Shown here piece after piece: positions 1 through 64,000 of a stretch of DNA of 64,000 bases; the first letter of the stretch is position 1, and each line of letters opens with the position of its first letter. Source of the DNA: an uncultured virus (IMG/VR IMGVR_UViG_3300044638_000550) (taxonomy: Duplodnaviria > Heunggongvirae > Uroviricota > Caudoviricetes). Position numbers and translations under genes: made by a program. Below the pieces are notes generated by a model, which did no database searches, was not told the DNA's origin, and worked only from the letters and a program-made list of their open reading frames with translations. The stretch is from the IMG/VR virus record IMGVR_UViG_3300044638_000550; one strand, 5' to 3'.

Positions 1-82
1 CACTTGTGAAAGTCAACTCATTTTCCAAAACCATCAACGCTTCGTTGGTGATCTTGCTTATCGTCAATAAATTATTAGCCAT
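1..82 (-). CDS. Major capsid protein 5' end (partial, runs off window)
   Basis: Same sequence as the start of the coat gene at 33303 (MANNLLTISKITNEALMVLENELTFT). Confidence 0.9.
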   Translation of the reverse strand, partial: MANNLLTISKITNEALMVLENELTFTS

Positions 83-127
83 TTTTGGACTCCAAATAGA
101 TTAGGTTTACCGAATTTTTCCCGCTTT
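1..127 (+). repeat. Exact 127-bp direct repeat, copy 1
   Basis: Identical base-for-base to 33222-33348; first mismatch at 128 vs 33349. Confidence 0.95.
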
Positions 128-1009
128 GCGTGCCAATTTCCACGCCTGATAACTACCATGCCATTCGCCATTAGCGGACATAGGAACATCAGGCTGACCT
201 TGACCACCACGAATCGGTTGAATCGGTGCTGGTGCTTTACTTCTTACAACAGGGGCTGTCTGCTTAGTTTCAGGCTTTGCCTCAAACTTTGCTTCTAGTC
301 TCCCAATCTCTCTAAGCGCTGCATTCGGACTCAAGCTGGCAATTCTTTTGGCTAGGTCATTGTTTTCAGCTAGGTGATACAGGATTCTTGGGCCTACATC
401 ACTCTCCAGAATTGCATCTCGGACTGCGTTGTTTACAACTACGTCACTAGATGCGACCAAATCATCAAAATCGGGCATTTCTGCTTTGGCTTCCTGAACC
501 TTCTGCGCCCAAGATTGGATAATCTTTTGCTGCGCTTCCTGTTCTCTCGCCTGGGCAACTTGCCTGTCCCGTTCCGCTAACGCCTTTTCTGTCGAAAACT
601 CAGCTAGAGCCTTCGCATATTCAAACGCATCAGCGAACTGGCTTGGTTGTGGCTCTTGATCAATGTAAGACTGCTGTTGAGGCTGTCTTTGTTGTTCTAG
701 TGCCGCCAAACGCTGTTCTAAATCTACCCTAGCTTGGCGTTCCCGCTGGGCTTCTTGCCTAGCTTCCTCACGTTGCTTGGTTATCTCTGAGAACCGCTTT
801 TCAAGTTTAGGATTTTGCTTACGCTCACCCTCTTGGTTTGCTTCCTTTTCTGCCTCTTTCGGTTCACTCTGTTCTTCCTCGGCTACTGGCTCGGGAGTTT
901 CCTCAACCGCCTCAGTCTCCGCAGGGGATTCAGCTAAACCTAATCTGTTTGCATAAAATTCTGCTGCATTCTCGCTTGTCAATACTTGACCCGCTTCTTT
1001 ATCGGACAT
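107..1009 (-). CDS. Scaffolding protein
   Basis: Acidic coiled-coil protein between portal and coat, basic C-terminus; conserved in B. Confidence 0.8.
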   Translation of the reverse strand: MSDKEAGQVLTSENAAEFYANRLGLAESPAETEAVEETPEPVAEEEQSEPKEAEKEANQEGERKQNPKLEKRFSEITKQREEARQEAQRERQARVDLEQRLAALEQQRQPQQQSYIDQEPQPSQFADAFEYAKALAEFSTEKALAERDRQVAQAREQEAQQKIIQSWAQKVQEAKAEMPDFDDLVASSDVVVNNAVRDAILESDVGPRILYHLAENNDLAKRIASLSPNAALREIGRLEAKFEAKPETKQTAPVVRSKAPAPIQPIRGGQGQPDVPMSANGEWHGSYQAWKLARKAGKIR

Positions 1010-1029
1010 ACGTTTCCCAACGATTTGAC

Positions 1030-1047
1030 CCTATGAACCTCATAGGT
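1030..1047 (-). promoter_or_regulatory. Hairpin in scaffold leader (CCTATG-N5-CATAGG)
   Basis: Inverted repeat conserved in B near 34248-34264. Confidence 0.45.
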
Positions 1048-1084
1048 ACGGTTTAGTGGTTTTTACCACAAATTTATTTAAAAC

Positions 1085-3166
1085 TCAAATAGCCCGTTCT
1101 GTTGCCTCGGCATTCGCTGTGTTTAATGCGCCTTTGTCCACTTGAGCCAACAAAAGCGCAATTTCTTGTTTCATGCGTTCAATTTCAAGCTGCGTCTGTG
1201 TCCTGATAACCGTGTCGTTTGCTTGGCCTTCCACACGCAATTGCATTTCGGCACGATCACTTTGTTCACGAATTTGAGCCTCATCAATTCTGCCTTGCTC
1301 TTTCATCATGGTGCGTTGTGTCTCGGCTTGTTGTTTAAATTGCTCAACGTCCATGCGACTCTGTAGCATCATGTCTCTAGCCTGAACCGCTTGTGTAAGT
1401 TCCTGAATCTGCTTCTGCGACATAGCCAGCTGCATTTGAACCTGGGGAGGAATCTTAGACTTATCATCAATCTGAGCCATTGGGTTAGCAGCTGCCAAAC
1501 GGTCAGCAATAATGTCAGCACCAGGCCAATCCATGTTTCTAAACACCAAATCTCCCGCCACTTCCATAAGGCTAGGCGCAGCTGACAACAATGGCAGCAT
1601 ATTGTCCACGGCTTCTTGACGCTTACTGTTGTAGCCTGGGCCTGTTTCCATGACCACATCATATTGACCAACGCTAATGTCATTCAGCACTCGGCCCACA
1701 GAGTCCCGCTGATTGATCGTCAGCAATTCGGGCTTGCCATCGTCACCAATTATCCGCATCACACGTTCTGTGTCGTAAATCTTGGGGATTAAATCTAGGC
1801 AAATCTTGCCAACGTGAGCAATTGAACGGGTCAAATTGTCGTAATAGTCAAAGTTTGTCAGGTCAACTTGTTGTTGTTGACCGTTTAATGCTTTGCCTGA
1901 AATGTTGCCTTGACCAAGCTGTGCAGGGTCAAACACGCCCATGATTCCCTTAATGTCGTTGTCCACACCCATAGCCGCAGCCATGATGCCCGCTTGTGGC
2001 GGCTCGGGTTGCAGCCTTGTTGGGGGAGGCGCTGGGCGACCGTCAATGTCAGTCTGTTTGTATCGCAGAAGTGGGAAAGACTTAATATTGGCGTTTGTCC
2101 AATCGTTTTCGTGTCCCTCATCTTGGCCTTCAGCAAGCAGCCATTTGGCTTTGGGTGCTAATGCCACGCCTTCTGTGATGGAAGTCTGCCAAAAGTTATA
2201 CATCCGCTGTGGGTCTTTGGCATAGCGAATCATGCCAAACTTTTTGCGCTTGTCACCAATGACAATGTGTCTGCCATAGACGGGAACAATAGGAATGTAT
2301 TTGCCCGCCCAATCCCGTTCTTCCAAAACTTCAACCGCAGTTAATTTGCAGTATTTAATCGTTTTCTTGTAAGACTCACGGGTATCAACTACTTCAATGC
2401 CGTAATTAGCCAGGCGTGTAAAGAAATCTTTGTCATCAGCAAATGTCGCTGTGCCATCGCTCAAAAGGTACAGTTTTGCCTTTTCTTTGACTGTGTAGTA
2501 ATACTCAGCCAGGCGAATATCTTCTTTGGTGATCCACTCTGATTGTGAGTCGCCCGTTCCACGCTGGGTGAAACTTGTGCCGCCATCTTCTGCGTCAGGG
2601 TACAACTTTCGGAATTCATCCTTACGCATCATTGTTGTAATCAAACAACGGTCAGCATCAGACCCGTCTGGTAGGACTGAATTAGGGTCAAAGTAAACGG
2701 TAAAGGGATTGTCTATAGCATCAATATAAATTTCTTGATCAAACGAATCCTCTGAAATATAGTCAGTTCTGACCCGCATATAACCCCAACCCATGCGAAC
2801 TGCGTATTCAAACGCATTGTCGTAAGCATGGTCAGCGTTGGAGTTAACCTCAATGTGCCGAATAATCCCGCTAATGGTCTGTGCGTCAACCATGTCCTCA
2901 TGCGTGTTTGTGGCATGAACCTTAATTCGGGGGCGCTGCTGTCTCTGCTGATTAGAAACTTGGCGGCAATAATTGTCCACCTTGTTCACCACGATAACGG
3001 GGCGTGACTCAAGATTGCGGGAGTTTTGCAGCTCTACAGGCCATTGATCACCAGCACCAAACTTCAGGTCATCTAACGCCTCTTGACGGTTCATTGTGTC
3101 TGCGTCATTAGCAAACTTAAGAAAGTCAATTGCTTCCTGAATTCGTGGATCGTAATCATCAGCCAT
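1085..3166 (-). CDS. P22-like portal protein
   Basis: 693 aa, GDQW and YIPIVPVYG motifs, C-terminal Q-rich coiled coil, follows terL. Confidence 0.92.
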   Translation of the reverse strand: MADDYDPRIQEAIDFLKFANDADTMNRQEALDDLKFGAGDQWPVELQNSRNLESRPVIVVNKVDNYCRQVSNQQRQQRPRIKVHATNTHEDMVDAQTISGIIRHIEVNSNADHAYDNAFEYAVRMGWGYMRVRTDYISEDSFDQEIYIDAIDNPFTVYFDPNSVLPDGSDADRCLITTMMRKDEFRKLYPDAEDGGTSFTQRGTGDSQSEWITKEDIRLAEYYYTVKEKAKLYLLSDGTATFADDKDFFTRLANYGIEVVDTRESYKKTIKYCKLTAVEVLEERDWAGKYIPIVPVYGRHIVIGDKRKKFGMIRYAKDPQRMYNFWQTSITEGVALAPKAKWLLAEGQDEGHENDWTNANIKSFPLLRYKQTDIDGRPAPPPTRLQPEPPQAGIMAAAMGVDNDIKGIMGVFDPAQLGQGNISGKALNGQQQQVDLTNFDYYDNLTRSIAHVGKICLDLIPKIYDTERVMRIIGDDGKPELLTINQRDSVGRVLNDISVGQYDVVMETGPGYNSKRQEAVDNMLPLLSAAPSLMEVAGDLVFRNMDWPGADIIADRLAAANPMAQIDDKSKIPPQVQMQLAMSQKQIQELTQAVQARDMMLQSRMDVEQFKQQAETQRTMMKEQGRIDEAQIREQSDRAEMQLRVEGQANDTVIRTQTQLEIERMKQEIALLLAQVDKGALNTANAEATERAI

Positions 3167-3195
3167 GATGTTGCCCTAAGTGATTTGGAGTCATT

Positions 3196-4479
3196 TTAAC
3201 TCATCCAAGAATGTTGGCTACCATAATTTGCAGTTGGTCTTGGCCTTCTTCGCTCTCTAGGCTCATTAACCATTAAACCAATATATCTAAACGCATCAGC
3301 GCCATGCGAATAATTGTCATGTAGTGGCGTTCTGCTGAATTGTTTAGTATCTGGGTCTACATCGTAACGGTAATGGCGTAAGCATTGCAAGCCTTCGTGA
3401 CAGTTCTCACGGTCAAACCAACAATTGATAAAGATTGTCCTGGCTGCATTGATTGAGTCAAGAATAGGCGTTTTGGGGATTATCTTGGTTTTGTAGCCCG
3501 CAGCCCTTACGATTTCCTCAATGCTTCTACCGTTGGCTGCAAGGGTTTTATTCTCAGCATCGTGTGGCAGCCATAGCGTGTCGTACATATAACCAAATGT
3601 CTGCATCTTAGCCAGGTAGTCGCTCATGGTCTGCTGATTGCCTTCAATGTAGCGAATCAAACGGGTTTCCATGCCTATAAATTGTAAAAACCAAATCGCT
3701 GTGGCATCAGACCACCCAAGGTCAAAGATGGCATGAACTGGCTTAGTCGGGTCATAGTTCACTTTGGTAATGCGCCCATCCAACTCTGCCATTTGCATTT
3801 CTTTGGCAAAGATAGCCCCATCTACCGTCTGTCTGCATAAACCTTCCCAAACCACGTTGTAGGCTTGTGGATCACGGTGTTTAAGCGCATCCTTCTCAAG
3901 TTTCAGCGTTTCGGGAAACCACGGGTTGTCTGACCAATTGACCTTTTGAACAATGCAGTTCTCAGGCGGGTTAAGCACAAACCTTTGGTAAGTCTCATCA
4001 GTTTCCAACTCGGGGTTGAACGTAATCCATATTTCTGAGTTTTCTTTGCGGATAGTAGGAATTAGCACGTTCCACGACATACGGCTGGTTGTTTGGGCTT
4101 CCTCAACCCAGCACACATCTACGCCTTCGTAAGACTTGACATTAGCAACATTGTTCTTCAGGCCGACAAAGCTAAACTCTGTGCCGTTCTTTGCCCTAAT
4201 TGAAGCCTGGGTGATCTCATAGAACCCAAGCAGCCCTAATGCCTCAATCTGATCGCACAGCAGCTTGTGGACTGAATCTTTGATGGATGTTTGGAATTCA
4301 CGGGCGCAAAGCACTCTAATCGGGGCTTGAGCGCCTTTAATCAATAACGCCCTAGCAACCCCCCATGACTTAGCCCCGCCTCGTCCACCGTACAGGACTT
4401 TATAACGTGAGGGCTTAAACAGACATTGCAGCTTTAACGGGAATTCCGCTTTGGCAATGGATTGGGCTACTTCACTCAC
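3196..4479 (-). CDS. terL: Terminase large subunit
   Basis: YGGRGGAKS Walker A, WVEEA Walker B, DLGWSD and HGADAFRY nuclease motifs; GTG start overlapping terS. Confidence 0.95.
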   Translation of the reverse strand: MSEVAQSIAKAEFPLKLQCLFKPSRYKVLYGGRGGAKSWGVARALLIKGAQAPIRVLCAREFQTSIKDSVHKLLCDQIEALGLLGFYEITQASIRAKNGTEFSFVGLKNNVANVKSYEGVDVCWVEEAQTTSRMSWNVLIPTIRKENSEIWITFNPELETDETYQRFVLNPPENCIVQKVNWSDNPWFPETLKLEKDALKHRDPQAYNVVWEGLCRQTVDGAIFAKEMQMAELDGRITKVNYDPTKPVHAIFDLGWSDATAIWFLQFIGMETRLIRYIEGNQQTMSDYLAKMQTFGYMYDTLWLPHDAENKTLAANGRSIEEIVRAAGYKTKIIPKTPILDSINAARTIFINCWFDRENCHEGLQCLRHYRYDVDPDTKQFSRTPLHDNYSHGADAFRYIGLMVNEPRERRRPRPTANYGSQHSWMS

Positions 4480-4876
4480 TTGGCTTCACAAATGACACTT
4501 GGATGCCTGACAACAACGGTGCGCCATCAGCGCCTGTGATTTCTTGTTTCACTTGCTCACGGTACTTTTTGGGAAATCGTGCAGCCATTGACCTTGACCA
4601 AATCGTTGCATTCAGTCTCGGCCCATCCTTAGTCTCAACCATGTAAGAATCGGCTTGATCTTCCCACCACGCTTGCTCATGTTCCTTGGCTTCCTCCATG
4701 GCGTGCAAAAATTCGGGGTGATCATCACGCCATTGGTACATTGTCCTAAGTGAAAACCCTAGTCTTGAGGCGATCTGTTCCACGCTCTTTCCCACCTTGC
4801 CCAAGGCTATGACTTCCTCACAATATTTAGGATCGTAAAGGGACGGTCTACCAACGGGGCGCTTTTCTTCGGTCAT
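4472..4876 (-). CDS. terS: Terminase small subunit
   Basis: GRPSLY N-terminus, HTH, EITGADG tail, directly upstream of terL. Confidence 0.85.
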   Translation of the reverse strand: MTEEKRPVGRPSLYDPKYCEEVIALGKVGKSVEQIASRLGFSLRTMYQWRDDHPEFLHAMEEAKEHEQAWWEDQADSYMVETKDGPRLNATIWSRSMAARFPKKYREQVKQEITGADGAPLLSGIQVSFVKPSE

Positions 4877-4878
4877 GT

Positions 4879-5040
4879 TTATACGTCTGTCACTTCTGTA
4901 GGTTCAGCTTGCTTATCCAGTTCAGCCAACCAGTAATTGCAGTCTTGTAATGCACCATTGATCATGTGCAGTTGGACTTCAAGTTGTTTACCCTGAGTCA
5001 TCAGGTTTTCAATTTGCTTGTTGATTGCTTCTTTGTTCAT
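4879..5040 (-). CDS. Hypothetical 53-aa coiled-coil protein (A only)
   Basis: Read manually: MNKEAINKQIENLMTQGKQLEVQLHMINGALQDCNYWL...; fills the gap exactly. Confidence 0.7.
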   Translation of the reverse strand: MNKEAINKQIENLMTQGKQLEVQLHMINGALQDCNYWLAELDKQAEPTEVTDV

Positions 5041-5041
5041 G

Positions 5042-5320
5042 TTAACAGTTCCAGTTCTTTAATGATGCTTTAGCCCGTTCAGCAGGGCCTTTTGAGTTCT
5101 TTACAACGCCTTCCATTCTGGCGCAGAAACTTGCCTTGCGTCCTTCGTCCTTTTTGGTCTTGGGGTTTGGGGCGGGCGGCTTTAGGTTAGCGTTGTTTTT
5201 TGCGTTGTACTCAGCACGGCCTTTAGCGGTCATTCCCGCACCTTTATCTGTGGGGTTGTAGGTTTTACCCTTCCCGACAGTTTTATGCTCTATGGGCTTG
5301 TCGTGCTTTTTTGTAGCCAT
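5042..5320 (-). CDS. Conserved Lys-rich small phage protein
   Basis: PAPNP...RKASFCARM...LKNWNC; conserved in B. Confidence 0.75.
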   Translation of the reverse strand: MATKKHDKPIEHKTVGKGKTYNPTDKGAGMTAKGRAEYNAKNNANLKPPAPNPKTKKDEGRKASFCARMEGVVKNSKGPAERAKASLKNWNC

Positions 5321-5322
5321 GA

Positions 5323-5487
5323 TTATTTCTTTGCCGTTTTAGCAGATTGTTTGAAAGCAGCAGTTGTTGGTGCGCCCTTTGAGCCAGGCGTTCTCATACG
5401 CTCTACGGGTTTGCCCTCGGCTTTTTGACGCTCGATACGTTCTTGCTTTTTGTGGATGTTGGCATACAAGCCAGGTTTACTTGCCAT
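5323..5487 (-). CDS. Conserved basic small phage protein
   Basis: MASKPGLYANIH...AKTAKK; conserved in B. Confidence 0.75.
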   Translation of the reverse strand: MASKPGLYANIHKKQERIERQKAEGKPVERMRTPGSKGAPTTAAFKQSAKTAKK

Positions 5488-5489
5488 GA

Positions 5490-5774
5490 TCATTCCTCCA
5501 TTACAAAACAAACATCTTGCCAACTCATCTTGAGTAAGCGCTCGTCATTGTGCTTGATTTCTTCAAACTTTAGGTATTCGTCTTTGTATTCTTTGGCAAA
5601 TGTGCCAAAAGTAATACGGTCACCAACATTTAAACCCTCGGCTTGGGCATCAGGGCCAACCGCAACCACAGTTCCACGGCTATCAACTTCTGCGGATTGG
5701 ATATAGAGGGTGTCGCTCACAAGGCGCTTTTCGGGGCGCACAAGTATTTTGTCTCTCAAGGGTTGCAAGTTCAT
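5490..5774 (-). CDS. groES: GroES-like co-chaperonin
   Basis: LQPLRDKILVR, GTVVAVGP, LNVGDRI motifs. Confidence 0.85.
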   Translation of the reverse strand: MNLQPLRDKILVRPEKRLVSDTLYIQSAEVDSRGTVVAVGPDAQAEGLNVGDRITFGTFAKEYKDEYLKFEEIKHNDERLLKMSWQDVCFVMEE

Positions 5775-5989
5775 TTTGCATCCTTTGCGGGGCGACCACG
5801 TTTCTTAGGAGAAAAAGCACCCGCCTCTAGGACGGGTGTAACATCCTCCTCAGGGACGATGGCAACTAACTCAAATTCACCGCACCACTCTGTGTAGTGT
5901 CGGTTTTGGAAAGTGGGGTAGCGTCTGCATTGCCCCATTTGACCTATGTCATTGAAGTAAACACAAGCCTTACAATTCAGACCAGACAT
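5771..5989 (-). CDS. Small Cys-rich protein with C-terminal KKRGRP AT-hook-like motif
   Basis: CxxCxYF...CRRYP...WCGEF; homolog in B. Confidence 0.7.
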   Translation of the reverse strand: MSGLNCKACVYFNDIGQMGQCRRYPTFQNRHYTEWCGEFELVAIVPEEDVTPVLEAGAFSPKKRGRPAKDAK

Positions 5990-6058
5990 TTCAAATCCTT
6001 ATCATTTGTGATGTTTAGAAGCCCACTCAGTCGTGCATGACTGTTTGGGTTTCGCTTT

Positions 6059-6271
6059 TTAGCGGTACTCTGCTTTTGTTTTAGTGTAGCAAATACCGTC
6101 GGTTTTACCCGTATTAAATTGCTTGTCAGCGCCCATCTTATCTTCCTTACCCATAGCAACGCCACCACGCATTTTTTCCATGCGCTCGCCTGTACGGTCA
6201 GAAGATGCAGCGCCCTTTGGGGGTGTTGCGCCTGTTGTGCTTTTAGCCATTGTTGTATCCATTTTACCCAT
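6059..6271 (-). CDS. Hypothetical protein, first gene of late operon
   Basis: Near-identical in B (40119-40331). Confidence 0.7.
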   Translation of the reverse strand: MGKMDTTMAKSTTGATPPKGAASSDRTGERMEKMRGGVAMGKEDKMGADKQFNTGKTDGICYTKTKAEYR

Positions 6272-6299
6272 GATTTTTCCTTGCAAAGAATTTATGGTT

Positions 6300-6331
6300 T
6301 TGACTTTATGTCCAATATGGCACAATGTCAA
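6300..6331. promoter_or_regulatory. Overlapping opposed sigma70-type promoters (late promoter on minus strand)
   Basis: Minus: TTGACA-N17-TAAAGT; plus: TTGACT...TGgCACAAT; conserved in B. Confidence 0.6.
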
Positions 6332-6354
6332 CCACCATTTTAACAGGATTTGTC

Positions 6355-6525
6355 ATGGCTACAAACTTTGTCATCACCGCTTCTAAAACAAAAACTCCAA
6401 AAGAGCCTATGCACTACGAAAAGGTTTCCGAGCATCGTGCGGAAATGTCTCGCATTAAGGCCGTAGAGCAAGAACTAAAGCGCCATGAGGCTCAAGGCTT
6501 GGACAAGGCTCACAAGGGTAAGTGA
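6355..6525 (+). CDS. Conserved 56-aa protein on the opposite strand
   Basis: AGGA RBS; frame kept in B (40416-40586) with synonymous and conservative changes. Confidence 0.75.
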   Translation: MATNFVITASKTKTPKEPMHYEKVSEHRAEMSRIKAVEQELKRHEAQGLDKAHKGK

Positions 6526-6830
6526 GGCTTTGGCACTTCGGTAGGCCAACGCTCACCAAGTGCCTCAATCGTTGCGATGTGGGCTTTTAACCACATTTCT
6601 TTGCGCTCATCTTTGGATAGATGCGCCCCTTGGTCTATTTCGTAATGGCATTTAAGGCACAAAGCGGCTACTAAGTTGTCATCCGCTTTGATTCCCTTAC
6701 CCTTGCCCCCACCCCAATTGCTATGAGCCGCCTGAACGCCATTGTCCATGCCACAACTTTGACAAGAGAGAGCCGCCACTAGTTTCAGCAGCTTTTGACT
6801 CCTCACATACTGATGTTTCAGATATTGCAT
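6510..6830 (-). CDS. HNH-like Zn nuclease (DUF968/Ref-like)
   Basis: CQSCG...QAAH...ALCLKCH motifs. Confidence 0.7.
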   Translation of the reverse strand: MQYLKHQYVRSQKLLKLVAALSCQSCGMDNGVQAAHSNWGGGKGKGIKADDNLVAALCLKCHYEIDQGAHLSKDERKEMWLKAHIATIEALGERWPTEVPKPHLPL

Positions 6831-6948
6831 ATTCTTTGGTTTGGTACTTGTGACCGTTTAAGCATTGACGTTTTCTAAGGATAAATTCTGGGTTTGCCCT
6901 GGTATCTAAAACTTTGTTACCACGGGTTTTGCAAACTGGACACATCAT
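6721..6948 (-). CDS. NrdR-N-like zinc ribbon protein
   Basis: MCPVC...KVLDTR...RKRQC..GHKYQTKE; conserved in B. Confidence 0.65.
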   Translation of the reverse strand: MMCPVCKTRGNKVLDTRANPEFILRKRQCLNGHKYQTKEYAISETSVCEESKAAETSGGSLLSKLWHGQWRSGGS

Positions 6949-7346
6949 GTCTCTATTCCTTTGTCTGCCATCCAGCACAAAAGCCACTCAATAAATTCTG
7001 AGCCTTCCTCAACGGTAAATTTATGGCTTTGCAACCCCAGCTGCACAACCCTTTCACCATCTAGGCTTGGGGCAACTTTGCCAATCTTTCGGTTTGTCTC
7101 ATGCGCCCATTGGTCAATCAACAATCTTTTCCAATCGTCTGATGACCAGGCAGACCCTGCCGTTTTCATTTGTTTGGCAACCAAATCAATCAAACTGTGA
7201 AACATTGCGTTTTGGTCAGAACTGCGTGTGGCTTTTTTAACTTCCAGGCGCAGCTGCTTGCCCGCCTGGAGTGTTTCTTTGATCTTGGGCCACAAGTCTT
7301 TTAGGACGGTGTGGGCTTGTTGGCTGTTATGCAGGGTGTAAATCAT
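6945..7346 (-). CDS. ninB: NinB-family recombination protein
   Basis: RSSDQNAMFH, W..DDWKRL, SEFIEWL motifs. Confidence 0.85.
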   Translation of the reverse strand: MIYTLHNSQQAHTVLKDLWPKIKETLQAGKQLRLEVKKATRSSDQNAMFHSLIDLVAKQMKTAGSAWSSDDWKRLLIDQWAHETNRKIGKVAPSLDGERVVQLGLQSHKFTVEEGSEFIEWLLCWMADKGIET

Positions 7347-7432
7347 GGCTTAAACCCAAAAAAGTAAGCAACCAATGCCCAATGGACAATCAGTATTAAA
7401 CATAAAAGGGCGTAAACAACTTTATTGCTCAT
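7343..7432 (-). CDS. 29-aa hydrophobic peptide
   Basis: Read manually: MSNKVVYALLCLILIVHWALVAYFFGFKP; ATGA overlaps with both neighbours. Confidence 0.55.
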   Translation of the reverse strand: MSNKVVYALLCLILIVHWALVAYFFGFKP

Positions 7433-7848
7433 GCTTGCCTCACCATAACTTCAACCTTTGCCACTTCCCCGTAAACTTTTGTGGCGTGAATTGATGTGAT
7501 TTGCGAATCCGATAAAAAGACAATTTTGTCCATGCCATCGCATATTGCTTTAACCACGTTATCTAAATCGGGCTTTTTTGTGTGTTTTTCAACATCGCTT
7601 AAACAAGCCTCTGTGCGTTTTTTTGAATATGAGGCGGGAACGGGAAAGGTAACGTAAATAAACGCCTCTAATGCCCCTTCTAAGGCTTCTGAAGCACCCA
7701 TTGCCGCTTTTGCCATCATTCCAACTTCGGTTTCATAGGTTTTTGTCTTTTCAGGGGTGTAAGCAACGGGGAATTTCCCTCTGGTTGAAAACCTTGGTCT
7801 GCCTTTGGCTACGGGATGCCCGTAAACAGTAAACATAATAGAAATCAT
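7429..7848 (-). CDS. rusA: RusA-like Holliday junction resolvase
   Basis: KGRPRF, KPDLDN..K...DG, DSQI motifs. Confidence 0.9.
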   Translation of the reverse strand: MISIMFTVYGHPVAKGRPRFSTRGKFPVAYTPEKTKTYETEVGMMAKAAMGASEALEGALEAFIYVTFPVPASYSKKRTEACLSDVEKHTKKPDLDNVVKAICDGMDKIVFLSDSQITSIHATKVYGEVAKVEVMVRQA

Positions 7849-8024
7849 TTTTTATTTTTCAAATCGTTCATGCGTTTGCGTAACTCATCAGCAGCTGCCT
7901 GGCCTCGCTTCTTGGCAATGTCCGCTATTACTTGTTGAAACCAGTAATGGGCCTCGCCCCTGCCTTCCTCTAAAGATTTCTTTTTGAATCGCCTGATCCA
8001 TTCCATTGCTTCCGATTGCCTCAT
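7845..8024 (-). CDS. Hypothetical helical protein
   Basis: MRQSEAMEWI...IAKKRGQAAADELRKRM; conserved in B; start chosen manually. Confidence 0.6.
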   Translation of the reverse strand: MRQSEAMEWIRRFKKKSLEEGRGEAHYWFQQVIADIAKKRGQAAADELRKRMNDLKNKK

Positions 8025-8124
8025 AGTCTCCCGTAAGTTCAAGCGCTCTTGTAATGACAAAGTGGCTAAATTGTTGGCCTTCTCTAACCCGATCAAGGAT
8101 TTTGTGGGCTTCATAGTGATTCAT
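7888..8124 (-). CDS. Hypothetical protein overlapping the next gene
   Basis: MNHYEAHKILDRVREG...ALELTGD; conserved in B; coupled to upstream stop. Confidence 0.6.
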   Translation of the reverse strand: MNHYEAHKILDRVREGQQFSHFVITRALELTGDYEAIGSNGMDQAIQKEIFRGRQGRGPLLVSTSNSGHCQEARPGSC

Positions 8125-9185
8125 AATTTTGATAACCATTGTTCATACACCTGGTTAGCAATTTGAGCAGTCATAACTGGTGGAACGCTCATGCCAATCA
8201 TGTAATGTGGTTTTTGTCCACAAAAGTCATAATCCTGTGGATATGTACAAATGCTACAAGCCTCTTGTTTGCTTGTGTATTTGGGTGCATCAAACAAAAC
8301 AAGGCTATCTTCGTGTGATGTCAATGTGTAAGCCACTTTATTTTTATACAAATAAGTTTGGCTGAAATAGGCTTGTTTACCCGTTATGCGAACGCTTCCA
8401 GACAACATATCACCATCACCAAACTCCCTTGCATCCCATATTTTTGTCATGTTTTCGCTTAGATTTCGTCCTTCACAATCTTGAATTTCTCCAAATAAAA
8501 TCGGTTTTTCTTTAAATTCAAGGCGAAACTTAGGTGCAAGCGTAAACATATCGATGGATTCTAAAAATGGGTCTGCCAAGTCTTTACGCATGGCAACAAA
8601 GAAAACACGTTCACGTTTTTGAGGAACGCCCATTGTTGAAGCATCTAAAAGCCAATGCTGAACGATGTATCCGGCAGCATCAAATGCTTCATAAATTTTT
8701 GATACATAAGCCCTAGCTTCACCTAACAACAAGCCTTTTACATTTTCAGCAATAACTACTTTTGGTTGAAGTTTTTTAGCTAAATCAATAAAGTCAAAAA
8801 ACAATGTATCTAAAACTTGTTCAGCTTGGCCTTCACGAAATTTCTTTTCTTTTCCCCAATCAGCTTCTCGGCTACCTGCCATTGAAAAACTTGAGCAAGG
8901 CGGCGAACCATCAAGAATGTCTAAATCGTAAAGTTCTTTAGGTAAATCATCACGCAATTTAAATTGTTGTATAGGTTCAAGAAAAGCATATTTAGGGTTG
9001 TGGTTGGTTTTATAGGCTTGAATCATCTTTGGATCAATTTCATTGCAACCAAGAACATCAAATCCGGCAAGTTTGTAGCCCATAGTTGAACCACCACCAC
9101 ACGCAAAGCATGAAAAAACTTTGCCTTTATCTTTTGTAAAATTGGCCTCTGCCAATGTCCATTTATATGGAAATTTATGTGTCAT
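8121..9185 (-). CDS. C5 cytosine DNA methyltransferase (A only)
   Basis: FACGGG, GSPPCSSFS, ENV, QKRERVF motifs. Confidence 0.93.
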   Translation of the reverse strand: MTHKFPYKWTLAEANFTKDKGKVFSCFACGGGSTMGYKLAGFDVLGCNEIDPKMIQAYKTNHNPKYAFLEPIQQFKLRDDLPKELYDLDILDGSPPCSSFSMAGSREADWGKEKKFREGQAEQVLDTLFFDFIDLAKKLQPKVVIAENVKGLLLGEARAYVSKIYEAFDAAGYIVQHWLLDASTMGVPQKRERVFFVAMRKDLADPFLESIDMFTLAPKFRLEFKEKPILFGEIQDCEGRNLSENMTKIWDAREFGDGDMLSGSVRITGKQAYFSQTYLYKNKVAYTLTSHEDSLVLFDAPKYTSKQEACSICTYPQDYDFCGQKPHYMIGMSVPPVMTAQIANQVYEQWLSKL

Positions 9186-9928
9186 GCTTTACCCCTTAAT
9201 GCTGCCATCTTTGCCAAAACTTCTAAAGATGGGGGAACGGCTTTTTTGTCATCAGCCCTAATCTTTTCCAATGCGGCATCAGGCTTGTTATTCATTGGAA
9301 CTGTAAGCCTCACAACGTCATAAGGGTTTTGTTTGGGTGCGTTAGTGCTTCTAACCCAATTGCGCCAGGTTGCAAACCAATCTAACTTCACACCCTTTTG
9401 ACCTGCTTGTGCAATCCAATAATCTTTAAATTGGTCAAATGTTTTTGTTGGGTTAAGTTCAGGTCTTGTTTGTTGGCAAAATTCTTGCCATTCTTTTGGA
9501 AAACTAAAATCAGAAGCGAGGCGTTTGCCGAGTATCTTCTTTTGGTTATTGGTTATTGGTTTATGGTTTATGGTTGCTATTGGGGTAGCATTAGGGGGGC
9601 TAATAGCCTCCCCATTGGGGGGTGTTGCCCACCTCTTAGCTGCCCCACGTTTACCAGCTATTGAAAACTCTTTGTATTGCTTAATTTCCTTGTCAGCCCT
9701 TGGGTTTACAAAGCCTTCAGGTGTGGATAAGAAGAATTCGTTTAACACTGTCATCACATCTTCTTCATGGTCACGCATCCCAATTTGACGGGCAATATCC
9801 CTATGCTTTATTGGTTGCTCATGTAGAAAATAGAAATCAAGCAAGCGCCTATAAGCCAAATCTTCCAACAAAGAAAGATGGTGTGTGTGACTTTTATAGT
9901 CACCAATATGGAACTGGTAATAGTGCAT
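9182..9928 (-). CDS. Replication initiator with YdaU/DUF1376-like N-terminus
   Basis: MHYYQFHIGDY...LAYRRLLDFY; C-terminal FKDYW...DWFATWRNW; follows cro. Confidence 0.75.
   Translation of the reverse strand: MHYYQFHIGDYKSHTHHLSLLEDLAYRRLLDFYFLHEQPIKHRDIARQIGMRDHEEDVMTVLNEFFLSTPEGFVNPRADKEIKQYKEFSIAGKRGAAKRWATPPNGEAISPPNATPIATINHKPITNNQKKILGKRLASDFSFPKEWQEFCQQTRPELNPTKTFDQFKDYWIAQAGQKGVKLDWFATWRNWVRSTNAPKQNPYDVVRLTVPMNNKPDAALEKIRADDKKAVPPSLEVLAKMAALRGKA
9543..9650. repeat. Short tandem repeats and G-rich iteron-like repeats inside rep (putative origin)
   Basis: TTGGTTA/TGGTTTA tandem units followed by repeated ATT(A)GGGG motifs. Confidence 0.45.
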
Positions 9929-9953
9929 AACTCGCCTTTTCACCCCCTTAAAA

Positions 9954-10020
9954 GAAACTGCGGCAGGAGAGGGAGGAACTCTTTTCGGAACGGGGATCAA
10001 TCCATTCCTAGCCGTGTTTC
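9954..10020 (-). ncRNA. Three-way-junction structured RNA in rep leader
   Basis: Covarying stems versus B copy 43279-43345. Confidence 0.7.
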
Positions 10021-10028
10021 AAACAATC

Positions 10029-10184
10029 TTAATCCAAAAACCAATCTGGACGCAACAACTTTAATTGCCAAACCCTTGCTTGTGGCACAGTTTTCCATTG
10101 AGAAATAGCCGCTTGGCTGATGCCTAATAATTTGCCTAGCTCACTCTGTGAGCCAGCTAATGCAATAAACTTATCTTTATTCAT
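10029..10184 (-). CDS. cro: Cro-like HTH repressor, 51 aa (not in ORF track)
   Basis: Manual translation MNKDKFIALAGSQSELGKLLGISQAAISQWKTVPQARVWQLKLLRPDWFLD. Confidence 0.88.
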   Translation of the reverse strand: MNKDKFIALAGSQSELGKLLGISQAAISQWKTVPQARVWQLKLLRPDWFLD

Positions 10185-10247
10185 AAGACAAATTATACAC
10201 AAATTTGCATAAAAGCAACATTAGGGTTTATCCCTACAAAATAATTG

Positions 10248-10318
10248 TTGACTCATGTATAAGTTGCCTTATAATTCACCCATGCCCTGAACTTCTTGGG
10301 GTCTTTTAAGGAAACAAA
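10248..10318 (+). promoter_or_regulatory. Early promoter/operator/hairpin/RBS cassette A1
   Basis: TTGACT-N16-TATAAT, palindrome TATAAG-N4-CTTATA, GCCCT..GGGGT hairpin, CTTTTAAGGAAA. Confidence 0.85.
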
Positions 10319-10555
10319 ATGACAAATGCAACAACTTTTGAAGTCCCATCAAAACAAACAAAATTTGGCAACATTGTTCGCCACCCTGTTGGTGTCTTTA
10401 GTCGCACTAATCCTTTATGGACAGGCACAGGCAATAGTGGCAAGAAATTTTTAATTTCTACAAATGGTACTTGGTATTCCACTTACAACAACTCCAAGAA
10501 AATTTCTCTTGGTTACAAGTTAGATGAAGTTTCTAAAGCATTAGAGCAACTGTAA
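10319..10555 (+). CDS. Early hypothetical protein
   Basis: Strong promoter and RBS directly upstream. Confidence 0.75.
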   Translation: MTNATTFEVPSKQTKFGNIVRHPVGVFSRTNPLWTGTGNSGKKFLISTNGTWYSTYNNSKKISLGYKLDEVSKALEQL

Positions 10556-10573
10556 AAATATTTTTATTAAGTG

Positions 10574-10645
10574 TTGACATTTCTTTATAAGATAACTTAT
10601 ACTTAAACCATGCCCTACTTTTGGGGTCTATTTAGGAGAAATCAA
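10574..10645 (+). promoter_or_regulatory. Early cassette A2
   Basis: TTGACA-N18-TATACT, TATAAG-N4-CTTATA, GCCCTA..TGGGGT hairpin, AGGAG RBS. Confidence 0.85.
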
Positions 10646-10855
10646 ATGAGCAAAAATGAAAAAATCTTTAATGCAATTCAAAAAGCAATTAGCAATGGAT
10701 CATGTGAATGGTCTGACATTGTTCAATCTGTTGAAGATGCAAAAATCCCTGTAAAAAATTGGATGGAAGTTCGTGGTGTTCTTCAATGGATGCGTAACGA
10801 AAAAATTATTGTTCGTGTAAAAGATGTTCATAAAGAACAATACATTGTTGTTTAA
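10646..10855 (+). CDS. Early hypothetical protein (possibly winged helix)
   Basis: AGGAG RBS; helical pattern ending in a beta hairpin. Confidence 0.7.
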   Translation: MSKNEKIFNAIQKAISNGSCEWSDIVQSVEDAKIPVKNWMEVRGVLQWMRNEKIIVRVKDVHKEQYIVV

Positions 10856-10865
10856 GGAAATCAAA

Positions 10866-11093
10866 ATGCAAGATGGATTACAAATTTTTTGGATTGCAAA
10901 ACGCAAATTTTGCGTTCATGTTCACACTCTTCGTCATTTACCTAATAACTTTCAATGTGTATCTGTAACAGAAGAACGCAGATTGAATGGGATGGCTTGG
11001 GATGGTAGTAAATCATGGTTTCGCAATGTTTCCAAAGACATGAAACAACAAGCAATTAACCAATACAAATTGTTAACTTCATTTGATGTTTAA
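10866..11093 (+). CDS. Early hypothetical protein
   Basis: AAGGAAATCAAA RBS before MQDGL. Confidence 0.7.
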   Translation: MQDGLQIFWIAKRKFCVHVHTLRHLPNNFQCVSVTEERRLNGMAWDGSKSWFRNVSKDMKQQAINQYKLLTSFDV

Positions 11094-11102
11094 GGAAACC
11101 AA

Positions 11103-11375
11103 ATGATTGACTACAAACTCCACTATTATTTTGATGACGTTGTGTCTTATGACAATGGCACAACGCTTGAAAACGTCAAAGTCGGCTATGACTACTACCC
11201 ACCTGAAATCAATATGCCGCATGACCATAACTCAGCGGAAATTTACGATGTGTTTGTTTTTAATTTAAAGGGTGATGACATTTCTTGTGATCTGCCCTTG
11301 TCTGAATTTGAACACGTTGTGTCAGAGGCCAAGATTCACCACGCTCGTATGTTGAAAGAACAAAATGAAATCTAA
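11103..11375 (+). CDS. Conserved acidic early protein
   Basis: Near-identical in B (45633-45905). Confidence 0.8.
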   Translation: MIDYKLHYYFDDVVSYDNGTTLENVKVGYDYYPPEINMPHDHNSAEIYDVFVFNLKGDDISCDLPLSEFEHVVSEAKIHHARMLKEQNEI

Positions 11376-11457
11376 GATTATTCAAACACTTATTGAGTGG
11401 ACGCTTGCCATCATCATCTTTGGCGGCATTGGCGTACTTTTAGCCTGGAGGGGATAA
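11365..11457 (+). CDS. 30-aa membrane peptide
   Basis: MKSKIIQTLIEWTLAIIIFGGIGVLLAWRG; conserved in B. Confidence 0.7.
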   Translation: MKSKIIQTLIEWTLAIIIFGGIGVLLAWRG

Positions 11458-11616
11458 ATGAACACACGATTTCTTAAACAAGTAAGACGCATATTTTCAC
11501 GGTATGACGCACCGCCTGAAGTTATCCGTTCTTATCAACGCCAATGGGTGCGCTCTGTGCGCCAGCTTGGTAATAAATGGTTAGTCGCTAAACAAATTGA
11601 AAGGATCGAATCATGA
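11458..11616 (+). CDS. 52-aa basic hypothetical protein (A only)
   Basis: Read manually: MNTRFLKQVRRIF...; ATGA overlap with erf. Confidence 0.65.
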   Translation: MNTRFLKQVRRIFSRYDAPPEVIRSYQRQWVRSVRQLGNKWLVAKQIERIES

Positions 11617-12170
11617 AAAATTTAGCAACCGCATTGGTCAAGGCTCAAAAGGCTTTTGGCCCTGCTTTAAAGTCCTCTACAAACCCGCATTTCAAGTCAC
11701 GCTATGCTGACCTATCCGCTTGCGTTGAAGCTGTCCTAGACGCTTTAAACAACAACGGCATTGCCTTAGTGCAGAAATCTTATGACTGTGAAAATGGCGT
11801 GATGGTTGAAACCATGTTTGTCCATGAGTCAGGCGAAATGATGGAATGCGGCATTCTGCATTTCCCCGCAAGCAAAGCAGACCCACAAGGCCACATGAGC
11901 GCTTTGACCTATGCCCGCAGAGGATCGCTGATGGCAGCTTGCGGGATAGCCCCTGAAGATGATGATGGCAACGCAGCCAGCCGCAGAACCGTGATTACTT
12001 CAACAATTGACGAAAACGCCCTTGTAGACCATTTAGCGGCTATTGAGGCATCTACCGATCAAGACAGTCTGAAAAACGCCTACAAAGCTGCTTATGCCGC
12101 TTGTAACGGTGATTCTGATTGGCAGAAGAAAGTTATTGCAGCCAAAGACAAAGCAAAGGGGAAATTATGA
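11613..12170 (+). CDS. erf: ERF-family single-strand annealing protein
   Basis: NPHFKSRYADL, SALTYARR, EDDDGN motifs. Confidence 0.9.
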   Translation: MKNLATALVKAQKAFGPALKSSTNPHFKSRYADLSACVEAVLDALNNNGIALVQKSYDCENGVMVETMFVHESGEMMECGILHFPASKADPQGHMSALTYARRGSLMAACGIAPEDDDGNAASRRTVITSTIDENALVDHLAAIEASTDQDSLKNAYKAAYAACNGDSDWQKKVIAAKDKAKGKL

Positions 12171-12793
12171 TTGAAATGATTGAACAAGGCTCAGACCAAT
12201 GGTTTGCAGCACGAATTGGCAAAGTCACCGCATCTCGTGTGGCTGATGTACTTGCCAAGACCAAAACGGGTTATTCAACAACTCGGGACAACTACATGGC
12301 GCAGCTGGTGTGCGAACGCCTGACGGGTCAAAAGGGCGACAGTTTCACAAATGCTGCCATGCAACATGGAACTGAAACAGAACCGTTAGCCCGTATATCG
12401 TATGAAGTCGCCCAAAACGTATTAGTCGATGAAGTAGGGTTTGTTCCCCATCCATCCATCATTATGGCGGGCGCTTCCCCTGATGGCCTGGTTGGTGAAG
12501 ATGGCCTGTTGGAAATCAAATGCCCTAACACCGCCACGCACATTGAGACTTTGCTTAGTCAAACTGTGCCAGGCAAATACAACACCCAGATGCAATTCCA
12601 AATGGCTTGCACAGGGCGCAGCTGGTGTGACTTTGTGTCTTTTGACAACCGTCTACCCGCAGAACTTCAGTTGTTTGTTAAACGTGTCCCACGGGACAAT
12701 ATGTATATCAGGCTAATGGAAGAAGAAATTGTCAAATTCTTAAATGAACTTGATATAAAAATTGCTCAACTTATGGAAATTAAAAATGTCTAA
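12167..12793 (+). CDS. YqaJ/lambda-type exonuclease
   Basis: EQGSDQW..R.G..TAS, ASPDG, LEIKCP, QMQ.QM motifs. Confidence 0.93.
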   Translation: MIEMIEQGSDQWFAARIGKVTASRVADVLAKTKTGYSTTRDNYMAQLVCERLTGQKGDSFTNAAMQHGTETEPLARISYEVAQNVLVDEVGFVPHPSIIMAGASPDGLVGEDGLLEIKCPNTATHIETLLSQTVPGKYNTQMQFQMACTGRSWCDFVSFDNRLPAELQLFVKRVPRDNMYIRLMEEEIVKFLNELDIKIAQLMEIKNV

Positions 12794-13025
12794 ACTTTAC
12801 GAAATTACCGTTGTATCTGGTAAATACAAAAACAAAGACGGTGTGGAAAAATCCCGTTATCAAAACATTGGATCAGTTCTTGAAACCAAAAACGGCCCAA
12901 TGTTAAAGCTAGACAACATTCCTTTGATGGAGGGCGGCTGGTCAGGCTGGGCTTACCTAAACACGCCAAAGCCAAAAGAAGATCAAGGCTTTCCAAAGGA
13001 TGATGGGGAAGACATACCCTTTTAA
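12786..13025 (+). CDS. Small SSB-like protein
   Basis: Beta-rich with acidic EDIPF tail. Confidence 0.65.
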   Translation: MSKLYEITVVSGKYKNKDGVEKSRYQNIGSVLETKNGPMLKLDNIPLMEGGWSGWAYLNTPKPKEDQGFPKDDGEDIPF

Positions 13026-13063
13026 AATGATATACTTGAGGCATACATTTTTAAAGGAATTTT

Positions 13064-13549
13064 ATGAAAGTATGCCGTGATTGTTATGTTGAACAACCTT
13101 TGTCTGAGTTTTACAAACATGGAAAAATGCAAGATGGGCATCTTAATAAATGCAAATTTTGCGTTAAAAAACGTGTAACTAAACGCAGAAATGACAACAT
13201 AGATGAAATGCAAGAATATGAACGCAAAAGGTCAATGCTTCCTCATCGTGTTCAATCAAGAAAAGAATCTGCAAAAAAATATGCTCAAACAGAAGCTGGC
13301 AAAGAAGCAAAACGAAAAGCAATGAAACTATATTTTGAGCGATACCCACTAAAAAGGGCTGCTCATATTATTGTTGGCAATGCACTTCGGGATGGCCGTT
13401 TAACAAAACAATTTGAATGTTCAGTTTGCAATTCAAATAAAAAAATTGAAGCACATCACAATGACTACACAAAACCATTTGATGTTAGATGGTTGTGTGA
13501 AAAATGTCATAAGAATTGGCATAAAACAAATATGCCAATTTACAGTTAA
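13064..13549 (+). CDS. HNH endonuclease-like protein (A only)
   Basis: N-terminal CxxC..CxxC; C-terminal CSVC..AHHNDY.KP..V.WLCEKCH. Confidence 0.8.
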   Translation: MKVCRDCYVEQPLSEFYKHGKMQDGHLNKCKFCVKKRVTKRRNDNIDEMQEYERKRSMLPHRVQSRKESAKKYAQTEAGKEAKRKAMKLYFERYPLKRAAHIIVGNALRDGRLTKQFECSVCNSNKKIEAHHNDYTKPFDVRWLCEKCHKNWHKTNMPIYS

Positions 13550-13550
13550 C

Positions 13551-13599
13551 GGGGGGAAAGCCATGCAATTTTGCTTGCGGACGAATGGTTAGTACCCCC
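13551..13599 (+). ncRNA. Loop-E-containing structured RNA
   Basis: GGGG-GAA...AGUA-CCCC with covarying inner stem versus B 47587-47643. Confidence 0.65.
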
Positions 13600-13616
13600 A
13601 CCCATTAGGAACAATC

Positions 13617-13937
13617 ATGGACTACAAAAAAATGTTTGACAGAATATTTCCCGAATTTCCACGGGTCAGGGCTAACGATCCCGTAACCTCATTTGAGGCA
13701 GCAGAGTCAATTAAAGACGCTGTTTCCCAACATCACCAGGTCATTTTGGATTGCTTACAAAAACACGGTGCTTTGGGCAAAGACGGGATTTCAGCCCGTA
13801 CAAACTTAGATGGTAATCAGGTAGCCAGGCGCTTAAACGAAATGAAAGTCATTGGGCTTATCCAATTGACAGGCAACACGGTTAAATCCAATTCAGGCAG
13901 AAATGAAAGAGAATGGCAATGTATCCACTCGGATTAA
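13617..13937 (+). CDS. Winged-helix DNA-binding protein
   Basis: R.NDP.TS.EAA N-terminus, VARRLNEM helix, SGR.EREW wing. Confidence 0.7.
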   Translation: MDYKKMFDRIFPEFPRVRANDPVTSFEAAESIKDAVSQHHQVILDCLQKHGALGKDGISARTNLDGNQVARRLNEMKVIGLIQLTGNTVKSNSGRNEREWQCIHSD

Positions 13938-14104
13938 ATGGTAATCAGCCTGTTCACAAATTAAAAACTTGTAATAAATGCGATGAAATTAAACCACCTG
14001 AAGGCGGCATTGACATGGGCCACAAATGGATTTGCCAAACTTGTTGGATTCTTAGAACCACAGGGCGGCATCAAAGGGACAAGCAAACCCTGCCCACCTT
14101 GTAA
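13913..14104 (+). CDS. Small zinc-finger protein
   Basis: CNKC...WICQTCW; conserved in B. Confidence 0.6.
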   Translation: MAMYPLGLNGNQPVHKLKTCNKCDEIKPPEGGIDMGHKWICQTCWILRTTGRHQRDKQTLPTL

Positions 14105-14136
14105 TGGTAACTGTAACCAAGGAAGGAACTGCCCAA

Positions 14137-14331
14137 ATGACCAAAGACGATCTAATTAGTTTGCTACGCATGACAGGCGCTCAAGAGAACTCTATAGAGG
14201 CCGTATGCGCTGCTTACGATGCGGGTTGGAACGATGCCCTTGACGATTACGCAAAACGCATAGAGCCGCTGCCTTTTGGCAAAGTCACAATTGACAGCTT
14301 TAGTATTTTTATCAAAGACGCTAAGAAATAA
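14137..14331 (+). CDS. Hypothetical protein, last early gene
   Basis: MTKDDLISLL..AYDAGWNDAL; conserved in B. Confidence 0.7.
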   Translation: MTKDDLISLLRMTGAQENSIEAVCAAYDAGWNDALDDYAKRIEPLPFGKVTIDSFSIFIKDAKK

Positions 14332-14764
14332 GGGCGCACTCGGCTTTTCTGCGTTTCAGTAAGCCTGGCAACACTTTGCCGCCCCCTTTTGTCCACAGCA
14401 TCAATTGCTCTTTAGCGCCCTCCCAATCCCCTGCGTTTATCTTACGCTTGAGGGTTGAAGTTTGGAGTCGCCCATTTCCAAGGTTATAAACAAAGTCCAC
14501 AATGGCGTTACATTTGCGTTCATCAGTTGCAAGGATGGGGCATTGCCGCAACACGCCTGGCAAGTAAGTATGTTCCAGTTCTATCATCAACAGCGCCCTT
14601 GCGGTAGGCTCATCCATAGGCGCATCTTCCAAGGTCACTTTGCGCCCGTCAGAATAGTAAGTTGACCCGTAGCCAATCGTTGCAATCCCCGCAGGGCATA
14701 GGTAGGGCTTAGACCTAAACCCCTCAAACTGGCGACACAGAGCAGCAGCCAGTTCTAAGTTCAT
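14321..14764 (-). CDS. Endolysin, GH24 lysozyme
   Basis: FEG....YLCPAG..TIGYG catalytic motif, GL..RR.AE end. Confidence 0.93.
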   Translation of the reverse strand: MNLELAAALCRQFEGFRSKPYLCPAGIATIGYGSTYYSDGRKVTLEDAPMDEPTARALLMIELEHTYLPGVLRQCPILATDERKCNAIVDFVYNLGNGRLQTSTLKRKINAGDWEGAKEQLMLWTKGGGKVLPGLLKRRKAECALIS

Positions 14765-15261
14765 ATACCCCTCTTAGACAATGTACGGTCAAGAAACCAA
14801 TAATTAATTGTTCCTGAAAGCAAAGCAGAAAAGTCAGGGGTCATCATGGTTTTAAACACTTCCACAGCTGGCGCACCATTTAACCAGGCGTTGTAGGCAA
14901 ACCAAACATGGATAAATGACCACACAAACAAAACCCAATAAGTCACCATAGGGCGCACAGAGGCCGACAGGGAGGCAACCCATCCACCCGCTGCTTTAAC
15001 CATTTCGGCCTGTTGAACAATGGCGTTGTTAAAGGCATCCATCACGCCCACATCAATGGCGGCTTCCCGTTGTGCGCCAATTTCAGCTAATTTCTGCTGA
15101 CCACGCTGGGCTTCCAAGTCGCATTGGAACTTAAACATATTAAGTTCGTGCTGACGCTCATTCTTTTTATCAAGCCACTTTAAGACTTCGGGGGCCATCC
15201 TAAAAATGCCGCCAAAAATAGAACCCAACAAACCACCGCTTAAAACTTCAAACATGATCAA
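14761..15261 (-). CDS. Holin-like membrane protein
   Basis: Hydrophobic segments, SVRP motif, YWFLDR end, next to endolysin. Confidence 0.65.
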   Translation of the reverse strand: MIMFEVLSGGLLGSIFGGIFRMAPEVLKWLDKKNERQHELNMFKFQCDLEAQRGQQKLAEIGAQREAAIDVGVMDAFNNAIVQQAEMVKAAGGWVASLSASVRPMVTYWVLFVWSFIHVWFAYNAWLNGAPAVEVFKTMMTPDFSALLSGTINYWFLDRTLSKRGI

Positions 15262-15986
15262 TCCTCCGACATATCAGTTGCAGCCAGGTTAATGCGGGTC
15301 TTTAATGCCGCAATATCTTCAGGCTTATCTTTAAATCCAATGGCTACATATCCCGCAAACTTACCCATATCGGGAGGGATAGAGCCTCTACACATAAACT
15401 TAACACCTTGCTTAACACCCCACTCACCCACTTTAGATGACGGTTTAAATTCCTCACAAAGAATCTCACCATTAAGCATGGCAACCATTGCACCATTGCG
15501 GTCTGATGACGCATTAAACAATGAAGTAATAGAACCTTCAATAGATTTTTCCCGTGAGCCATCAGCATTTAAGGCCAAAACCGTTGTGCGGCTATTGGTT
15601 GATAAATTGGCTTTGTGAACCAAAAGAACAATTCCATCCACATCTTTAAGCAAACTACGGGCAGGGGCAAGCAAGTTTTCCTGTTTAGCCAACTGAGGCA
15701 TTTTGTCCTGAGTAGTAATTGCGTGAAGAATGACCTGGCGGGAATCCCAAGCAAAGTACCCAGCAAAGAATAAGAACGACAACAGAATGACCGTAAATAG
15801 CTTAAAAGGGTTATCTACCCACTCAATCAGGCCAATGACTTTACCAAGGGCGCTGTCGTCTTTCTTGGCCTCTGGCTTGGCAGCAGCTGGCGCAGCCAAA
15901 GACACATTGATTGTTTGTTCTGCTTTGGGTCTAGGTGTACGCCTTTTAACGGGCGCTACTTTGGCAGGGGCTTTTTTTGTAACCAT
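15258..15986 (-). CDS. Single-TM protein with GAF-like C-terminal domain, possibly T4 T-like holin (A only)
   Basis: Basic N-terminus, one TM segment, alpha/beta domain; in lysis cluster. Confidence 0.5.
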   Translation of the reverse strand: MVTKKAPAKVAPVKRRTPRPKAEQTINVSLAAPAAAKPEAKKDDSALGKVIGLIEWVDNPFKLFTVILLSFLFFAGYFAWDSRQVILHAITTQDKMPQLAKQENLLAPARSLLKDVDGIVLLVHKANLSTNSRTTVLALNADGSREKSIEGSITSLFNASSDRNGAMVAMLNGEILCEEFKPSSKVGEWGVKQGVKFMCRGSIPPDMGKFAGYVAIGFKDKPEDIAALKTRINLAATDMSED

Positions 15987-15988
15987 GT

Positions 15989-16228
15989 TTAAACCAATAT
16001 GTCTATTTTGCGGTTTGTAAAAATTTCTAAATTAAGTTGATTTCGTTCTGCTTTTTTAACATACAACTCAAACTCAAGATTATCAATTTTGTCCTTGACT
16101 TTTTTCATTTTTAAGGCTTGTTTGTATTCTTCTTCAAGTCGTTCAGCCCTGCGTTCTAGCGCATCAGTTTTGTTTGGGTAGCCCTCTGGCTGCACCATTG
16201 GATACCACTTGTGTATTGGAGGAATCAT
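15989..16228 (-). CDS. Coiled-coil hypothetical protein
   Basis: KWYP.VQP motif shared with B 49564-49803. Confidence 0.65.
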   Translation of the reverse strand: MIPPIHKWYPMVQPEGYPNKTDALERRAERLEEEYKQALKMKKVKDKIDNLEFELYVKKAERNQLNLEIFTNRKIDILV

Positions 16229-16509
16229 TTTTCACGCTCTTGTGCCTCTTTGTACCCGTGAATAACTGCTGCTCTTAACCAGGTGCTATCCGCTGACCCA
16301 GCCCATTCTGATAAATTGTTCCACATAACAATATAGTCTGAAGCCTTGCAATGTTTGGCATTGTTCTCAAGCCAAGCCAACATCTTAAAATGGCGCTCTG
16401 TAGGGTCATGGACGGTGTAACCAATTCCATAGAATTCCCTAACGTGACAGCCATTCTTGGCTACCGCACCTACTAGCCCAAAAAGTAATAACAGAATGAG
16501 CCAACGCAT
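16225..16509 (-). CDS. Small secreted protein with two Cys
   Basis: Signal peptide MRWLILLLLFGLVGAVA; conserved in B. Confidence 0.7.
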   Translation of the reverse strand: MRWLILLLLFGLVGAVAKNGCHVREFYGIGYTVHDPTERHFKMLAWLENNAKHCKASDYIVMWNNLSEWAGSADSTWLRAAVIHGYKEAQEREK

Positions 16510-16513
16510 TCAT

Positions 16514-16717
16514 TTACTTTGACCAATAGTGTGAAATGTAACCAAAGATTGAGGAAACGCCTGACACTAAAGCCATGCCCATCCAAAAGCCGCCACGCCC
16601 TTTGTTGGCTAATTCAATCAACGTATCTAGTTGGGCTTCCATTTTGTCAATTTTGGCTTCCATAGATTCAACTTTTTGCCAAAGAACCCCGTATTTGACC
16701 AAATCAATTTCAGCCAT
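16514..16717 (-). CDS. Coiled-coil plus C-terminal TM protein (lysis-associated)
   Basis: Conserved in B; start chosen at MAEID. Confidence 0.7.
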   Translation of the reverse strand: MAEIDLVKYGVLWQKVESMEAKIDKMEAQLDTLIELANKGRGGFWMGMALVSGVSSIFGYISHYWSK

Positions 16718-16718
16718 A

Positions 16719-17261
16719 TCAACTCTTTTGGATAAACGCAAGCGCATAGTAAAGCGGCAAGTTTGTGCCGCCTGAACCCGTTACGGCTGACGTAAAGCCG
16801 CCTGTATTGCCCACAGCGTAAGTATTACCCGCACCCACCACAAACCGATCACGCAAGTCTGGTGTGCCGTTTTGACCATCGCAAAGATAGTAGCCCGCAG
16901 GGATTGAACCAATAGAGCCTGACCACATCACAATCGCACCTGATGGAATTGGGGTGACAGCTGCGCTAGTTCCCAAGATGCCATAAAGGTTGTCGTAAGT
17001 GGCAATCTGCACATTTCCTGAGTCTGTCAAAACAAACTTGTAAGAAAAGCCTTCAGTTAGCCAAATTTCTTGTGGAGGCCGACCGCTTGTCCCCAACTGG
17101 ATAGGATTGGTGTTGGCAATCGTTCCCGCTGAAGTAGTGTAAGTGGTTAGCGGAGTGCTTGAACCCGCTTGGTAGGTATAGATATACCCACCGTTTAAGG
17201 GAATGCCTGTGTTGGTAAAGAATTGAAAACCGTTACCAATGGGTGCAAGATTGACTGCCAT
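16719..17261 (-). CDS. Tail fibre/spike adaptor with tail-collar domain
   Basis: G.PL.GG.IYTY.AG..TP N-domain; IPAGYYLCDGQNGTPDLRDRF collar motif. Confidence 0.75.
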   Translation of the reverse strand: MAVNLAPIGNGFQFFTNTGIPLNGGYIYTYQAGSSTPLTTYTTSAGTIANTNPIQLGTSGRPPQEIWLTEGFSYKFVLTDSGNVQIATYDNLYGILGTSAAVTPIPSGAIVMWSGSIGSIPAGYYLCDGQNGTPDLRDRFVVGAGNTYAVGNTGGFTSAVTGSGGTNLPLYYALAFIQKS

Positions 17262-17263
17262 GT

Positions 17264-19405
17264 TTATTTTCCTAAGTCTGAAAGTTTAGTGCCAGCGCCA
17301 GGCTTTAAAGATTCTTTTGTTTGCTTTATTGCGGCTCTGTTTGCCAAGGCTTCACGGGTCATTGTGCCAATAGGAACAACGCCAAATCCTGCCACATTAG
17401 CGGCTTTTTCTAAACCGCCTTTAGCCATCTCTTTAGCACCCGCCACAAATGTGTTGGATTGGTTTACATAACTTCCACGGGGTTGTGCTTGGGTATATCT
17501 AGCCACATTACCCAAAGCCCGTAATTGTTGGGCAGTCTCACCGTCAACTAATTCTAGCAATCTAGGATCAAGTTGTTTAAGCGCTTTGTTATATCCCGCT
17601 TGGCTGAAGTTACCGTTATCATTTATGACACCAGCTTTATCTTTAAGATAATTAACAACAGCCGCAGACACGGCTTGATGGCCTTCTGAACCTTTGCCTA
17701 GTTGTGCCGTCAGCGCTTCTAAATCACGCTTGTTGCCACCAATAATGTATTTGGCAATAAACTTATCGGGTACTGCATCATTGACCGCAGCATCATAAGC
17801 GGGGTCTTTTTTCAGCATATCAAACCTAGCTTTAGCCGCACTTCTAGCTTCGTTTGCCAAGGGCTTGAGGGCTTCAGCTTCACCAGACAAAGGTAGTTCT
17901 TCCAAAGCCGTGCGAACAATACTAGAGGCGGTTTTAGCGTTGCCATCACCTGAACGCTCTGCTTTACGCATCTCTGCTGCCAAGTTAGTCCTCATGGCCT
18001 CAAAGTTTTCAAACGTCATTGTCTCGCCATTTTTGTAGCGTTCTAATTGTTTGGCAATAGCGGGGGGCAAGAAATCTGTTTTAAGGTCTTTGCCCAACAT
18101 TTTTTCAGCATTGACGGCAAATTGTTTTCCATCAATAGGAAAGTCACCGCCAGCGGCATCTTTGAGCGCTTTGTATTTGGCAGAAATGTCAGCAGTTCTT
18201 GTGTCGTCAAGTGCTTTGTAAGCATTGATTACAGTTTCAGCATTTTCAATGTAGTTTGTGCCATATACATCAGGGGCGGCTTTGTCCCTAATAGCGTTCA
18301 TGTTCTCAATCAATTTACCATTTTGCTCATTAAAACGATTAGCCAAATCAGGGTTTTTTCCCCTCATGTTCATTTCGTCAGATAGCAAATTTATATCTTG
18401 TGTAGCTTGACCACGGGTCAAACGCACAGGCACAGGCAATGTATCAGCCTCAACATGGCGCTCAAGGGCGGGCATATTAAGCTGATTGATTGGTGTAGAT
18501 CGTATTTCGTTTTGCAGTTCAGGGCTTACTTTGGAAAGCATAGCGTTGACTGTAGCTTGATCAGTTGTAGCCGCAGCGCCCGCACTTTGCAAACCACCTT
18601 TGGCTTGAAACTGTTGTTGCATTTGCGCTTCTGCGGGAGTGCGAATTTCACGCCCCCATTGGCTTAAAGTTTCAGCACCTTTAACAAACGGTTTAGCAGC
18701 AATAGCTAAAGGTTTGGCGGCTAAAGCTGGTGCGGCTAATGTTGCCGTTCCCATCATGTTTTGCACATCAGGAAGTGGCAAGCCTGTTTTTTGGGCAATC
18801 CACTCAGCGCCTTTATTGATGTTCTCACCAATGAAGTCCATGATTTGTCGTGATGCTTCAGCTTTGTAAGCGGGGGATTCAGTCACACCAAAAGTTTTAC
18901 CAAATGGTTTTTCTAATGCACTTGTGACAGCTTGACCATATTCTTGCGCTTTTTCAGGCGTTGTAAATGGACGGGATGCCGCTTGAACAACTTGGCCAGT
19001 CATAGGCAAAACACCGCCAACGGTAGTGTCAGCCAATGACGCAAGACTAGCGCCAAAATCTTTTTTGCCTTCTAGCAATTTGTTGTAGAACTGAGCCGCT
19101 AAAGGAAGTTCTGCTTTCTTTTCAGCTTTCTTTTCCTCTTGCGTTTTTCCTGTGGGCGTTGTTTCCCACAGATCAGCTAAGGTTTGACCAGATGCTTGTT
19201 GAGTTTGTTGAGTTTGCTGAACAGGCTGAACCTTGCCGCCCATTTCACGGGTTAAAGAATCAATGTCTCTTTGCGCTCTAGGATCGCCTGATTGCAAACG
19301 TTGCTGTGCTTTGGTCATCTCGTCTTGCAAGATAGCCATGCGGTCAACCTGACGGTTTTGTGCCGTTGCGGGGGCGGCATCCCAAAGTTCAGCAAGACTA
19401 GCCAT
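17264..19405 (-). CDS. DNA ejection protein (gp16-like position)
   Basis: Large helical Ala/Gln-rich protein, third of three. Confidence 0.65.
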   Translation of the reverse strand: MASLAELWDAAPATAQNRQVDRMAILQDEMTKAQQRLQSGDPRAQRDIDSLTREMGGKVQPVQQTQQTQQASGQTLADLWETTPTGKTQEEKKAEKKAELPLAAQFYNKLLEGKKDFGASLASLADTTVGGVLPMTGQVVQAASRPFTTPEKAQEYGQAVTSALEKPFGKTFGVTESPAYKAEASRQIMDFIGENINKGAEWIAQKTGLPLPDVQNMMGTATLAAPALAAKPLAIAAKPFVKGAETLSQWGREIRTPAEAQMQQQFQAKGGLQSAGAAATTDQATVNAMLSKVSPELQNEIRSTPINQLNMPALERHVEADTLPVPVRLTRGQATQDINLLSDEMNMRGKNPDLANRFNEQNGKLIENMNAIRDKAAPDVYGTNYIENAETVINAYKALDDTRTADISAKYKALKDAAGGDFPIDGKQFAVNAEKMLGKDLKTDFLPPAIAKQLERYKNGETMTFENFEAMRTNLAAEMRKAERSGDGNAKTASSIVRTALEELPLSGEAEALKPLANEARSAAKARFDMLKKDPAYDAAVNDAVPDKFIAKYIIGGNKRDLEALTAQLGKGSEGHQAVSAAVVNYLKDKAGVINDNGNFSQAGYNKALKQLDPRLLELVDGETAQQLRALGNVARYTQAQPRGSYVNQSNTFVAGAKEMAKGGLEKAANVAGFGVVPIGTMTREALANRAAIKQTKESLKPGAGTKLSDLGK

Positions 19406-20907
19406 TATTTAATAATCCCCAACATTTTTGCTTGCTGAATTTTTCTACTCATGTCGGCAATATCTTGTTTAGACATTGATGCTTTGAGTTTTGCCACCTG
19501 TTCAGGGGTCATTTCTTGGAAAATTCTAGGGTCAGCAAATTGATTAAACAATTGTGATTTCTCTTGATACTTTACAGGATCATTGCGGAATTGTCCTAAA
19601 TACTCTGCACGTTTTTCTTTTAATCTTTCCACACCAATCATTTGGTCTGAAACTTCTTTAATAGCCTGTAAAGTCATTTTGCCGCTTGGGTTGGCAATTT
19701 CAGCCATAGCCCTAGCCGCATCAGTATTACCGCCCGCCAATGCCAACAATCGAGTGTTCTTAGCCAACTCGTCTGTGGCGGTATTTTCAGCCGTGTAAGC
19801 GTCAATACCCGCTGCGTTCAGAATACCCGCTGCCAACTTCTTACGCTCTGCACCAACGCCCGTAAAGCCTTCTGGTGCAATCTTTTTAATGTTTTGAAAG
19901 ATGGCAATTCTAGGTTGTGCTTCTTTAGAGGCGTTATAAGTATCTTCCCAATCTTTATTGGCAATTCCTGTATTAGCACCAATTGTGCTTGCTATTTGTG
20001 GTGCAAGACCAGTAACCATTGGTGATTGTTGTTTAGTAGCCGCAGATGGGGGAATGTAAGTTGTTCCAACAGGCAAACCGTAAGGATTTCCTTCTACGGC
20101 TACTTGCGGTTGGCCTGGCCCAATTGTCAAAGGCTCTGACCGACCCGTCATGCTTATGCTTGGGGGCTGTCCTGTTGGACTCATTGGTGTGGTAAGAGTT
20201 TCTTTTAACTCGCTACCCGTATTGGTCAAACCAACTTTAGGCGCAAATTCTTGACGTTGTTGTGGGATAGACAACAAAGATGCAGACTCAGCCATTAAAT
20301 CTTTTGTAATGTTTGGGCCAGCTTGGGCTTTCTTTAGCAAATCAATTCGTGCATTGATCATGCGTTCTAATGACGGGTTGTCAGGATTGTTTTTAATCAA
20401 TCCTTCATACACTTTAATTATTTGTTTTGGATCGTTAACGCCCATCAATCCTAGTGAATGATCTGTGTTACCAATAATAGTTCGTTCAGTTTGCGTCAAT
20501 GCTTGCTTGGCACTAGCCGCTTCTGTTTGGCTTTTGTGCAATCCACTCAATGAACTAATAACGTCAGCGCCTGTCAACGGGGCAATCTTTGGAATGACCG
20601 AATTGATCTTGTCCATGTCAATGCGACCATTTGTCTGCCAATTAGATGGGTTGCTTGTGAACTCTTGAAGTCTTAAACGCTCATTGTTTTTTTGGTTTAA
20701 AACTTGATTTTCAATTTGAGCCTTTTCTAAGGTCAAAGGATTCATTTGTCTTGCTTGCTCAACTTCTTGTTGTGCTTTTTGCAAAGCCAAAGGATTTAAC
20801 TGCTGCGCTTGTTGGAAGTTTTGAATTCCACCCGCCAGGTTGACCATTTCCCCAAGACTTGTGGTCTGGGGTTTGGCGTAATTTACGTTCATTGAAAAGT
20901 CAGCCAT
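19405..20907 (-). CDS. DNA ejection protein (gp20-like position)
   Basis: Q-rich N-terminus, synteny. Confidence 0.65.
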   Translation of the reverse strand: MADFSMNVNYAKPQTTSLGEMVNLAGGIQNFQQAQQLNPLALQKAQQEVEQARQMNPLTLEKAQIENQVLNQKNNERLRLQEFTSNPSNWQTNGRIDMDKINSVIPKIAPLTGADVISSLSGLHKSQTEAASAKQALTQTERTIIGNTDHSLGLMGVNDPKQIIKVYEGLIKNNPDNPSLERMINARIDLLKKAQAGPNITKDLMAESASLLSIPQQRQEFAPKVGLTNTGSELKETLTTPMSPTGQPPSISMTGRSEPLTIGPGQPQVAVEGNPYGLPVGTTYIPPSAATKQQSPMVTGLAPQIASTIGANTGIANKDWEDTYNASKEAQPRIAIFQNIKKIAPEGFTGVGAERKKLAAGILNAAGIDAYTAENTATDELAKNTRLLALAGGNTDAARAMAEIANPSGKMTLQAIKEVSDQMIGVERLKEKRAEYLGQFRNDPVKYQEKSQLFNQFADPRIFQEMTPEQVAKLKASMSKQDIADMSRKIQQAKMLGIIK

Positions 20908-20916
20908 GATTTGTCC

Positions 20917-22626
20917 TTATGTCGCTTTAAGCATAGAGCCAAGTAATGCAGTATTGCCAAGGTTGCTCAAAAGGGCTGCATTGTTTGCGCCTGTTTGTGT
21001 GGCGTTGCTTGCCAAAGCGCCACCGATACCAGTTGCAAGATTGGCTGTGTTCAAACCGTAAGCATTTGCTGCGCCAATACCTTGACCGTAACCTTGAGTC
21101 AAATTGCCACCGTAGTTGGATGCCAATGAACCAAGGTTAGAACCGTAGTTTGCACCCAGGTTAGCCAATTGACCAGCTGAAGTGCTGCCAATTTTAGCCA
21201 TGTCTGACAAATTGCTATAAATGTTTTGGCGCTGCGTATTGAAGTTGTTAAACGCATTTTGATATGCGTTGCCAGCATAGTCTTGGGTGTAACGTTGCAG
21301 ACCTTGCAGCGCATTACCGCCCAAAGCACCACCACTCATGTTGCCAGCACGCTGGTTAGCCATCTGGCCTTGAGCCAATTGGAATGCGTAATTAGGCGCT
21401 AAGTTAGCGTTAAGGTCAGCATTCGTAAATTGACGATTGAAATAATCTGCATTTGCGCCCAAACCTGAAGCGCCCTGGCTTCCAATGCTTTGATAAGGTT
21501 GCTGATAGCCAACTTGTTGAGCATATAAATCATACAAATTGCCAGATGTGTTTTTGTAGATATTGGCTAAATCTGTGCGGTTAGCAGTACCTAGATTTTG
21601 AGCATTCAAATAAGCATTTGCCAGGTTAGAGCCAGCTTGTGTGCCGTATTGGTTAATCAGGTTTCTAGCATCAGTAATTCCAGCCTGGTTAGCCGCAGCG
21701 CCCAAACCGCTACCAAGCGCAGACAAACCCAAGCCTGTTGCAAGGCTAGTGCCTAAAGCAGAACCCACGCCAGTTCCCAAGCCTGTGCCGACACCAGTTG
21801 CCAACCCCGTACCTACGCCAGTTGCTAACCCGCCAAGTCCAGTACCAAGTCCCGCACCAACCCCTGTTCCAAGGCCAGTACCAACTCCTGCGCCAAGACC
21901 CGCACCCGTTCCCGCACCTATCCCTTTGCCTAATGCAGCTTGACCGCCTAAACCCGCCATTGCACCCGTACCACCCAATGCACCTAAAGTGCCAAGGTTT
22001 GTGCCACCAACGGTTGAACCTAATGCAGCGTCAGCGCCAAAAGCGCCCGCACCCGCATTTGCCAATTCAAAAGCGCCTAAGTCACCCATTGCAGAAGCAC
22101 CTGCATTAGCCGCTTCAAAAGCAGACCCTGCGCCTGTGCCACCACCAAACAGACTATCAAAACCACCGCCAAGACCGCCAAACAATAAAGCAGAGCCAAG
22201 TGCAAATTCTTTTAGACCACTATCAACTTTTTGTTGTGTGCCTTGACGTTGTAAAGTGCCATCAGGGTTGTATTGGTTATAACTACCGCCTGTTTTGTTT
22301 TCGCCAACTTTATAGGTGTAAACATTTTCAAGACCGCCAATTTGTTGGTTTTCACCGTCACCAATTGTTTGATATTGAGGCTGAACAATTGTGTCGCCAA
22401 GAGTTACTGATTGACCAGGCGGGATGGTAGCCGCAACTCTGGCTGCAACTTCACCAACAGGCACACCGACAACCCTAGCCATTTGATCAGGGGAAACACC
22501 GTATGTTTCCATTGCCTTGGCAATTTGAGCATCACTCATGCCTGGGCTTGCCGCCAACGCATCTTTGACTTGTTGATCTGTATAACCAACAGTTTTAGAA
22601 ACTAATGAATTTATTGTGTTGTCCAT
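20917..22626 (-). CDS. Pilot/DNA transfer protein (gp7-like) with Gly-rich repeats
   Basis: PNYAFQL.QG...GGNAL..L..Y.Q.YA motif; GLGTG repeats. Confidence 0.7.
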   Translation of the reverse strand: MDNTINSLVSKTVGYTDQQVKDALAASPGMSDAQIAKAMETYGVSPDQMARVVGVPVGEVAARVAATIPPGQSVTLGDTIVQPQYQTIGDGENQQIGGLENVYTYKVGENKTGGSYNQYNPDGTLQRQGTQQKVDSGLKEFALGSALLFGGLGGGFDSLFGGGTGAGSAFEAANAGASAMGDLGAFELANAGAGAFGADAALGSTVGGTNLGTLGALGGTGAMAGLGGQAALGKGIGAGTGAGLGAGVGTGLGTGVGAGLGTGLGGLATGVGTGLATGVGTGLGTGVGSALGTSLATGLGLSALGSGLGAAANQAGITDARNLINQYGTQAGSNLANAYLNAQNLGTANRTDLANIYKNTSGNLYDLYAQQVGYQQPYQSIGSQGASGLGANADYFNRQFTNADLNANLAPNYAFQLAQGQMANQRAGNMSGGALGGNALQGLQRYTQDYAGNAYQNAFNNFNTQRQNIYSNLSDMAKIGSTSAGQLANLGANYGSNLGSLASNYGGNLTQGYGQGIGAANAYGLNTANLATGIGGALASNATQTGANNAALLSNLGNTALLGSMLKAT

Positions 22627-22639
22627 GACTTAGGCTTTC

Positions 22640-22879
22640 TCAAACATTGTAGTAAGGCACTTTATAAGCCTGACCATTTACGGTGACATTTATAAACCCA
22701 ACAGGATTAGCGGGAAGCGTTGCAGACCCAGCTGTTGCAGTCGATGCAGAACTGAAATTCAACAAGTTAATAAAAAACTGCTGCCACGCCCGTGATGGAC
22801 GATTAGTCTGCCCATCCAAAAATTGCGTTTGTGGATAAGGGTTAACTTGTTGTGTGCTTGAAAGTCCCGAAGTAGCCAT
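22640..22879 (-). CDS. Small virion protein
   Basis: Conserved in B; SRAWQQFF motif. Confidence 0.7.
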   Translation of the reverse strand: MATSGLSSTQQVNPYPQTQFLDGQTNRPSRAWQQFFINLLNFSSASTATAGSATLPANPVGFINVTVNGQAYKVPYYNV

Positions 22880-24867
22880 TAGTTGTCCGCCCCTTGTACT
22901 TTAAGATTTGCTGAAATGATGACAAAGTTAACAGGATCAGTCACCACCACTTCAAAGATTCTGTCTCGGGCTGTTCCCAATCTGCGCCAAATAGCACGAT
23001 TTCTGTATTTACCCGTTTGACCAACGCCTGTCCAATGCTCATTTGACCAAGTAGAACCACCGTCATTTGACCACCGCAACATTGCTTGTGGATTGGTTGT
23101 GGGGGTTAAAAAATTGATGGTATTGAACTCACCCAAGTTAACAATTTCCAATGGGCCTATTGTAAGAGTACCCGTGTCGGTAATGATGTAAGGGCTTTGT
23201 AAATTGACCGCTTGCAAGACAGAGGAAAGACCCGTTGTCCCCACGCCTGGCTGAAACTGAATCTGCAATTCATCAAAGTATTGCCTTTGAAACTCAGTCA
23301 CCAAGTGAGGCGCTCTCCGCAATCTGCGGACATTCTGACCATCGTCTGTGTAATTGGTCTTATCTAATTGGTAAAGTTTGCCGTTTTCATAGTCACCAAT
23401 GATGACCAAACCTTGAAAAGTAGCGCAGCAATTACCACGGTGACGTTGATATTCGTTGTCATTATTCGTGTAAAGCCATTTGTGCCACAGCTGAGTGGTT
23501 GCGTCATAAGCCCATGTCAGGTTTAAAGTGGGAAATGTCACCACATAAACTTCATGGCCTTCAAGCTGATAAGTCCACGCAATCGCATCTTCAACGTATT
23601 GATTAGCTAATGTGTTCTCAACCGCATGGGTAGAAATTCTTTGGGGGACGTACCCTTGCATTTGCATGATTTGCGCTTGTCCACGGTTATTGCGTGAAAC
23701 GTAAGCAAATGAGTTTCCAAGTCGATACAGGGAAAAAGGCGCTGCAATACCGTGTTGGGTAGATGTGCCAGGGATTCTCTGAAAGGGAAACGGCACAGTT
23801 CCCACATCAGTCCAAACCTCTGAGGAAATCTCACCCATCAAATAAACTTCACGGTGATCAACGATCAAAGCCACCAAATCATCAGGCGCACCGTCTTTTA
23901 AAGAATAGCTAGTGTTGGGAGAAATGGGCGACAAAAGGTCAGTCGATCCCCATTCTTGAGTCGTTGGGTTGTTATAGACAATGTAGTTGTCAATCACATC
24001 CACCGTGTTTGCACCGCTAAAAGCACCGTCACTAGAGGGCAAAACAGAAAAGTTAATGCCAAACATGGTCACGCCAACCGCTACCGTACTTGCCACGCTC
24101 AAAGTGTAAGTTCCAATCCCGCCCGTTCCCGTACCCAAAGCGGTAATGATTGTGTCAATGGTCACGCCAACGCCTTGGACGGTTTGTCCAACATGAAGAA
24201 CCCCTGATGCAACCGCAGAAACGGTCATTGTTGTCCCCGCAATTGTTGCAGTCACCACAGCGCCTACGGTTGCCGAATTTAAAGTTCCTGAAGCCACGGT
24301 TTGGCTTCTGTTGATCGTGTAAGTTCCCGTCCCGCCCGTTCCCGTGCCAAGCGCAGTAATCACGGTTTCAGGCAATACCCCAATTCCATACAAAGACTGA
24401 TTGATGGCAATTGTTCCGCTAGAAACGGTTGTCACGGTCAATGTTGTGCCGCTTGTTGAGCCTGTAAATATAGCTGCTGCGGGGCTTGATATGTACCATG
24501 TGTAACGATAAGCACCGTCCACAATGTAAACATTAACCCCGTTGTCGGTAATCTTGACTATTCCAGAACTGGAATTAAGCTGCCCAATCACAGAGGGTAC
24601 AAGGTTAGCTGTCAGCGCATAGACGTAAGGCCCACAGACCGCAATCAGCTGCTCACCGCCTGAGACAGCATGAAGCCCACGAACTTCTTGTTGGTTAGGG
24701 AAAACAGCTTTGACGGTTAAGCCTGGCGTTGGATAAAGCGCAATCACCCCACGCTCACCTTGTTGTTTAACAGGGTCAACTTCAGGAAAGAAATTGATGC
24801 ACTCTTGGGCATCTTGGTAGATGCTTGGTGCTTCGTATGATGCGCCTACAAAACCGAAATCTGGCAT
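22879..24867 (-). CDS. P22 gp10-like tail hub/head stabilisation protein
   Basis: CINFFPE..LYPTPGL start, [19 protein letters not shown] motifs. Confidence 0.85.
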
Positions 24868-25499
24868 TATGTTATTTCTCCATATCTTTCACCATCCCGA
24901 ATTCTGCGGATAGTGGATTCGCCAACGCTGTAGCGCCTGGCTATCTCGGCAATATAGTGATGTGGCAATAATGCTCGTATTTCTCTGACTTGATCTTCAG
25001 ATAAAACACGCCTTTTTAAATTAGCCAAACCCGTTTTAGACTGGCTCATTTTACGCTTTGTTTCATCAGAAAGCACTACACCTTTACGGGGTGACGTAAC
25101 GCCTTTGCGGGTAATTGCCCACTTAGCTTTTTGCTCATCTGAATGGGTTTGGCCTTTAAAGTTAACGCCCCATGTTGAAGCGCCAAACTTATTGCCCTTC
25201 ATTTTTTCTCTGTGGGTTTCTGTATGCTTGTAACCTGATGCACCTTCACCGCCATCAGTCATGTTGATCAACTTAATTCCAAGTTTTTTGTTTTGATCAA
25301 TACATTCAGATTCAACCAAAAATGCCAATTCTTCATCAACATCTTTAACAACAAAATCAATTTGCAAACCATGCTTGGCAACAACATTTTTCCAATATTG
25401 ACTGCGGTTGCATTTTGTAAAGGCACGCTTACCTTTACCCTTCCCAATGTAAAAAATTGAGTTAGTGTCTGCTGTTTTATGTTGATAAACGTAATACAT
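24867..25499 (-). CDS. Free-standing GIY-YIG homing endonuclease with NUMOD3 repeats (A only)
   Basis: YYVY...[23 protein letters not shown] / HSDEQKAKW / [10 protein letters not shown]. Confidence 0.88.
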
Positions 25500-25524
25500 A
25501 GTTCTAATGTTATTTAGAAATGTA

Positions 25525-26505
25525 CTAAATAAAGCCTCCGGTGAGGATCCAGCCTGCGTCCTTTGACTTGTTAACCAACAAGGCATCAGGATAACGTGCC
25601 ACTTGCAATGGCGACATATTGGTGCGTTTCAGGGTAGCTTTGGCTTGCCCTGCAAACGTCTGAATCATCGCAATTTGCGTTGCAGAGGCTTTGCCATACA
25701 TGGGCATTAAACGCTCTGCCAAACACCATCTGAGAGCCATTGAATAGCCTTGTGGCAGCGCTATGTCCTCATACATTGAGTCGTAACGGCTAAACAAGGT
25801 ATTTGCAAACAAGTGCATTTCGCCCTGGGAGGGGCTAGGCCAAATAAATAGATTGCCCGAATCAGCGCCTGGGTTAAAGTAAACCGCCTTGGGCCACGGG
25901 CCACTTAGCGTCTTTAAACCAATCATTTGATAACTGTGCAGTTCCAAAACCGACATTGGGTAATCAAGTCCACCGCCTGTAATCGGCTGACCGTTAGATG
26001 TGGTGTTAACCCTGACAAACGCAGAATCAATGTTTAGTGGCTTTTGGTAGTAAGCGGTGATTGAAGTGGATGCAACGGTTTGATTGATGTTGACTTGGTA
26101 AGTGCCTGTTTCATTGATGTTGCCACCCGCACCCGTCAAAAATTGCGTAATCTTTGTTCCCGCTGTGATTCCTGTGCCACTTAAGGTTTGCCCTTGGGCA
26201 ATAGCGCCTGAAGCTATGGCAGTCACGGTCAGGATATTTCCTGAAATTGAGCCTGTGAAAGACGCACCGATAAAGTTTTGAGTCGATGGGTTAGGGCCAA
26301 TTGTGTATTGGGTTTGTCCTGAAATGACGGGGCAAATGATTTCTGTGACATTGAAAACCATCATGTTTTCGTTTGACCATTGGTCAATTATGTCGTTCAG
26401 CATTTCAAACGCATCAAGCGCTGCGTCAGGAGTCGGGGTTTCACCAGCTTCTAATGCGCCAATGTCTTTTAGCGCTCGGCTAACAATGTCAAAAGGCACA
26501 GCCAT
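25525..26505 (-). CDS. P22 gp4-like head-tail adaptor with inserted beta module
   Basis: [20 protein letters not shown]...[16 protein letters not shown]. Confidence 0.8.
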
Positions 26506-26514
26506 AGTGTTTCC

Positions 26515-26838
26515 TTACATTTCCACGGTGAAAGTCTGAGGCTGCCAGGGCGGGGGCGTAAACTGGCTTTTGCTCAGAGAATCTAATTGTTCTTGTAACC
26601 TTGATTTTATTACGCAAACGCCATCTCGCATAGTCTCTTTTTCAATCCAACCAACAATCATTTCCTCTGTCACTTGATCAAAGGGTGTAGATAGTTTTGG
26701 GCTGTCAAAAGTCCAATAACCCTCTGTCTCAACAGATAGGTCATCTTCCTTTGCAATCACATGATATTTAGCACAGAGAATCAAACCATCTTGGGCTTGT
26801 GTTCCTGTGATTGACCATTGGTAGTTCATGGCGACCAA
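26515..26838 (-). CDS. Small tail-fibre-associated protein
   Basis: PFDQVTEEMIVGWI motif, paralog of next gene. Confidence 0.65.
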   Translation of the reverse strand: MVAMNYQWSITGTQAQDGLILCAKYHVIAKEDDLSVETEGYWTFDSPKLSTPFDQVTEEMIVGWIEKETMRDGVCVIKSRLQEQLDSLSKSQFTPPPWQPQTFTVEM

Positions 26839-27143
26839 GGAAGTGGTGTGTTAGCGGGGCTAACTGGAGGTGTAATCATTGAGTCAATCTGACCCTGCAC
26901 ACAGGCTTGTGCGCTCGTGATGGCTGACTCAGGAATCCAACCAATGACGATTGCTTCTGTAAGACTTGAATAAGGTGTAATTGCACCTTGTTGGTCAGCA
27001 GAATTAAATTGTGTATTGCCATCAATGTAGACTGTATGCGTACCATCAACGCCAGTTACACGCCATAGCGCATTGACCACATAGTTAGGGTCAGGCTGTT
27101 GCAATGTGTACATTGCTGTGATTGTGGTTGTGAAAGTTGTCAT
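26826..27143 (-). CDS. Small tail-fibre-associated protein
   Basis: PYSSLTEAIVIGWI...PLPW. Confidence 0.7.
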   Translation of the reverse strand: MTTFTTTITAMYTLQQPDPNYVVNALWRVTGVDGTHTVYIDGNTQFNSADQQGAITPYSSLTEAIVIGWIPESAITSAQACVQGQIDSMITPPVSPANTPLPWSP

Positions 27144-27151
27144 GTCAGTCC

Positions 27152-28567
27152 TTATGGATGTGATGCTTTGTAAGCGTCAAATTCTGCTTTGAGTTCTTGA
27201 ATTGCCTTGACTAAATATGGGACTAAGTTTGGCTGAATACCCATAACTTCATCATCGACCCACTCTTTTTCAGCTTCATTAGGTGCATGATAAATAATTT
27301 GGTCTGGCAAAATTTGTTGGAATTCTTGAGCAATAAAACCAACTTCATGCTTGTCGTTTTCTTTGTAATCAAATTCAACAGGGCGCAAAGCAGTAATAAC
27401 ACTCAAACCATTGGCAACATCTACAACATTCTTTTTAATGCGTTGATCGGAAGTAGTTGACCAAGAAGCAGAATTATTACCTTGATAAATACCGCCATAA
27501 GTAGAGCCGTTATACGCAACAATAAAGCCTGTGTTTGAGCCTTTACCAGTTGTGTTTGGTGTCCCAATAACTAATTCGTTTGTGTCTGTTGCCGCATTAG
27601 GTTGTGCGTTATAACCAAGGAATACGCCATTAGTTCCACTTGTAAGAGTGCCTCCAGCGTAATATCCAAGACCAACACTTCCTTGTCCTGCCCCTGTATT
27701 GTTATATAAAGCCTGATAACCTACGGCAACATGATAAGAACCAGAAGTGTTTAAACCAAGAGCATCATTCCCTATGGCAACACACCCAGAAGCAGAAGTA
27801 ATACTTTTAAGCGAATTATTACCAACAGAAACATTGACACTACCATTTGTTGAGCCACTTACACCATATTGAGAATTTCTACCAATTGCTACATTACCAT
27901 CACCTAATCCATAATAAAATGCTTGATAACCAATAGTTGTTACAAAATTACCAACTCCAGAACTAGATAAACTATATGCGCTTTGATAACCCAAACAAAC
28001 ATTTCCTGCTGAAGTAACAATGTTATACCCCGCTTGATAACCTACAGCAGTGTTGTTTGATGCTACGGTGTTAGCGGTAAGTGCAGAACGGCCAATAGCA
28101 ACATTAAATTGCCCACTTGTATTGGCTTGTAGGGATGCCGTGCCAACAGCAGTATTATCTCCACCCGTATTATTTTCAAGTGAAGCATGACCAACCGCAG
28201 TATTGTCAGAACCAGAAAGCACTAAATTAAGAGCGTTACGCCCAATAGCGGTGTTTCTTGGCCCTGTTGTAACAGTTTGCAAAGCAAGATAACCAACGGC
28301 AGTATTGTTAGCACCAGTCGTATTAGCCGCCAAAGCACTTATTCCTACTGCGGTGTTCTGTAACACAGCACTTGCGCCCTTGCCTACTGTTAGACCATTG
28401 ACAACAGCGTCAACAGTAAATGTCTGCGTTCCCGCAAAGGTCTGCGCTGCCAATGTTGCAATGGTGCTTGCAACAGCGGGGACGTTTAAGTTAAAAGTCG
28501 ATGCTGTGTTTGGGCCAACCAAGTTGACTGCCCCGCCTAATGTTGCTTGAAAAACAAGTTGTCCCAT
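27152..28567 (-). CDS. Tail fibre with NTAVG beta-roll repeats and C-terminal S74-type intramolecular chaperone
   Basis: 14-residue NTAVG repeats; SDQRIKKNV, GFIAQE, LVKAIQEL. Confidence 0.85.
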   Translation of the reverse strand: MGQLVFQATLGGAVNLVGPNTASTFNLNVPAVASTIATLAAQTFAGTQTFTVDAVVNGLTVGKGASAVLQNTAVGISALAANTTGANNTAVGYLALQTVTTGPRNTAIGRNALNLVLSGSDNTAVGHASLENNTGGDNTAVGTASLQANTSGQFNVAIGRSALTANTVASNNTAVGYQAGYNIVTSAGNVCLGYQSAYSLSSSGVGNFVTTIGYQAFYYGLGDGNVAIGRNSQYGVSGSTNGSVNVSVGNNSLKSITSASGCVAIGNDALGLNTSGSYHVAVGYQALYNNTGAGQGSVGLGYYAGGTLTSGTNGVFLGYNAQPNAATDTNELVIGTPNTTGKGSNTGFIVAYNGSTYGGIYQGNNSASWSTTSDQRIKKNVVDVANGLSVITALRPVEFDYKENDKHEVGFIAQEFQQILPDQIIYHAPNEAEKEWVDDEVMGIQPNLVPYLVKAIQELKAEFDAYKASHP

Positions 28568-28576
28568 GATATTTCC

Positions 28577-30838
28577 TTACGGTGCAATGATTAGCTGATT
28601 GGCGGTTAAAGCGCCTGTGCTTGGGTTGTATTTTAACTTTGTTGACGAAACTGTCTGTGGCAAATTACCCGTTGTATTACTTACAAATGTTGGGTAATAA
28701 GTCGCATTTGTCGTTGTGTCGTCTGTGATCGCAGTATTTGTTGCATTTGTTGCGGTTGTTGCACTTGTCGCAGTTGAGGCATTACCCGTCAACGCACCCA
28801 CAAAAGTAGTGGATGTAACAGAAGTCAAACCCACAAACGTAGTCACAGTCGCACCCAAAGCCACCGCAGTTGAGCCAATCGTGACGCTAGAATTAACCAA
28901 GGCAGCGTTAGGAATGCTTGTCAGATTAGCACCTGAACCGCTAAACCCTGTGGCTGTCAGAATGCCCGTAGACGGGTTAAATTGGTACTTGGTAGAACTG
29001 ACAAACTCAGTCGTTAAATTACCCGCAGTAACGGCTGCAAACAAGGGATAACGGGTTGCGTTAGTGGTTGTGTCATCAGTAACCGTTGCATAAGCTACAG
29101 GAGTCACCCAAGTTGGGGCTGATGCACCATTAGACTGAAGCACTTGGCCTGACGATCCTGTTGAACCCGATACCGCCAAAGTGCTGCTGAAATCAATTGT
29201 CGTGAACTTAGCCGTTGATGCCGTAGTAGCACCAATGGACATATTATTAATTGTGCCAAGGTTTGTCGGGGCAATCTCAATTGAGCCTGTCCCTGTTGGC
29301 TTCATGTGGACATGACCCGTCCCTGTAGGGCTTATGTCAATCTGAGCATTTGCGCCATTGATGTTAGTGGAAACACTTAATGTAAGGTTATCACCACCGC
29401 CCGCACCCCAAGACAATTGACTTGTGCCGCCCGAATTACGCAAAGCACCGCCCGCACTTGTAGCGGCCTCAAAGAACGGGCCAACAAACTTAGTTGTTGC
29501 CGTGATTGTTGTGCCTCTTACCGTGTTAGCCGTTGTTCCACCAATCGCAGGGGGCGCTGACAAATCTAATGTGCCGCCCAGAGTAAGGTTTCCAGATGTG
29601 GTAACTGTGCCACTTAGGGAAATCCCTGAGACTGTGCCTGTACCGCTGACAGAAGTCACAGTTCCTGTTGTGGGGGTTGCCCAAGATGGGACTCCGCTTG
29701 CCAGGGTTAAAACTTGACCGTTTAACCCCGCAGCCAACATTGCAGTTGTTGCCGCAGCGCTTTGGTAAGGAACTGAACCCGTTGCACCACCCGCTAAATT
29801 TGTTGCTGTTGTCGCAGTTGTGGCAGTTGTTGCCGTTGTCGCTGTGGCTGCATTACCACCAATGGATAAACCGCTTGCTGTGCCTGTTAAACCCGTTCCA
29901 GCACCATCAAACTGAGTGGACGCAGTAATTGTGCTGCCACCCACAGTCGAACCGCTAATGGGCGTTCCTGTAATCGTCCCGCCCGTAATTGCTACATTGT
30001 TGGCGTTCTGAGTGGACATTGTTCCCAAACCCGAAACTTGGGTATTGGCAATGGCAATGTTTGTGTCAGCCAAAACAGTCAGTTGGCCTTGTGCGTTAAC
30101 TGTGGCTGTCAGGGTTTTAGATGCAGACCCATAGGCAGCAGCTGTCACGCCTGTGTTTGTAATTGAAAACGTGTTAGACGTTAAAGTTAACCCCGTCCCC
30201 GCAAAGTATGTCCCCGTTCCTGAGAACTGAACAAACGTGATGGCGGTGACGTTGATTGTGCCTGTTGTCGCAGAAGTGGAAACCCACCCTGTGTTTGCAT
30301 TGACAGAACCACCAATAACAACGGTGTAAGCGCCTGGCACTTCTGCCCACACATCCATGTCAGTCGCTCTTGTCCAAGTGGACGCAGAAGCCACATAAAT
30401 GCCGTTTTCATACGATGTGCTTTGATTTTTAACCAGGACACGATCACCCGCCAAAGTGGTGTAAGTGTCGATGGTTTGCAGACCCGACAAGGTAATGTTT
30501 GCAGTCGTTCCGCATTTAACCGCTTGCTTGGGGTTTAGCCCTTGGGCAACGCTATCAACATAGAACTTGTTGGCAATGTCTGTGTTGGCAGTTGGGGAAG
30601 TGGTTACTTGCCCCGTTGTTGTCAAAATGCTTGTAAAAACACCCGTAGATGGCACAGAAGCACCAATTGTGGTGCTATTGATTGTGCTGTTTGTAATGCT
30701 CAGTCCCGATTGAGACGGGTTCAAAGTGGCGTAAAAAGGCTGACCCTGACCAATAAATGTATTAAACGTATTGTCTAAATTAAACAGCGCCTGGACAGGC
30801 AGAATGTTTTGATCTACTGTCTTGGCAGGGTCAGCCAT
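28577..30838 (-). CDS. Long Thr/Gly-rich tail fibre protein
   Basis: LSGLQTID..GDRVLVKNQ..ENGIY domain; DDTTTNAT repeats. Confidence 0.8.
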   Translation of the reverse strand: MADPAKTVDQNILPVQALFNLDNTFNTFIGQGQPFYATLNPSQSGLSITNSTINSTTIGASVPSTGVFTSILTTTGQVTTSPTANTDIANKFYVDSVAQGLNPKQAVKCGTTANITLSGLQTIDTYTTLAGDRVLVKNQSTSYENGIYVASASTWTRATDMDVWAEVPGAYTVVIGGSVNANTGWVSTSATTGTINVTAITFVQFSGTGTYFAGTGLTLTSNTFSITNTGVTAAAYGSASKTLTATVNAQGQLTVLADTNIAIANTQVSGLGTMSTQNANNVAITGGTITGTPISGSTVGGSTITASTQFDGAGTGLTGTASGLSIGGNAATATTATTATTATTATNLAGGATGSVPYQSAAATTAMLAAGLNGQVLTLASGVPSWATPTTGTVTSVSGTGTVSGISLSGTVTTSGNLTLGGTLDLSAPPAIGGTTANTVRGTTITATTKFVGPFFEAATSAGGALRNSGGTSQLSWGAGGGDNLTLSVSTNINGANAQIDISPTGTGHVHMKPTGTGSIEIAPTNLGTINNMSIGATTASTAKFTTIDFSSTLAVSGSTGSSGQVLQSNGASAPTWVTPVAYATVTDDTTTNATRYPLFAAVTAGNLTTEFVSSTKYQFNPSTGILTATGFSGSGANLTSIPNAALVNSSVTIGSTAVALGATVTTFVGLTSVTSTTFVGALTGNASTATSATTATNATNTAITDDTTTNATYYPTFVSNTTGNLPQTVSSTKLKYNPSTGALTANQLIIAP

Positions 30839-30847
30839 AGCGCCTCT

Positions 30848-31195
30848 TTATGATTGATCGCCAACAGGGGTCACATAAACAATTGACGGGCCAGCGGCTG
30901 AACCAATCATGCGGACGTAATAAGGGCTTGCGGGTACTGCCAAGACAATTGGAACTGTCATAGAGGCGGGTAACACAAAGTTCCCTGTGGTTGAACCGCT
31001 GACGGGCAAGACTGCCGCAGCCACGTTAGCATCGCCAAGGCTCACAGCAACATAGGTAGCACCCGTGTTGATGAAAGAGGCGTAGTTAACTTGGTCATTA
31101 GTGCTTGCAGTAATCAGCGTTGCAGCAGTAGAAGTCGCACCCACCGAAATGGCGGTTGTGACTCCTACGGGGCGCAATACAGTTGTATTAGACAT
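30848..31195 (-). CDS. Virion structural protein
   Basis: Near-identical in B. Confidence 0.7.
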   Translation of the reverse strand: MSNTTVLRPVGVTTAISVGATSTAATLITASTNDQVNYASFINTGATYVAVSLGDANVAAAVLPVSGSTTGNFVLPASMTVPIVLAVPASPYYVRMIGSAAGPSIVYVTPVGDQS

Positions 31196-31197
31196 GA

Positions 31198-31521
31198 TTA
31201 ACCAGCCGTTGTGGGTAATGGGCCTTCAAAACGAATCACATCCACAATGTATGTGCCAGCGGTAGGGGTTAACGATCCCGCAGTAACATTTCCAAATTGG
31301 ATGCTCAATGTATTGTCGGCAGAACAACGTGCGTCAGCGATAAAAACACCCGCTGTTTGAGCCGCTTGACAAGCCACCAAAACGTGATCTGTTGACAAAA
31401 GACCTGGCACGGTGAATGTTTGAGCCGCTGTGGTAGCTGTGGCAACTGCGGCAGGGGTCAAAGACGGGCCAAGATAAAATGTTTGCAAAGCATTGCCACG
31501 GGCTAGGGTAGTAGAGGGCAT
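31198..31521 (-). CDS. Virion structural/decoration protein
   Basis: Near-identical in B; paralog of 31615-31992. Confidence 0.7.
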   Translation of the reverse strand: MPSTTLARGNALQTFYLGPSLTPAAVATATTAAQTFTVPGLLSTDHVLVACQAAQTAGVFIADARCSADNTLSIQFGNVTAGSLTPTAGTYIVDVIRFEGPLPTTAG

Positions 31522-31562
31522 GATAATTCCTTTTCAAGAATGGTTAAATTGTAACGCTAAAT

Positions 31563-31600
31563 AAAGAAAAAGCCACCCCTTTTGAGAGTGGCCTTTTTTT
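31563..31600. terminator. Intrinsic terminator after capsid genes
   Basis: GCCACCC/GAGTGGC stem with A and T tracts; conserved in B. Confidence 0.75.
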
Positions 31601-31614
31601 AAACTGAACTCAAA

Positions 31615-31992
31615 TTACCAAGAAAGTAATGGAGAAGTTTGGCCATAACCTGTAGAGGTACTTGGGCGCTGAACTGACACTAGGTAAGTACCTGATGCGG
31701 GTGTAACGCTTGCGGCAGTTGGGTTAACAAAACGAATTGTCAATTGGTCAGCAGCAGAGACATAAGCGTCAAGAACGCCTACGCCAGCAGTCTGAGCGCC
31801 ATTGAAAGCTACTGAAACAAAATCACCAACCACCAAACCAATGCCTGTACTAGCAAAGTTTTGGGCGGCAGTTGTAATTGTTGCAACAGCGGAGGGAGTG
31901 AGAGTCAAAGAAAAAACACCACCTTTGACCACGTTGGTCATTGGGGCAAATGATTCTTGGGTGACTGTCGTTGCTGGTCCTGGATTAGCCAT
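31615..31992 (-). CDS. Putative capsid decoration protein
   Basis: Directly downstream of coat, before the terminator. Confidence 0.65.
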   Translation of the reverse strand: MANPGPATTVTQESFAPMTNVVKGGVFSLTLTPSAVATITTAAQNFASTGIGLVVGDFVSVAFNGAQTAGVGVLDAYVSAADQLTIRFVNPTAASVTPASGTYLVSVQRPSTSTGYGQTSPLLSW

Positions 31993-32046
31993 GATAATTT
32001 CCTTAAATTGAGTTAATAACGGGGGGTGATTAGCCCCCCTTGACCA

Positions 32047-33303
32047 TTAGGCTGCAACTCGGCAAGCGAGTTCAGGATAGAGGGGCGCCCATCCATACAG
32101 AACGTCCAAACGTGTAGGAATGGAGTCATTGTTGATGGTGTACTGACGCACAACACGCATTGACAAACCGATTTCCTTATCGCTTGCACGACCCGCAAAA
32201 TGCACACCTTCAGGCAATTCCAAATCGGCTACTGCCAATGTGAAAGCATTGCGGTGCATGATGATGTTCTGTGGGGAAACAGTACCAATTTTATTGAACT
32301 GAGTCACAGCGGCTGTGGCAGAGGTTGTAGGAATAGACACGTTTTGGAACTGACCCGCAGTAATTACGGCAGGGCTAACCACAACAGAGACAGAAGAACC
32401 AGAAGCAATAGCAACGGTAGACTTCACAACAAAGTTGCGGAGTTTGTTTGTGCCATAAGCCTGACGATTCTGTGGGTTAACTGCGAAAACGCCATCAATC
32501 TGAATGGTGTCGCCAGCATTCAAATTCATTGTTCCCGTGTTAGCCGCTGTCAAAGTAATAGTGCTTGTAGATGCCCAACCAGAGGTCAGGAAGCCCGTTG
32601 CAGTTGTGGTAGCAACAGAAGCAGTCACAGTAGTAGTGGAGTTAGAGCCAAAGGTTTGGCTTACCACGTTCTGATCCATCTTCCAGTTCATGCCCGCAGA
32701 GTCACGGCCCATCAAACCCTTACGGTACTGATCGCCAATGGCTTCTTGAGGAACAAACAAACCCTTCAAGCTATCAACAATGGTTGCTGATGTGAAAGGC
32801 TCAACGATGCAAGACCTACGACCGTCACGGGGTGCGCCTTCTGAGTCCAGATATGCACCAGCAGTCAGGTATGTAATCAAGCCTGTGGGCGGTGTACCAG
32901 CTGTGCCAACAATGTTAGCGGTTTGCAGAGTAGCCATAGACATACCGTCACGGTCAATCTTGTTGGCAATCGCTGCAATAGCGGGCTTCAACACACGGTC
33001 AGAGAACATATCCAAGGACAATGCCAAATCTTGTGTGGTGAACTGGGTGTCAACGTGAAACTGTGTAGACAAAGTAACGGGGACTGATGTCTCGTTAAAG
33101 TCTTCAACATTCAGCGCAGGGCCAGTTGTACCAATGAAACGACCAGGCTTGCGGACATTGACTGTGTTACCAATCTTTGCACCGACAACAGCGAACTGAT
33201 CGTCATAGTTGCGGTCAACTTCACTTGTGAAAGTCAACTCATTTTCCAAAACCATCAACGCTTCGTTGGTGATCTTGCTTATCGTCAATAAATTATTAGC
33301 CAT
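32047..33303 (-). CDS. P22-like major capsid protein
   Basis: 418 aa, KIGNTVNVRKP, RLDVLYG motifs; follows scaffold. Confidence 0.92.
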   Translation of the reverse strand: MANNLLTISKITNEALMVLENELTFTSEVDRNYDDQFAVVGAKIGNTVNVRKPGRFIGTTGPALNVEDFNETSVPVTLSTQFHVDTQFTTQDLALSLDMFSDRVLKPAIAAIANKIDRDGMSMATLQTANIVGTAGTPPTGLITYLTAGAYLDSEGAPRDGRRSCIVEPFTSATIVDSLKGLFVPQEAIGDQYRKGLMGRDSAGMNWKMDQNVVSQTFGSNSTTTVTASVATTTATGFLTSGWASTSTITLTAANTGTMNLNAGDTIQIDGVFAVNPQNRQAYGTNKLRNFVVKSTVAIASGSSVSVVVSPAVITAGQFQNVSIPTTSATAAVTQFNKIGTVSPQNIIMHRNAFTLAVADLELPEGVHFAGRASDKEIGLSMRVVRQYTINNDSIPTRLDVLYGWAPLYPELACRVAA

Positions 33304-33348
33304 TTTTGGACTCCAAATAGATTAGGTTTACCGAATTTTTCCCGCTTT
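33222..33348 (+). repeat. Exact 127-bp direct repeat, copy 2 (A/B junction)
   Basis: Identical to 1-127. Confidence 0.95.
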
Positions 33349-34227
33349 ACGGGCGGCCTTCCAAGCCTGATAACTACCATGAAATTCGCCATCAGCGGAA
33401 ATCGGTACATCAGCCTTGCCTTGCCCGCCTCGAATCGGTTGAATCGGTGCTGGTGCTTTACTTTTCACAAGAGGATTCGTTTGCTTAGTCTCGGCTTTCA
33501 CCTCAAACCTTGCTTCCAATTTCCCAATCTCTCTAAGCGCTGCATTAGGACTCAACCCTGCGATCTTTTTGGCTAGGTCATTGTTTTCAGCTAAGTGGTA
33601 CAGGATTTTTGGGCCTACATCACTTTCTAAAATTGCATCTCGGACTGCGTTGTTTACAACTACGTCACTTGCTGCGACCAAATCATCAAAATCGGGCAAT
33701 TCAGCTTTAGCTTCTTGAACCTTCTGCGCCCAAGATTGAATAATCTTTTGTTGCGCTTCTTGCTCTCTAGCCTGTGCTACTTGCCTGTCACGTTCCGCTA
33801 ACGCCTTTTCTGTCGAATACTCGGCTAGAGCCTTCGCATACTCAAACGCATCGCTAAACTGACTCGGTTGTGGCTCTTGATCAACATTAACCGCCTGTTG
33901 TGGTTGTCTCTGTTGCTCTAGTGCCGCCAAACGCTGTTCTAGTTCTATCCTAGCTTGACGCTCGGATTGTGCCTCTTTACGGGCTTCCTCACGTTGCTTG
34001 GTTATCTCTGAAAACCGCTTTTCAAGTTTAGGATTTTGCTTTCGCTCACCCTCTTGGTTTGCTTCCTTTTCTGCCTCTTTCGGTTCACTCTGCTCATCTT
34101 CAGCTTCTGGCTCGGCTTCTTCAACCGCCACAGGCTCTGATTCAGATTCAGCTAAACCTAATCTGTTTGCATAAAATTCTGCTGCATTCTCGCTTGTCAA
34201 TATTTGACTAGCTTCTTTATCGGACAT
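33328..34227 (-). CDS. Scaffolding protein (B)
   Basis: Homolog of 107-1009. Confidence 0.8.
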   Translation of the reverse strand: MSDKEASQILTSENAAEFYANRLGLAESESEPVAVEEAEPEAEDEQSEPKEAEKEANQEGERKQNPKLEKRFSEITKQREEARKEAQSERQARIELEQRLAALEQQRQPQQAVNVDQEPQPSQFSDAFEYAKALAEYSTEKALAERDRQVAQAREQEAQQKIIQSWAQKVQEAKAELPDFDDLVAASDVVVNNAVRDAILESDVGPKILYHLAENNDLAKKIAGLSPNAALREIGKLEARFEVKAETKQTNPLVKSKAPAPIQPIRGGQGKADVPISADGEFHGSYQAWKAARKAGKIR

Positions 34228-34302
34228 ACGTATCCCTACGATTTAGCCCTATGAACCTCATAGGTACGGTTTAGCGGTTTTTACCACATATTCTTTACAA
34301 AA

Positions 34303-36384
34303 TCAAATAGCCCGTTCTGTTGCCTCGGCATTTGCGGAATTTAATGCGCCTTTATCCATTTGAGCCAACACAAGAGCAATCTGTTGCTTCATTCTTTCAA
34401 TCTCTAGCCTTGTCTGAGAATTGATAACCGTGTCGTTGGCTTGGCCTTCCACACGCATTTGCATCTCAACACGATCACTTTGTTCACGCACTTCAGCCTC
34501 ATTTGCTCGGCCTGTCTCTTTCATCAATGTGCGCTTAGTCTCGGAGTCTTGACGCAATTGCTCAACGTCCATACGGCTCTGCAACAACATATCTTTGGCT
34601 TGTAGCGCTTGCGTAAGTTCCTGAATCTGCTTCTGCGCCATGGCCAATTGCATCTGCACTTGCGGAGGCACTTTAGACTTGTCGTCAATTTGAGCCATTG
34701 GGTTAGCAGCGGCTAGGCGGTCTGCAATGATGTCAGCGCCAGGCCAATCCATGTTGCGGAACACCAAGTCACCCGCCACTTGCATGAGTTCGGGGGCGGC
34801 AGAAAGTAGCGGAAGCATATTGTCCACGGCCTCTTGGCGCTTGCTGTTGTAGCCTGGCCCTGTCTCCATAACCACATCATATTGACCCACGGTAATGTCG
34901 TTCAGCACTCTGCCAACCGAGTCACGTTGATTGATCATCAATAGTTCGGGCTTTCCATCATCGCCAATAATCCGCATGACACGCTCGGTATCGTAGATTT
35001 TGGGAATAAGGTCTAAGCAAATCTTGCCAATATGGGAAATTGACCGTGTTAGGTTGTCGTAATAGTCAAAGTTTGTCAGGTCAACTTGTTGTTGTTGGCC
35101 ATTCAATGCCTTGCCCGAAATGTTGCCTTGACCAAGTTGTGCGGGGTCAAACACGCCCATGATGTTCTTAATATCATCGTCAACGCCCGCAGCCGCAGCC
35201 ATAATACCCGCTTGTGGCGGTTCAGGTTGTAATCGAACGGGAACGGGGGCGGGGCGACCGTCAATGTCGGTTTGTTTGTACCGTAGAACTGGGAATGACT
35301 TGATATTGGCATTAGCCCAATCGTTTTCATGACCCTCATCTTGACCCTCGGCCAACAACCATTTTGCCTTGGGTGCTAATGCAACGCCTTCGGTAATGGC
35401 GGTTTGCCAAAAGTTATACATTCTTTGTGGGTCTTTGGCATAGCGAATCATGCCAAACTTCTTGCGCTTATCGCCAATGACAATGTGTCGGCCATAAACG
35501 GGAACGATTGGAATGTATTTGCCCGCCCAATCACGTTCCTCAAGAATCTCAACCGCAGTCATCTTGCAATACTTGATGGTTTTCTTGAATGAATCACGGG
35601 TATCAACCACTTCAATGCCGTAAGCAGCGAGGCGGTTAAAGAAGTCTTTGTCATCAGCAAATGTCGATGAACCATCACTTAAAAGGTATAGCTTTGCTTT
35701 TTCTCTGACCGTGTAGTAATACTCGGCAAGGCGAATGTCCTCTTTGGTAATCCACTCGGATTGTGAGTCACCCGTTCCACGTTGGGTGAAACTTGTGCCA
35801 CCGTCATCAGCGTCAGGGTATAGCTTGCGGAATTCGGTCTTTAGCATCATTGTTGTAATTAAACAACGGTCAGCGTCAGAGCCATCGGGTGCTACCGAGT
35901 TGGGGTCAAAGTACACCGTAAATGGGTTATCCACAGGGTCAATGTAGATTTCTTGGTCAAAAGAATCCTCGGACACATAGTCTGTACGCACTCGCACATA
36001 GCCCCAACCCATGCGAACCGCATATTCAAACGCATTGTCGTAAGCATGATCGGAATTGGAATTGACCTCAATGTGGCGAATAATTCCGCTGATTGTCTGT
36101 GCGTCAACCATGTCCTCATGCGTATTTGTGGCATGGACTTTGATTCGGGGACGTTGTTGGCGTTGCTGATTAGAGACTTGGCGACAATAGTTGTCCACCT
36201 TGTTCACCGTAATACAAGGGCGTGACTCAAGATTGCGTGAGTTTTGCAAGGTAACAGGCCATTGATCACCAGCACCAAACTTCAAATCCTCAAGCGCTTC
36301 CTGACGGTTCATCGTGTCCGCATCGTTAGCAAACTTGAGAAACTCTATTGCTTCTTGAATTCGTTTGTCGTAATCATCAGCCAT
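34303..36384 (-). CDS. P22-like portal protein (B)
   Basis: Homolog of 1085-3166. Confidence 0.92.
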   Translation of the reverse strand: MADDYDKRIQEAIEFLKFANDADTMNRQEALEDLKFGAGDQWPVTLQNSRNLESRPCITVNKVDNYCRQVSNQQRQQRPRIKVHATNTHEDMVDAQTISGIIRHIEVNSNSDHAYDNAFEYAVRMGWGYVRVRTDYVSEDSFDQEIYIDPVDNPFTVYFDPNSVAPDGSDADRCLITTMMLKTEFRKLYPDADDGGTSFTQRGTGDSQSEWITKEDIRLAEYYYTVREKAKLYLLSDGSSTFADDKDFFNRLAAYGIEVVDTRDSFKKTIKYCKMTAVEILEERDWAGKYIPIVPVYGRHIVIGDKRKKFGMIRYAKDPQRMYNFWQTAITEGVALAPKAKWLLAEGQDEGHENDWANANIKSFPVLRYKQTDIDGRPAPVPVRLQPEPPQAGIMAAAAGVDDDIKNIMGVFDPAQLGQGNISGKALNGQQQQVDLTNFDYYDNLTRSISHIGKICLDLIPKIYDTERVMRIIGDDGKPELLMINQRDSVGRVLNDITVGQYDVVMETGPGYNSKRQEAVDNMLPLLSAAPELMQVAGDLVFRNMDWPGADIIADRLAAANPMAQIDDKSKVPPQVQMQLAMAQKQIQELTQALQAKDMLLQSRMDVEQLRQDSETKRTLMKETGRANEAEVREQSDRVEMQMRVEGQANDTVINSQTRLEIERMKQQIALVLAQMDKGALNSANAEATERAI

Positions 36385-36413
36385 GATGTTGCCCTAAGTG
36401 ATTTGGAGTCATT

Positions 36414-37697
36414 TTAACTCATCCAAGAATAATCGCTACCATAATTTGCGTTTGCTCTTGGCTTTCTAGCTTGTCTCGGCTCGTTGACCATTAAACCAAT
36501 GTACCTGAACGCATCCGCACCATGTGAGTAATTGTCGTGCAATGGCGTTTTGCTAAATTGCTTGGTGTCTGGGTCTACATCGTAACGGTAATGGCGTAAG
36601 CATTGCAAGCCTTCGTGACAATTCTCACGGTCAAACCACATATTCCTAAAGATTGTCCTAGCAGCATTGATTGAGTCCATGATGGGCGTTCTAGGGATAA
36701 TTTTGGTCTTATAACCCGCTGCCCTCACAATTTCCTCAATGCTTCTGCCATTGCCCGCCAAGGTCTTGTTCTCGGCATCATGTGGCAGCCAAAGGGTGTC
36801 ATAGACATAGCCAAAGGTTTGCATCTTGGCTAAGTAATCACTCATGGTCTGCTGATTGCCCTCAATGTAGCGAATAAGCCGTGTTTCCATGCCTATGAAC
36901 TGCAAGAACCAAATAGCCGTGGCATCACTCCAACCCAAGTCAAAAATGGCGTGTACGGGCTTTGTGGCATCGTAGTTGACCTTTGTGATGCGCCCATCTA
37001 ACTCGGCCATTTGCATTTCTTTGGCAAAGATTGCCCCATCCACCGTTTGTCGGCATAAACCTTCCCAAACCACGTTGTAGGCTTGAAGATCACGGTTTTT
37101 GAGGGCATCTTTCTCAAGTTTCAGCGTTTCAGGAAACCAAGGGTTGTCAGACCAATTGACCTTTTGCACGATGCAATCTTCGGGAGGGTTTAGTACAAAC
37201 CGTTGATAAGTCTCATCGGTTTCCAACTCAGGGTTAAACGTGACCCATATTTCTGACTTTTCTTTACGAATAGTAGGGATTAGCACATTCCATGACATTC
37301 GGCTTGTGGTTTGGGCTTCCTCAACCCAACAAACGTCAACGCCTTCATAAGACTTGACGTTAGCAACATTGTTCTTTAAGCCCACAAAGCTGAACTCTGT
37401 GCCATTTTTTGCCCTGATTGATGCTTGGGTGATCTCATAGAACCCTTCCATTCCAAGCGCCATGATTTGATCGCATAGCAGCTTGTGAACCGAGTCTTTG
37501 ATAGATGTTTGGAATTCACGGGCGCAAAGCACTCTTAACGGGGCTTGTGCGCCTTTAATGAGCAATGCCCTAGCAACCCCCCATGACTTAGCACCGCCTC
37601 GCCCACCGTATAGGACTTTATAGCGTGATGGCTTAAACAGGCACTCTAGCTTGAGTGGGAACTCAGCCTTTGCAATAGCTTGAGAAACTTCAGACAT
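36414..37697 (-). CDS. terL: Terminase large subunit (B)
   Basis: Same motifs as A. Confidence 0.95.
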   Translation of the reverse strand: MSEVSQAIAKAEFPLKLECLFKPSRYKVLYGGRGGAKSWGVARALLIKGAQAPLRVLCAREFQTSIKDSVHKLLCDQIMALGMEGFYEITQASIRAKNGTEFSFVGLKNNVANVKSYEGVDVCWVEEAQTTSRMSWNVLIPTIRKEKSEIWVTFNPELETDETYQRFVLNPPEDCIVQKVNWSDNPWFPETLKLEKDALKNRDLQAYNVVWEGLCRQTVDGAIFAKEMQMAELDGRITKVNYDATKPVHAIFDLGWSDATAIWFLQFIGMETRLIRYIEGNQQTMSDYLAKMQTFGYVYDTLWLPHDAENKTLAGNGRSIEEIVRAAGYKTKIIPRTPIMDSINAARTIFRNMWFDRENCHEGLQCLRHYRYDVDPDTKQFSKTPLHDNYSHGADAFRYIGLMVNEPRQARKPRANANYGSDYSWMS

Positions 37698-37699
37698 TT

Positions 37700-37794
37700 T
37701 TAATACGGCTGGGGATTAGGTTTCAAAGATAACTCCGTCGAGTCGCCCAATGGTTCGGGACTTAGAACCATCTTCCAATCCCCATGCGTATTAA
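37700..37794 (-). other. Branched palindromic insert between terS and terL (B only)
   Basis: TTAATACG/CGTATTAA and TGGGGATT/AATCCCCA inverted repeats with inner hairpins. Confidence 0.7.
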
Positions 37795-38198
37795 CTTTCA
37801 CTTGGCTTCACAAATGTGACTTGGATGCCAGCCAACAAAGGTGCGCCATCTGCGCCCGTAATCTCTTGTTTCACTTGCTCACGGTACTTCTTAGGGAATC
37901 GTGCAGCCATTGACCTTGACCAAATCGTTGCGTTTAATCTTGGCCCGTCTTTAGTCTCAACCATGTAAGAATCGGCTTGATCTTCCCACCACGCTTGCTC
38001 ATGTTCCTTGGCTTCCTCCATGGCGTGCAAAAATTCGGGGTGATCATCACGCCATTGATACATTGTGCGTAGGGAAAACCCTAACCTAGAAGCAATCTGT
38101 TCCACGCTTTTGCCAATTTTGCCCAAGGCTATCACTTCCTCACAATACTCAGGTTTGTAAAGGGATGGGCGACCAACGGGGCGTTTTGTTTCAGTCAT
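37791..38198 (-). CDS. terS: Terminase small subunit (B)
   Basis: Homolog of 4472-4876. Confidence 0.85.
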   Translation of the reverse strand: MTETKRPVGRPSLYKPEYCEEVIALGKIGKSVEQIASRLGFSLRTMYQWRDDHPEFLHAMEEAKEHEQAWWEDQADSYMVETKDGPRLNATIWSRSMAARFPKKYREQVKQEITGADGAPLLAGIQVTFVKPSES

Positions 38199-38207
38199 TG
38201 GGTAATT

Positions 38208-38480
38208 CTAACAATTCCAATTCTTGAGGGACGCTTTGGCTCGTTCCGCTGGCCCTTTGGCATTTTTAACCACGCCTTCCATTCGGGCGCAGAAACTTGC
38301 CTTACGACCTTCATCCGCTTTTGTCTTGGGATTAGGGGCGGGCGGTTTTAGGTTTGAATTGTTCTTGGCGTTGTACTCCGCACGACCTTTGGCGGTCATT
38401 CCTGCACCCTTTTCGGTAGGGTTATAGGTCTTGTCCTTGCCCGTTGTCTTGTGCGGAATAGGTTTGTCGTGCTTTGCCAT
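38208..38480 (-). CDS. Lys-rich small phage protein (B)
   Basis: Homolog of 5042-5320. Confidence 0.75.
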   Translation of the reverse strand: MAKHDKPIPHKTTGKDKTYNPTEKGAGMTAKGRAEYNAKNNSNLKPPAPNPKTKADEGRKASFCARMEGVVKNAKGPAERAKASLKNWNC

Positions 38481-38482
38481 GA

Positions 38483-38647
38483 TTATTTCTTAGCCGTTTT
38501 AGCGGATTGTTTGAAAGCTGCGGCAGTAGGTGCGCCCTTTGAGCCAGGCGTTCTCATGCGCTCAACGGGCTTTCCCTCTGCTTTTTGTTCTTTAATGCGC
38601 TCTTGTTTAGCGTGAATATTGGCATAAAGGCCAGGTTTACTTGCCAT
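38483..38647 (-). CDS. Basic small phage protein (B)
   Basis: Homolog of 5323-5487. Confidence 0.75.
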   Translation of the reverse strand: MASKPGLYANIHAKQERIKEQKAEGKPVERMRTPGSKGAPTAAAFKQSAKTAKK

Positions 38648-38649
38648 GA

Positions 38650-38931
38650 TCATTCCTCCATTACAAAACAAACATCTTGCCAACTCATTTTAAGTAGGCG
38701 CTCGTCATTGTGCTTGATTTCCTCAAACTTTAGATATTCATCTTTGTAGTCTTTGTGGAATGTACCAAACGCAATCTTGTCACCAACATTCAAACCTTCG
38801 GCTTGGGCTTCAGGGCCAACCGCCATGACCGTTCCACGGCTCTCGGCTTCTGCTGATTGAATATATAACGTGCTTTGAATGCGCTTTTCGGGGCGCACAA
38901 GTATTTTGTCTTTTAAAGGTTGCAAGTTCAT
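38650..38931 (-). CDS. groES: GroES-like co-chaperonin (B)
   Basis: Homolog of 5490-5774. Confidence 0.85.
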   Translation of the reverse strand: MNLQPLKDKILVRPEKRIQSTLYIQSAEAESRGTVMAVGPEAQAEGLNVGDKIAFGTFHKDYKDEYLKFEEIKHNDERLLKMSWQDVCFVMEE

Positions 38932-39137
38932 TTGATGTTCTTTGCTGGTCTGCCACGTTTTTTAGGTAAAAAAGAACCCGCCACAGGGACGGGCAAAACA
39001 TCCTCATGGATGATGGCAACTACAAATTCTCCACACCAATCATTTGCGTGTTTGTTTTGTAATGTTGGGTAACGTCTGCAACTACCCATAATCTGAGAGT
39101 CACGAAAGTATTTACAATTTTCGCATTTCTCAGTCAT
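38928..39137 (-). CDS. Small Cys-rich protein (B)
   Basis: Homolog of 5771-5989. Confidence 0.7.
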   Translation of the reverse strand: MTEKCENCKYFRDSQIMGSCRRYPTLQNKHANDWCGEFVVAIIHEDVLPVPVAGSFLPKKRGRPAKNIK

Positions 39138-39328
39138 TTTGCCTCTCTAGCCAAAACTGCTTTGTTTAATCCCGCAGCCAGGCGTTCAGCAAAACCCTTG
39201 TTCTCTAAATCAAAAATTCTTCCTTCTTTGTAATCAGAGAACTTTTCCTGATGTGCCTCGGTAGATGGCATCGGAGATTCTCTCCTTGCCGCCAATGCCG
39301 CTGCCTCTAACTCGCTCAAGTGTTTCAT
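39134..39328 (-). CDS. Small protein overlapping the kinase 3' end (B only)
   Basis: AAGGAGG RBS before MKHL; ATGA coupling to next gene. Confidence 0.55.
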   Translation of the reverse strand: MKHLSELEAAALAARRESPMPSTEAHQEKFSDYKEGRIFDLENKGFAERLAAGLNKAVLAREAK

Positions 39329-40115
39329 GTAACCTCCTTCGTACTTCATTTTCCTCTAGTTTAGGTAGCTTGTCAAGCTGGCTTGCAATAGCCTTACCCT
39401 TACCTTTGGAGTTATCAACAATTTGAATGTTTACCTTGGGGTTGCCCTTGTATTTCTTTTGAAGTTCCTCAATGACCTGGCGTGCGCCAATGTGAGTCTT
39501 TAAATGTTCTTCAATTGGAACGGTGCGGCCTGAACCTTTTTCCTTTTCCATGCGGCTGGCCCTGCTCAATGCGCCAAACTCCAACGCTTCAGCTGGGTCA
39601 CGGTAAGTGTAGACAATACGAACCTTGCGCTTGGCATCTAATGCCTGTTTGATCTTTTTGTCAGCAGAGTCAAACTTGTTCATGTTTGTGTCGTAAATCA
39701 TCTCCGACCGTTTTAGGGCGGGATCGACACTTTCCAACAAATCTAACGCTGTGGTTTTGCCAGCGCCTGTGCCGCCAGCACTAAAGACAACGGTGTTATC
39801 CATGCCTTTAGGTGTGGGGTTCTTTAGCTTTTCCGCATACAGCTGTTTCATAAAAGTGCTAGATGGCTCATGCACATCAGCTGACCTGGTGCGGTCTGAT
39901 CTGTACTCAGGCGACATTTCCCTGGCTACGTCAGTATTAATAATGCGCCCGCCCTTTGACTCAGGATGCGCTGCATATTCCTGAATCAACTGTGGATATT
40001 GACTTGCCAAGCGCTGAAAATACGCTTGTTCAATAGGGTTAGCAGGGGCAACCGCTTGCGCCCTTTGAGGGGCTGGCTGTCCCATCCCCATCATGGAGGA
40101 CAGGGAGACAGCCAT
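39234..40115 (-). CDS. Zeta-toxin-like P-loop kinase (B only)
   Basis: AGGTGAGKTT P-loop, YDTN, R..GRTVP, VDNS motifs. Confidence 0.75.
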   Translation of the reverse strand: MAVSLSSMMGMGQPAPQRAQAVAPANPIEQAYFQRLASQYPQLIQEYAAHPESKGGRIINTDVAREMSPEYRSDRTRSADVHEPSSTFMKQLYAEKLKNPTPKGMDNTVVFSAGGTGAGKTTALDLLESVDPALKRSEMIYDTNMNKFDSADKKIKQALDAKRKVRIVYTYRDPAEALEFGALSRASRMEKEKGSGRTVPIEEHLKTHIGARQVIEELQKKYKGNPKVNIQIVDNSKGKGKAIASQLDKLPKLEENEVRRRLHETLERVRGSGIGGKERISDAIYRGTSGKVL

Positions 40116-40118
40116 TTT

Positions 40119-40331
40119 TTAACGGTACTCTGACTTGGTTTTTGTGTAGCAGATGCCGTTGGTCTTCCCAGTATTGAACTGGTGATCAGCACCCATCTTG
40201 TCCTCTTTACCCATTGCCACACCGCCACGCATTTTTTCCATGCGTTCGCCTGTGCGGTCAGACGATTCAGCACCTTTAGGGGGTGTTGCGCCTGTGGTGC
40301 TTTTAGCCATTGTTGTGTCCATTTTACCCAT
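40119..40331 (-). CDS. Hypothetical protein (B)
   Basis: Homolog of 6059-6271. Confidence 0.7.
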   Translation of the reverse strand: MGKMDTTMAKSTTGATPPKGAESSDRTGERMEKMRGGVAMGKEDKMGADHQFNTGKTNGICYTKTKSEYR

Positions 40332-40360
40332 GATATTTTCCTTGCAAAGAATTTATGGTT

Positions 40361-40392
40361 TTGACTTTATGCCGAATATGGCACAATGTCAA
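40361..40392. promoter_or_regulatory. Overlapping opposed promoters (B)
   Basis: Same hexamers as 6300-6331; changes only in the spacer. Confidence 0.6.
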
Positions 40393-40415
40393 CCACCATT
40401 TTAACAGGATTTGTC

Positions 40416-40586
40416 ATGGCCACAAATTTTAAAATTACTTCCGCTAAATCTAGCACCCCAAAGCAGCCTATGCACTATGAAAAGGTTTCCGAGCATCGCT
40501 CTGAAATGTCACGTATCAAAGCCGTAGAAAAAGAACTAAAGCAACATGAGGCTCAAGGCTTGGACAAGGCTCACAAGGGTAAGTGA
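40416..40586 (+). CDS. 56-aa opposite-strand protein (B)
   Basis: Homolog of 6355-6525. Confidence 0.75.
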   Translation: MATNFKITSAKSSTPKQPMHYEKVSEHRSEMSRIKAVEKELKQHEAQGLDKAHKGK

Positions 40587-40891
40587 GGGATTGGCACTTC
40601 GGTAGGCCATCGGTCACCAAGTGCCTCAATCGTTGCGGTGTGGGCTTTTAACCACATTTCTTTGCGCTCATCCTTAGATAGATGCGCCCCTTGGTCTATT
40701 TCGTAATGGCATTTCAGGCACAAAGCGGCCACTAAGTTGTCATCGGCTTTGATGCCCTTACCCTTACCACCACCCCAATTACTGTGAGCCGCTTGAATGC
40801 CATTGTCCATGCCACAACTTTGACAAGAGAGAGCCGCCACTAGCTTTAGCAGTTTCTGGCTTCTCACATACGGGTGTTTCGGATATTGCAT
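40571..40891 (-). CDS. HNH-like Zn nuclease (B)
   Basis: Homolog of 6510-6830. Confidence 0.7.
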   Translation of the reverse strand: MQYPKHPYVRSQKLLKLVAALSCQSCGMDNGIQAAHSNWGGGKGKGIKADDNLVAALCLKCHYEIDQGAHLSKDERKEMWLKAHTATIEALGDRWPTEVPIPHLPL

Positions 40892-41009
40892 ATTCTTTGG
40901 TTTGGTACTTGTGAAAGTTGTCGCATTCCCGCTTTCTAAGAATAAATTCGGGGTTTGCTCTTGTGTCTAAAACTTTGTTCTTGCGTGTACCGCAAATTGG
41001 ACATTTCAT
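40779..41009 (-). CDS. NrdR-N-like zinc ribbon protein (B)
   Basis: MKCPIC..KVLDTR..RKREC..HKYQTKE. Confidence 0.65.
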   Translation of the reverse strand: MKCPICGTRKNKVLDTRANPEFILRKRECDNFHKYQTKEYAISETPVCEKPETAKASGGSLLSKLWHGQWHSSGSQ

Positions 41010-41011
41010 GC

Positions 41012-41407
41012 CTATATTCCCTTTTCGGCCATCCAACACATAAGCCATTCAATAAACTCCGAGCCTTCCTCTTTGGTGAATTTGTGGCTTTGTAGTCCTA
41101 ATTGAACAACCCTCTCACCGTCTAGGCTTGGGGCTATCTTGCCAATCTTGCGTTGTGTCTCATGCGCCCATTGATCGATTAAAAGACGCTTCCAATCGTC
41201 CGCTGACCACGTTGAGCCAACCACCTTCATGGCTTTATAAACCTTGTCAATTAAGGCGTGAAACATATCATTTTGGTCTGTGCTGCGAGTGGCTTTTTTG
41301 ACTTCTAAGCGCAATTGCTTGCCCGCTTGCAATGTTTCTTTGATCTTTGGCCACAAGTCTTTTAGGACTGAATGCGCTTGTTGTGAGTTGTGTAGGGTAA
41401 CAATCAT
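41012..41407 (-). CDS. ninB: NinB-family protein (B)
   Basis: Homolog of 6945-7346; start at MIVTLH. Confidence 0.85.
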   Translation of the reverse strand: MIVTLHNSQQAHSVLKDLWPKIKETLQAGKQLRLEVKKATRSTDQNDMFHALIDKVYKAMKVVGSTWSADDWKRLLIDQWAHETQRKIGKIAPSLDGERVVQLGLQSHKFTKEEGSEFIEWLMCWMAEKGI

Positions 41408-41487
41408 AAAAATTGCCTCAAAAAATAGACAAACACCGACCAAAACGCTACCAAGTAAAAAAAGATCAATAACCATGATTTGCTCAT
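41404..41487 (-). CDS. 27-aa hydrophobic peptide (B)
   Basis: MSKSWLLIFFYLVAFWSVFVYFLRQFL; ATGA overlaps on both sides. Confidence 0.5.
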   Translation of the reverse strand: MSKSWLLIFFYLVAFWSVFVYFLRQFL

Positions 41488-41903
41488 GCTTGCCTCACTA
41501 AAACTTCTACTTTTGCCACTTCACCATAGACCTTTGTGGCGTGGATGGATGTGATTTGCGAGTCGTTATCAAACACAATTTTGTCCATGCCATCGATGAC
41601 CGACTTGATGACGTTATCCAAATCGGGGCGTTTTGTGTGTTTCTCAGAATCGTTTAAACAAGCCTCTGTGCGTTTTTTTGAGTATGAGGCGGGAACGGGA
41701 AAGGTAACGTAAATAAACGCCTCTAATGCCCCTTCTAGGGCTTCTGAAGAACCCATTGCCGCCTTTGCCATCATTCCAACCTCGGTTTCATAGGTTTTTG
41801 TCTTTTCAGGGGTGTAAGCAACGGGAAACTTCCCCCTGGTTGAAAACTTTGGTCTGCCTTTGGCTATGGGATGCCCGTAAACCGTAAAAATTATTTGGAT
41901 CAT
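41484..41903 (-). CDS. rusA: RusA-like resolvase (B)
   Basis: Homolog of 7429-7848. Confidence 0.9.
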   Translation of the reverse strand: MIQIIFTVYGHPIAKGRPKFSTRGKFPVAYTPEKTKTYETEVGMMAKAAMGSSEALEGALEAFIYVTFPVPASYSKKRTEACLNDSEKHTKRPDLDNVIKSVIDGMDKIVFDNDSQITSIHATKVYGEVAKVEVLVRQA

Positions 41904-42079
41904 TTTTTATTTTTTAAATCGTTCATACGTTTGCGTAAATCATCAGCAGCTGCTTGGCCTCGCTTCTTGGCAATGTCCGCTATTACTTGTTGAAACCAGT
42001 AATGGGCCTCGCCCCTGCCTTCCTCCAGCGCTTTCTTTTTGAATCGCTTGATCCATTCCATTGCTTCCGATTGCCTCAT
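41900..42079 (-). CDS. Hypothetical protein (B)
   Basis: Homolog of 7845-8024. Confidence 0.6.
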   Translation of the reverse strand: MRQSEAMEWIKRFKKKALEEGRGEAHYWFQQVIADIAKKRGQAAADDLRKRMNDLKNKK

Positions 42080-42179
42080 AGTCTCCCGTAAGTTCAAGCG
42101 CTCTTGTGATGACAAACTCGCTAAATTGTTGGCCTTCTCTGACCCGATCAAGAATTCTGTTTGCTTCATAGTGGGTCAT
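41943..42179 (-). CDS. Hypothetical protein (B)
   Basis: Homolog of 7888-8124. Confidence 0.6.
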   Translation of the reverse strand: MTHYEANRILDRVREGQQFSEFVITRALELTGDYEAIGSNGMDQAIQKESAGGRQGRGPLLVSTSNSGHCQEARPSSC

Positions 42180-42565
42180 TTTGCGTATTGCTTTTTCATA
42201 GCAGCCAATTTTGCAAGCGCCTCTGCTCTAATCCTGTCGCTTTCAATTTGTTCGTGCAGCGTTTTCTTTCGCTCAATCAAAACTTCAGTTGGCGGTTTAA
42301 CAGGGATTGACGGGCCTTGGTTGCACATATCCCGAAAAGCCAATGCGCTGGGGGGAAAGTCTTTGTCAAGTTTGTCAAGGGCAAAATCCAGGCTTGGCTT
42401 GTAGGTCAAAAATCTGCCCAGGCATCGTTTCCATGTTTCACGCACCAGCGTTGGGTCAACGTCTTGCCAATGGGTGATAAACCGTGAACCGTAAATGGCG
42501 TTCATCATTCCAAAGATATAATCAAAGCCTGAGTCGGCATCACAAAAGTCGTTTTCGTTCCACAT
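42176..42565 (-). CDS. Putative helicase loader (lambda P-like; B only)
   Basis: IF..M..IYG.RF...W and FPPS...F..MC pattern, directly after rep. Confidence 0.55.
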   Translation of the reverse strand: MWNENDFCDADSGFDYIFGMMNAIYGSRFITHWQDVDPTLVRETWKRCLGRFLTYKPSLDFALDKLDKDFPPSALAFRDMCNQGPSIPVKPPTEVLIERKKTLHEQIESDRIRAEALAKLAAMKKQYAK

Positions 42566-43247
42566 TTTCAGCCTCCAAAATTACAGTCTCAGGTTTAGCC
42601 CAGAATGGCGTTTGTGGGATTGATTTGCCCCTGGTCAACTCTGCCATCACGTTTTGACGTTCCTCAGAACGGGTTAATTTTTCTTTCACCCATGCAGCCT
42701 TGAATGTTTGCCAGTTCCTGACAACAATTTCATTCAATGCTTCCTCAAGTGTCCAGCCAGCCAACTTTGCCTGTCCAACAATTGCATCCATCACCCGTTC
42801 AGTAATTTGCGCTCGCCTGGCTTTTCTTTGTTTGACAAATGAATTCCAAACTTCAAGCGTAACGCCTTCAGGCGGTTTTGCCTCTTTCTTTGTCTCTGTC
42901 TCTCTCTCTGTCTCTCTCTCTGTCTCTGGGATAGCAACTTGATAGCGTTCTGCTAGCATATCACTAGCAACAACAAAAAACCCGTTTGAAATCAACGGTT
43001 GAAGCCCTTGCTGGTATTCTTTTTCTGAAATGTGCAGCCTAAACACCAGTTCATCTAATGAGCCATCAAAAACACCGTCTTTTGACTCACTTGCAAGCAA
43101 CCAAAGCATAGGTGCAAGCGCCTTGCTAGCAATAGGCAAGCGCATAAATGATCTGTCGTTTAACAAATCACGGTGAAGTTTTATCCAAGGGGGACAGCGG
43201 TCTTTGTAATGTTGAAAGACTGCCCAATTTTTGGGCTGTAAAAGCAT
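42540..43247 (-). CDS. Replication initiator (not alignable to A rep)
   Basis: KNWAVFQHYKDRCPPWIKLHR start, ETER repeat linker, W..F..QRK..R C-domain. Confidence 0.7.
   Translation of the reverse strand: MLLQPKNWAVFQHYKDRCPPWIKLHRDLLNDRSFMRLPIASKALAPMLWLLASESKDGVFDGSLDELVFRLHISEKEYQQGLQPLISNGFFVVASDMLAERYQVAIPETERETERETETKKEAKPPEGVTLEVWNSFVKQRKARRAQITERVMDAIVGQAKLAGWTLEEALNEIVVRNWQTFKAAWVKEKLTRSEERQNVMAELTRGKSIPQTPFWAKPETVILEAENVERKRLL
42892..42970. repeat. TCTCTG-type microsatellite and TAGC repeats inside rep (putative origin)
   Basis: Encodes ETERETERETET; adjacent TAGCA repeats. Confidence 0.5.
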
Positions 43248-43278
43248 AATTTTTCCTCGCACAGTCCTCCACTTTAAA

Positions 43279-43345
43279 GAAACAATCGGCAGGCGGGGAG
43301 GCTCGCTTTTCGATAGGGAGATCAAGCCCCATCTAGCCGTGTTTC
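43279..43345 (-). ncRNA. Three-way-junction structured RNA in rep leader (B)
   Basis: Covaries with 9954-10020. Confidence 0.7.
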
Positions 43346-43353
43346 AAACAATT

Positions 43354-43512
43354 TTAAACCATAAACCAATCAGGCCGCAATGCTTTTAATTGCCACACCC
43401 TAGCCTGGGGAACTGTGTCTCCCCATTGGCTGATGGCTGCTCTTGTAATGCCCAGCAGCTGTGCCAGGTTCTTTGCAGACCCAGCGTTTTTTATAGCTTG
43501 CAATTTATCCAT
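43354..43512 (-). CDS. cro: Cro-like repressor, 52 aa (not in ORF track)
   Basis: Manual translation MDKLQAIKNAGSAKNLAQLLGITRAAISQWGDTVPQARVWQLKALRPDWFMV. Confidence 0.88.
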   Translation of the reverse strand: MDKLQAIKNAGSAKNLAQLLGITRAAISQWGDTVPQARVWQLKALRPDWFMV

Positions 43513-43518
43513 GTTTGC

Positions 43519-43547
43519 ATATTAAGCCAACTTACACAATTAGTCAA
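43519..43547 (-). promoter_or_regulatory. cro promoter with operator
   Basis: TTGACT-N17-TAATAT 6 nt before ATG; TAAG-N4-CTTA overlaps it. Confidence 0.75.
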
Positions 43548-43584
43548 ATACCCGACAAAGTTAAGGGGGCTTTATAAATACCAT

Positions 43585-43659
43585 TTGACAAGCCAGTTAA
43601 GCTAGCTTAATATTCACCCATGCCCTGACGTTTCGGGGTCTTTTAAAAGGAAATCAAAA
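43585..43659 (+). promoter_or_regulatory. Early cassette B1
   Basis: TTGACA-N17-TAATAT, TTAAGCTAGCTTAA palindrome, GCCCTGA/TCGGGGT hairpin, RBS. Confidence 0.85.
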
Positions 43660-44205
43660 ATGTCTACTCAATATCTTTCATGCGCTGAAACTGCAAAATT
43701 AGTTCGTGCTGCTCTCAAAGAGTCTTTCCCTGGCATTCGGTTCTCTGTGCGCTCTAACACATACAGCATGGGCGCTTCAATCAACATCAGCTACACCAAC
43801 GGCCCAACTTACGATGCTGTCAAAAATGTTGTGGCAATGTTTGAGGGCGCTTACTTTGACGGTATGACCGATTACAAAGGTTACAACTACAGCAGTCTGG
43901 ACGGTGTTGAGACTAGCTTTGGCGCTAACTACATTTTTGTTAGGCGTGAATTGACTGTAGAAGTTATGCAAGCAGCTGTGCAAGCAGCTTGTGAATATTA
44001 CGGTTTGCAAGTGCCAGCTGTAAAAGACGGTTGCCAAGGCGCTTACATCGCTGACTCAATTGATTACAACGATCAAAGACGCATTATGGATCGGGTTTCT
44101 GCTCTTAATTTCTGTGAGACACAGCCTAGCCCCACATTGGCCCGTGTCGCCTTTTTAGGTGATGACGGTTACGGCTTCAACTCTGTTGGACGTTTGGCAG
44201 CTTAA
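43660..44205 (+). CDS. LPD29-like domain early protein
   Basis: AK.VR.ALK..FPG..FSVRS..YS.G.SI.I...GP..FDGM.D pattern. Confidence 0.7.
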   Translation: MSTQYLSCAETAKLVRAALKESFPGIRFSVRSNTYSMGASINISYTNGPTYDAVKNVVAMFEGAYFDGMTDYKGYNYSSLDGVETSFGANYIFVRRELTVEVMQAAVQAACEYYGLQVPAVKDGCQGAYIADSIDYNDQRRIMDRVSALNFCETQPSPTLARVAFLGDDGYGFNSVGRLAA

Positions 44206-44237
44206 ACAACGGGGCGCAAGCCCCTCAAAGGAACAAA

Positions 44238-44441
44238 ATGATTATTTCTCAAGTTTCAAGTCAAGTCGCAACATTTGTCAATGTTTTGGATGGCATCGCC
44301 TCTTTGGTAACCAAGGTTTCAAAAGGTTACGCAGTCACCCTTATCGACACAGACGCAGAACAAGTGGTGACAACAAGAATTTACCCGCCAACTATGTTTG
44401 ACCAGGCTGTTGCCTACGCTCAAAAATTAGCAAATATTTAA
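44238..44441 (+). CDS. Early hypothetical protein
   Basis: GCAA-loop hairpin and AAGGA RBS upstream. Confidence 0.7.
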   Translation: MIISQVSSQVATFVNVLDGIASLVTKVSKGYAVTLIDTDAEQVVTTRIYPPTMFDQAVAYAQKLANI

Positions 44442-44451
44442 AGGATCAATC

Positions 44452-44763
44452 ATGCAAATTTCTAAAACCACATTTGGCTGGAGAGCCTTATCAACCGTTC
44501 AACTGGACGATGCTACCCGCATTTCAATTGGAACAATGAAACGCAGCAGCGGCCTGATCACTACCACGGTGACGGGCAGTCGCAAAGAGGGTGAAATGTA
44601 TTACTTCACCGTCACAAAAGATTATCAAATGACTTGGGCTGTTACTGGCGGCAAAGCCACAGAAAAAGCCATCACCATGCAACACCAAACAGTTATTGAA
44701 CAAATTGACAAAATAATTGCTAAAAGTGTTGCTTTTTACGCAAATTTAAGGGAAACCACCTAG
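44452..44763 (+). CDS. Early hypothetical protein
   Basis: AAGGA RBS. Confidence 0.7.
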   Translation: MQISKTTFGWRALSTVQLDDATRISIGTMKRSSGLITTTVTGSRKEGEMYYFTVTKDYQMTWAVTGGKATEKAITMQHQTVIEQIDKIIAKSVAFYANLRETT

Positions 44764-44837
44764 ACTTTAACTATTAAGCTAGCTTACAATCACATCATGC
44801 CCTAGCAAATCGCACAGGGTCTTTTAAGGAAATCAAG
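44761..44837 (+). promoter_or_regulatory. Early cassette B2
   Basis: TAGACT-N18-TACAAT, TAAGCTAGCTTA, GCCCT..AGGGT, CTTTTAAGGAAATC. Confidence 0.8.
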
Positions 44838-45059
44838 ATGTTAAATTTTTCATACAACAGACGCACCCCCCTTAACGTAATGGTTGTTGAGGCCAATTTT
44901 CCATTGGTTGAAGTAGCTGGAAAACGCCTTGACACATTGCGTGAAGATTTTTACGACAACGCTGTTTACATTATGAACAACAGCGGCAAATACGCCCCAG
45001 TTGTTTCCCCTTACGACATTGCTTTGTCAGGCGGTGAGCCTTACTCAGTTTGGAGATAA
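44838..45059 (+). CDS. Early hypothetical protein
   Basis: Follows cassette B2. Confidence 0.7.
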   Translation: MLNFSYNRRTPLNVMVVEANFPLVEVAGKRLDTLREDFYDNAVYIMNNSGKYAPVVSPYDIALSGGEPYSVWR

Positions 45060-45062
45060 CTG

Positions 45063-45128
45063 TTGACAGCCCGTGATAAGCGGGCTTACAATTCATTCAT
45101 GCCCTAACGGGTCTTTTAAGGAAATCAA
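45063..45128 (+). promoter_or_regulatory. Early cassette B3
   Basis: TTGACA-N18-TACAAT, TAAGCGGGCTTA, GCCC-TAAC-GGGT, CTTTTAAGGAAATC. Confidence 0.85.
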
Positions 45129-45389
45129 ATGACAACTTCTACACAATCCAGCCGCAACGTGTCCATGTATGGTTTTGAGGATATTGACGCTTACATTGAG
45201 TCAGTCAAAGAATCTATCACTTACCAATTCACAGGCGGCAACATGGTTGTTGCTGGCCTTATGTCTGACGCTCAAGAGTTAATGACAAGAGACACAGAAC
45301 GTGCCAGACAAACCCTCAACATTGCCAAAACCATCCTGTTCAAAATCATGGATGGCGAATTAGTTGGCACACAACCATCACGCATTTAA
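45129..45389 (+). CDS. Early hypothetical protein
   Basis: Follows cassette B3. Confidence 0.7.
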   Translation: MTTSTQSSRNVSMYGFEDIDAYIESVKESITYQFTGGNMVVAGLMSDAQELMTRDTERARQTLNIAKTILFKIMDGELVGTQPSRI

Positions 45390-45401
45390 AGGAGAAACAA
45401 A

Positions 45402-45599
45402 ATGATTATCAACGGATATACACCAAAAGAATTTGCAAGTGACTTGGTAATTGGATGGATTCAAAACATCTATAACTTTAAAACAGCCGATCTTGATGAT
45501 TTGACTGAAAGCCAACAAAAGCAAGTGAAATTGCAATTAGCAAAAATTCACAAAAAACTTTTAGATTCAACAAAACTTGATGCAGTTTATTTAGATTAA
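45402..45599 (+). CDS. Early hypothetical protein
   Basis: AAGGAG RBS. Confidence 0.7.
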   Translation: MIINGYTPKEFASDLVIGWIQNIYNFKTADLDDLTESQQKQVKLQLAKIHKKLLDSTKLDAVYLD

Positions 45600-45632
45600 C
45601 CAAGCAGGGCTTCGGCCCTCCAAGGAAACCAA

Positions 45633-45905
45633 ATGACTGAATTCAAACTCCACTATTACTTTGATGACGTTGTGTCTTATGACAATGGCACAACGCTTGA
45701 GAATGTCAAAGTCGGCTATGACTACTACCCCGCAGAAATCAATATGCCCCATGACCACAACTCAGCGGAAATCTACGATGTGTTTATCTTTAACTTAAAA
45801 GGTGATGACATTTCTTGTGATCTGCCCTTATCAGAATTTCAACACATCATGTCTGAAACCAAGATTCACCACGCTCGTATGCTGAAAGAACAAAATGAAA
45901 TCTAA
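45633..45905 (+). CDS. Conserved acidic early protein (B)
   Basis: Homolog of 11103-11375. Confidence 0.8.
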   Translation: MTEFKLHYYFDDVVSYDNGTTLENVKVGYDYYPAEINMPHDHNSAEIYDVFIFNLKGDDISCDLPLSEFQHIMSETKIHHARMLKEQNEI

Positions 45906-45987
45906 GATTATCCAAACACTTGTTGAGTGCTTTTTAGCCATCGTCATCTTTGGCGGTATTGGTGTACTTTTAGCCTGGCGGGGGTAA
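45895..45987 (+). CDS. 30-aa membrane peptide (B)
   Basis: MKSKIIQTLVECFLAIVIFGGIGVLLAWRG. Confidence 0.7.
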   Translation: MKSKIIQTLVECFLAIVIFGGIGVLLAWRG

Positions 45988-45989
45988 GC

Positions 45990-46175
45990 ATGATTGACCA
46001 ACTAAAAGATTACTTCCGCTTGCCATCGGCTAATGAGTTGGCGGTTAAAGAACTTGAAATGGCACATAGAAAGCTGCTAGTGGCTCTCAGCGCCCAAGAA
46101 TATGCAAAGCGTATGTGTGACTACCACTCAGACCGAATCAAACGCCTAACGGCTTATTTAAAGGAAGAAGCATGA
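45990..46175 (+). CDS. Helical hypothetical protein (B only)
   Basis: MIDQLKDYFRLPSA...; ATGA coupling to sak. Confidence 0.65.
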   Translation: MIDQLKDYFRLPSANELAVKELEMAHRKLLVALSAQEYAKRMCDYHSDRIKRLTAYLKEEA

Positions 46176-46726
46176 ACGTCCAAGAATTACTTAAACTGAA
46201 TGTCAATGAACATACAGAAAAGAAAGCAAACCTAACTTATCTGTCATGGGCTTGGGCATGGGCTGAAGCACTCAAGGCCGATGCTAAAGCCACGTTCAAA
46301 GTAGAAATGTTTGGCGACAAATGTTTCATGGACATCAACGGCACGGCAATGGTTTGGGTTACGGTCACCATGTTTGACAAACCAATGACTTGCCAGCTAC
46401 CCGTGATGGATCACCGCAACAAAGCCATTCAAAGCCCCGATGCTTTCCAAGTCAACACCGCCATCATGCGTTGCATGACCAAAGCACTTAGCTTGCATGG
46501 TCTTGGTCTATATTTGTATAGCGGTGACGATCTGCCATCTTTTGTAGAGCCTGAGTCAACCATTGACCCAGATAGCATGACAGACTTGTTTTTGGCCATC
46601 CACAACGCTAAGACGCAAGACGAATTGAAGTTGGCCTACAAAATAGCTTACTCGGCTTGTGATGGCGACAAGGCTTGGCAGATTAAAGTGATTGCAGCTA
46701 AAGATGAAGCAAAGGGGAAATTATGA
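46172..46726 (+). CDS. sak: Sak/Rad52-like (DUF1071) annealing protein
   Basis: LTYLSWAWAW, LPVMD.RNK, N.AIMRC..KA...GLGLYLY motifs. Confidence 0.85.
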   Translation: MNVQELLKLNVNEHTEKKANLTYLSWAWAWAEALKADAKATFKVEMFGDKCFMDINGTAMVWVTVTMFDKPMTCQLPVMDHRNKAIQSPDAFQVNTAIMRCMTKALSLHGLGLYLYSGDDLPSFVEPESTIDPDSMTDLFLAIHNAKTQDELKLAYKIAYSACDGDKAWQIKVIAAKDEAKGKL

Positions 46727-47349
46727 TTGAAATGATTGAACAACGCTCAGACCAATGGTTTGCAGCACGAATTGGCAAAGTCACCGCATCCCGTGTGGCC
46801 GATGTGCTTGCCAAGACTAAAACGGGCTATTCGGCAACCCGTGACAACTACATGGCTCAATTGGTATGTGAACGCCTAACGGGTGAAAAGGGAGAGAGTT
46901 TTACCAATGCTGCTATGCAACACGGCACAGAAACAGAACCCCTAGCCAGAGCAGCTTATGAGGCGCTTAAAGACGTTTTAGTTGATGAAGTGGGGTTTGT
47001 GCCTCACCCATCAATAATCATGGCGGGTGCGTCCCCTGATGGGCTTGTGGGGGACGATGGCTTGCTAGAAATCAAATGCCCCAACACCGCCACGCACATT
47101 GAGACTTTGTTGTCTCAAACCGTGCCAGGCAAGTACAACACGCAAATGCAATTCCAAATGGCTTGCACGAACCGTAGCTGGTGTGACTTTGTGTCTTTTG
47201 ACAATCGTCTGCCCCAAGAACTTCAATTGTTTGTTAAACGTGTCCCAAGGGACAATATGTATATCAGGCTAATGGAAGAAGAAATTGTCAAATTCTTAAA
47301 TGAACTTGACATCAAAATTGCTCAACTTATGGAAATTAAAAATGTCTAA
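46723..47349 (+). CDS. YqaJ/lambda-type exonuclease (B)
   Basis: Homolog of 12167-12793. Confidence 0.93.
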   Translation: MIEMIEQRSDQWFAARIGKVTASRVADVLAKTKTGYSATRDNYMAQLVCERLTGEKGESFTNAAMQHGTETEPLARAAYEALKDVLVDEVGFVPHPSIIMAGASPDGLVGDDGLLEIKCPNTATHIETLLSQTVPGKYNTQMQFQMACTNRSWCDFVSFDNRLPQELQLFVKRVPRDNMYIRLMEEEIVKFLNELDIKIAQLMEIKNV

Positions 47350-47581
47350 ACTTTACGAAATTACCGTTGTATCGGGTAAATACAAAAACAAAGAGGGTGT
47401 GGAAAAATCACGCTATCAAACCATTGGCTCGGTTATTGAAACAAAGAACGGCCCAATGCTTAAACTTGATAGCATCCCACTTCCCGATGGCGGTTGGAAC
47501 GGTTGGGCTTATCTAAACACCCCAAAGCCAAAAGAGGAATATAAAGGTTTGCCACGGGACGATGAAGAAATCCCATTCTAA
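47342..47581 (+). CDS. Small SSB-like protein (B)
   Basis: EEIPF tail; homolog of 12786-13025. Confidence 0.65.
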   Translation: MSKLYEITVVSGKYKNKEGVEKSRYQTIGSVIETKNGPMLKLDSIPLPDGGWNGWAYLNTPKPKEEYKGLPRDDEEIPF

Positions 47582-47586
47582 TTAAC

Positions 47587-47643
47587 GGGGGGAACGCTGT
47601 GCAAAGGATTTTCCTAGCTTGCAGACGAGCAGCTAGTACCCCC
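47587..47643 (+). ncRNA. Loop-E-containing structured RNA (B)
   Basis: Covaries with 13551-13599; extra AGGA/TCCT hairpin. Confidence 0.65.
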
Positions 47644-47661
47644 ACCAAATAAGGAAACATC

Positions 47662-47988
47662 ATGGACTATAAAGAAACATTTAAACGCATTTTTGCCATG
47701 CCTGAATTCCCAAGAGTTCGTGCAAATGATCCCCTTACATCGTTTGAGGCAGCGGAATCAATCAAAGACTCTGTGTCTCAGCACCACCAAACTATTTTGG
47801 ATTGCCTTCAAAAACACGGTGCTTTGGGCAAAGATGGCATTTCAGCCCGTACAAACTTAGATGGCAATCAAGTGGCTAGGCGACTCAACGAAATGAAAGT
47901 TATTGGGCTTATCCAATTGACGGGCAACACGGTTAAATCAAACTCAGGCAGAAACGAAAGAGAATGGCAATGTATCCACTTGGACTAA
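47662..47988 (+). CDS. Winged-helix protein (B)
   Basis: Homolog of 13617-13937. Confidence 0.7.
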   Translation: MDYKETFKRIFAMPEFPRVRANDPLTSFEAAESIKDSVSQHHQTILDCLQKHGALGKDGISARTNLDGNQVARRLNEMKVIGLIQLTGNTVKSNSGRNEREWQCIHLD

Positions 47989-48158
47989 ATGGCAATCAAC
48001 CCGTCCACAAATTACGATCTTGTAATAAGTGTGATGAAGTCAAACCACCCGAGGGGGGGATTGACATGGGGCATAAATGGATTTGCCAAAGTTGTTGGAT
48101 TTCTAGGAAAATAGGCCGACACCAAAGGAATACAAATGACCAAAGACGATCTAATTAG
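47964..48158 (+). CDS. Small zinc-finger protein (B)
   Basis: Homolog of 13913-14104. Confidence 0.6.
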   Translation: MAMYPLGLNGNQPVHKLRSCNKCDEVKPPEGGIDMGHKWICQSCWISRKIGRHQRNTNDQRRSN

Positions 48159-48330
48159 TTTGCTACGCATCACGGGCGCTCAAGAAGCCTCCATAGACGC
48201 TGTATGCGCTGCTTACGATGCGGGTTGGAACGATGCCCTTGATGACTACGTTAAACGCTTAGAGGCGCTTTCTTTTGGCAAAGACACGATAGACAGTTTT
48301 TCGGTGTTTATCAGGTCAGCTAAGAAATAG
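48136..48330 (+). CDS. Hypothetical protein (B)
   Basis: Homolog of 14137-14331. Confidence 0.7.
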   Translation: MTKDDLISLLRITGAQEASIDAVCAAYDAGWNDALDDYVKRLEALSFGKDTIDSFSVFIRSAKK

Positions 48331-48792
48331 CGCTCTTTCATCAATTCTGCGCTTTTGCAAACCTTTTAGGACTTTGCCACCCGCCATGCAATATTTTAGA
48401 AGTTCCTCGGCAGCGCCCGCCATATCGCCACGCAACACCTTTTGACGTAAGGTTGACCTTTGTAGAGTGCCAAGACCTACATTGAAAGAAAATGAAACGA
48501 GCGAATCAAACTGTCCTTGAGTAAGAGGCACAGGGCAATAAGTAGCCACTCCTTTCTCAAACCTAGCAAGATCAGCCCTAAGAATTGCATTTACTTCTTC
48601 TTTTGAAAACGCTCGATTATCTTCTTGAGCCAAAGGGAAACCGCCTCTTTGATCAATTGGCATCTTGCCTTGATTTGGGTAAAGAACATGACCTACTCCT
48701 ATTGTCCATAACTTAGCTGGGCATTGATACGGTTTAAATCTTACACCCTCATGGTGCTTGATCATTTCAATTGTTTTAGAACTGACGTTCAT
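48316..48792 (-). CDS. Endolysin, GH24 lysozyme (divergent from A)
   Basis: HEG....YQCPA..WTIGVGH, FNVG, GL..RR..E. Confidence 0.93.
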   Translation of the reverse strand: MNVSSKTIEMIKHHEGVRFKPYQCPAKLWTIGVGHVLYPNQGKMPIDQRGGFPLAQEDNRAFSKEEVNAILRADLARFEKGVATYCPVPLTQGQFDSLVSFSFNVGLGTLQRSTLRQKVLRGDMAGAAEELLKYCMAGGKVLKGLQKRRIDERALFLS

Positions 48793-49304
48793 TTGCCAAA
48801 GGCTCTGCCGCCAAAGTGGAAAGCAATGATGGAAGCAAACAAGGCCTGGGTGTCAGAGTCCCACAACATTTCAGCCAAATCCACAAATGTTGCACCGCTA
48901 TGCCATCCATACGCAAACAAGCCAACATCTACAAACAACAACAAGAAAAAGAAACCGTAAGTGATGACAGGGCGAACAGAAGCCCTTAGATTCCTCATCC
49001 AAGGTGATGTGCCTTCATTTAGGCTTGTGTCATGGGCATAGATTGCCGACATTTCGGCTTGTTGTGCGCCAATCAAAATTTGTTGAGTGTTAGCAGCGCT
49101 CTCAGTAGCCAATTGTTCAGACCTGATGTTTTCAATTCTTTCCTGTGCTTCAAACCCCGCCTTACGCAATTCCAACTCACGGGTTATTTGCATTTGAGCC
49201 AAAGCCAACTCATGTAGCTTGTCGGCTCGATCTTGAAAGAAATCTAAAATCTTTGGCAAACCGCCCATTAAAAAAGAAATCAAGGTTGAGAGTAGTGTCA
49301 GCAT
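48789..49304 (-). CDS. Holin-like membrane protein (B)
   Basis: SVRP motif, TM segments, FHFGGR end. Confidence 0.65.
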   Translation of the reverse strand: MLTLLSTLISFLMGGLPKILDFFQDRADKLHELALAQMQITRELELRKAGFEAQERIENIRSEQLATESAANTQQILIGAQQAEMSAIYAHDTSLNEGTSPWMRNLRASVRPVITYGFFFLLLFVDVGLFAYGWHSGATFVDLAEMLWDSDTQALFASIIAFHFGGRAFGK

Positions 49305-49567
49305 TTGGAGTCCTTTTTATCATCGTTTTGCATAAGTTTGATACCACTCAGGAATCCAATCATGCCTCCGATAAGAGTAGAAAAAGCGGGTGAAATCATT
49401 TTGAAAATCTCTGCGTTGTCCACTTCCTTTGCCCACAAGCCCAACATAAAGCTGACCACCATGGCCAACACGGAGATACATAGGGTTGTGCTTACCATGA
49501 GGGTGACGTATAGCGTCAGCTTGTCTCTGGTGTCTGGTGTCGTTTTGGGCGTTGGTTTCTTGGTCAT
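49298..49567 (-). CDS. Two-TM small protein (B only)
   Basis: Two hydrophobic segments, in lysis cluster. Confidence 0.65.
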   Translation of the reverse strand: MTKKPTPKTTPDTRDKLTLYVTLMVSTTLCISVLAMVVSFMLGLWAKEVDNAEIFKMISPAFSTLIGGMIGFLSGIKLMQNDDKKDSKC

Positions 49568-49803
49568 ACAAGGGCATCAATTTGTCGTTTCAGATTGGTA
49601 ATGTCAATGTTTATCGTAATCTGTCGCATTCTGTACTCATAAATTTCATACTCATATTGATGAAACTTTTTGACTTGTTGGTCAATTTGCACTTGCACCG
49701 CCCGTTCAGCGTCTAATCTTTCCACCCGCTTGGCAAACGCTTCTGTTTGGATTGCATGGTTTGGCTGAACTATTGGATACCATTTGTCGTAACTGATCTT
49801 CAC
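49564..49803 (-). CDS. Coiled-coil hypothetical protein (B)
   Basis: KWYPIVQP motif. Confidence 0.65.
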   Translation of the reverse strand: MKISYDKWYPIVQPNHAIQTEAFAKRVERLDAERAVQVQIDQQVKKFHQYEYEIYEYRMRQITINIDITNLKRQIDALV

Positions 49804-50087
49804 TTCTTTTCCCGATCAAGCGCATCTTTGTACCCGTAAATTATCTTTGATCTAAGTATTACCGTGTCAGCCGTTCCCGCCCAATCAGGCAAATTGTTCC
49901 ACATCAACACATAATCTGTTGTCTTGCAATGCTCTGCGTTGTGAATCAACCATGCAAGCATCTCCTTGTGCCGTTCTGTTGGGTCATGGACGGTGTAGCC
50001 AATTCCATAGAATTCTCTAACGTAACACCCGTTCTTGGCTACCGCACCTACTAGCCCAAACAACAAAAGCAGAATGAGCCAACGCAT
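49800..50087 (-). CDS. Small secreted protein (B)
   Basis: Homolog of 16225-16509. Confidence 0.7.
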   Translation of the reverse strand: MRWLILLLLFGLVGAVAKNGCYVREFYGIGYTVHDPTERHKEMLAWLIHNAEHCKTTDYVLMWNNLPDWAGTADTVILRSKIIYGYKDALDREKK

Positions 50088-50091
50088 TCAT

Positions 50092-50295
50092 TTACTTTGA
50101 CCAATAGTGTGAAATGTAACCAAAGATTGAGGAAACGCCCGACACAAGCGCCATGCCCATCCAAAAGCCACCACGCCCCTTGTTTGCTAAAGCAATGAGG
50201 GTTTCCATGTTGGCTTCTAGCTTGTCAATCTTGGCTTCCATTGATTCAACTTTTTGCCAAAGCACACCATACTTGACCAAATCAATGTCGGACAT
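50092..50295 (-). CDS. Coiled-coil plus TM protein (B)
   Basis: Homolog of 16514-16717. Confidence 0.7.
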   Translation of the reverse strand: MSDIDLVKYGVLWQKVESMEAKIDKLEANMETLIALANKGRGGFWMGMALVSGVSSIFGYISHYWSK

Positions 50296-50296
50296 A

Positions 50297-50839
50297 TCAG
50301 GCCTTTTGGATAAACGCAAGCGCATAGTACAAAGGCAAAGTAGCACCGCCTGAAGTCACCACGGCAGAAGTGAAACCGCCCGTGTTGCCAACAGCATAAG
50401 AGTTACCCGCACCAATCACAAACCGATCACGCAAGTCGGGTGTGCCGTTAGAGCCATTGCAAAGGTAATAGCCAACGGGGATTGATCCAATTGAACCCGA
50501 CCACATGATGATGCTTCCCGATGGGATTGGGTTGGTGCTTGCCGCAGTTCCCAAGATGCCATAAAGGTTGTCGTATGTGGCAATCTGCACGTTGGCAGAG
50601 TCGGTCAAAATGAACTTATAGGAAAAGCCCTCGGTCAACCAAATTTCTTGTGGAGGGCGACCGCTTGTCCCCAACTGAATAGGGTTGGTGTTAGCAATCG
50701 TACCCGCTGAAGTCGTGTAAGTTGTCAACGGGGTGCTTGAACCCGCTTGGTAGGTATAGATAAACCCACCATCTAACGGGATGCCCGTGTTGGTAAAGAA
50801 TTGAAAACCGTTACCGATAGGTGCAAGATTGACTGCCAT
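50297..50839 (-). CDS. Tail adaptor with collar domain (B)
   Basis: Homolog of 16719-17261. Confidence 0.75.
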   Translation of the reverse strand: MAVNLAPIGNGFQFFTNTGIPLDGGFIYTYQAGSSTPLTTYTTSAGTIANTNPIQLGTSGRPPQEIWLTEGFSYKFILTDSANVQIATYDNLYGILGTAASTNPIPSGSIIMWSGSIGSIPVGYYLCNGSNGTPDLRDRFVIGAGNSYAVGNTGGFTSAVVTSGGATLPLYYALAFIQKA

Positions 50840-50840
50840 T

Positions 50841-52946
50841 TTATTTTCCTAAGTCTGAAAGTTTAGTACCAGCGCCAGGCTTCAAAGATTCTTTAGTCTG
50901 CTTTGCTGCGGCTCTGTTTGCCAAGGCTTCACGGGTCATTGTGCCAATAGGAACAACGCCAAATCCTGCCACATTAGCGGCTTTTTCTAACCCGCCTTTA
51001 GCCATTTCTTTAGCACCCGCCACAAATGTGTTGGATTGGTTAACATAGCTTCCACGGGGTTGTGCTTGGGTATATCTAGCCACGTTACCCAAAGCCCTAA
51101 GTTGTTGGGCAGTCTCACCATCAACTAATTCTAGCAATCTAGGGTCAAGTTGTTTAAGCGCTTTGTTATACCCTGCTTGGCTAAAGTTACCGTTATCATT
51201 TATGACACCAGCTTTATCTTTAAGATAATTGACAACAGCCGCAGACACGGCTTGATGGCCTTCTGAACCCTTACCAAGTTGTGCAGTCAACGCTTCTAAA
51301 TCACGCTTGTTGCCACCAATAATGTATTTGGCAATAAACTTATCAGGTACGGCATCATTAACCGCAGCGTCATAAGCTGGGTCTTTTTTCAGCATATCAA
51401 ATCTAGCTTTAGCCGCACTTCTAGCTTCATTTGCCAAAGGCTTGAGGGCTTCAGCTTCACCAGACAAAGGTAGTTCTTCCAATGCCGTGCGAACAATACT
51501 AGATGCAGTTTTAGCGTTACCATCACCTGAACGCTCTGCTTTACGCATCTCTGCTGCCAAGTTAGTTCTCATGGCCTCGAAGTTTTCAAACGTCATTGTC
51601 TCGCCATTTTTGTAGCGTTCTAATTGTTTGGCAATAGCAGGGGGCAAGAAATCTGTTTTAAGGTCTTTGCCCAACATCTTTTCAGCATTAGTGGCAAATT
51701 GTTTTCCATCAATAGGAAAGTCACCACCAGCGGCATCTCTAAGCGCTTTGTATTTGGCAGAAATGTCAGCAGTTCTTGTGTCATCAAGTGCTTTGTAAGC
51801 ATTGATTACAGTCTCAGCATTTTCAATGTAGTTTGTGCCATAAACATCAGGGGCGGCTTTGTCCCTGATAGCATTCATGTTTTCAATCAATTTACCGTTT
51901 TGTTCATTAAAACGATTAGCCAAATCAGGGTTTTTGCCCCTCATGTTCATTTCGTCAGATAGCAAATTGATATCTTGTGTGGCTTGTCCACGGGTTAAAC
52001 GAACAGGCACAGGCAACGTATCAGCCTCAACATGGCGCTCAAGGGCGGGCATATTAAGTTGATTGATTTGTGTAGATCGTATTTCGTTTTGCAGTTCAGG
52101 ACTTACTTTGGCAAGAATTGCATTAATAGCCGCTTGATCAGTCGTAGCCGCTGCGCCCGCACTTTGCAAACCACGTTTGGCTTCAAACTGTTTTTGTATT
52201 TCTAATTCGCCAACGCCAAGCTGTTTGCCAATAGCGCTTGGTATTTGTTTGCTTGCTTGAGCAGCTTGACCAACGGCTTGTTGCGCTTGTTGACTAGCAG
52301 GGCCAGCTAACGGTGCAAATCCCATAACTTCAGGCACACCCACAGGCGGTAACTTACTAGCTTCAAATGCTTTTTGTAAGTTTTGCACATATTGCTGACC
52401 TGTTTGAGTGCGGGGCTGATAAGTACCGCCCTCTTGAAGCCTACGGGCTATGTCCTGACCCGCTTGAATGCCTTGCTGAGTGCCATACTTACCGCTTGTC
52501 ATTGTGCCAACAATACCACCAAGGGCACTTACAGGCGCAGCAACGCTACCAGAAAGGGCGGTCAACCCTGCCTCACCAGCGCCCACAATTTTTTCGCCTA
52601 AAGCCTTTTTGCCTTCTTGCAATTTGTTATAAAACTGTGCAGCCAAAGGCAGTTCAGATTTCTTTTCAGCTTTCTTTTCCTCTTGCGTTTTTCCTGTGGG
52701 CGTTGTTTCCCACAGATCAGCCAAGGTTTGACCAGATGCTTGTTGCGTTTGTTGAACAGGCTGAACCTTGCCACCCATTTCACGGGTTAAAGAATCAATG
52801 TCTCTTTGCGCTCTTGGATCGCCTGATTGCAAGCGTTGCTGTGCTTTGGTCATCTCGTCTTGCAAGATAGCCATGCGGTCAACCTGACGGTTTTGCGGTG
52901 TTGCCGTTGCGGGGGCGGCATCCCAAAGTTCAGCAAGACTAGCCAT
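50841..52946 (-). CDS. DNA ejection protein (B)
   Basis: Homolog of 17264-19405 with swapped central segment. Confidence 0.65.
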   Translation of the reverse strand: MASLAELWDAAPATATPQNRQVDRMAILQDEMTKAQQRLQSGDPRAQRDIDSLTREMGGKVQPVQQTQQASGQTLADLWETTPTGKTQEEKKAEKKSELPLAAQFYNKLQEGKKALGEKIVGAGEAGLTALSGSVAAPVSALGGIVGTMTSGKYGTQQGIQAGQDIARRLQEGGTYQPRTQTGQQYVQNLQKAFEASKLPPVGVPEVMGFAPLAGPASQQAQQAVGQAAQASKQIPSAIGKQLGVGELEIQKQFEAKRGLQSAGAAATTDQAAINAILAKVSPELQNEIRSTQINQLNMPALERHVEADTLPVPVRLTRGQATQDINLLSDEMNMRGKNPDLANRFNEQNGKLIENMNAIRDKAAPDVYGTNYIENAETVINAYKALDDTRTADISAKYKALRDAAGGDFPIDGKQFATNAEKMLGKDLKTDFLPPAIAKQLERYKNGETMTFENFEAMRTNLAAEMRKAERSGDGNAKTASSIVRTALEELPLSGEAEALKPLANEARSAAKARFDMLKKDPAYDAAVNDAVPDKFIAKYIIGGNKRDLEALTAQLGKGSEGHQAVSAAVVNYLKDKAGVINDNGNFSQAGYNKALKQLDPRLLELVDGETAQQLRALGNVARYTQAQPRGSYVNQSNTFVAGAKEMAKGGLEKAANVAGFGVVPIGTMTREALANRAAAKQTKESLKPGAGTKLSDLGK

Positions 52947-54448
52947 TATTTAATAATCCCCAACATTTTTGCTTGCTGAATTTTTCTGCTCATGTCGGCA
53001 ATATCTTGTTTAGACATTGATGCTTTGAGTTTTGCCACCTGTTCAGGGGTCATTTCTTGGAAAATTCTAGGGTCAGCAAATTGATTAAACAATTGTGATT
53101 TTTCTTGATACTTTACAGGATCATTGCGGAATTGTCCCAAATACTCAGCACGTTTTTCTTTTAATCTTTCTACACCAATCATTTGGTCTGAAACTTCTTT
53201 AATAGCTTGTAAAGTCATCTTGCCGCTTGGATTGGCAATTTCAGCCATTGCCCTAGCCGCATCAGTATTACCGCCAGCCAATGCCAACAATCTTGTGTTT
53301 TTAGCTAATTCGTCTGTGGCGGTGTTTTCAGCCGTATAAGCATCAATACCCGCTGCGTTCAGAATACCCGCTGCCAATTTCTTACGTTCTGCACCAACAC
53401 CCGTAAAGCCTTCTGGTGCAATCTTTTTAATATTTTGAAAAATGGCAATTCTAGGTTGTGCTTCTTTTGATGCGTTATAAGTATCTTGCCAATCTTGGTT
53501 AGCAATGGTTGTGTTTGCACTAATCGTGCTTGCTATTTGTGGTGCAAGACCCGTAACCATTGGCGCTTGTTGTTTAGTAGCAGCAGATGGAGGAATGTAA
53601 GTTGTTCCAACAGGCAAACCATAAGGATTGCCTTCTACGGCTACTTGCGGTTGACCTGGCCCAATCGTCAAAGGCTCTGCACGACCCGTCATGCTTATGC
53701 TTGGGGCTTGTCCTGATGGACTCATTGGCGTTGTAAGAGTTTCTTTCAACTCGCTACCAGTATTGGTCAAACCAACTTTAGTCGCAAACTCCGCACGTTG
53801 TTGTGGGATAGACAATAACGATGCAGACTCAGCCATCAAGTCTTTTGTAATAGCTGGGCCAGCTTGGGCTTGTTTCAGCAAATCAATTCTTGAATTGATC
53901 ATGCGTTCTAAAGATGGGTTATCAGGATTGTTTTTTATTAAACCTTCATAAACTTTAATTATTTGTTTTGGATCGTTAACACCCATCAATCCTAATGAAT
54001 GATCTGTATTTCCAATAATAATTCGCTCAGATTGTGTCAAATCTTGTTTTGCTCTAGCCGCCTCTGTTTGGCTTTTGTGCAGTCCACTTAATGAACTAAT
54101 CACATCCGAACCCGTCAATGGGGCAATCTTTGGAATGACCGCATTGATCTTGTCCATGTCGATGCGACCATTGGTTTGCCAATTAGTGGGGTTGCTTGTG
54201 AACTCTTGAAGTTTTAAACGCTCATCATTCTTTTGACGCAAGACTTGGTTTTCAATTTGAGATTTTTCCAAAGCCAAAGGATTCATTTGCCTTGCTTGCT
54301 CAACTTCTAGCTGCGCTCTTTGCAAAAGCAAAGGATTTAATTGTTGTGCTTGTTGGAAGTTTTGCATTCCACTAGCCAAGTTCACCATGTCGCCAAGACT
54401 TGATGTTTGGGGCTTTGCGTAATTTACATTGAATGAAAGATCAGCCAT
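52946..54448 (-). CDS. DNA ejection protein (B)
   Basis: Homolog of 19405-20907. Confidence 0.65.
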   Translation of the reverse strand: MADLSFNVNYAKPQTSSLGDMVNLASGMQNFQQAQQLNPLLLQRAQLEVEQARQMNPLALEKSQIENQVLRQKNDERLKLQEFTSNPTNWQTNGRIDMDKINAVIPKIAPLTGSDVISSLSGLHKSQTEAARAKQDLTQSERIIIGNTDHSLGLMGVNDPKQIIKVYEGLIKNNPDNPSLERMINSRIDLLKQAQAGPAITKDLMAESASLLSIPQQRAEFATKVGLTNTGSELKETLTTPMSPSGQAPSISMTGRAEPLTIGPGQPQVAVEGNPYGLPVGTTYIPPSAATKQQAPMVTGLAPQIASTISANTTIANQDWQDTYNASKEAQPRIAIFQNIKKIAPEGFTGVGAERKKLAAGILNAAGIDAYTAENTATDELAKNTRLLALAGGNTDAARAMAEIANPSGKMTLQAIKEVSDQMIGVERLKEKRAEYLGQFRNDPVKYQEKSQLFNQFADPRIFQEMTPEQVAKLKASMSKQDIADMSRKIQQAKMLGIIK

Positions 54449-54457
54449 GATTTATCC

Positions 54458-56530
54458 TTATGTCGCTTTGATCATAGAGCCAAGCAAAGCCGTGTTGCCA
54501 AGGTTGCTCAATGCGGTTGCGTTGTTAGCGCCACTTTGTGTCGCATTGGTTGCCAAAGCTGATCCTGTACCTACGGCAAGGTTAGCGGCATTCAAACCCG
54601 CTACGTTGGCGGCATTGACACCCGTAGCATAATTGTTTGTCAAGTTACTACCAAACGTGTTAGCCGCATTGTTCAAATTGCTACCATATTGGTTGTAAGC
54701 GCCTTGCATTGTGTTGGCATTGTTGACCATATTGCCAGCATAAGCATTAGAGCCACTTAGTAAGTTACTTCCATATTGGTTGTAAGCATTTTGCATCTGA
54801 CCCGCATTTGAAACCCTAGCGTTTCCATAGTTACTAGACAATGACCCCAAGTTTCCACCTAATGTATTGCCAAGACTTACTAATTGACCGCTAGATGTTG
54901 TTCCAATATTTGCCATGTTTGACAAAGTGTTGTAGATGTTTGATCGTTGATCTTGAAAATTTTTGAACGCATTTTGATAAGCGCCACTTGCATAGTTTTG
55001 TGTGTAGTCTTGCAAACCTCTTAATGCATTTCCACCTAAAGCACCACCACTCATATTTCCAAGGCGTTGATTAGCCATTTGGCCTTGACCTAATTGGAAC
55101 GCATAGTTAGGCGCTAATTCGGTATTGAGATCAGCCGTTCCAAATTGCTTTGTGAAATAGGGCGTATTCGCCAAAATTTCTGTTGAGGCTCTTTTACCAA
55201 TGTTTTGATAAGGTTCTTGATAACCAACTTGTTCGTCGTATAAATTATTTAGATCAGTTTTTGTATCTTTGTAAGTGTTTTCCAACGCTGTATTCGTATC
55301 GCCATAAACACCCGCTTGTGCATTTATGGTGTTGTTTAAATTAGTATTTAAATTTAAATAATTATTGGCTAAATTTCTATTTGTGTCACCATAAACACCC
55401 GCTTGGGCATTAATGATGTTGTTCAAATTGGTGCTTTGGTTTGTAAAAATGTTGTTTAAATCTCTACGCCCCGCAGCGTTTAAGTCCCTTGCATCCGCAT
55501 AAGTGCTTGTTAACCTATCATTGGCTCTTGCTCCATACTCATTGATCAAGTTTCTAGCATCGGTAATGCCTTCTCGGTTGGCAATGTTTCCAAGCAAATT
55601 GCTACCAGCAGCTACTGCCAATCCAGTTAAAGGATCAATCAATGTTTTTGCCGCATTAGCCGCATTAGCTACTGTGTTTGCCGTATTAACTGCATTACCC
55701 GCATTAGCCACATTTGCTGCTGTGTTTGCACTAGCACCCGCATTAGCAAGTTCAGAAGCACCCAAGTCTGACATTGCAGTTGCCCCAGCGTTTGCCGCTT
55801 CAAAAGCAGAACCCGCACCCGTCCCCGCCAAAGAATTAAGAGCCGTACCGCCTTCAAAAGCGCCCGCACCCGCATTAGCTAATTCAAATGCAGAACCAGC
55901 GCCTGTGCCAGCTAAAGAACTAATTGCAGAACCACCCTCAAAAGCGCCCGCACCTGCGTTTGCTAATTCAAATGCAGAACCCGCCCCTGTTCCTGCCGCA
56001 CCTGTTCCAGCAAATACACCATCAAAAACACCCGCACCACCAGCCACGCCTAATATGGCGGCTTGCACCACTGGGTCTTTGAGCATTTCTTTCATGCCGC
56101 CAAAAAATGACAAATCTTTTTTGGTTTTTACAGTATTTACAAACTCGCCATCTCCACTATAAATTTGTACTGGCGTTCCAACAGGGGCCTTATAATTAAT
56201 ATCGCCATTGCTTTTAGACATGGCAAAACCCTCAAGAGGGCCAATTTGCTCATCCATGCCAGAGCCAGTTGTTCTGTATTGAGGGGCGATAACAGTATCG
56301 CCAAGTGTTACTGAATTGCCAGGAGAAATCGTAGCCGCAACCCTAGCGGCTATTTTTCCCTCTGGAATATTCGCAACCCTAGACATTTGTTCGGGCGAAA
56401 TTCCACTGCTTTGCATTAACTCAACAAGTTGAGAATCATTCATGTTTGGGTTAGCCAACAACTTACTTACAACTTGTTGATCTGTTAAACCAATACTTTT
56501 GGTCACTAATGAATTTACTAGGTTATCCAT
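54458..56530 (-). CDS. Pilot/DNA transfer protein (B), repeat-expanded
   Basis: Homolog of 20917-22626. Confidence 0.7.
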   Translation of the reverse strand: MDNLVNSLVTKSIGLTDQQVVSKLLANPNMNDSQLVELMQSSGISPEQMSRVANIPEGKIAARVAATISPGNSVTLGDTVIAPQYRTTGSGMDEQIGPLEGFAMSKSNGDINYKAPVGTPVQIYSGDGEFVNTVKTKKDLSFFGGMKEMLKDPVVQAAILGVAGGAGVFDGVFAGTGAAGTGAGSAFELANAGAGAFEGGSAISSLAGTGAGSAFELANAGAGAFEGGTALNSLAGTGAGSAFEAANAGATAMSDLGASELANAGASANTAANVANAGNAVNTANTVANAANAAKTLIDPLTGLAVAAGSNLLGNIANREGITDARNLINEYGARANDRLTSTYADARDLNAAGRRDLNNIFTNQSTNLNNIINAQAGVYGDTNRNLANNYLNLNTNLNNTINAQAGVYGDTNTALENTYKDTKTDLNNLYDEQVGYQEPYQNIGKRASTEILANTPYFTKQFGTADLNTELAPNYAFQLGQGQMANQRLGNMSGGALGGNALRGLQDYTQNYASGAYQNAFKNFQDQRSNIYNTLSNMANIGTTSSGQLVSLGNTLGGNLGSLSSNYGNARVSNAGQMQNAYNQYGSNLLSGSNAYAGNMVNNANTMQGAYNQYGSNLNNAANTFGSNLTNNYATGVNAANVAGLNAANLAVGTGSALATNATQSGANNATALSNLGNTALLGSMIKAT

Positions 56531-56543
56531 GACTTAAACTTTC

Positions 56544-56780
56544 TCAAACATTGTAGTAAGGCACTTTGAAACTTTGCCCATTTACGGTGACATTGATAAA
56601 CCCAACGGGGTTAGCGGGTAGGGTTGCCGTTCCCGTTGTTGCAGTCTCGGACGAACTAAAGTTCAACAAGTTAATAAAAAATTGTTGCCATGAACGTGAT
56701 GGACGATTAGTCGCCCCATCCAAAAACGGTGCTTGTGGATAGGGGTTAACTTGTTGCGTGTTAGATAGTCCATTAGACAT
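56544..56780 (-). CDS. Small virion protein (B)
   Basis: Homolog of 22640-22879. Confidence 0.7.
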   Translation of the reverse strand: MSNGLSNTQQVNPYPQAPFLDGATNRPSRSWQQFFINLLNFSSSETATTGTATLPANPVGFINVTVNGQSFKVPYYNV

Positions 56781-59038
56781 TAGTTCTCTGCCCCTTGCAC
56801 TTTAAGGTTTGCTGAAATAATCACCATCTTCACGGGATCGGTCACCACAACTTCAAACACACGATCCCGAGCCGTTCCCAATCTTCGCCAAATAGCACGA
56901 TTCTTGTACCTACCGAGTTGACCAATGCCCACCCAATATTCATTTGACCAAGTTGAACCACCATCATTTGACCACCGCAACATGGCTTGTGGCGTTGTTG
57001 TGGTTGGGTTAAGTTGACTAATAGAACCTAAAACATAGGTTTTAGTGGCCTCAATAATCAATGAATCTACGCTTCCAATTGTATAGGTATCGCCCAAATA
57101 AATAAAACCTGGGATTACGATTTGCTCATAATTTGAAAGCCCCGTAGTCCCCACGCCTGGCTGAAACTGTATCTGCAATTCATCAAAATATTGCCGTTGA
57201 AACTCGGTCACCAAATGGGGCGCTCTACGCAATCTGCGGATAGTCTGACCATCATCCGTATAGTTGTCTTTATCCAACTCATACAACTTACCATTCTCAT
57301 AGTCACCAATAATGACCAAGCCTTGAAACACCGCACAACAATTGCCACGGTGACGTTGGTAAGTGCTATCGTTTGCCAAGTAAAGCCACTTGTGCCACAA
57401 ACCCGTTGTGATGTCATAAGCCCATGTCAACTCAAGTGATGGGAAAGTGACCACAAAAACTTCGTGTCCCTCAAGTTGGTAAGTCCACGAAATGGCATCA
57501 CCAACATATTGATTGACCAAAGTGTTCTCTACTGCATGAGTGGAAATCCTTTGAGGGATATAACCTTGCATTTGCATAATCTGCGCTTGGCCACGGTTGT
57601 TCCTTGAGACATACGCAAAAGAGTTACCAAGTCGGGCAACCGAAAAAGGCGCTGCAATGCCGTGTTGCGTTGAAGTGCCAGGAATTCTTTGAAACGGGAA
57701 CGGCACAGCCCCCACATCAGTCCACACCTCAGAAGAAATCTCACCCAACAAATAAACTTCTCGGTGATCAACAATCAAAGCCACCAAGTCATCAGGTGCG
57801 CCATCTTTAAGCGAAAAACTTAAAGTAGGTGAAACGGGCGACAAAAGGTCACTAGCACCAAATTGTTGAGTCGTTGGGTTGTTATAGACAAAGTAGTTGT
57901 CAATAATGTCCACGGTGTTTGCACCGCTAAACGCACCATCGGTAGAGGGCAAAACAGAAAAATTAAGCCCGTAAAACGTCCTAATGTTTAAGAAGCCTGA
58001 ACTACTTATTGTGTACGTTCCAACCCCACCCGTACCCGTTCCAAGAGCCGTAATGATCGTGTCAACGGCTATTCCCACACCTTGAATGGTTTGACCAACG
58101 TAAAGGCTACCACTTGCCACAGCGGTCACATTCATAGTGGTAGGTGCTACTTGGTATGTTAAACCCGTTGGCGTTCCCGCAGTTGTGGTAATTGCCGCAC
58201 CGCCCAAAGTCGCAGACAAGGTGAATGTCGTTGAAGTGTTTGTGGCAATGATGTAATAAGTTGTTGGGTTGACATAGCCCGAGATTGAACCCGTGCCACC
58301 ATAAGTTCCGCTAATTGTCAAAGATTGACCAATAGCCAAAGGGATAGGGGAAGCTGCACAAGCAAACTGACCCGCCACGCCCGTGATTGTCACCGTGGAT
58401 AGATCAGCGCCAATGGTTGCCGTGACCTTGGCGGCTACGGTGACCGAATTTAAAGTATTTGACGCAACCGTTTGGGATAGGTTAATTTCATAAGTTCCAA
58501 CGCCACCCGAACCCGTTAACAAGCCCGTAATAACGGTTTCATTGTCAACGCCAACGCCAAACAATGCTTGATCAGCGGCAATCGTGCCACTTGAAACGCC
58601 CGTGACGGTTAAAACAGTTCCACTAATAGAGCCTGTGAACACGGCAGAGGCGGGGCTAGAAATGCGGAATGTGTAACGAAAAGCACCGTCAACCAAATAG
58701 ACATTGACCCCGTTGTCGGTAATCCGCACTATTCCAGAACTGGAATTAAGTTGACCAATTACGGTAGGCACTAAATTAGAAGTTAGTGAATATACATAAG
58801 GCCCACAAACCGCAATTAATTGCTCACCACCCGAAATTGTGTGCAGCCCACGAACCTCTTGTGCGTTGGGTAAAACAGCTTTGACGGTGAGGCCAGGCGT
58901 GGGGTAAAGCGCCACCACCCCCCGTTCCCCTTGCTGTTTAGCGGGGTCAACTTCGGGAAAGAAATTGATGCACTCTTGAGCATCTTGATAAATACTCGGT
59001 GCTTCATACGATGCGCCAACAAAACCAAAATCTGGCAT
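56780..59038 (-). CDS. gp10-like tail hub protein (B)
   Basis: Homolog of 22879-24867 with extra insert. Confidence 0.85.
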
Positions 59039-59047
59039 GGTAGCCCC

Positions 59048-60028
59048 TTAAATAAAGCCGCCAGTTAAAATCCAACCCGCATCCTTGGCTCTACCCGTTT
59101 GCAAAGCATCGGGGTAACGTGCCACCGCTAGAGGGGCCATGTTTGTGCGTTTGAGGGTAGCTTTGGCTTGACCCGCAAAGGTCTGAATCATCGCTATTTG
59201 CGTTGCAGAGGCTTTGCCATACATAGGCATCAAACGCTCGGCTAAACACCATCTAAGGCACATTGAATAGCCTTGTGGCAATGTTATGTCATCATACATA
59301 GATTCATAACGGCTAAACAAGGTATTGGCAAACAAGTGAAGTTCGCCTTGTGAGGGGCTAGGCCAAACAAACAAGTTTCCCGATTCAGTGCCTGGGTTAA
59401 AGTAAACCGCTTTTGGCCACGGGCCACTTAGCGTTTTTAAACCAATCATTTCGTAATCTTGCAAAGCAAGAACCGACATGGGGTAATCCAAACCACCACC
59501 CGTAATCGGCTGACCATTAGATGTAGTGTTTACCCTAACAAATGCCGAATCAATGTTAAGTGGCTTTTGGTAGTAAGCCGTGACGGTTGTTGAGGCAACG
59601 GTTTGATTAATGTTGACTTGGTAAGTGCCTTGCTCATTGATGTTGCCACCCGCACCCGTCAAGAATTGCGTAATCTTTGTTCCCGCTGTGATTCCCGTTC
59701 CACTTAGGGTTTGCCCTTGTGCCAAAGCGCCCGACAAAATGCCCGTAACGGTCAAAATATTACCCGTGATTGAGCCTGTAAAAGACGCACCGATAAAGTT
59801 TAAAGTCGATGGGTTAGGGCCAATCGTGTATTGAGTTTGTCCCGAAATGACGGGGCAAATGATTTCGGTGACATTGAAAACCATCATGTTTTCATTTGAC
59901 CATTGGTCAATCATGTCGTTCATCATGTCAAACGCATCAAGCGCTGCGTCTGGCGTTGGCGTTTCACCCGCCTCCAATGCGCCTATGTCCTTAAGCGCTC
60001 TACTAATTACGTCATAAGGCACGGTCAT
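59048..60028 (-). CDS. gp4-like head-tail adaptor (B)
   Basis: Homolog of 25525-26505. Confidence 0.8.
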
Positions 60029-60040
60029 AGGTTTTCCTTA

Positions 60041-60078
60041 CTATTTCACAATAAATGTTTGAACAAATCAAACTTCAT
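60041..60078 (-). pseudogene. Collapsed relic of the A 26515-26838 gene
   Basis: QTFIVK-stop aligns with A QTFTVEM-stop and the shared downstream RBS. Confidence 0.5.
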
Positions 60079-60080
60079 AA

Positions 60081-60317
60081 TTAATTTAACGCTTGAATTT
60101 GGGCAGTTAAGGCTTGCAATTGAGCAAGTAGTTCTTCTTTAGTTGGTGTAGTAACGGTTGGCTCAACCATCACAGGGGCAGTAAACACACCATCAGCGTA
60201 AGTCCAACCTATTCCACCATATTCACATTCCACCAAAATTTGATTAGGTGCTAGTTCGGGTTGTCCAATGACAACATTTACCACTAAGCCATTTTCAATA
60301 ATTGCGTATCTGTCCAT
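60081..60317 (-). CDS. Tail fibre assembly-like small protein
   Basis: MDRYAIIENG.VVNV..GIGWTY.DG.FTAP; follows Gly-rich fibre. Confidence 0.65.
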   Translation of the reverse strand: MDRYAIIENGLVVNVVIGQPELAPNQILVECEYGGIGWTYADGVFTAPVMVEPTVTTPTKEELLAQLQALTAQIQALN

Positions 60318-60324
60318 ATTTACC

Positions 60325-61338
60325 TTAATATGTAGTAATTCTTGCAAATCCAGCACCACCCGCACCGCCAGCACCAGAGTTTGTGCCATTTAATGAAGCA
60401 CCGCCACCGCCACCGCCAGAGCCTCTTATGCCAGCTCCACCATTACCCGCTGGGGTTGGACTAACAGAATTTGCCGCACCACCTCCGCCACCACTTCCAG
60501 AGCCAGTTGCACTAATAGTTCCATCGCCTCCATTACAAGTTGGTGAAGCGGCTACCGTACCATTAGTACCACCACCACCAGCTAGATACCTATTAGTTCC
60601 ACCTCCTGCACCGCCAGCGCTTGCAACATTTGCGCTACTTATGCCACCGCCAGCCCCACCACCGCCAGGGCCAAGCAATGAAGCACCACCGCCACCGCCA
60701 CCCGCACCAGCAGCGGAGCAACCACCACCACCGCCTCCACCACGTTCAGCATTTCCACCACTGCTAGTTCCCGAACCCGCACCACCGCCACCGCTAATAT
60801 TATTAAAATTACTAGTACCGCCATAATATTGTGTAAATGGGAGGCCACCATCTGCATGAGCCGCACCCGCACTTCCACCATTTCCAGCACCACCACTACC
60901 GCCACCACCACCGCCACAACCATTTGCCGCATCTGAACCTCCCGCACCAAAAGCACCAGCATAAGCGGTTAAGTAACCAACAAAAATTGTGTTTCCGCCA
61001 GAAGTTCCTTGATTTCCAGAAGTGCTATCTGCGGTTACAGCTGCACCACCATTACCACCCGCACCAATGGTCACAGATACAATAGATGGTATGTCACTAG
61101 CCTTGTAAATAACACTAACATAAGCGGCCCCAGAACCACCACCACCGCCTGATCTTTGACTAACAGCCGCACCTCTACGACCACTGCCACCACCACCGCC
61201 ACCGCCCCAAAGTTCTACTTGAACATAATTAGCGTTTGGCGGTTTAACCCATCTACTAGAAAAAATAAATTCTTGAACATTAGTTGGTCTGTCATTTACA
61301 ACATAATTAAATGAACTAGGTTGATTGGGCTGTGACAT
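60325..61338 (-). CDS. Glycine-rich receptor-binding/tail fibre protein
   Basis: W.KP..A..V.V...GGGGGG.G start, G.GG.G.ARI end; probable start MSQPN. Confidence 0.75.
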   Translation of the reverse strand: MSQPNQPSSFNYVVNDRPTNVQEFIFSSRWVKPPNANYVQVELWGGGGGGGSGRRGAAVSQRSGGGGGSGAAYVSVIYKASDIPSIVSVTIGAGGNGGAAVTADSTSGNQGTSGGNTIFVGYLTAYAGAFGAGGSDAANGCGGGGGGSGGAGNGGSAGAAHADGGLPFTQYYGGTSNFNNISGGGGAGSGTSSGGNAERGGGGGGGCSAAGAGGGGGGASLLGPGGGGAGGGISSANVASAGGAGGGTNRYLAGGGGTNGTVAASPTCNGGDGTISATGSGSGGGGGAANSVSPTPAGNGGAGIRGSGGGGGGASLNGTNSGAGGAGGAGFARITTY

Positions 61339-61339
61339 T

Positions 61340-61822
61340 TTAGTAATTTCCACCAAATGCAGAAACAGCGATACCAATGTTTGTACCACCAGCCGCTACC
61401 GTTGTACCCGCATAAATTCTGTAAGTTGCAGGGAGGTTCAAACCCACACTAGGAATCGTCAATGGATAAATGGTCAAAGCCGTTGTTCCCAAGGCGGTCA
61501 CGGCCGTTGCGGGGATAGCTACTTCACCTAAAAAAATGTTTGTGCTTGCCGTTGTATTAGCAGCACCATTGTTAATCCAAAAACGAACAACCGTTGCCGA
61601 TGAAGTACCCGATGCGGTTGCACCATTGGTTGAAGCCAAACGACACATAATTTGATCAATACGAGCGCCATCAGCACCCGCAGTAAAGACAAGCACCATG
61701 GCCGTGCCAACGGCTTGAGTACCGTCAAAAGCGGTTGTGTTGGTCATTGCCGTGCTTAAAACGGCATTTGTTGCGCCTACGTTTGGCGTTTGCGTAAAAA
61801 CAGGTGTTGCTGTGACTGCCAT
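61340..61822 (-). CDS. Tail fibre-associated beta protein
   Basis: Thr/Ala-rich, FGGNY end, in fibre cluster. Confidence 0.65.
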   Translation of the reverse strand: MAVTATPVFTQTPNVGATNAVLSTAMTNTTAFDGTQAVGTAMVLVFTAGADGARIDQIMCRLASTNGATASGTSSATVVRFWINNGAANTTASTNIFLGEVAIPATAVTALGTTALTIYPLTIPSVGLNLPATYRIYAGTTVAAGGTNIGIAVSAFGGNY

Positions 61823-61824
61823 GA

Positions 61825-62190
61825 TTAAAAACCCCCAAAATTAGTTTGCATAAAAATATTAGCGCCCGTGCTACCACCGCCCGCTGAAATTGTGATTGAC
61901 CCCGAGCCATTTGTAATGGTGATGCCACTTCCTTGTGTCAATGTTGCCAATGTGTAACTTGACCCATTGCCAATCAACAATTGACCGTTTGTAGGCACAC
62001 TAGAAACGCCCGTTCCACCACCCGTGATCCCAACTGCGCCAAACGCCAATGTGCCACTACCATCGGTTTTAAGAACCTGACCGTTAGCACCATCGGCTAA
62101 AGGCAAAGTAAAGTTGGTTGTGGAACTTGTGCTAGGGGCAAGTAAATTGACCGATCCACCCGCTGAAGATTGAAAGACTAAAGTTCCCAT
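61825..62190 (-). CDS. Short tail fibre segment
   Basis: N-terminus MGTLVFQ..GG.VNL shared with A 27152-28567. Confidence 0.7.
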   Translation of the reverse strand: MGTLVFQSSAGGSVNLLAPSTSSTTNFTLPLADGANGQVLKTDGSGTLAFGAVGITGGGTGVSSVPTNGQLLIGNGSSYTLATLTQGSGITITNGSGSITISAGGGSTGANIFMQTNFGGF

Positions 62191-62211
62191 GATGTTCCTT
62201 TAGTAAGCGGA

Positions 62212-62787
62212 TTAGGCGTTATGAATCACGCAAAAGTTAATCACAACGGCTTCAGACAATGAACCACCTGAAATGTTGCGTAATGAAATGCTAACACTAC
62301 CCGCAGCCAAACCATTAGCAAATACGTTGTATGAGCCAGGCGTGGCTTGACCACCAGAAATTGTCAAAATTACAGTATCGTTAACGCTGATCGTTGAATT
62401 ATTTAACGTAAAAGTTGCATTAGTTGCAGTAGTTAATAAAGCGTTGTTCATTGTGATACGACCCGCAGACTTATCTAAAGTCACCGCAGTTGACTTGCTT
62501 GTCAATTGGGTAACAGTTCCTTGTGCGGCAGCTGAGTAACCAAGTTCGCTTGAAGCGTAAACGGTTGTTCCCGTCACGGCAGCGGGGGTTGTGCCACCAA
62601 TGACCGTGTTGTTAATTGTTGAGCCTGTAATGACTGTGTTATTAATTGTTGAGCCTGTAATCGGAGGGCTAAAGTAAGCCCCCGCTGGCCCAACCAAACC
62701 CAAGCAAGCGCCCGCTGAATCAAACTCAGCTTGCACAGGGACAATGTTTGTAGTAGATGTGTTTGCAACGGAATTAGTGCTTGACAT
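62212..62787 (-). CDS. Tail fibre protein
   Basis: NIVPVQA.F and IT.STIN shared with the A 753-aa fibre; different C-domain. Confidence 0.7.
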   Translation of the reverse strand: MSSTNSVANTSTTNIVPVQAEFDSAGACLGLVGPAGAYFSPPITGSTINNTVITGSTINNTVIGGTTPAAVTGTTVYASSELGYSAAAQGTVTQLTSKSTAVTLDKSAGRITMNNALLTTATNATFTLNNSTISVNDTVILTISGGQATPGSYNVFANGLAAGSVSISLRNISGGSLSEAVVINFCVIHNA

Positions 62788-62799
62788 GGGTTTTTCCTT

Positions 62800-63147
62800 T
62801 TAGCTTTGATCGCCCACAGGGGTGATGTAAACAATTGACGGGCCAGCGGCTGAACCAATCAGTCGGACGTAGTAAGGGCTTGCGGGTACTGCCAAGACAA
62901 TCGGAACTGTCATTGAGGCGGGTAACACAAAGTTCCCTGTGGTTGAACCGCTGACGGGCAAAACAGCCGCACCCACGTTAGCATCGCCAAGGCTTACAGC
63001 AACATAGGTAGCACCCGTGTTGATGAAAGAGGCGTAGTTAACTTGGTCATTGGTGCTTGCCTTGATCTGCGTAGCAGTGGTAGAAGAAGCCGCCACCGAA
63101 ATGGCGGTTGTGACTCCTACGGGGCGTAAGACCGTTGTATTAGACAT
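62800..63147 (-). CDS. Virion structural protein (B)
   Basis: Homolog of 30848-31195. Confidence 0.7.
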   Translation of the reverse strand: MSNTTVLRPVGVTTAISVAASSTTATQIKASTNDQVNYASFINTGATYVAVSLGDANVGAAVLPVSGSTTGNFVLPASMTVPIVLAVPASPYYVRLIGSAAGPSIVYITPVGDQS

Positions 63148-63149
63148 GA

Positions 63150-63473
63150 TTAGCCCGCTGTTGTGGGTAATGGGCCTTCAAACCGAATCACATCCACAAG
63201 GTATGTGCCAGCGGTAGGAGTTAACGATCCCGCAGTGACATTTCCAAATTGGATGCTTAGTGTATTGTCGGCAGAGCAACGTGCGTCAGCGATAAAAACA
63301 CCCGCAGTTTGAGCCGCTTGACAAGCCACCAAAACGTGATCTGTTGACAAAAGGCCTGGCACGGTAAATGTTTGTGCCGCAGTGGTTGCCGCTGCAACAG
63401 CAGCAGGGGTCAAGGACGGGCCAACATAAAATGTTTGCAACGCATTGCCACGGGCTAGGGTAGTAGAGGGCAT
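63150..63473 (-). CDS. Virion structural protein (B)
   Basis: Homolog of 31198-31521; start at MPSTT. Confidence 0.7.
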   Translation of the reverse strand: MPSTTLARGNALQTFYVGPSLTPAAVAAATTAAQTFTVPGLLSTDHVLVACQAAQTAGVFIADARCSADNTLSIQFGNVTAGSLTPTAGTYLVDVIRFEGPLPTTAG

Positions 63474-63512
63474 GATGATTCCTTTAGAGAATGAGTAAAT
63501 TGTAACGCTAAA

Positions 63513-63550
63513 TAAAGAAAAAGCCACCCCTTTTGAGAGTGGCTCTTTCT
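63513..63550. terminator. Intrinsic terminator (B)
   Basis: Same stem as 31563-31600. Confidence 0.75.
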
Positions 63551-63566
63551 CACATCACATCAGGAT

Positions 63567-63992
63567 TTAGCTGAATGTGCTGAAGTCGTAGCCATAGACG
63601 TAAACATCCATCGTAGCGGCTGCGCCTTGTGCCGTGCCAACATTCAGATACAGGTTTTGACCCGTTTGAATGCCTGTGGCAGCAACGGTGCGTTGTGACA
63701 CTACGGTTGCGGATGTCAAAGCCGACAAAGCGGCATTGGCGACAATTCCTGTACCCGCTGCGCTAGGGGCTGTAAACAGACCCGCTGCGGCAGTTGTCAA
63801 TGAAATTGAAGCATTGGTGAAAACCACATTGCTAACAGAGTAGTTTGTGGAGTTGTTGATTGCGATAACCGCTTGATCACCCGTTGCATTGACGTTCACA
63901 CCAATTGCAACGCCTAAAAGACGAATTGCTTGGTTAGATGCCAAATTGGATGGGTGAATCGTTGTGCTACTTGCTGGGCCTGGATTTGCCAT
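63567..63992 (-). CDS. Putative capsid decoration protein (B type)
   Basis: Shares only MANPGPA with the A gene in the same slot. Confidence 0.65.
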   Translation of the reverse strand: MANPGPASSTTIHPSNLASNQAIRLLGVAIGVNVNATGDQAVIAINNSTNYSVSNVVFTNASISLTTAAAGLFTAPSAAGTGIVANAALSALTSATVVSQRTVAATGIQTGQNLYLNVGTAQGAAATMDVYVYGYDFSTFS

Positions 63993-64000
63993 GATATGTA

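Follow-up and report, generated by a model that had tools for sequence, protein, structure and literature searches.

A divergent form of the int-alpA RNA ahead of phage replication initiator genes: a candidate translational switch

Two tandem phage genomes and their control regions

The window, a stretch of 64,000 nucleotides from an uncultured virus of the Caudoviricetes (IMG/VR record IMGVR_UViG_3300044638_000550), carries two related phage genomes, A and B, in tandem with an offset of about 33 kb. Gene order runs on continuously and no N spacer lies between them. Their collinear blocks are 72-92% alike. The gene set identified with Pfam includes a P22-like portal and coat, a terminase, ERF or Sak, YqaJ, RusA, NinB and a lysozyme. 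On its minus strand each genome carries one cro-like gene and one initiator gene, with a small structured RNA between them. The features of the two regions are the following:

10029..10184, minus strand: cro-like gene of genome A, 51 aa (Pfam P22_Cro, E=3.4e-10)
10050..10055, minus strand: weak -35-like hexamer TTGCGT within cro, 18 nt from the -10 hexamer (3/6 to consensus; unlisted by the promoter scanner)
10026..10031, minus strand: -10-like hexamer TAAGAT of genome A, 5 nt ahead of the RNA (from the sequence)
9954..10020, minus strand (read 10020-9954): three-way-junction RNA, copy A, of the long-P2 int-alpA form and predicted to begin the rep mRNA
9987..10008, minus strand: P2 hairpin of copy A, loop palindrome GAUC at 9998-9995
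9967..9981, minus strand: P3 hairpin of copy A, 3 bp, loop UUCCUCCCU at 9978-9970
9943..9948, minus strand: site 1 of genome A, AGGGGG, complementary to the P3 loop, behind a four-U linker
9931..9937, minus strand: site 2 of genome A, AGGCGAG with a bulged C, placed where the ribosome would bind and likewise complementary to the P3 loop
9182..9928, minus strand: rep A, DUF1376-type initiator, 248 aa, ATG at 9928 (Pfam DUF1376, E=7e-20)
43354..43512, minus strand: cro-like gene of genome B, 52 aa, whose TAA stop opens the -10 hexamer
43356-43351, minus strand: -10 hexamer TAAAAT of genome B (from the sequence)
43279..43345, minus strand (read 43345-43279): three-way-junction RNA, copy B, P2 palindrome GAUC, P3 loop AGCCUCCC
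43255..43270, minus strand: sites of genome B, site 1 GGAGG at 43270-43266 and site 2 GCGAGG at 43260-43255
42540..43247, minus strand: rep B, initiator of a different family, 235 aa, ATG at 43247 (PHROGs phrog_26426, replication protein; phrog_678, O-like)

The two initiators differ. Rep A is of the DUF1376 type and matches a primosomal or replication initiation protein in PHROGs, while Rep B matches other replication families, and the two genes share no DNA similarity. Between 8.1 and 10.2 kb, the sole DNA similarity of the two genomes is the block 9944-10091, which holds the RNA and the end of cro. In both genomes the -10 hexamer takes its first three letters from the TAA stop codon of cro.

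A C5 cytosine methyltransferase gene (8121-9185) directly follows rep in genome A and is absent there in B; a Zeta-toxin-family kinase gene (39237-40115; Pfam, E=8e-15) is found in genome B only. The tail genes of genome A include a GroES-like gene (5490-5774; PHROGs, E=3.5e-6) and a homing-endonuclease-like gene (24870-25586), ahead of which the family covariance model described below has no match. A large virion gene of both genomes contains short internal repeats (55291-56038 and 22038-22141). All six TAAG-N4-CTTA palindromes of the window (10260, 10588, 43523, 43598, 44775 and 45077) lie within the two control regions, two of them in the spacers of near-consensus plus-strand promoters (10248-10275 and 10574-10603), and they are candidate Cro operators. 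An early-gene leader, CAUGCCC...GGGUC...AGGA, is repeated before plus-strand ORFs (10281-10312, 10609-10637 and 44796-44830), with further copies seen by eye in genome B. The Rfam family freshwater-2 weakly matches 10586-10648 (23 bits for a cut-off of 49.9).

Structure, family and genomic position of the RNA

A preliminary description of this DNA had proposed a three-way junction in both genomes, and every element of it is found at the proposed place. Copy A folded alone adopts this junction at -19.7 kcal/mol (z = -2.27), a modest value: 8 of 200 shuffles fold as well. A search pattern leaving free both loops and the P2 and P3 helices recovered at least 120 viral loci. The counts given here for listed elements derive from 122 records, corresponding to 110 unique elements with the window copies included, after exclusion of a false match (L008), two cut leaders (L012 and L095) and a locus in which no start was found (L035).

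Among 50 aligned members, 97.6% of the cells pair, with two-sided changes in all six P2 pairs and in two of the three P3 pairs; the covariation score was reached by none of 500 shuffles, a procedure that ignores relatedness. P1 was fixed by the search pattern in this set, and its covariation was taken instead from two sets gathered through the Rep proteins, in both of which it covaries. In the 73 of 80 loci parsed, P1 is CGGC/GCCG (42), UGGA/UCCA (28), CAGC/GCUG (2) or UGGC/GCCA (1), and 8 of 44 loci of the second Rep-collected set carry a variant GGAAU/AUUCC together with CAGC/GCUG. A seventh P2 pair is formed in just 46 of 70 unique P2 helices. Over 420 P2 cells G-U outnumbers A-C by 37 to 3, indicating that the minus-strand transcript is the folded molecule. 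A covariance model of the 50 members gives the window copies 78 and 77 bits and finds nothing further above 15 bits in the window. In these larger sets covariation extends to all three helices. A nested energy model of 109 full leaders keeps P1 in 63, P2 in 61 and the 3-bp P3 in 9, which suggests that P3 needs tertiary support. The junction letters UA / GAAAA / CU are nearly invariant while helices and loops vary; these letters belonged to the search patterns and also hold in the Rep-collected sets. That the element is a structured leader RNA is almost beyond doubt.

At the gathering level Rfam gives no match in the window. In E-value mode only, both copies match int-alpA (RF02996) over model positions 1-71 of 71, with 27.4 and 34.7 bits for a gathering cut-off of 35.8. 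This is by far the best Rfam match, and the junction UA / GAAAA / CU of the int-alpA consensus is present at full length in both copies. The preliminary description had pointed to Rfam, and especially to the c4 families; int-alpA is the sole match beyond chance. When 20 relatives were scanned, 19 matched int-alpA and nothing else, and one was above the cut-off. A long-form locus from the genome scan (L124) reaches 38.4 bits, also above it, and two complete records score 35.6 and 35.0 bits. The long-P2 members therefore form a continuum across the int-alpA cut-off. A pattern for the canonical form recovered 47 loci, of which 18 of the 19 scanned pass the cut-off, and two further patterns recovered 120 and 39 loci. 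We assign the window RNA with high confidence to a long-P2 subfamily of int-alpA; rather than a new family, it is a member of a catalogued one that lacks an explained function.

The window RNA has in common with int-alpA the three-way junction core C-UA-G ... C-GAAAA-G ... C-CU-G, a C-rich P3 loop and, downstream, a U-tract and a purine run. Members above the cut-off share with it the -10 box, a pair of loop-matching sites and palindromes in P2. The subfamily differs in the length of P2 (6 bp and a 10-nt loop, for 3-4 bp and 4-6 nt in int-alpA), in a P3 of 3 bp, in a P1 split by a bulge and in scores that mostly fall just below the cut-off. Moreover the gene behind it is a core initiator, in place of integrase/alpA islands or nucleases, and the RNA behaves as a leader rather than as the free-standing sRNA of the Rfam typing (Gene; sRNA).

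Weinberg et al. reportedly described 224 candidate RNAs in 2017, int-alpA among them. The name implies a position between integrase and alpA genes. This is not the arrangement here, where there is no integrase and the downstream gene is an initiator, and it does not define the family since members above the cut-off also precede many other genes. No paper on the function of int-alpA was found in the open literature; the term itself occurs in a presence table and, as wording for a gene order, in another paper. The name is absent from the main text of Weinberg et al. (PMC5737381). The leader position or a pseudoknot may already be described in the supplement of Weinberg 2017.

A TAnnnT motif lies 3-8 nt upstream of the RNA in 92 of 96 unique upstream sequences, at exactly 5 nt in 76 of them, compared with 26.1 +/- 4.2 in shuffled sequences. 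The consensus promoter scanner does not list this -10 promoter, so that the putative start site is deduced from the family. An initiator gene follows the RNA: one primosomal-protein family is matched by 63 of 75 downstream genes, and the N-termini following the 110 listed elements are DUF1376-like in 84 cases, of two other types in 12 and 5, and other in 9. The RNA precedes the initiator in 77 of 80 relatives of Rep A, with two copies partly deleted and one cut by a contig end. The three misses of the A set have another gene inserted before rep (two cases, one of them on the contig of L062, where the RNA heads the inserted gene) or a different RNA (one case). It is also carried by 78 of 80 relatives of Rep B, the two misses showing by eye the short-P2 form. 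Its conservation despite the replacement of rep, already suspected from the window, is therefore seen before two unrelated Reps. The association with cro that had been suspected as well does not hold: a Cro-like upstream ORF occurs in only 23-24 of 76 loci, a lower bound as upstream ORFs were picked mechanically, and the RNA is tied to rep. It is present once per genome in 23 of 25 records. Found on a core gene in nearly every relative examined, it appears to be part of replication control in an abundant group of uncultured phages.

Short-form members precede HNH nucleases in cultured Salmonella phages and, by eye, also other nucleases, tail chaperones and regulators. The phages SB28 and seszw are cultured carriers of this form. 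The long form has no match among the cultured phages of INPHARED. Of 21 genome matches nearly all lie on MAG contigs whose labels are mixed; bins labelled beta-proteobacterium and Burkholderiaceae contain two long-form copies that precede DUF1376 genes, and unrelated bins contain others. In one genome bin (G003) a long form precedes a DUF1376 gene and, on a separate contig, a short form with different loops precedes an HNH-like gene (L428/L429); the bin has a third match as well. Two close relatives of genome A carry clean deletions, one of cro and the 5' half of the RNA (L351:600-680), the other of P3, the leader and the start of rep (L354:660-720); they are defective genomes or assembly errors. 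In one run of a freshwater metatranscriptome, searched as assembled contigs (share 0.07), a contig of a relative covers 9950-10150 at a depth of 3.8, which shows neither strand, ends nor level.

Loop sequences and their complementary sites

The loop motifs had been described as invariant. This is true of the two window copies, which happen to share one class, so that each loop pairs as well with the other copy's leader as with its own. The family includes five P2 loop classes and, among the listed long-form elements, 41 P3 loop sequences, and two sites in the leader vary along with the P3 loop. Leaders of RNAs with the loop AGACCC have GGGUC twice, those with CCCACUUU have AAGUGG twice, and those with CCGCAUCC have GGAUGC and GGAUCGCGG. 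Over the 41 loop types, a P3 loop on its own leader reaches -9.3 kcal/mol at site 1 and -7.8 kcal/mol at site 2, whereas foreign P3 loops on the same leaders reach -5.7 and -4.6 kcal/mol. This advantage was equalled in none of 2000 permutations at either site, the permutations leaving ancestry uncorrected. In 28 of the 41 types at site 1 and in 22 at site 2 the own loop scores among the top tenth, and site 1 is the stronger site in only 27. The same preference is observed in 96 short-form types, again at both sites and equalled in none of 2000 permutations. Complementarity between the P3 loop and a purine run in the rep leader, first noticed in the window copies, is thus borne out by covariation over 41 loop types, and the second complementary site and the -10 box extend that first description. 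About a dozen short-form members have no loop-leader match. A short-form subgroup without such a match (L193, L194, L200, L204, L210, L212, L213, L222, L234, L240 and L274) keeps the junction and precedes one shared gene family.

The two duplexes overlap in the loop letters that they use, which limits a P3 loop to one site at a time. Site 1 ends 17-20 nt before the AUG, presumably at the edge of the footprint of the initiating ribosome, and site 2 begins 11-12 nt before it. The distance from junction to AUG is 40.4 +/- 2.3 nt (n=103) and 40.5 +/- 4.1 nt (n=72, a set chosen for having two sites) in the two subfamilies, with a site-to-site spacing of 12.5 and 13.5 nt. At site 2 the match to the Shine-Dalgarno consensus is often weak (median -4.2 kcal/mol). 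A bulged C is found at site 2 in 16 of the 41 types and at site 1 in one. It is likely that the P3 loop gates translation. The earlier suggestion of a controller of initiator synthesis is retained in part: the structured RNA and the complementarity of its P3 loop to the rep leader stand, the invariant loops and the link with cro do not. A comparison of P1 with linker length, considered as a means to separate action in cis from action in trans, is uninformative because the negative correlation is partly built in.

In the 110 listed elements the P2 loop consists of a fixed U followed by CAUG (34), GAUC (30), AGCU (23), AAUU (14) or UGCU (9); 101 therefore carry one of four palindromic tetramers. 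A palindrome is present in 17 of 20 unique P2 loops (8.3 +/- 2.0 when shuffled) and in 25 of 41 short-form P2 loops (10.8 +/- 2.5 when shuffled), while the P3 loops, used as a control, contain one in 26 of 168 cases (36.2 +/- 4.7 when shuffled). The short-form loops add the palindromes GGCC, CGCG, CUAG, GUAC, GCGC and UGCA, and some have none (CAAAA, AACAA, UUUUU, GAGA). Palindromic tetramers are under-represented in the flanking DNA (O/E 0.48-0.92). Switching of palindromes through restriction avoidance was considered and rejected, no pattern being found between P2 class and avoidance in the flanks. A partner for the P2 loop was sought within -250/+280 nt and none was found (5.24 versus 5.20 +/- 0.06 for foreign loops, n=101). 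Duplex energies of the P2 loops are class-selective, save that UGCU pairs well with AGCU and AAUU, and self-pairing of the AAUU class is weak (-0.8 kcal/mol). There is little restriction on which P2 class goes with which P3 class (35 of 45 combinations occur among the listed elements; association p = 0.09). The simplest reading of the palindromes would be self-pairing between two molecules, and the balance tips slightly towards this pairing being of functional importance.

Control of initiator synthesis: a proposed mechanism and its alternatives

The RNA is real, a divergent form of a catalogued motif for which a specific and testable mechanism can be formulated. It most likely sets the amount of replication protein made, and RNA-RNA dimerisation probably tunes the switch. 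We propose, with a probability of roughly 0.4, that it acts as a translational switch on initiator synthesis in which leader dimers would repress. Transcription would start at the first or second base of the RNA. The P3 loop, when paired with site 1, would leave the ribosome site free and, when paired with site 2, would block it. Through the palindromic P2 loop two copies of the same class could kiss, and this docking would bring a second P3 loop so that both sites would be filled. The best partner would be a junction without sites of its own, hypothetically a decay remnant or a prematurely ended transcript. Initiator synthesis would then fall as phage RNA accumulates, and P2 class and P3 loop together would constitute a specificity code between related phages.

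Such a free partner stays hypothetical because no intrinsic terminator is called at P1 by the scanner and the U-tract is short: four U follow P1 in copy A, at least four U are found in the 6 nt after P1 in 70 of the 110 listed elements, and the tract is shorter still in the GGAAU/AUUCC variant. Repression is favoured as the direction since a dimer would offer two P3 loops for two tandem sites at a fixed spacing, and since the genes that the RNA precedes elsewhere (nucleases, chaperones) likewise need an upper limit on their expression; that repression rises with RNA dose is put forward as a tentative proposal. It is more doubtful whether the int-alpA RNAs at large are protein-free gene-dosage sensors, dimerised through P2, in which the P3 loop of the partner would shut the ribosome site and the P2 x P3 code would set mutual silencing. 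If this were true, a self-kissing leader reading its own concentration would be a regulatory device of a new kind and a source of orthogonal parts ready for use. The device would set the initiator level and the P2 x P3 code would decide which co-infecting relatives silence each other, much as in plasmid incompatibility but through RNA, in phages without CI or integrase. The covariation of loop and sites makes this orphan motif precisely and cheaply testable.

The RNA had also been suggested to stand in for CI/CII control. This idea finds no support, as neither CI nor integrase is found among the scanned ORFs of the window or in 24-25 related records. A tyrosine integrase occurs in 0 of 24 related phage records (19 of them at least 90% complete), and S24 repressor and resolvase domains each in 0 of 25; the records thus give no hint of a lysogeny decision that the RNA could take over. 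Lysogeny is not a prerequisite for controlling initiator dose.

Free RNA would be dispensable for a two-state throttle or timer acting in cis only, in line with the lack of a called terminator. Its loop would take site 1 during transcription and site 2 later, giving each mRNA a limited translation window, and the P2 palindrome would have another job or none. All the data on loop-site covariation and spacing fit such a timer, as do the earlier transcription of site 1 and the fact that it is the stronger of the two in more types. It leaves 12 different P2-loop palindromes unexplained, however, and site 2 offers no general toehold: its pairing register reaches further 5' in the loop than that of site 1 in 12 types, equally far in 15 and less far in 14. 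We consider this alternative unlikely.

Dimers could also activate translation, the loop of a monomer lying on its site 2 (off) and, in the kissing dimer, each loop on site 1 of the partner (on), which would generate a threshold or a delay with an outcome similar to that of IsrK. The linker from P1 to site 1, of about 5-6 nt, is perhaps too short for pairing in cis, the preference of the bulged C for site 2 goes in the same direction, and a phage precedent is known in which a short isoform activates its own long mRNA (PMC4825925). This scheme is less probable than the timer: P2 differs about twofold in length between the subfamilies while the site spacing is the same, which fits a fixed geometry in trans badly.

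Slightly less probable again is a riboswitch-like sensor in which a ligand or host protein bound to the conserved UA / GAAAA / CU junction would choose the site. Its attraction lies in a junction that is nearly invariant amid variable helices and loops, but these letters were part of the search patterns (though also kept in the Rep-collected sets) and the palindromes are left unexplained. No riboswitch family in Rfam matches the RNA. The downstream proteins are unrelated, so that a downstream product is an unlikely ligand, and the genes served (initiators, HNH and GIY-YIG-like nucleases and tail chaperones, partly identified by eye) suggest no metabolite. Finally, a DNA-level element (origin hairpin, iteron pair or methylation site) or a simple attenuator is improbable: the RNA does adjoin the initiator gene, a U-rich tract follows P1 and the P2 tetramers are also methyltransferase-type sites, but G-U exceeds A-C, the distances to the -10 box and the AUG are fixed, the RNA also precedes non-replication genes, P2 class is unlinked to palindrome avoidance in the flanks and, for the attenuator, no terminator is called.

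The proposed dimer-repressed switch resembles several known RNAs in part. The c4 RNA of phages P1 and P7, which we take to be RF01695, likewise pairs through its loops with two sites on the same strand. No c4 match was obtained in Rfam for the window copies at E <= 10 or for 20 relatives at E <= 1. In phage P4, loops of the CI RNA pair with two same-strand sites (seqA/seqC) and limit replication genes, according to PMC4825925. Both systems use two separate loops with targets up- and downstream, and processing releases their RNA in a stable small form, whereas the window RNA has one loop that matches both sites, each of them downstream, has no upstream target for its P2 loop and shows no sign of lysogeny genes. 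The IsrK locus of prophage Gifsy-1 produces a short and a long isoform, the short one acting in trans on translation of the long one (PMC4825925). The likeness lies in this trans action, which is hypothetical for the window RNA; IsrK has a real terminator, activates, and matches the window RNA neither in sequence nor in Rfam, and no role for a palindromic loop is described in the passages considered. Self-complementary hairpin loops are also shared with the dimer-linkage loops of retroviruses, for which palindromic loops and GACG tetraloops are described (PMC516450); among 79 unique short-form P2 helices, 8 are closed by a GACG loop. This is an analogy only, from other organisms and for another purpose.

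In one near-complete record, which lacks the junction, the space from a -10 box of the same kind to the first gene holds another RNA. This second RNA has at least 120 matches, 85 of them unique among those listed (L368:108-228 and L431-L550), and among the matches listed it mostly precedes the same initiator types. It has no match in Rfam. The loop of its 5' hairpin, UUGGCGG, matches an internal CCGCCAA, its linker covaries with the loop of a second hairpin (23 pairs, 0/2000), and a closing stem is followed by 8-9 U in 115 of 119 listed members, immediately ahead of the start codon. In this it resembles an attenuator. That an unrelated RNA can occupy this slot suggests that these phages need RNA control of their initiator. 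Fremin et al. (2023) list three candidates from IMG/VR, DNAVirus_187, _230 and _4653, within 25 bp upstream of DUF1376 genes (PMC10690425). They are alike in listed position, the passages considered giving no mechanism, and one of them may correspond to the RNA described here or to the second RNA of the same slot.
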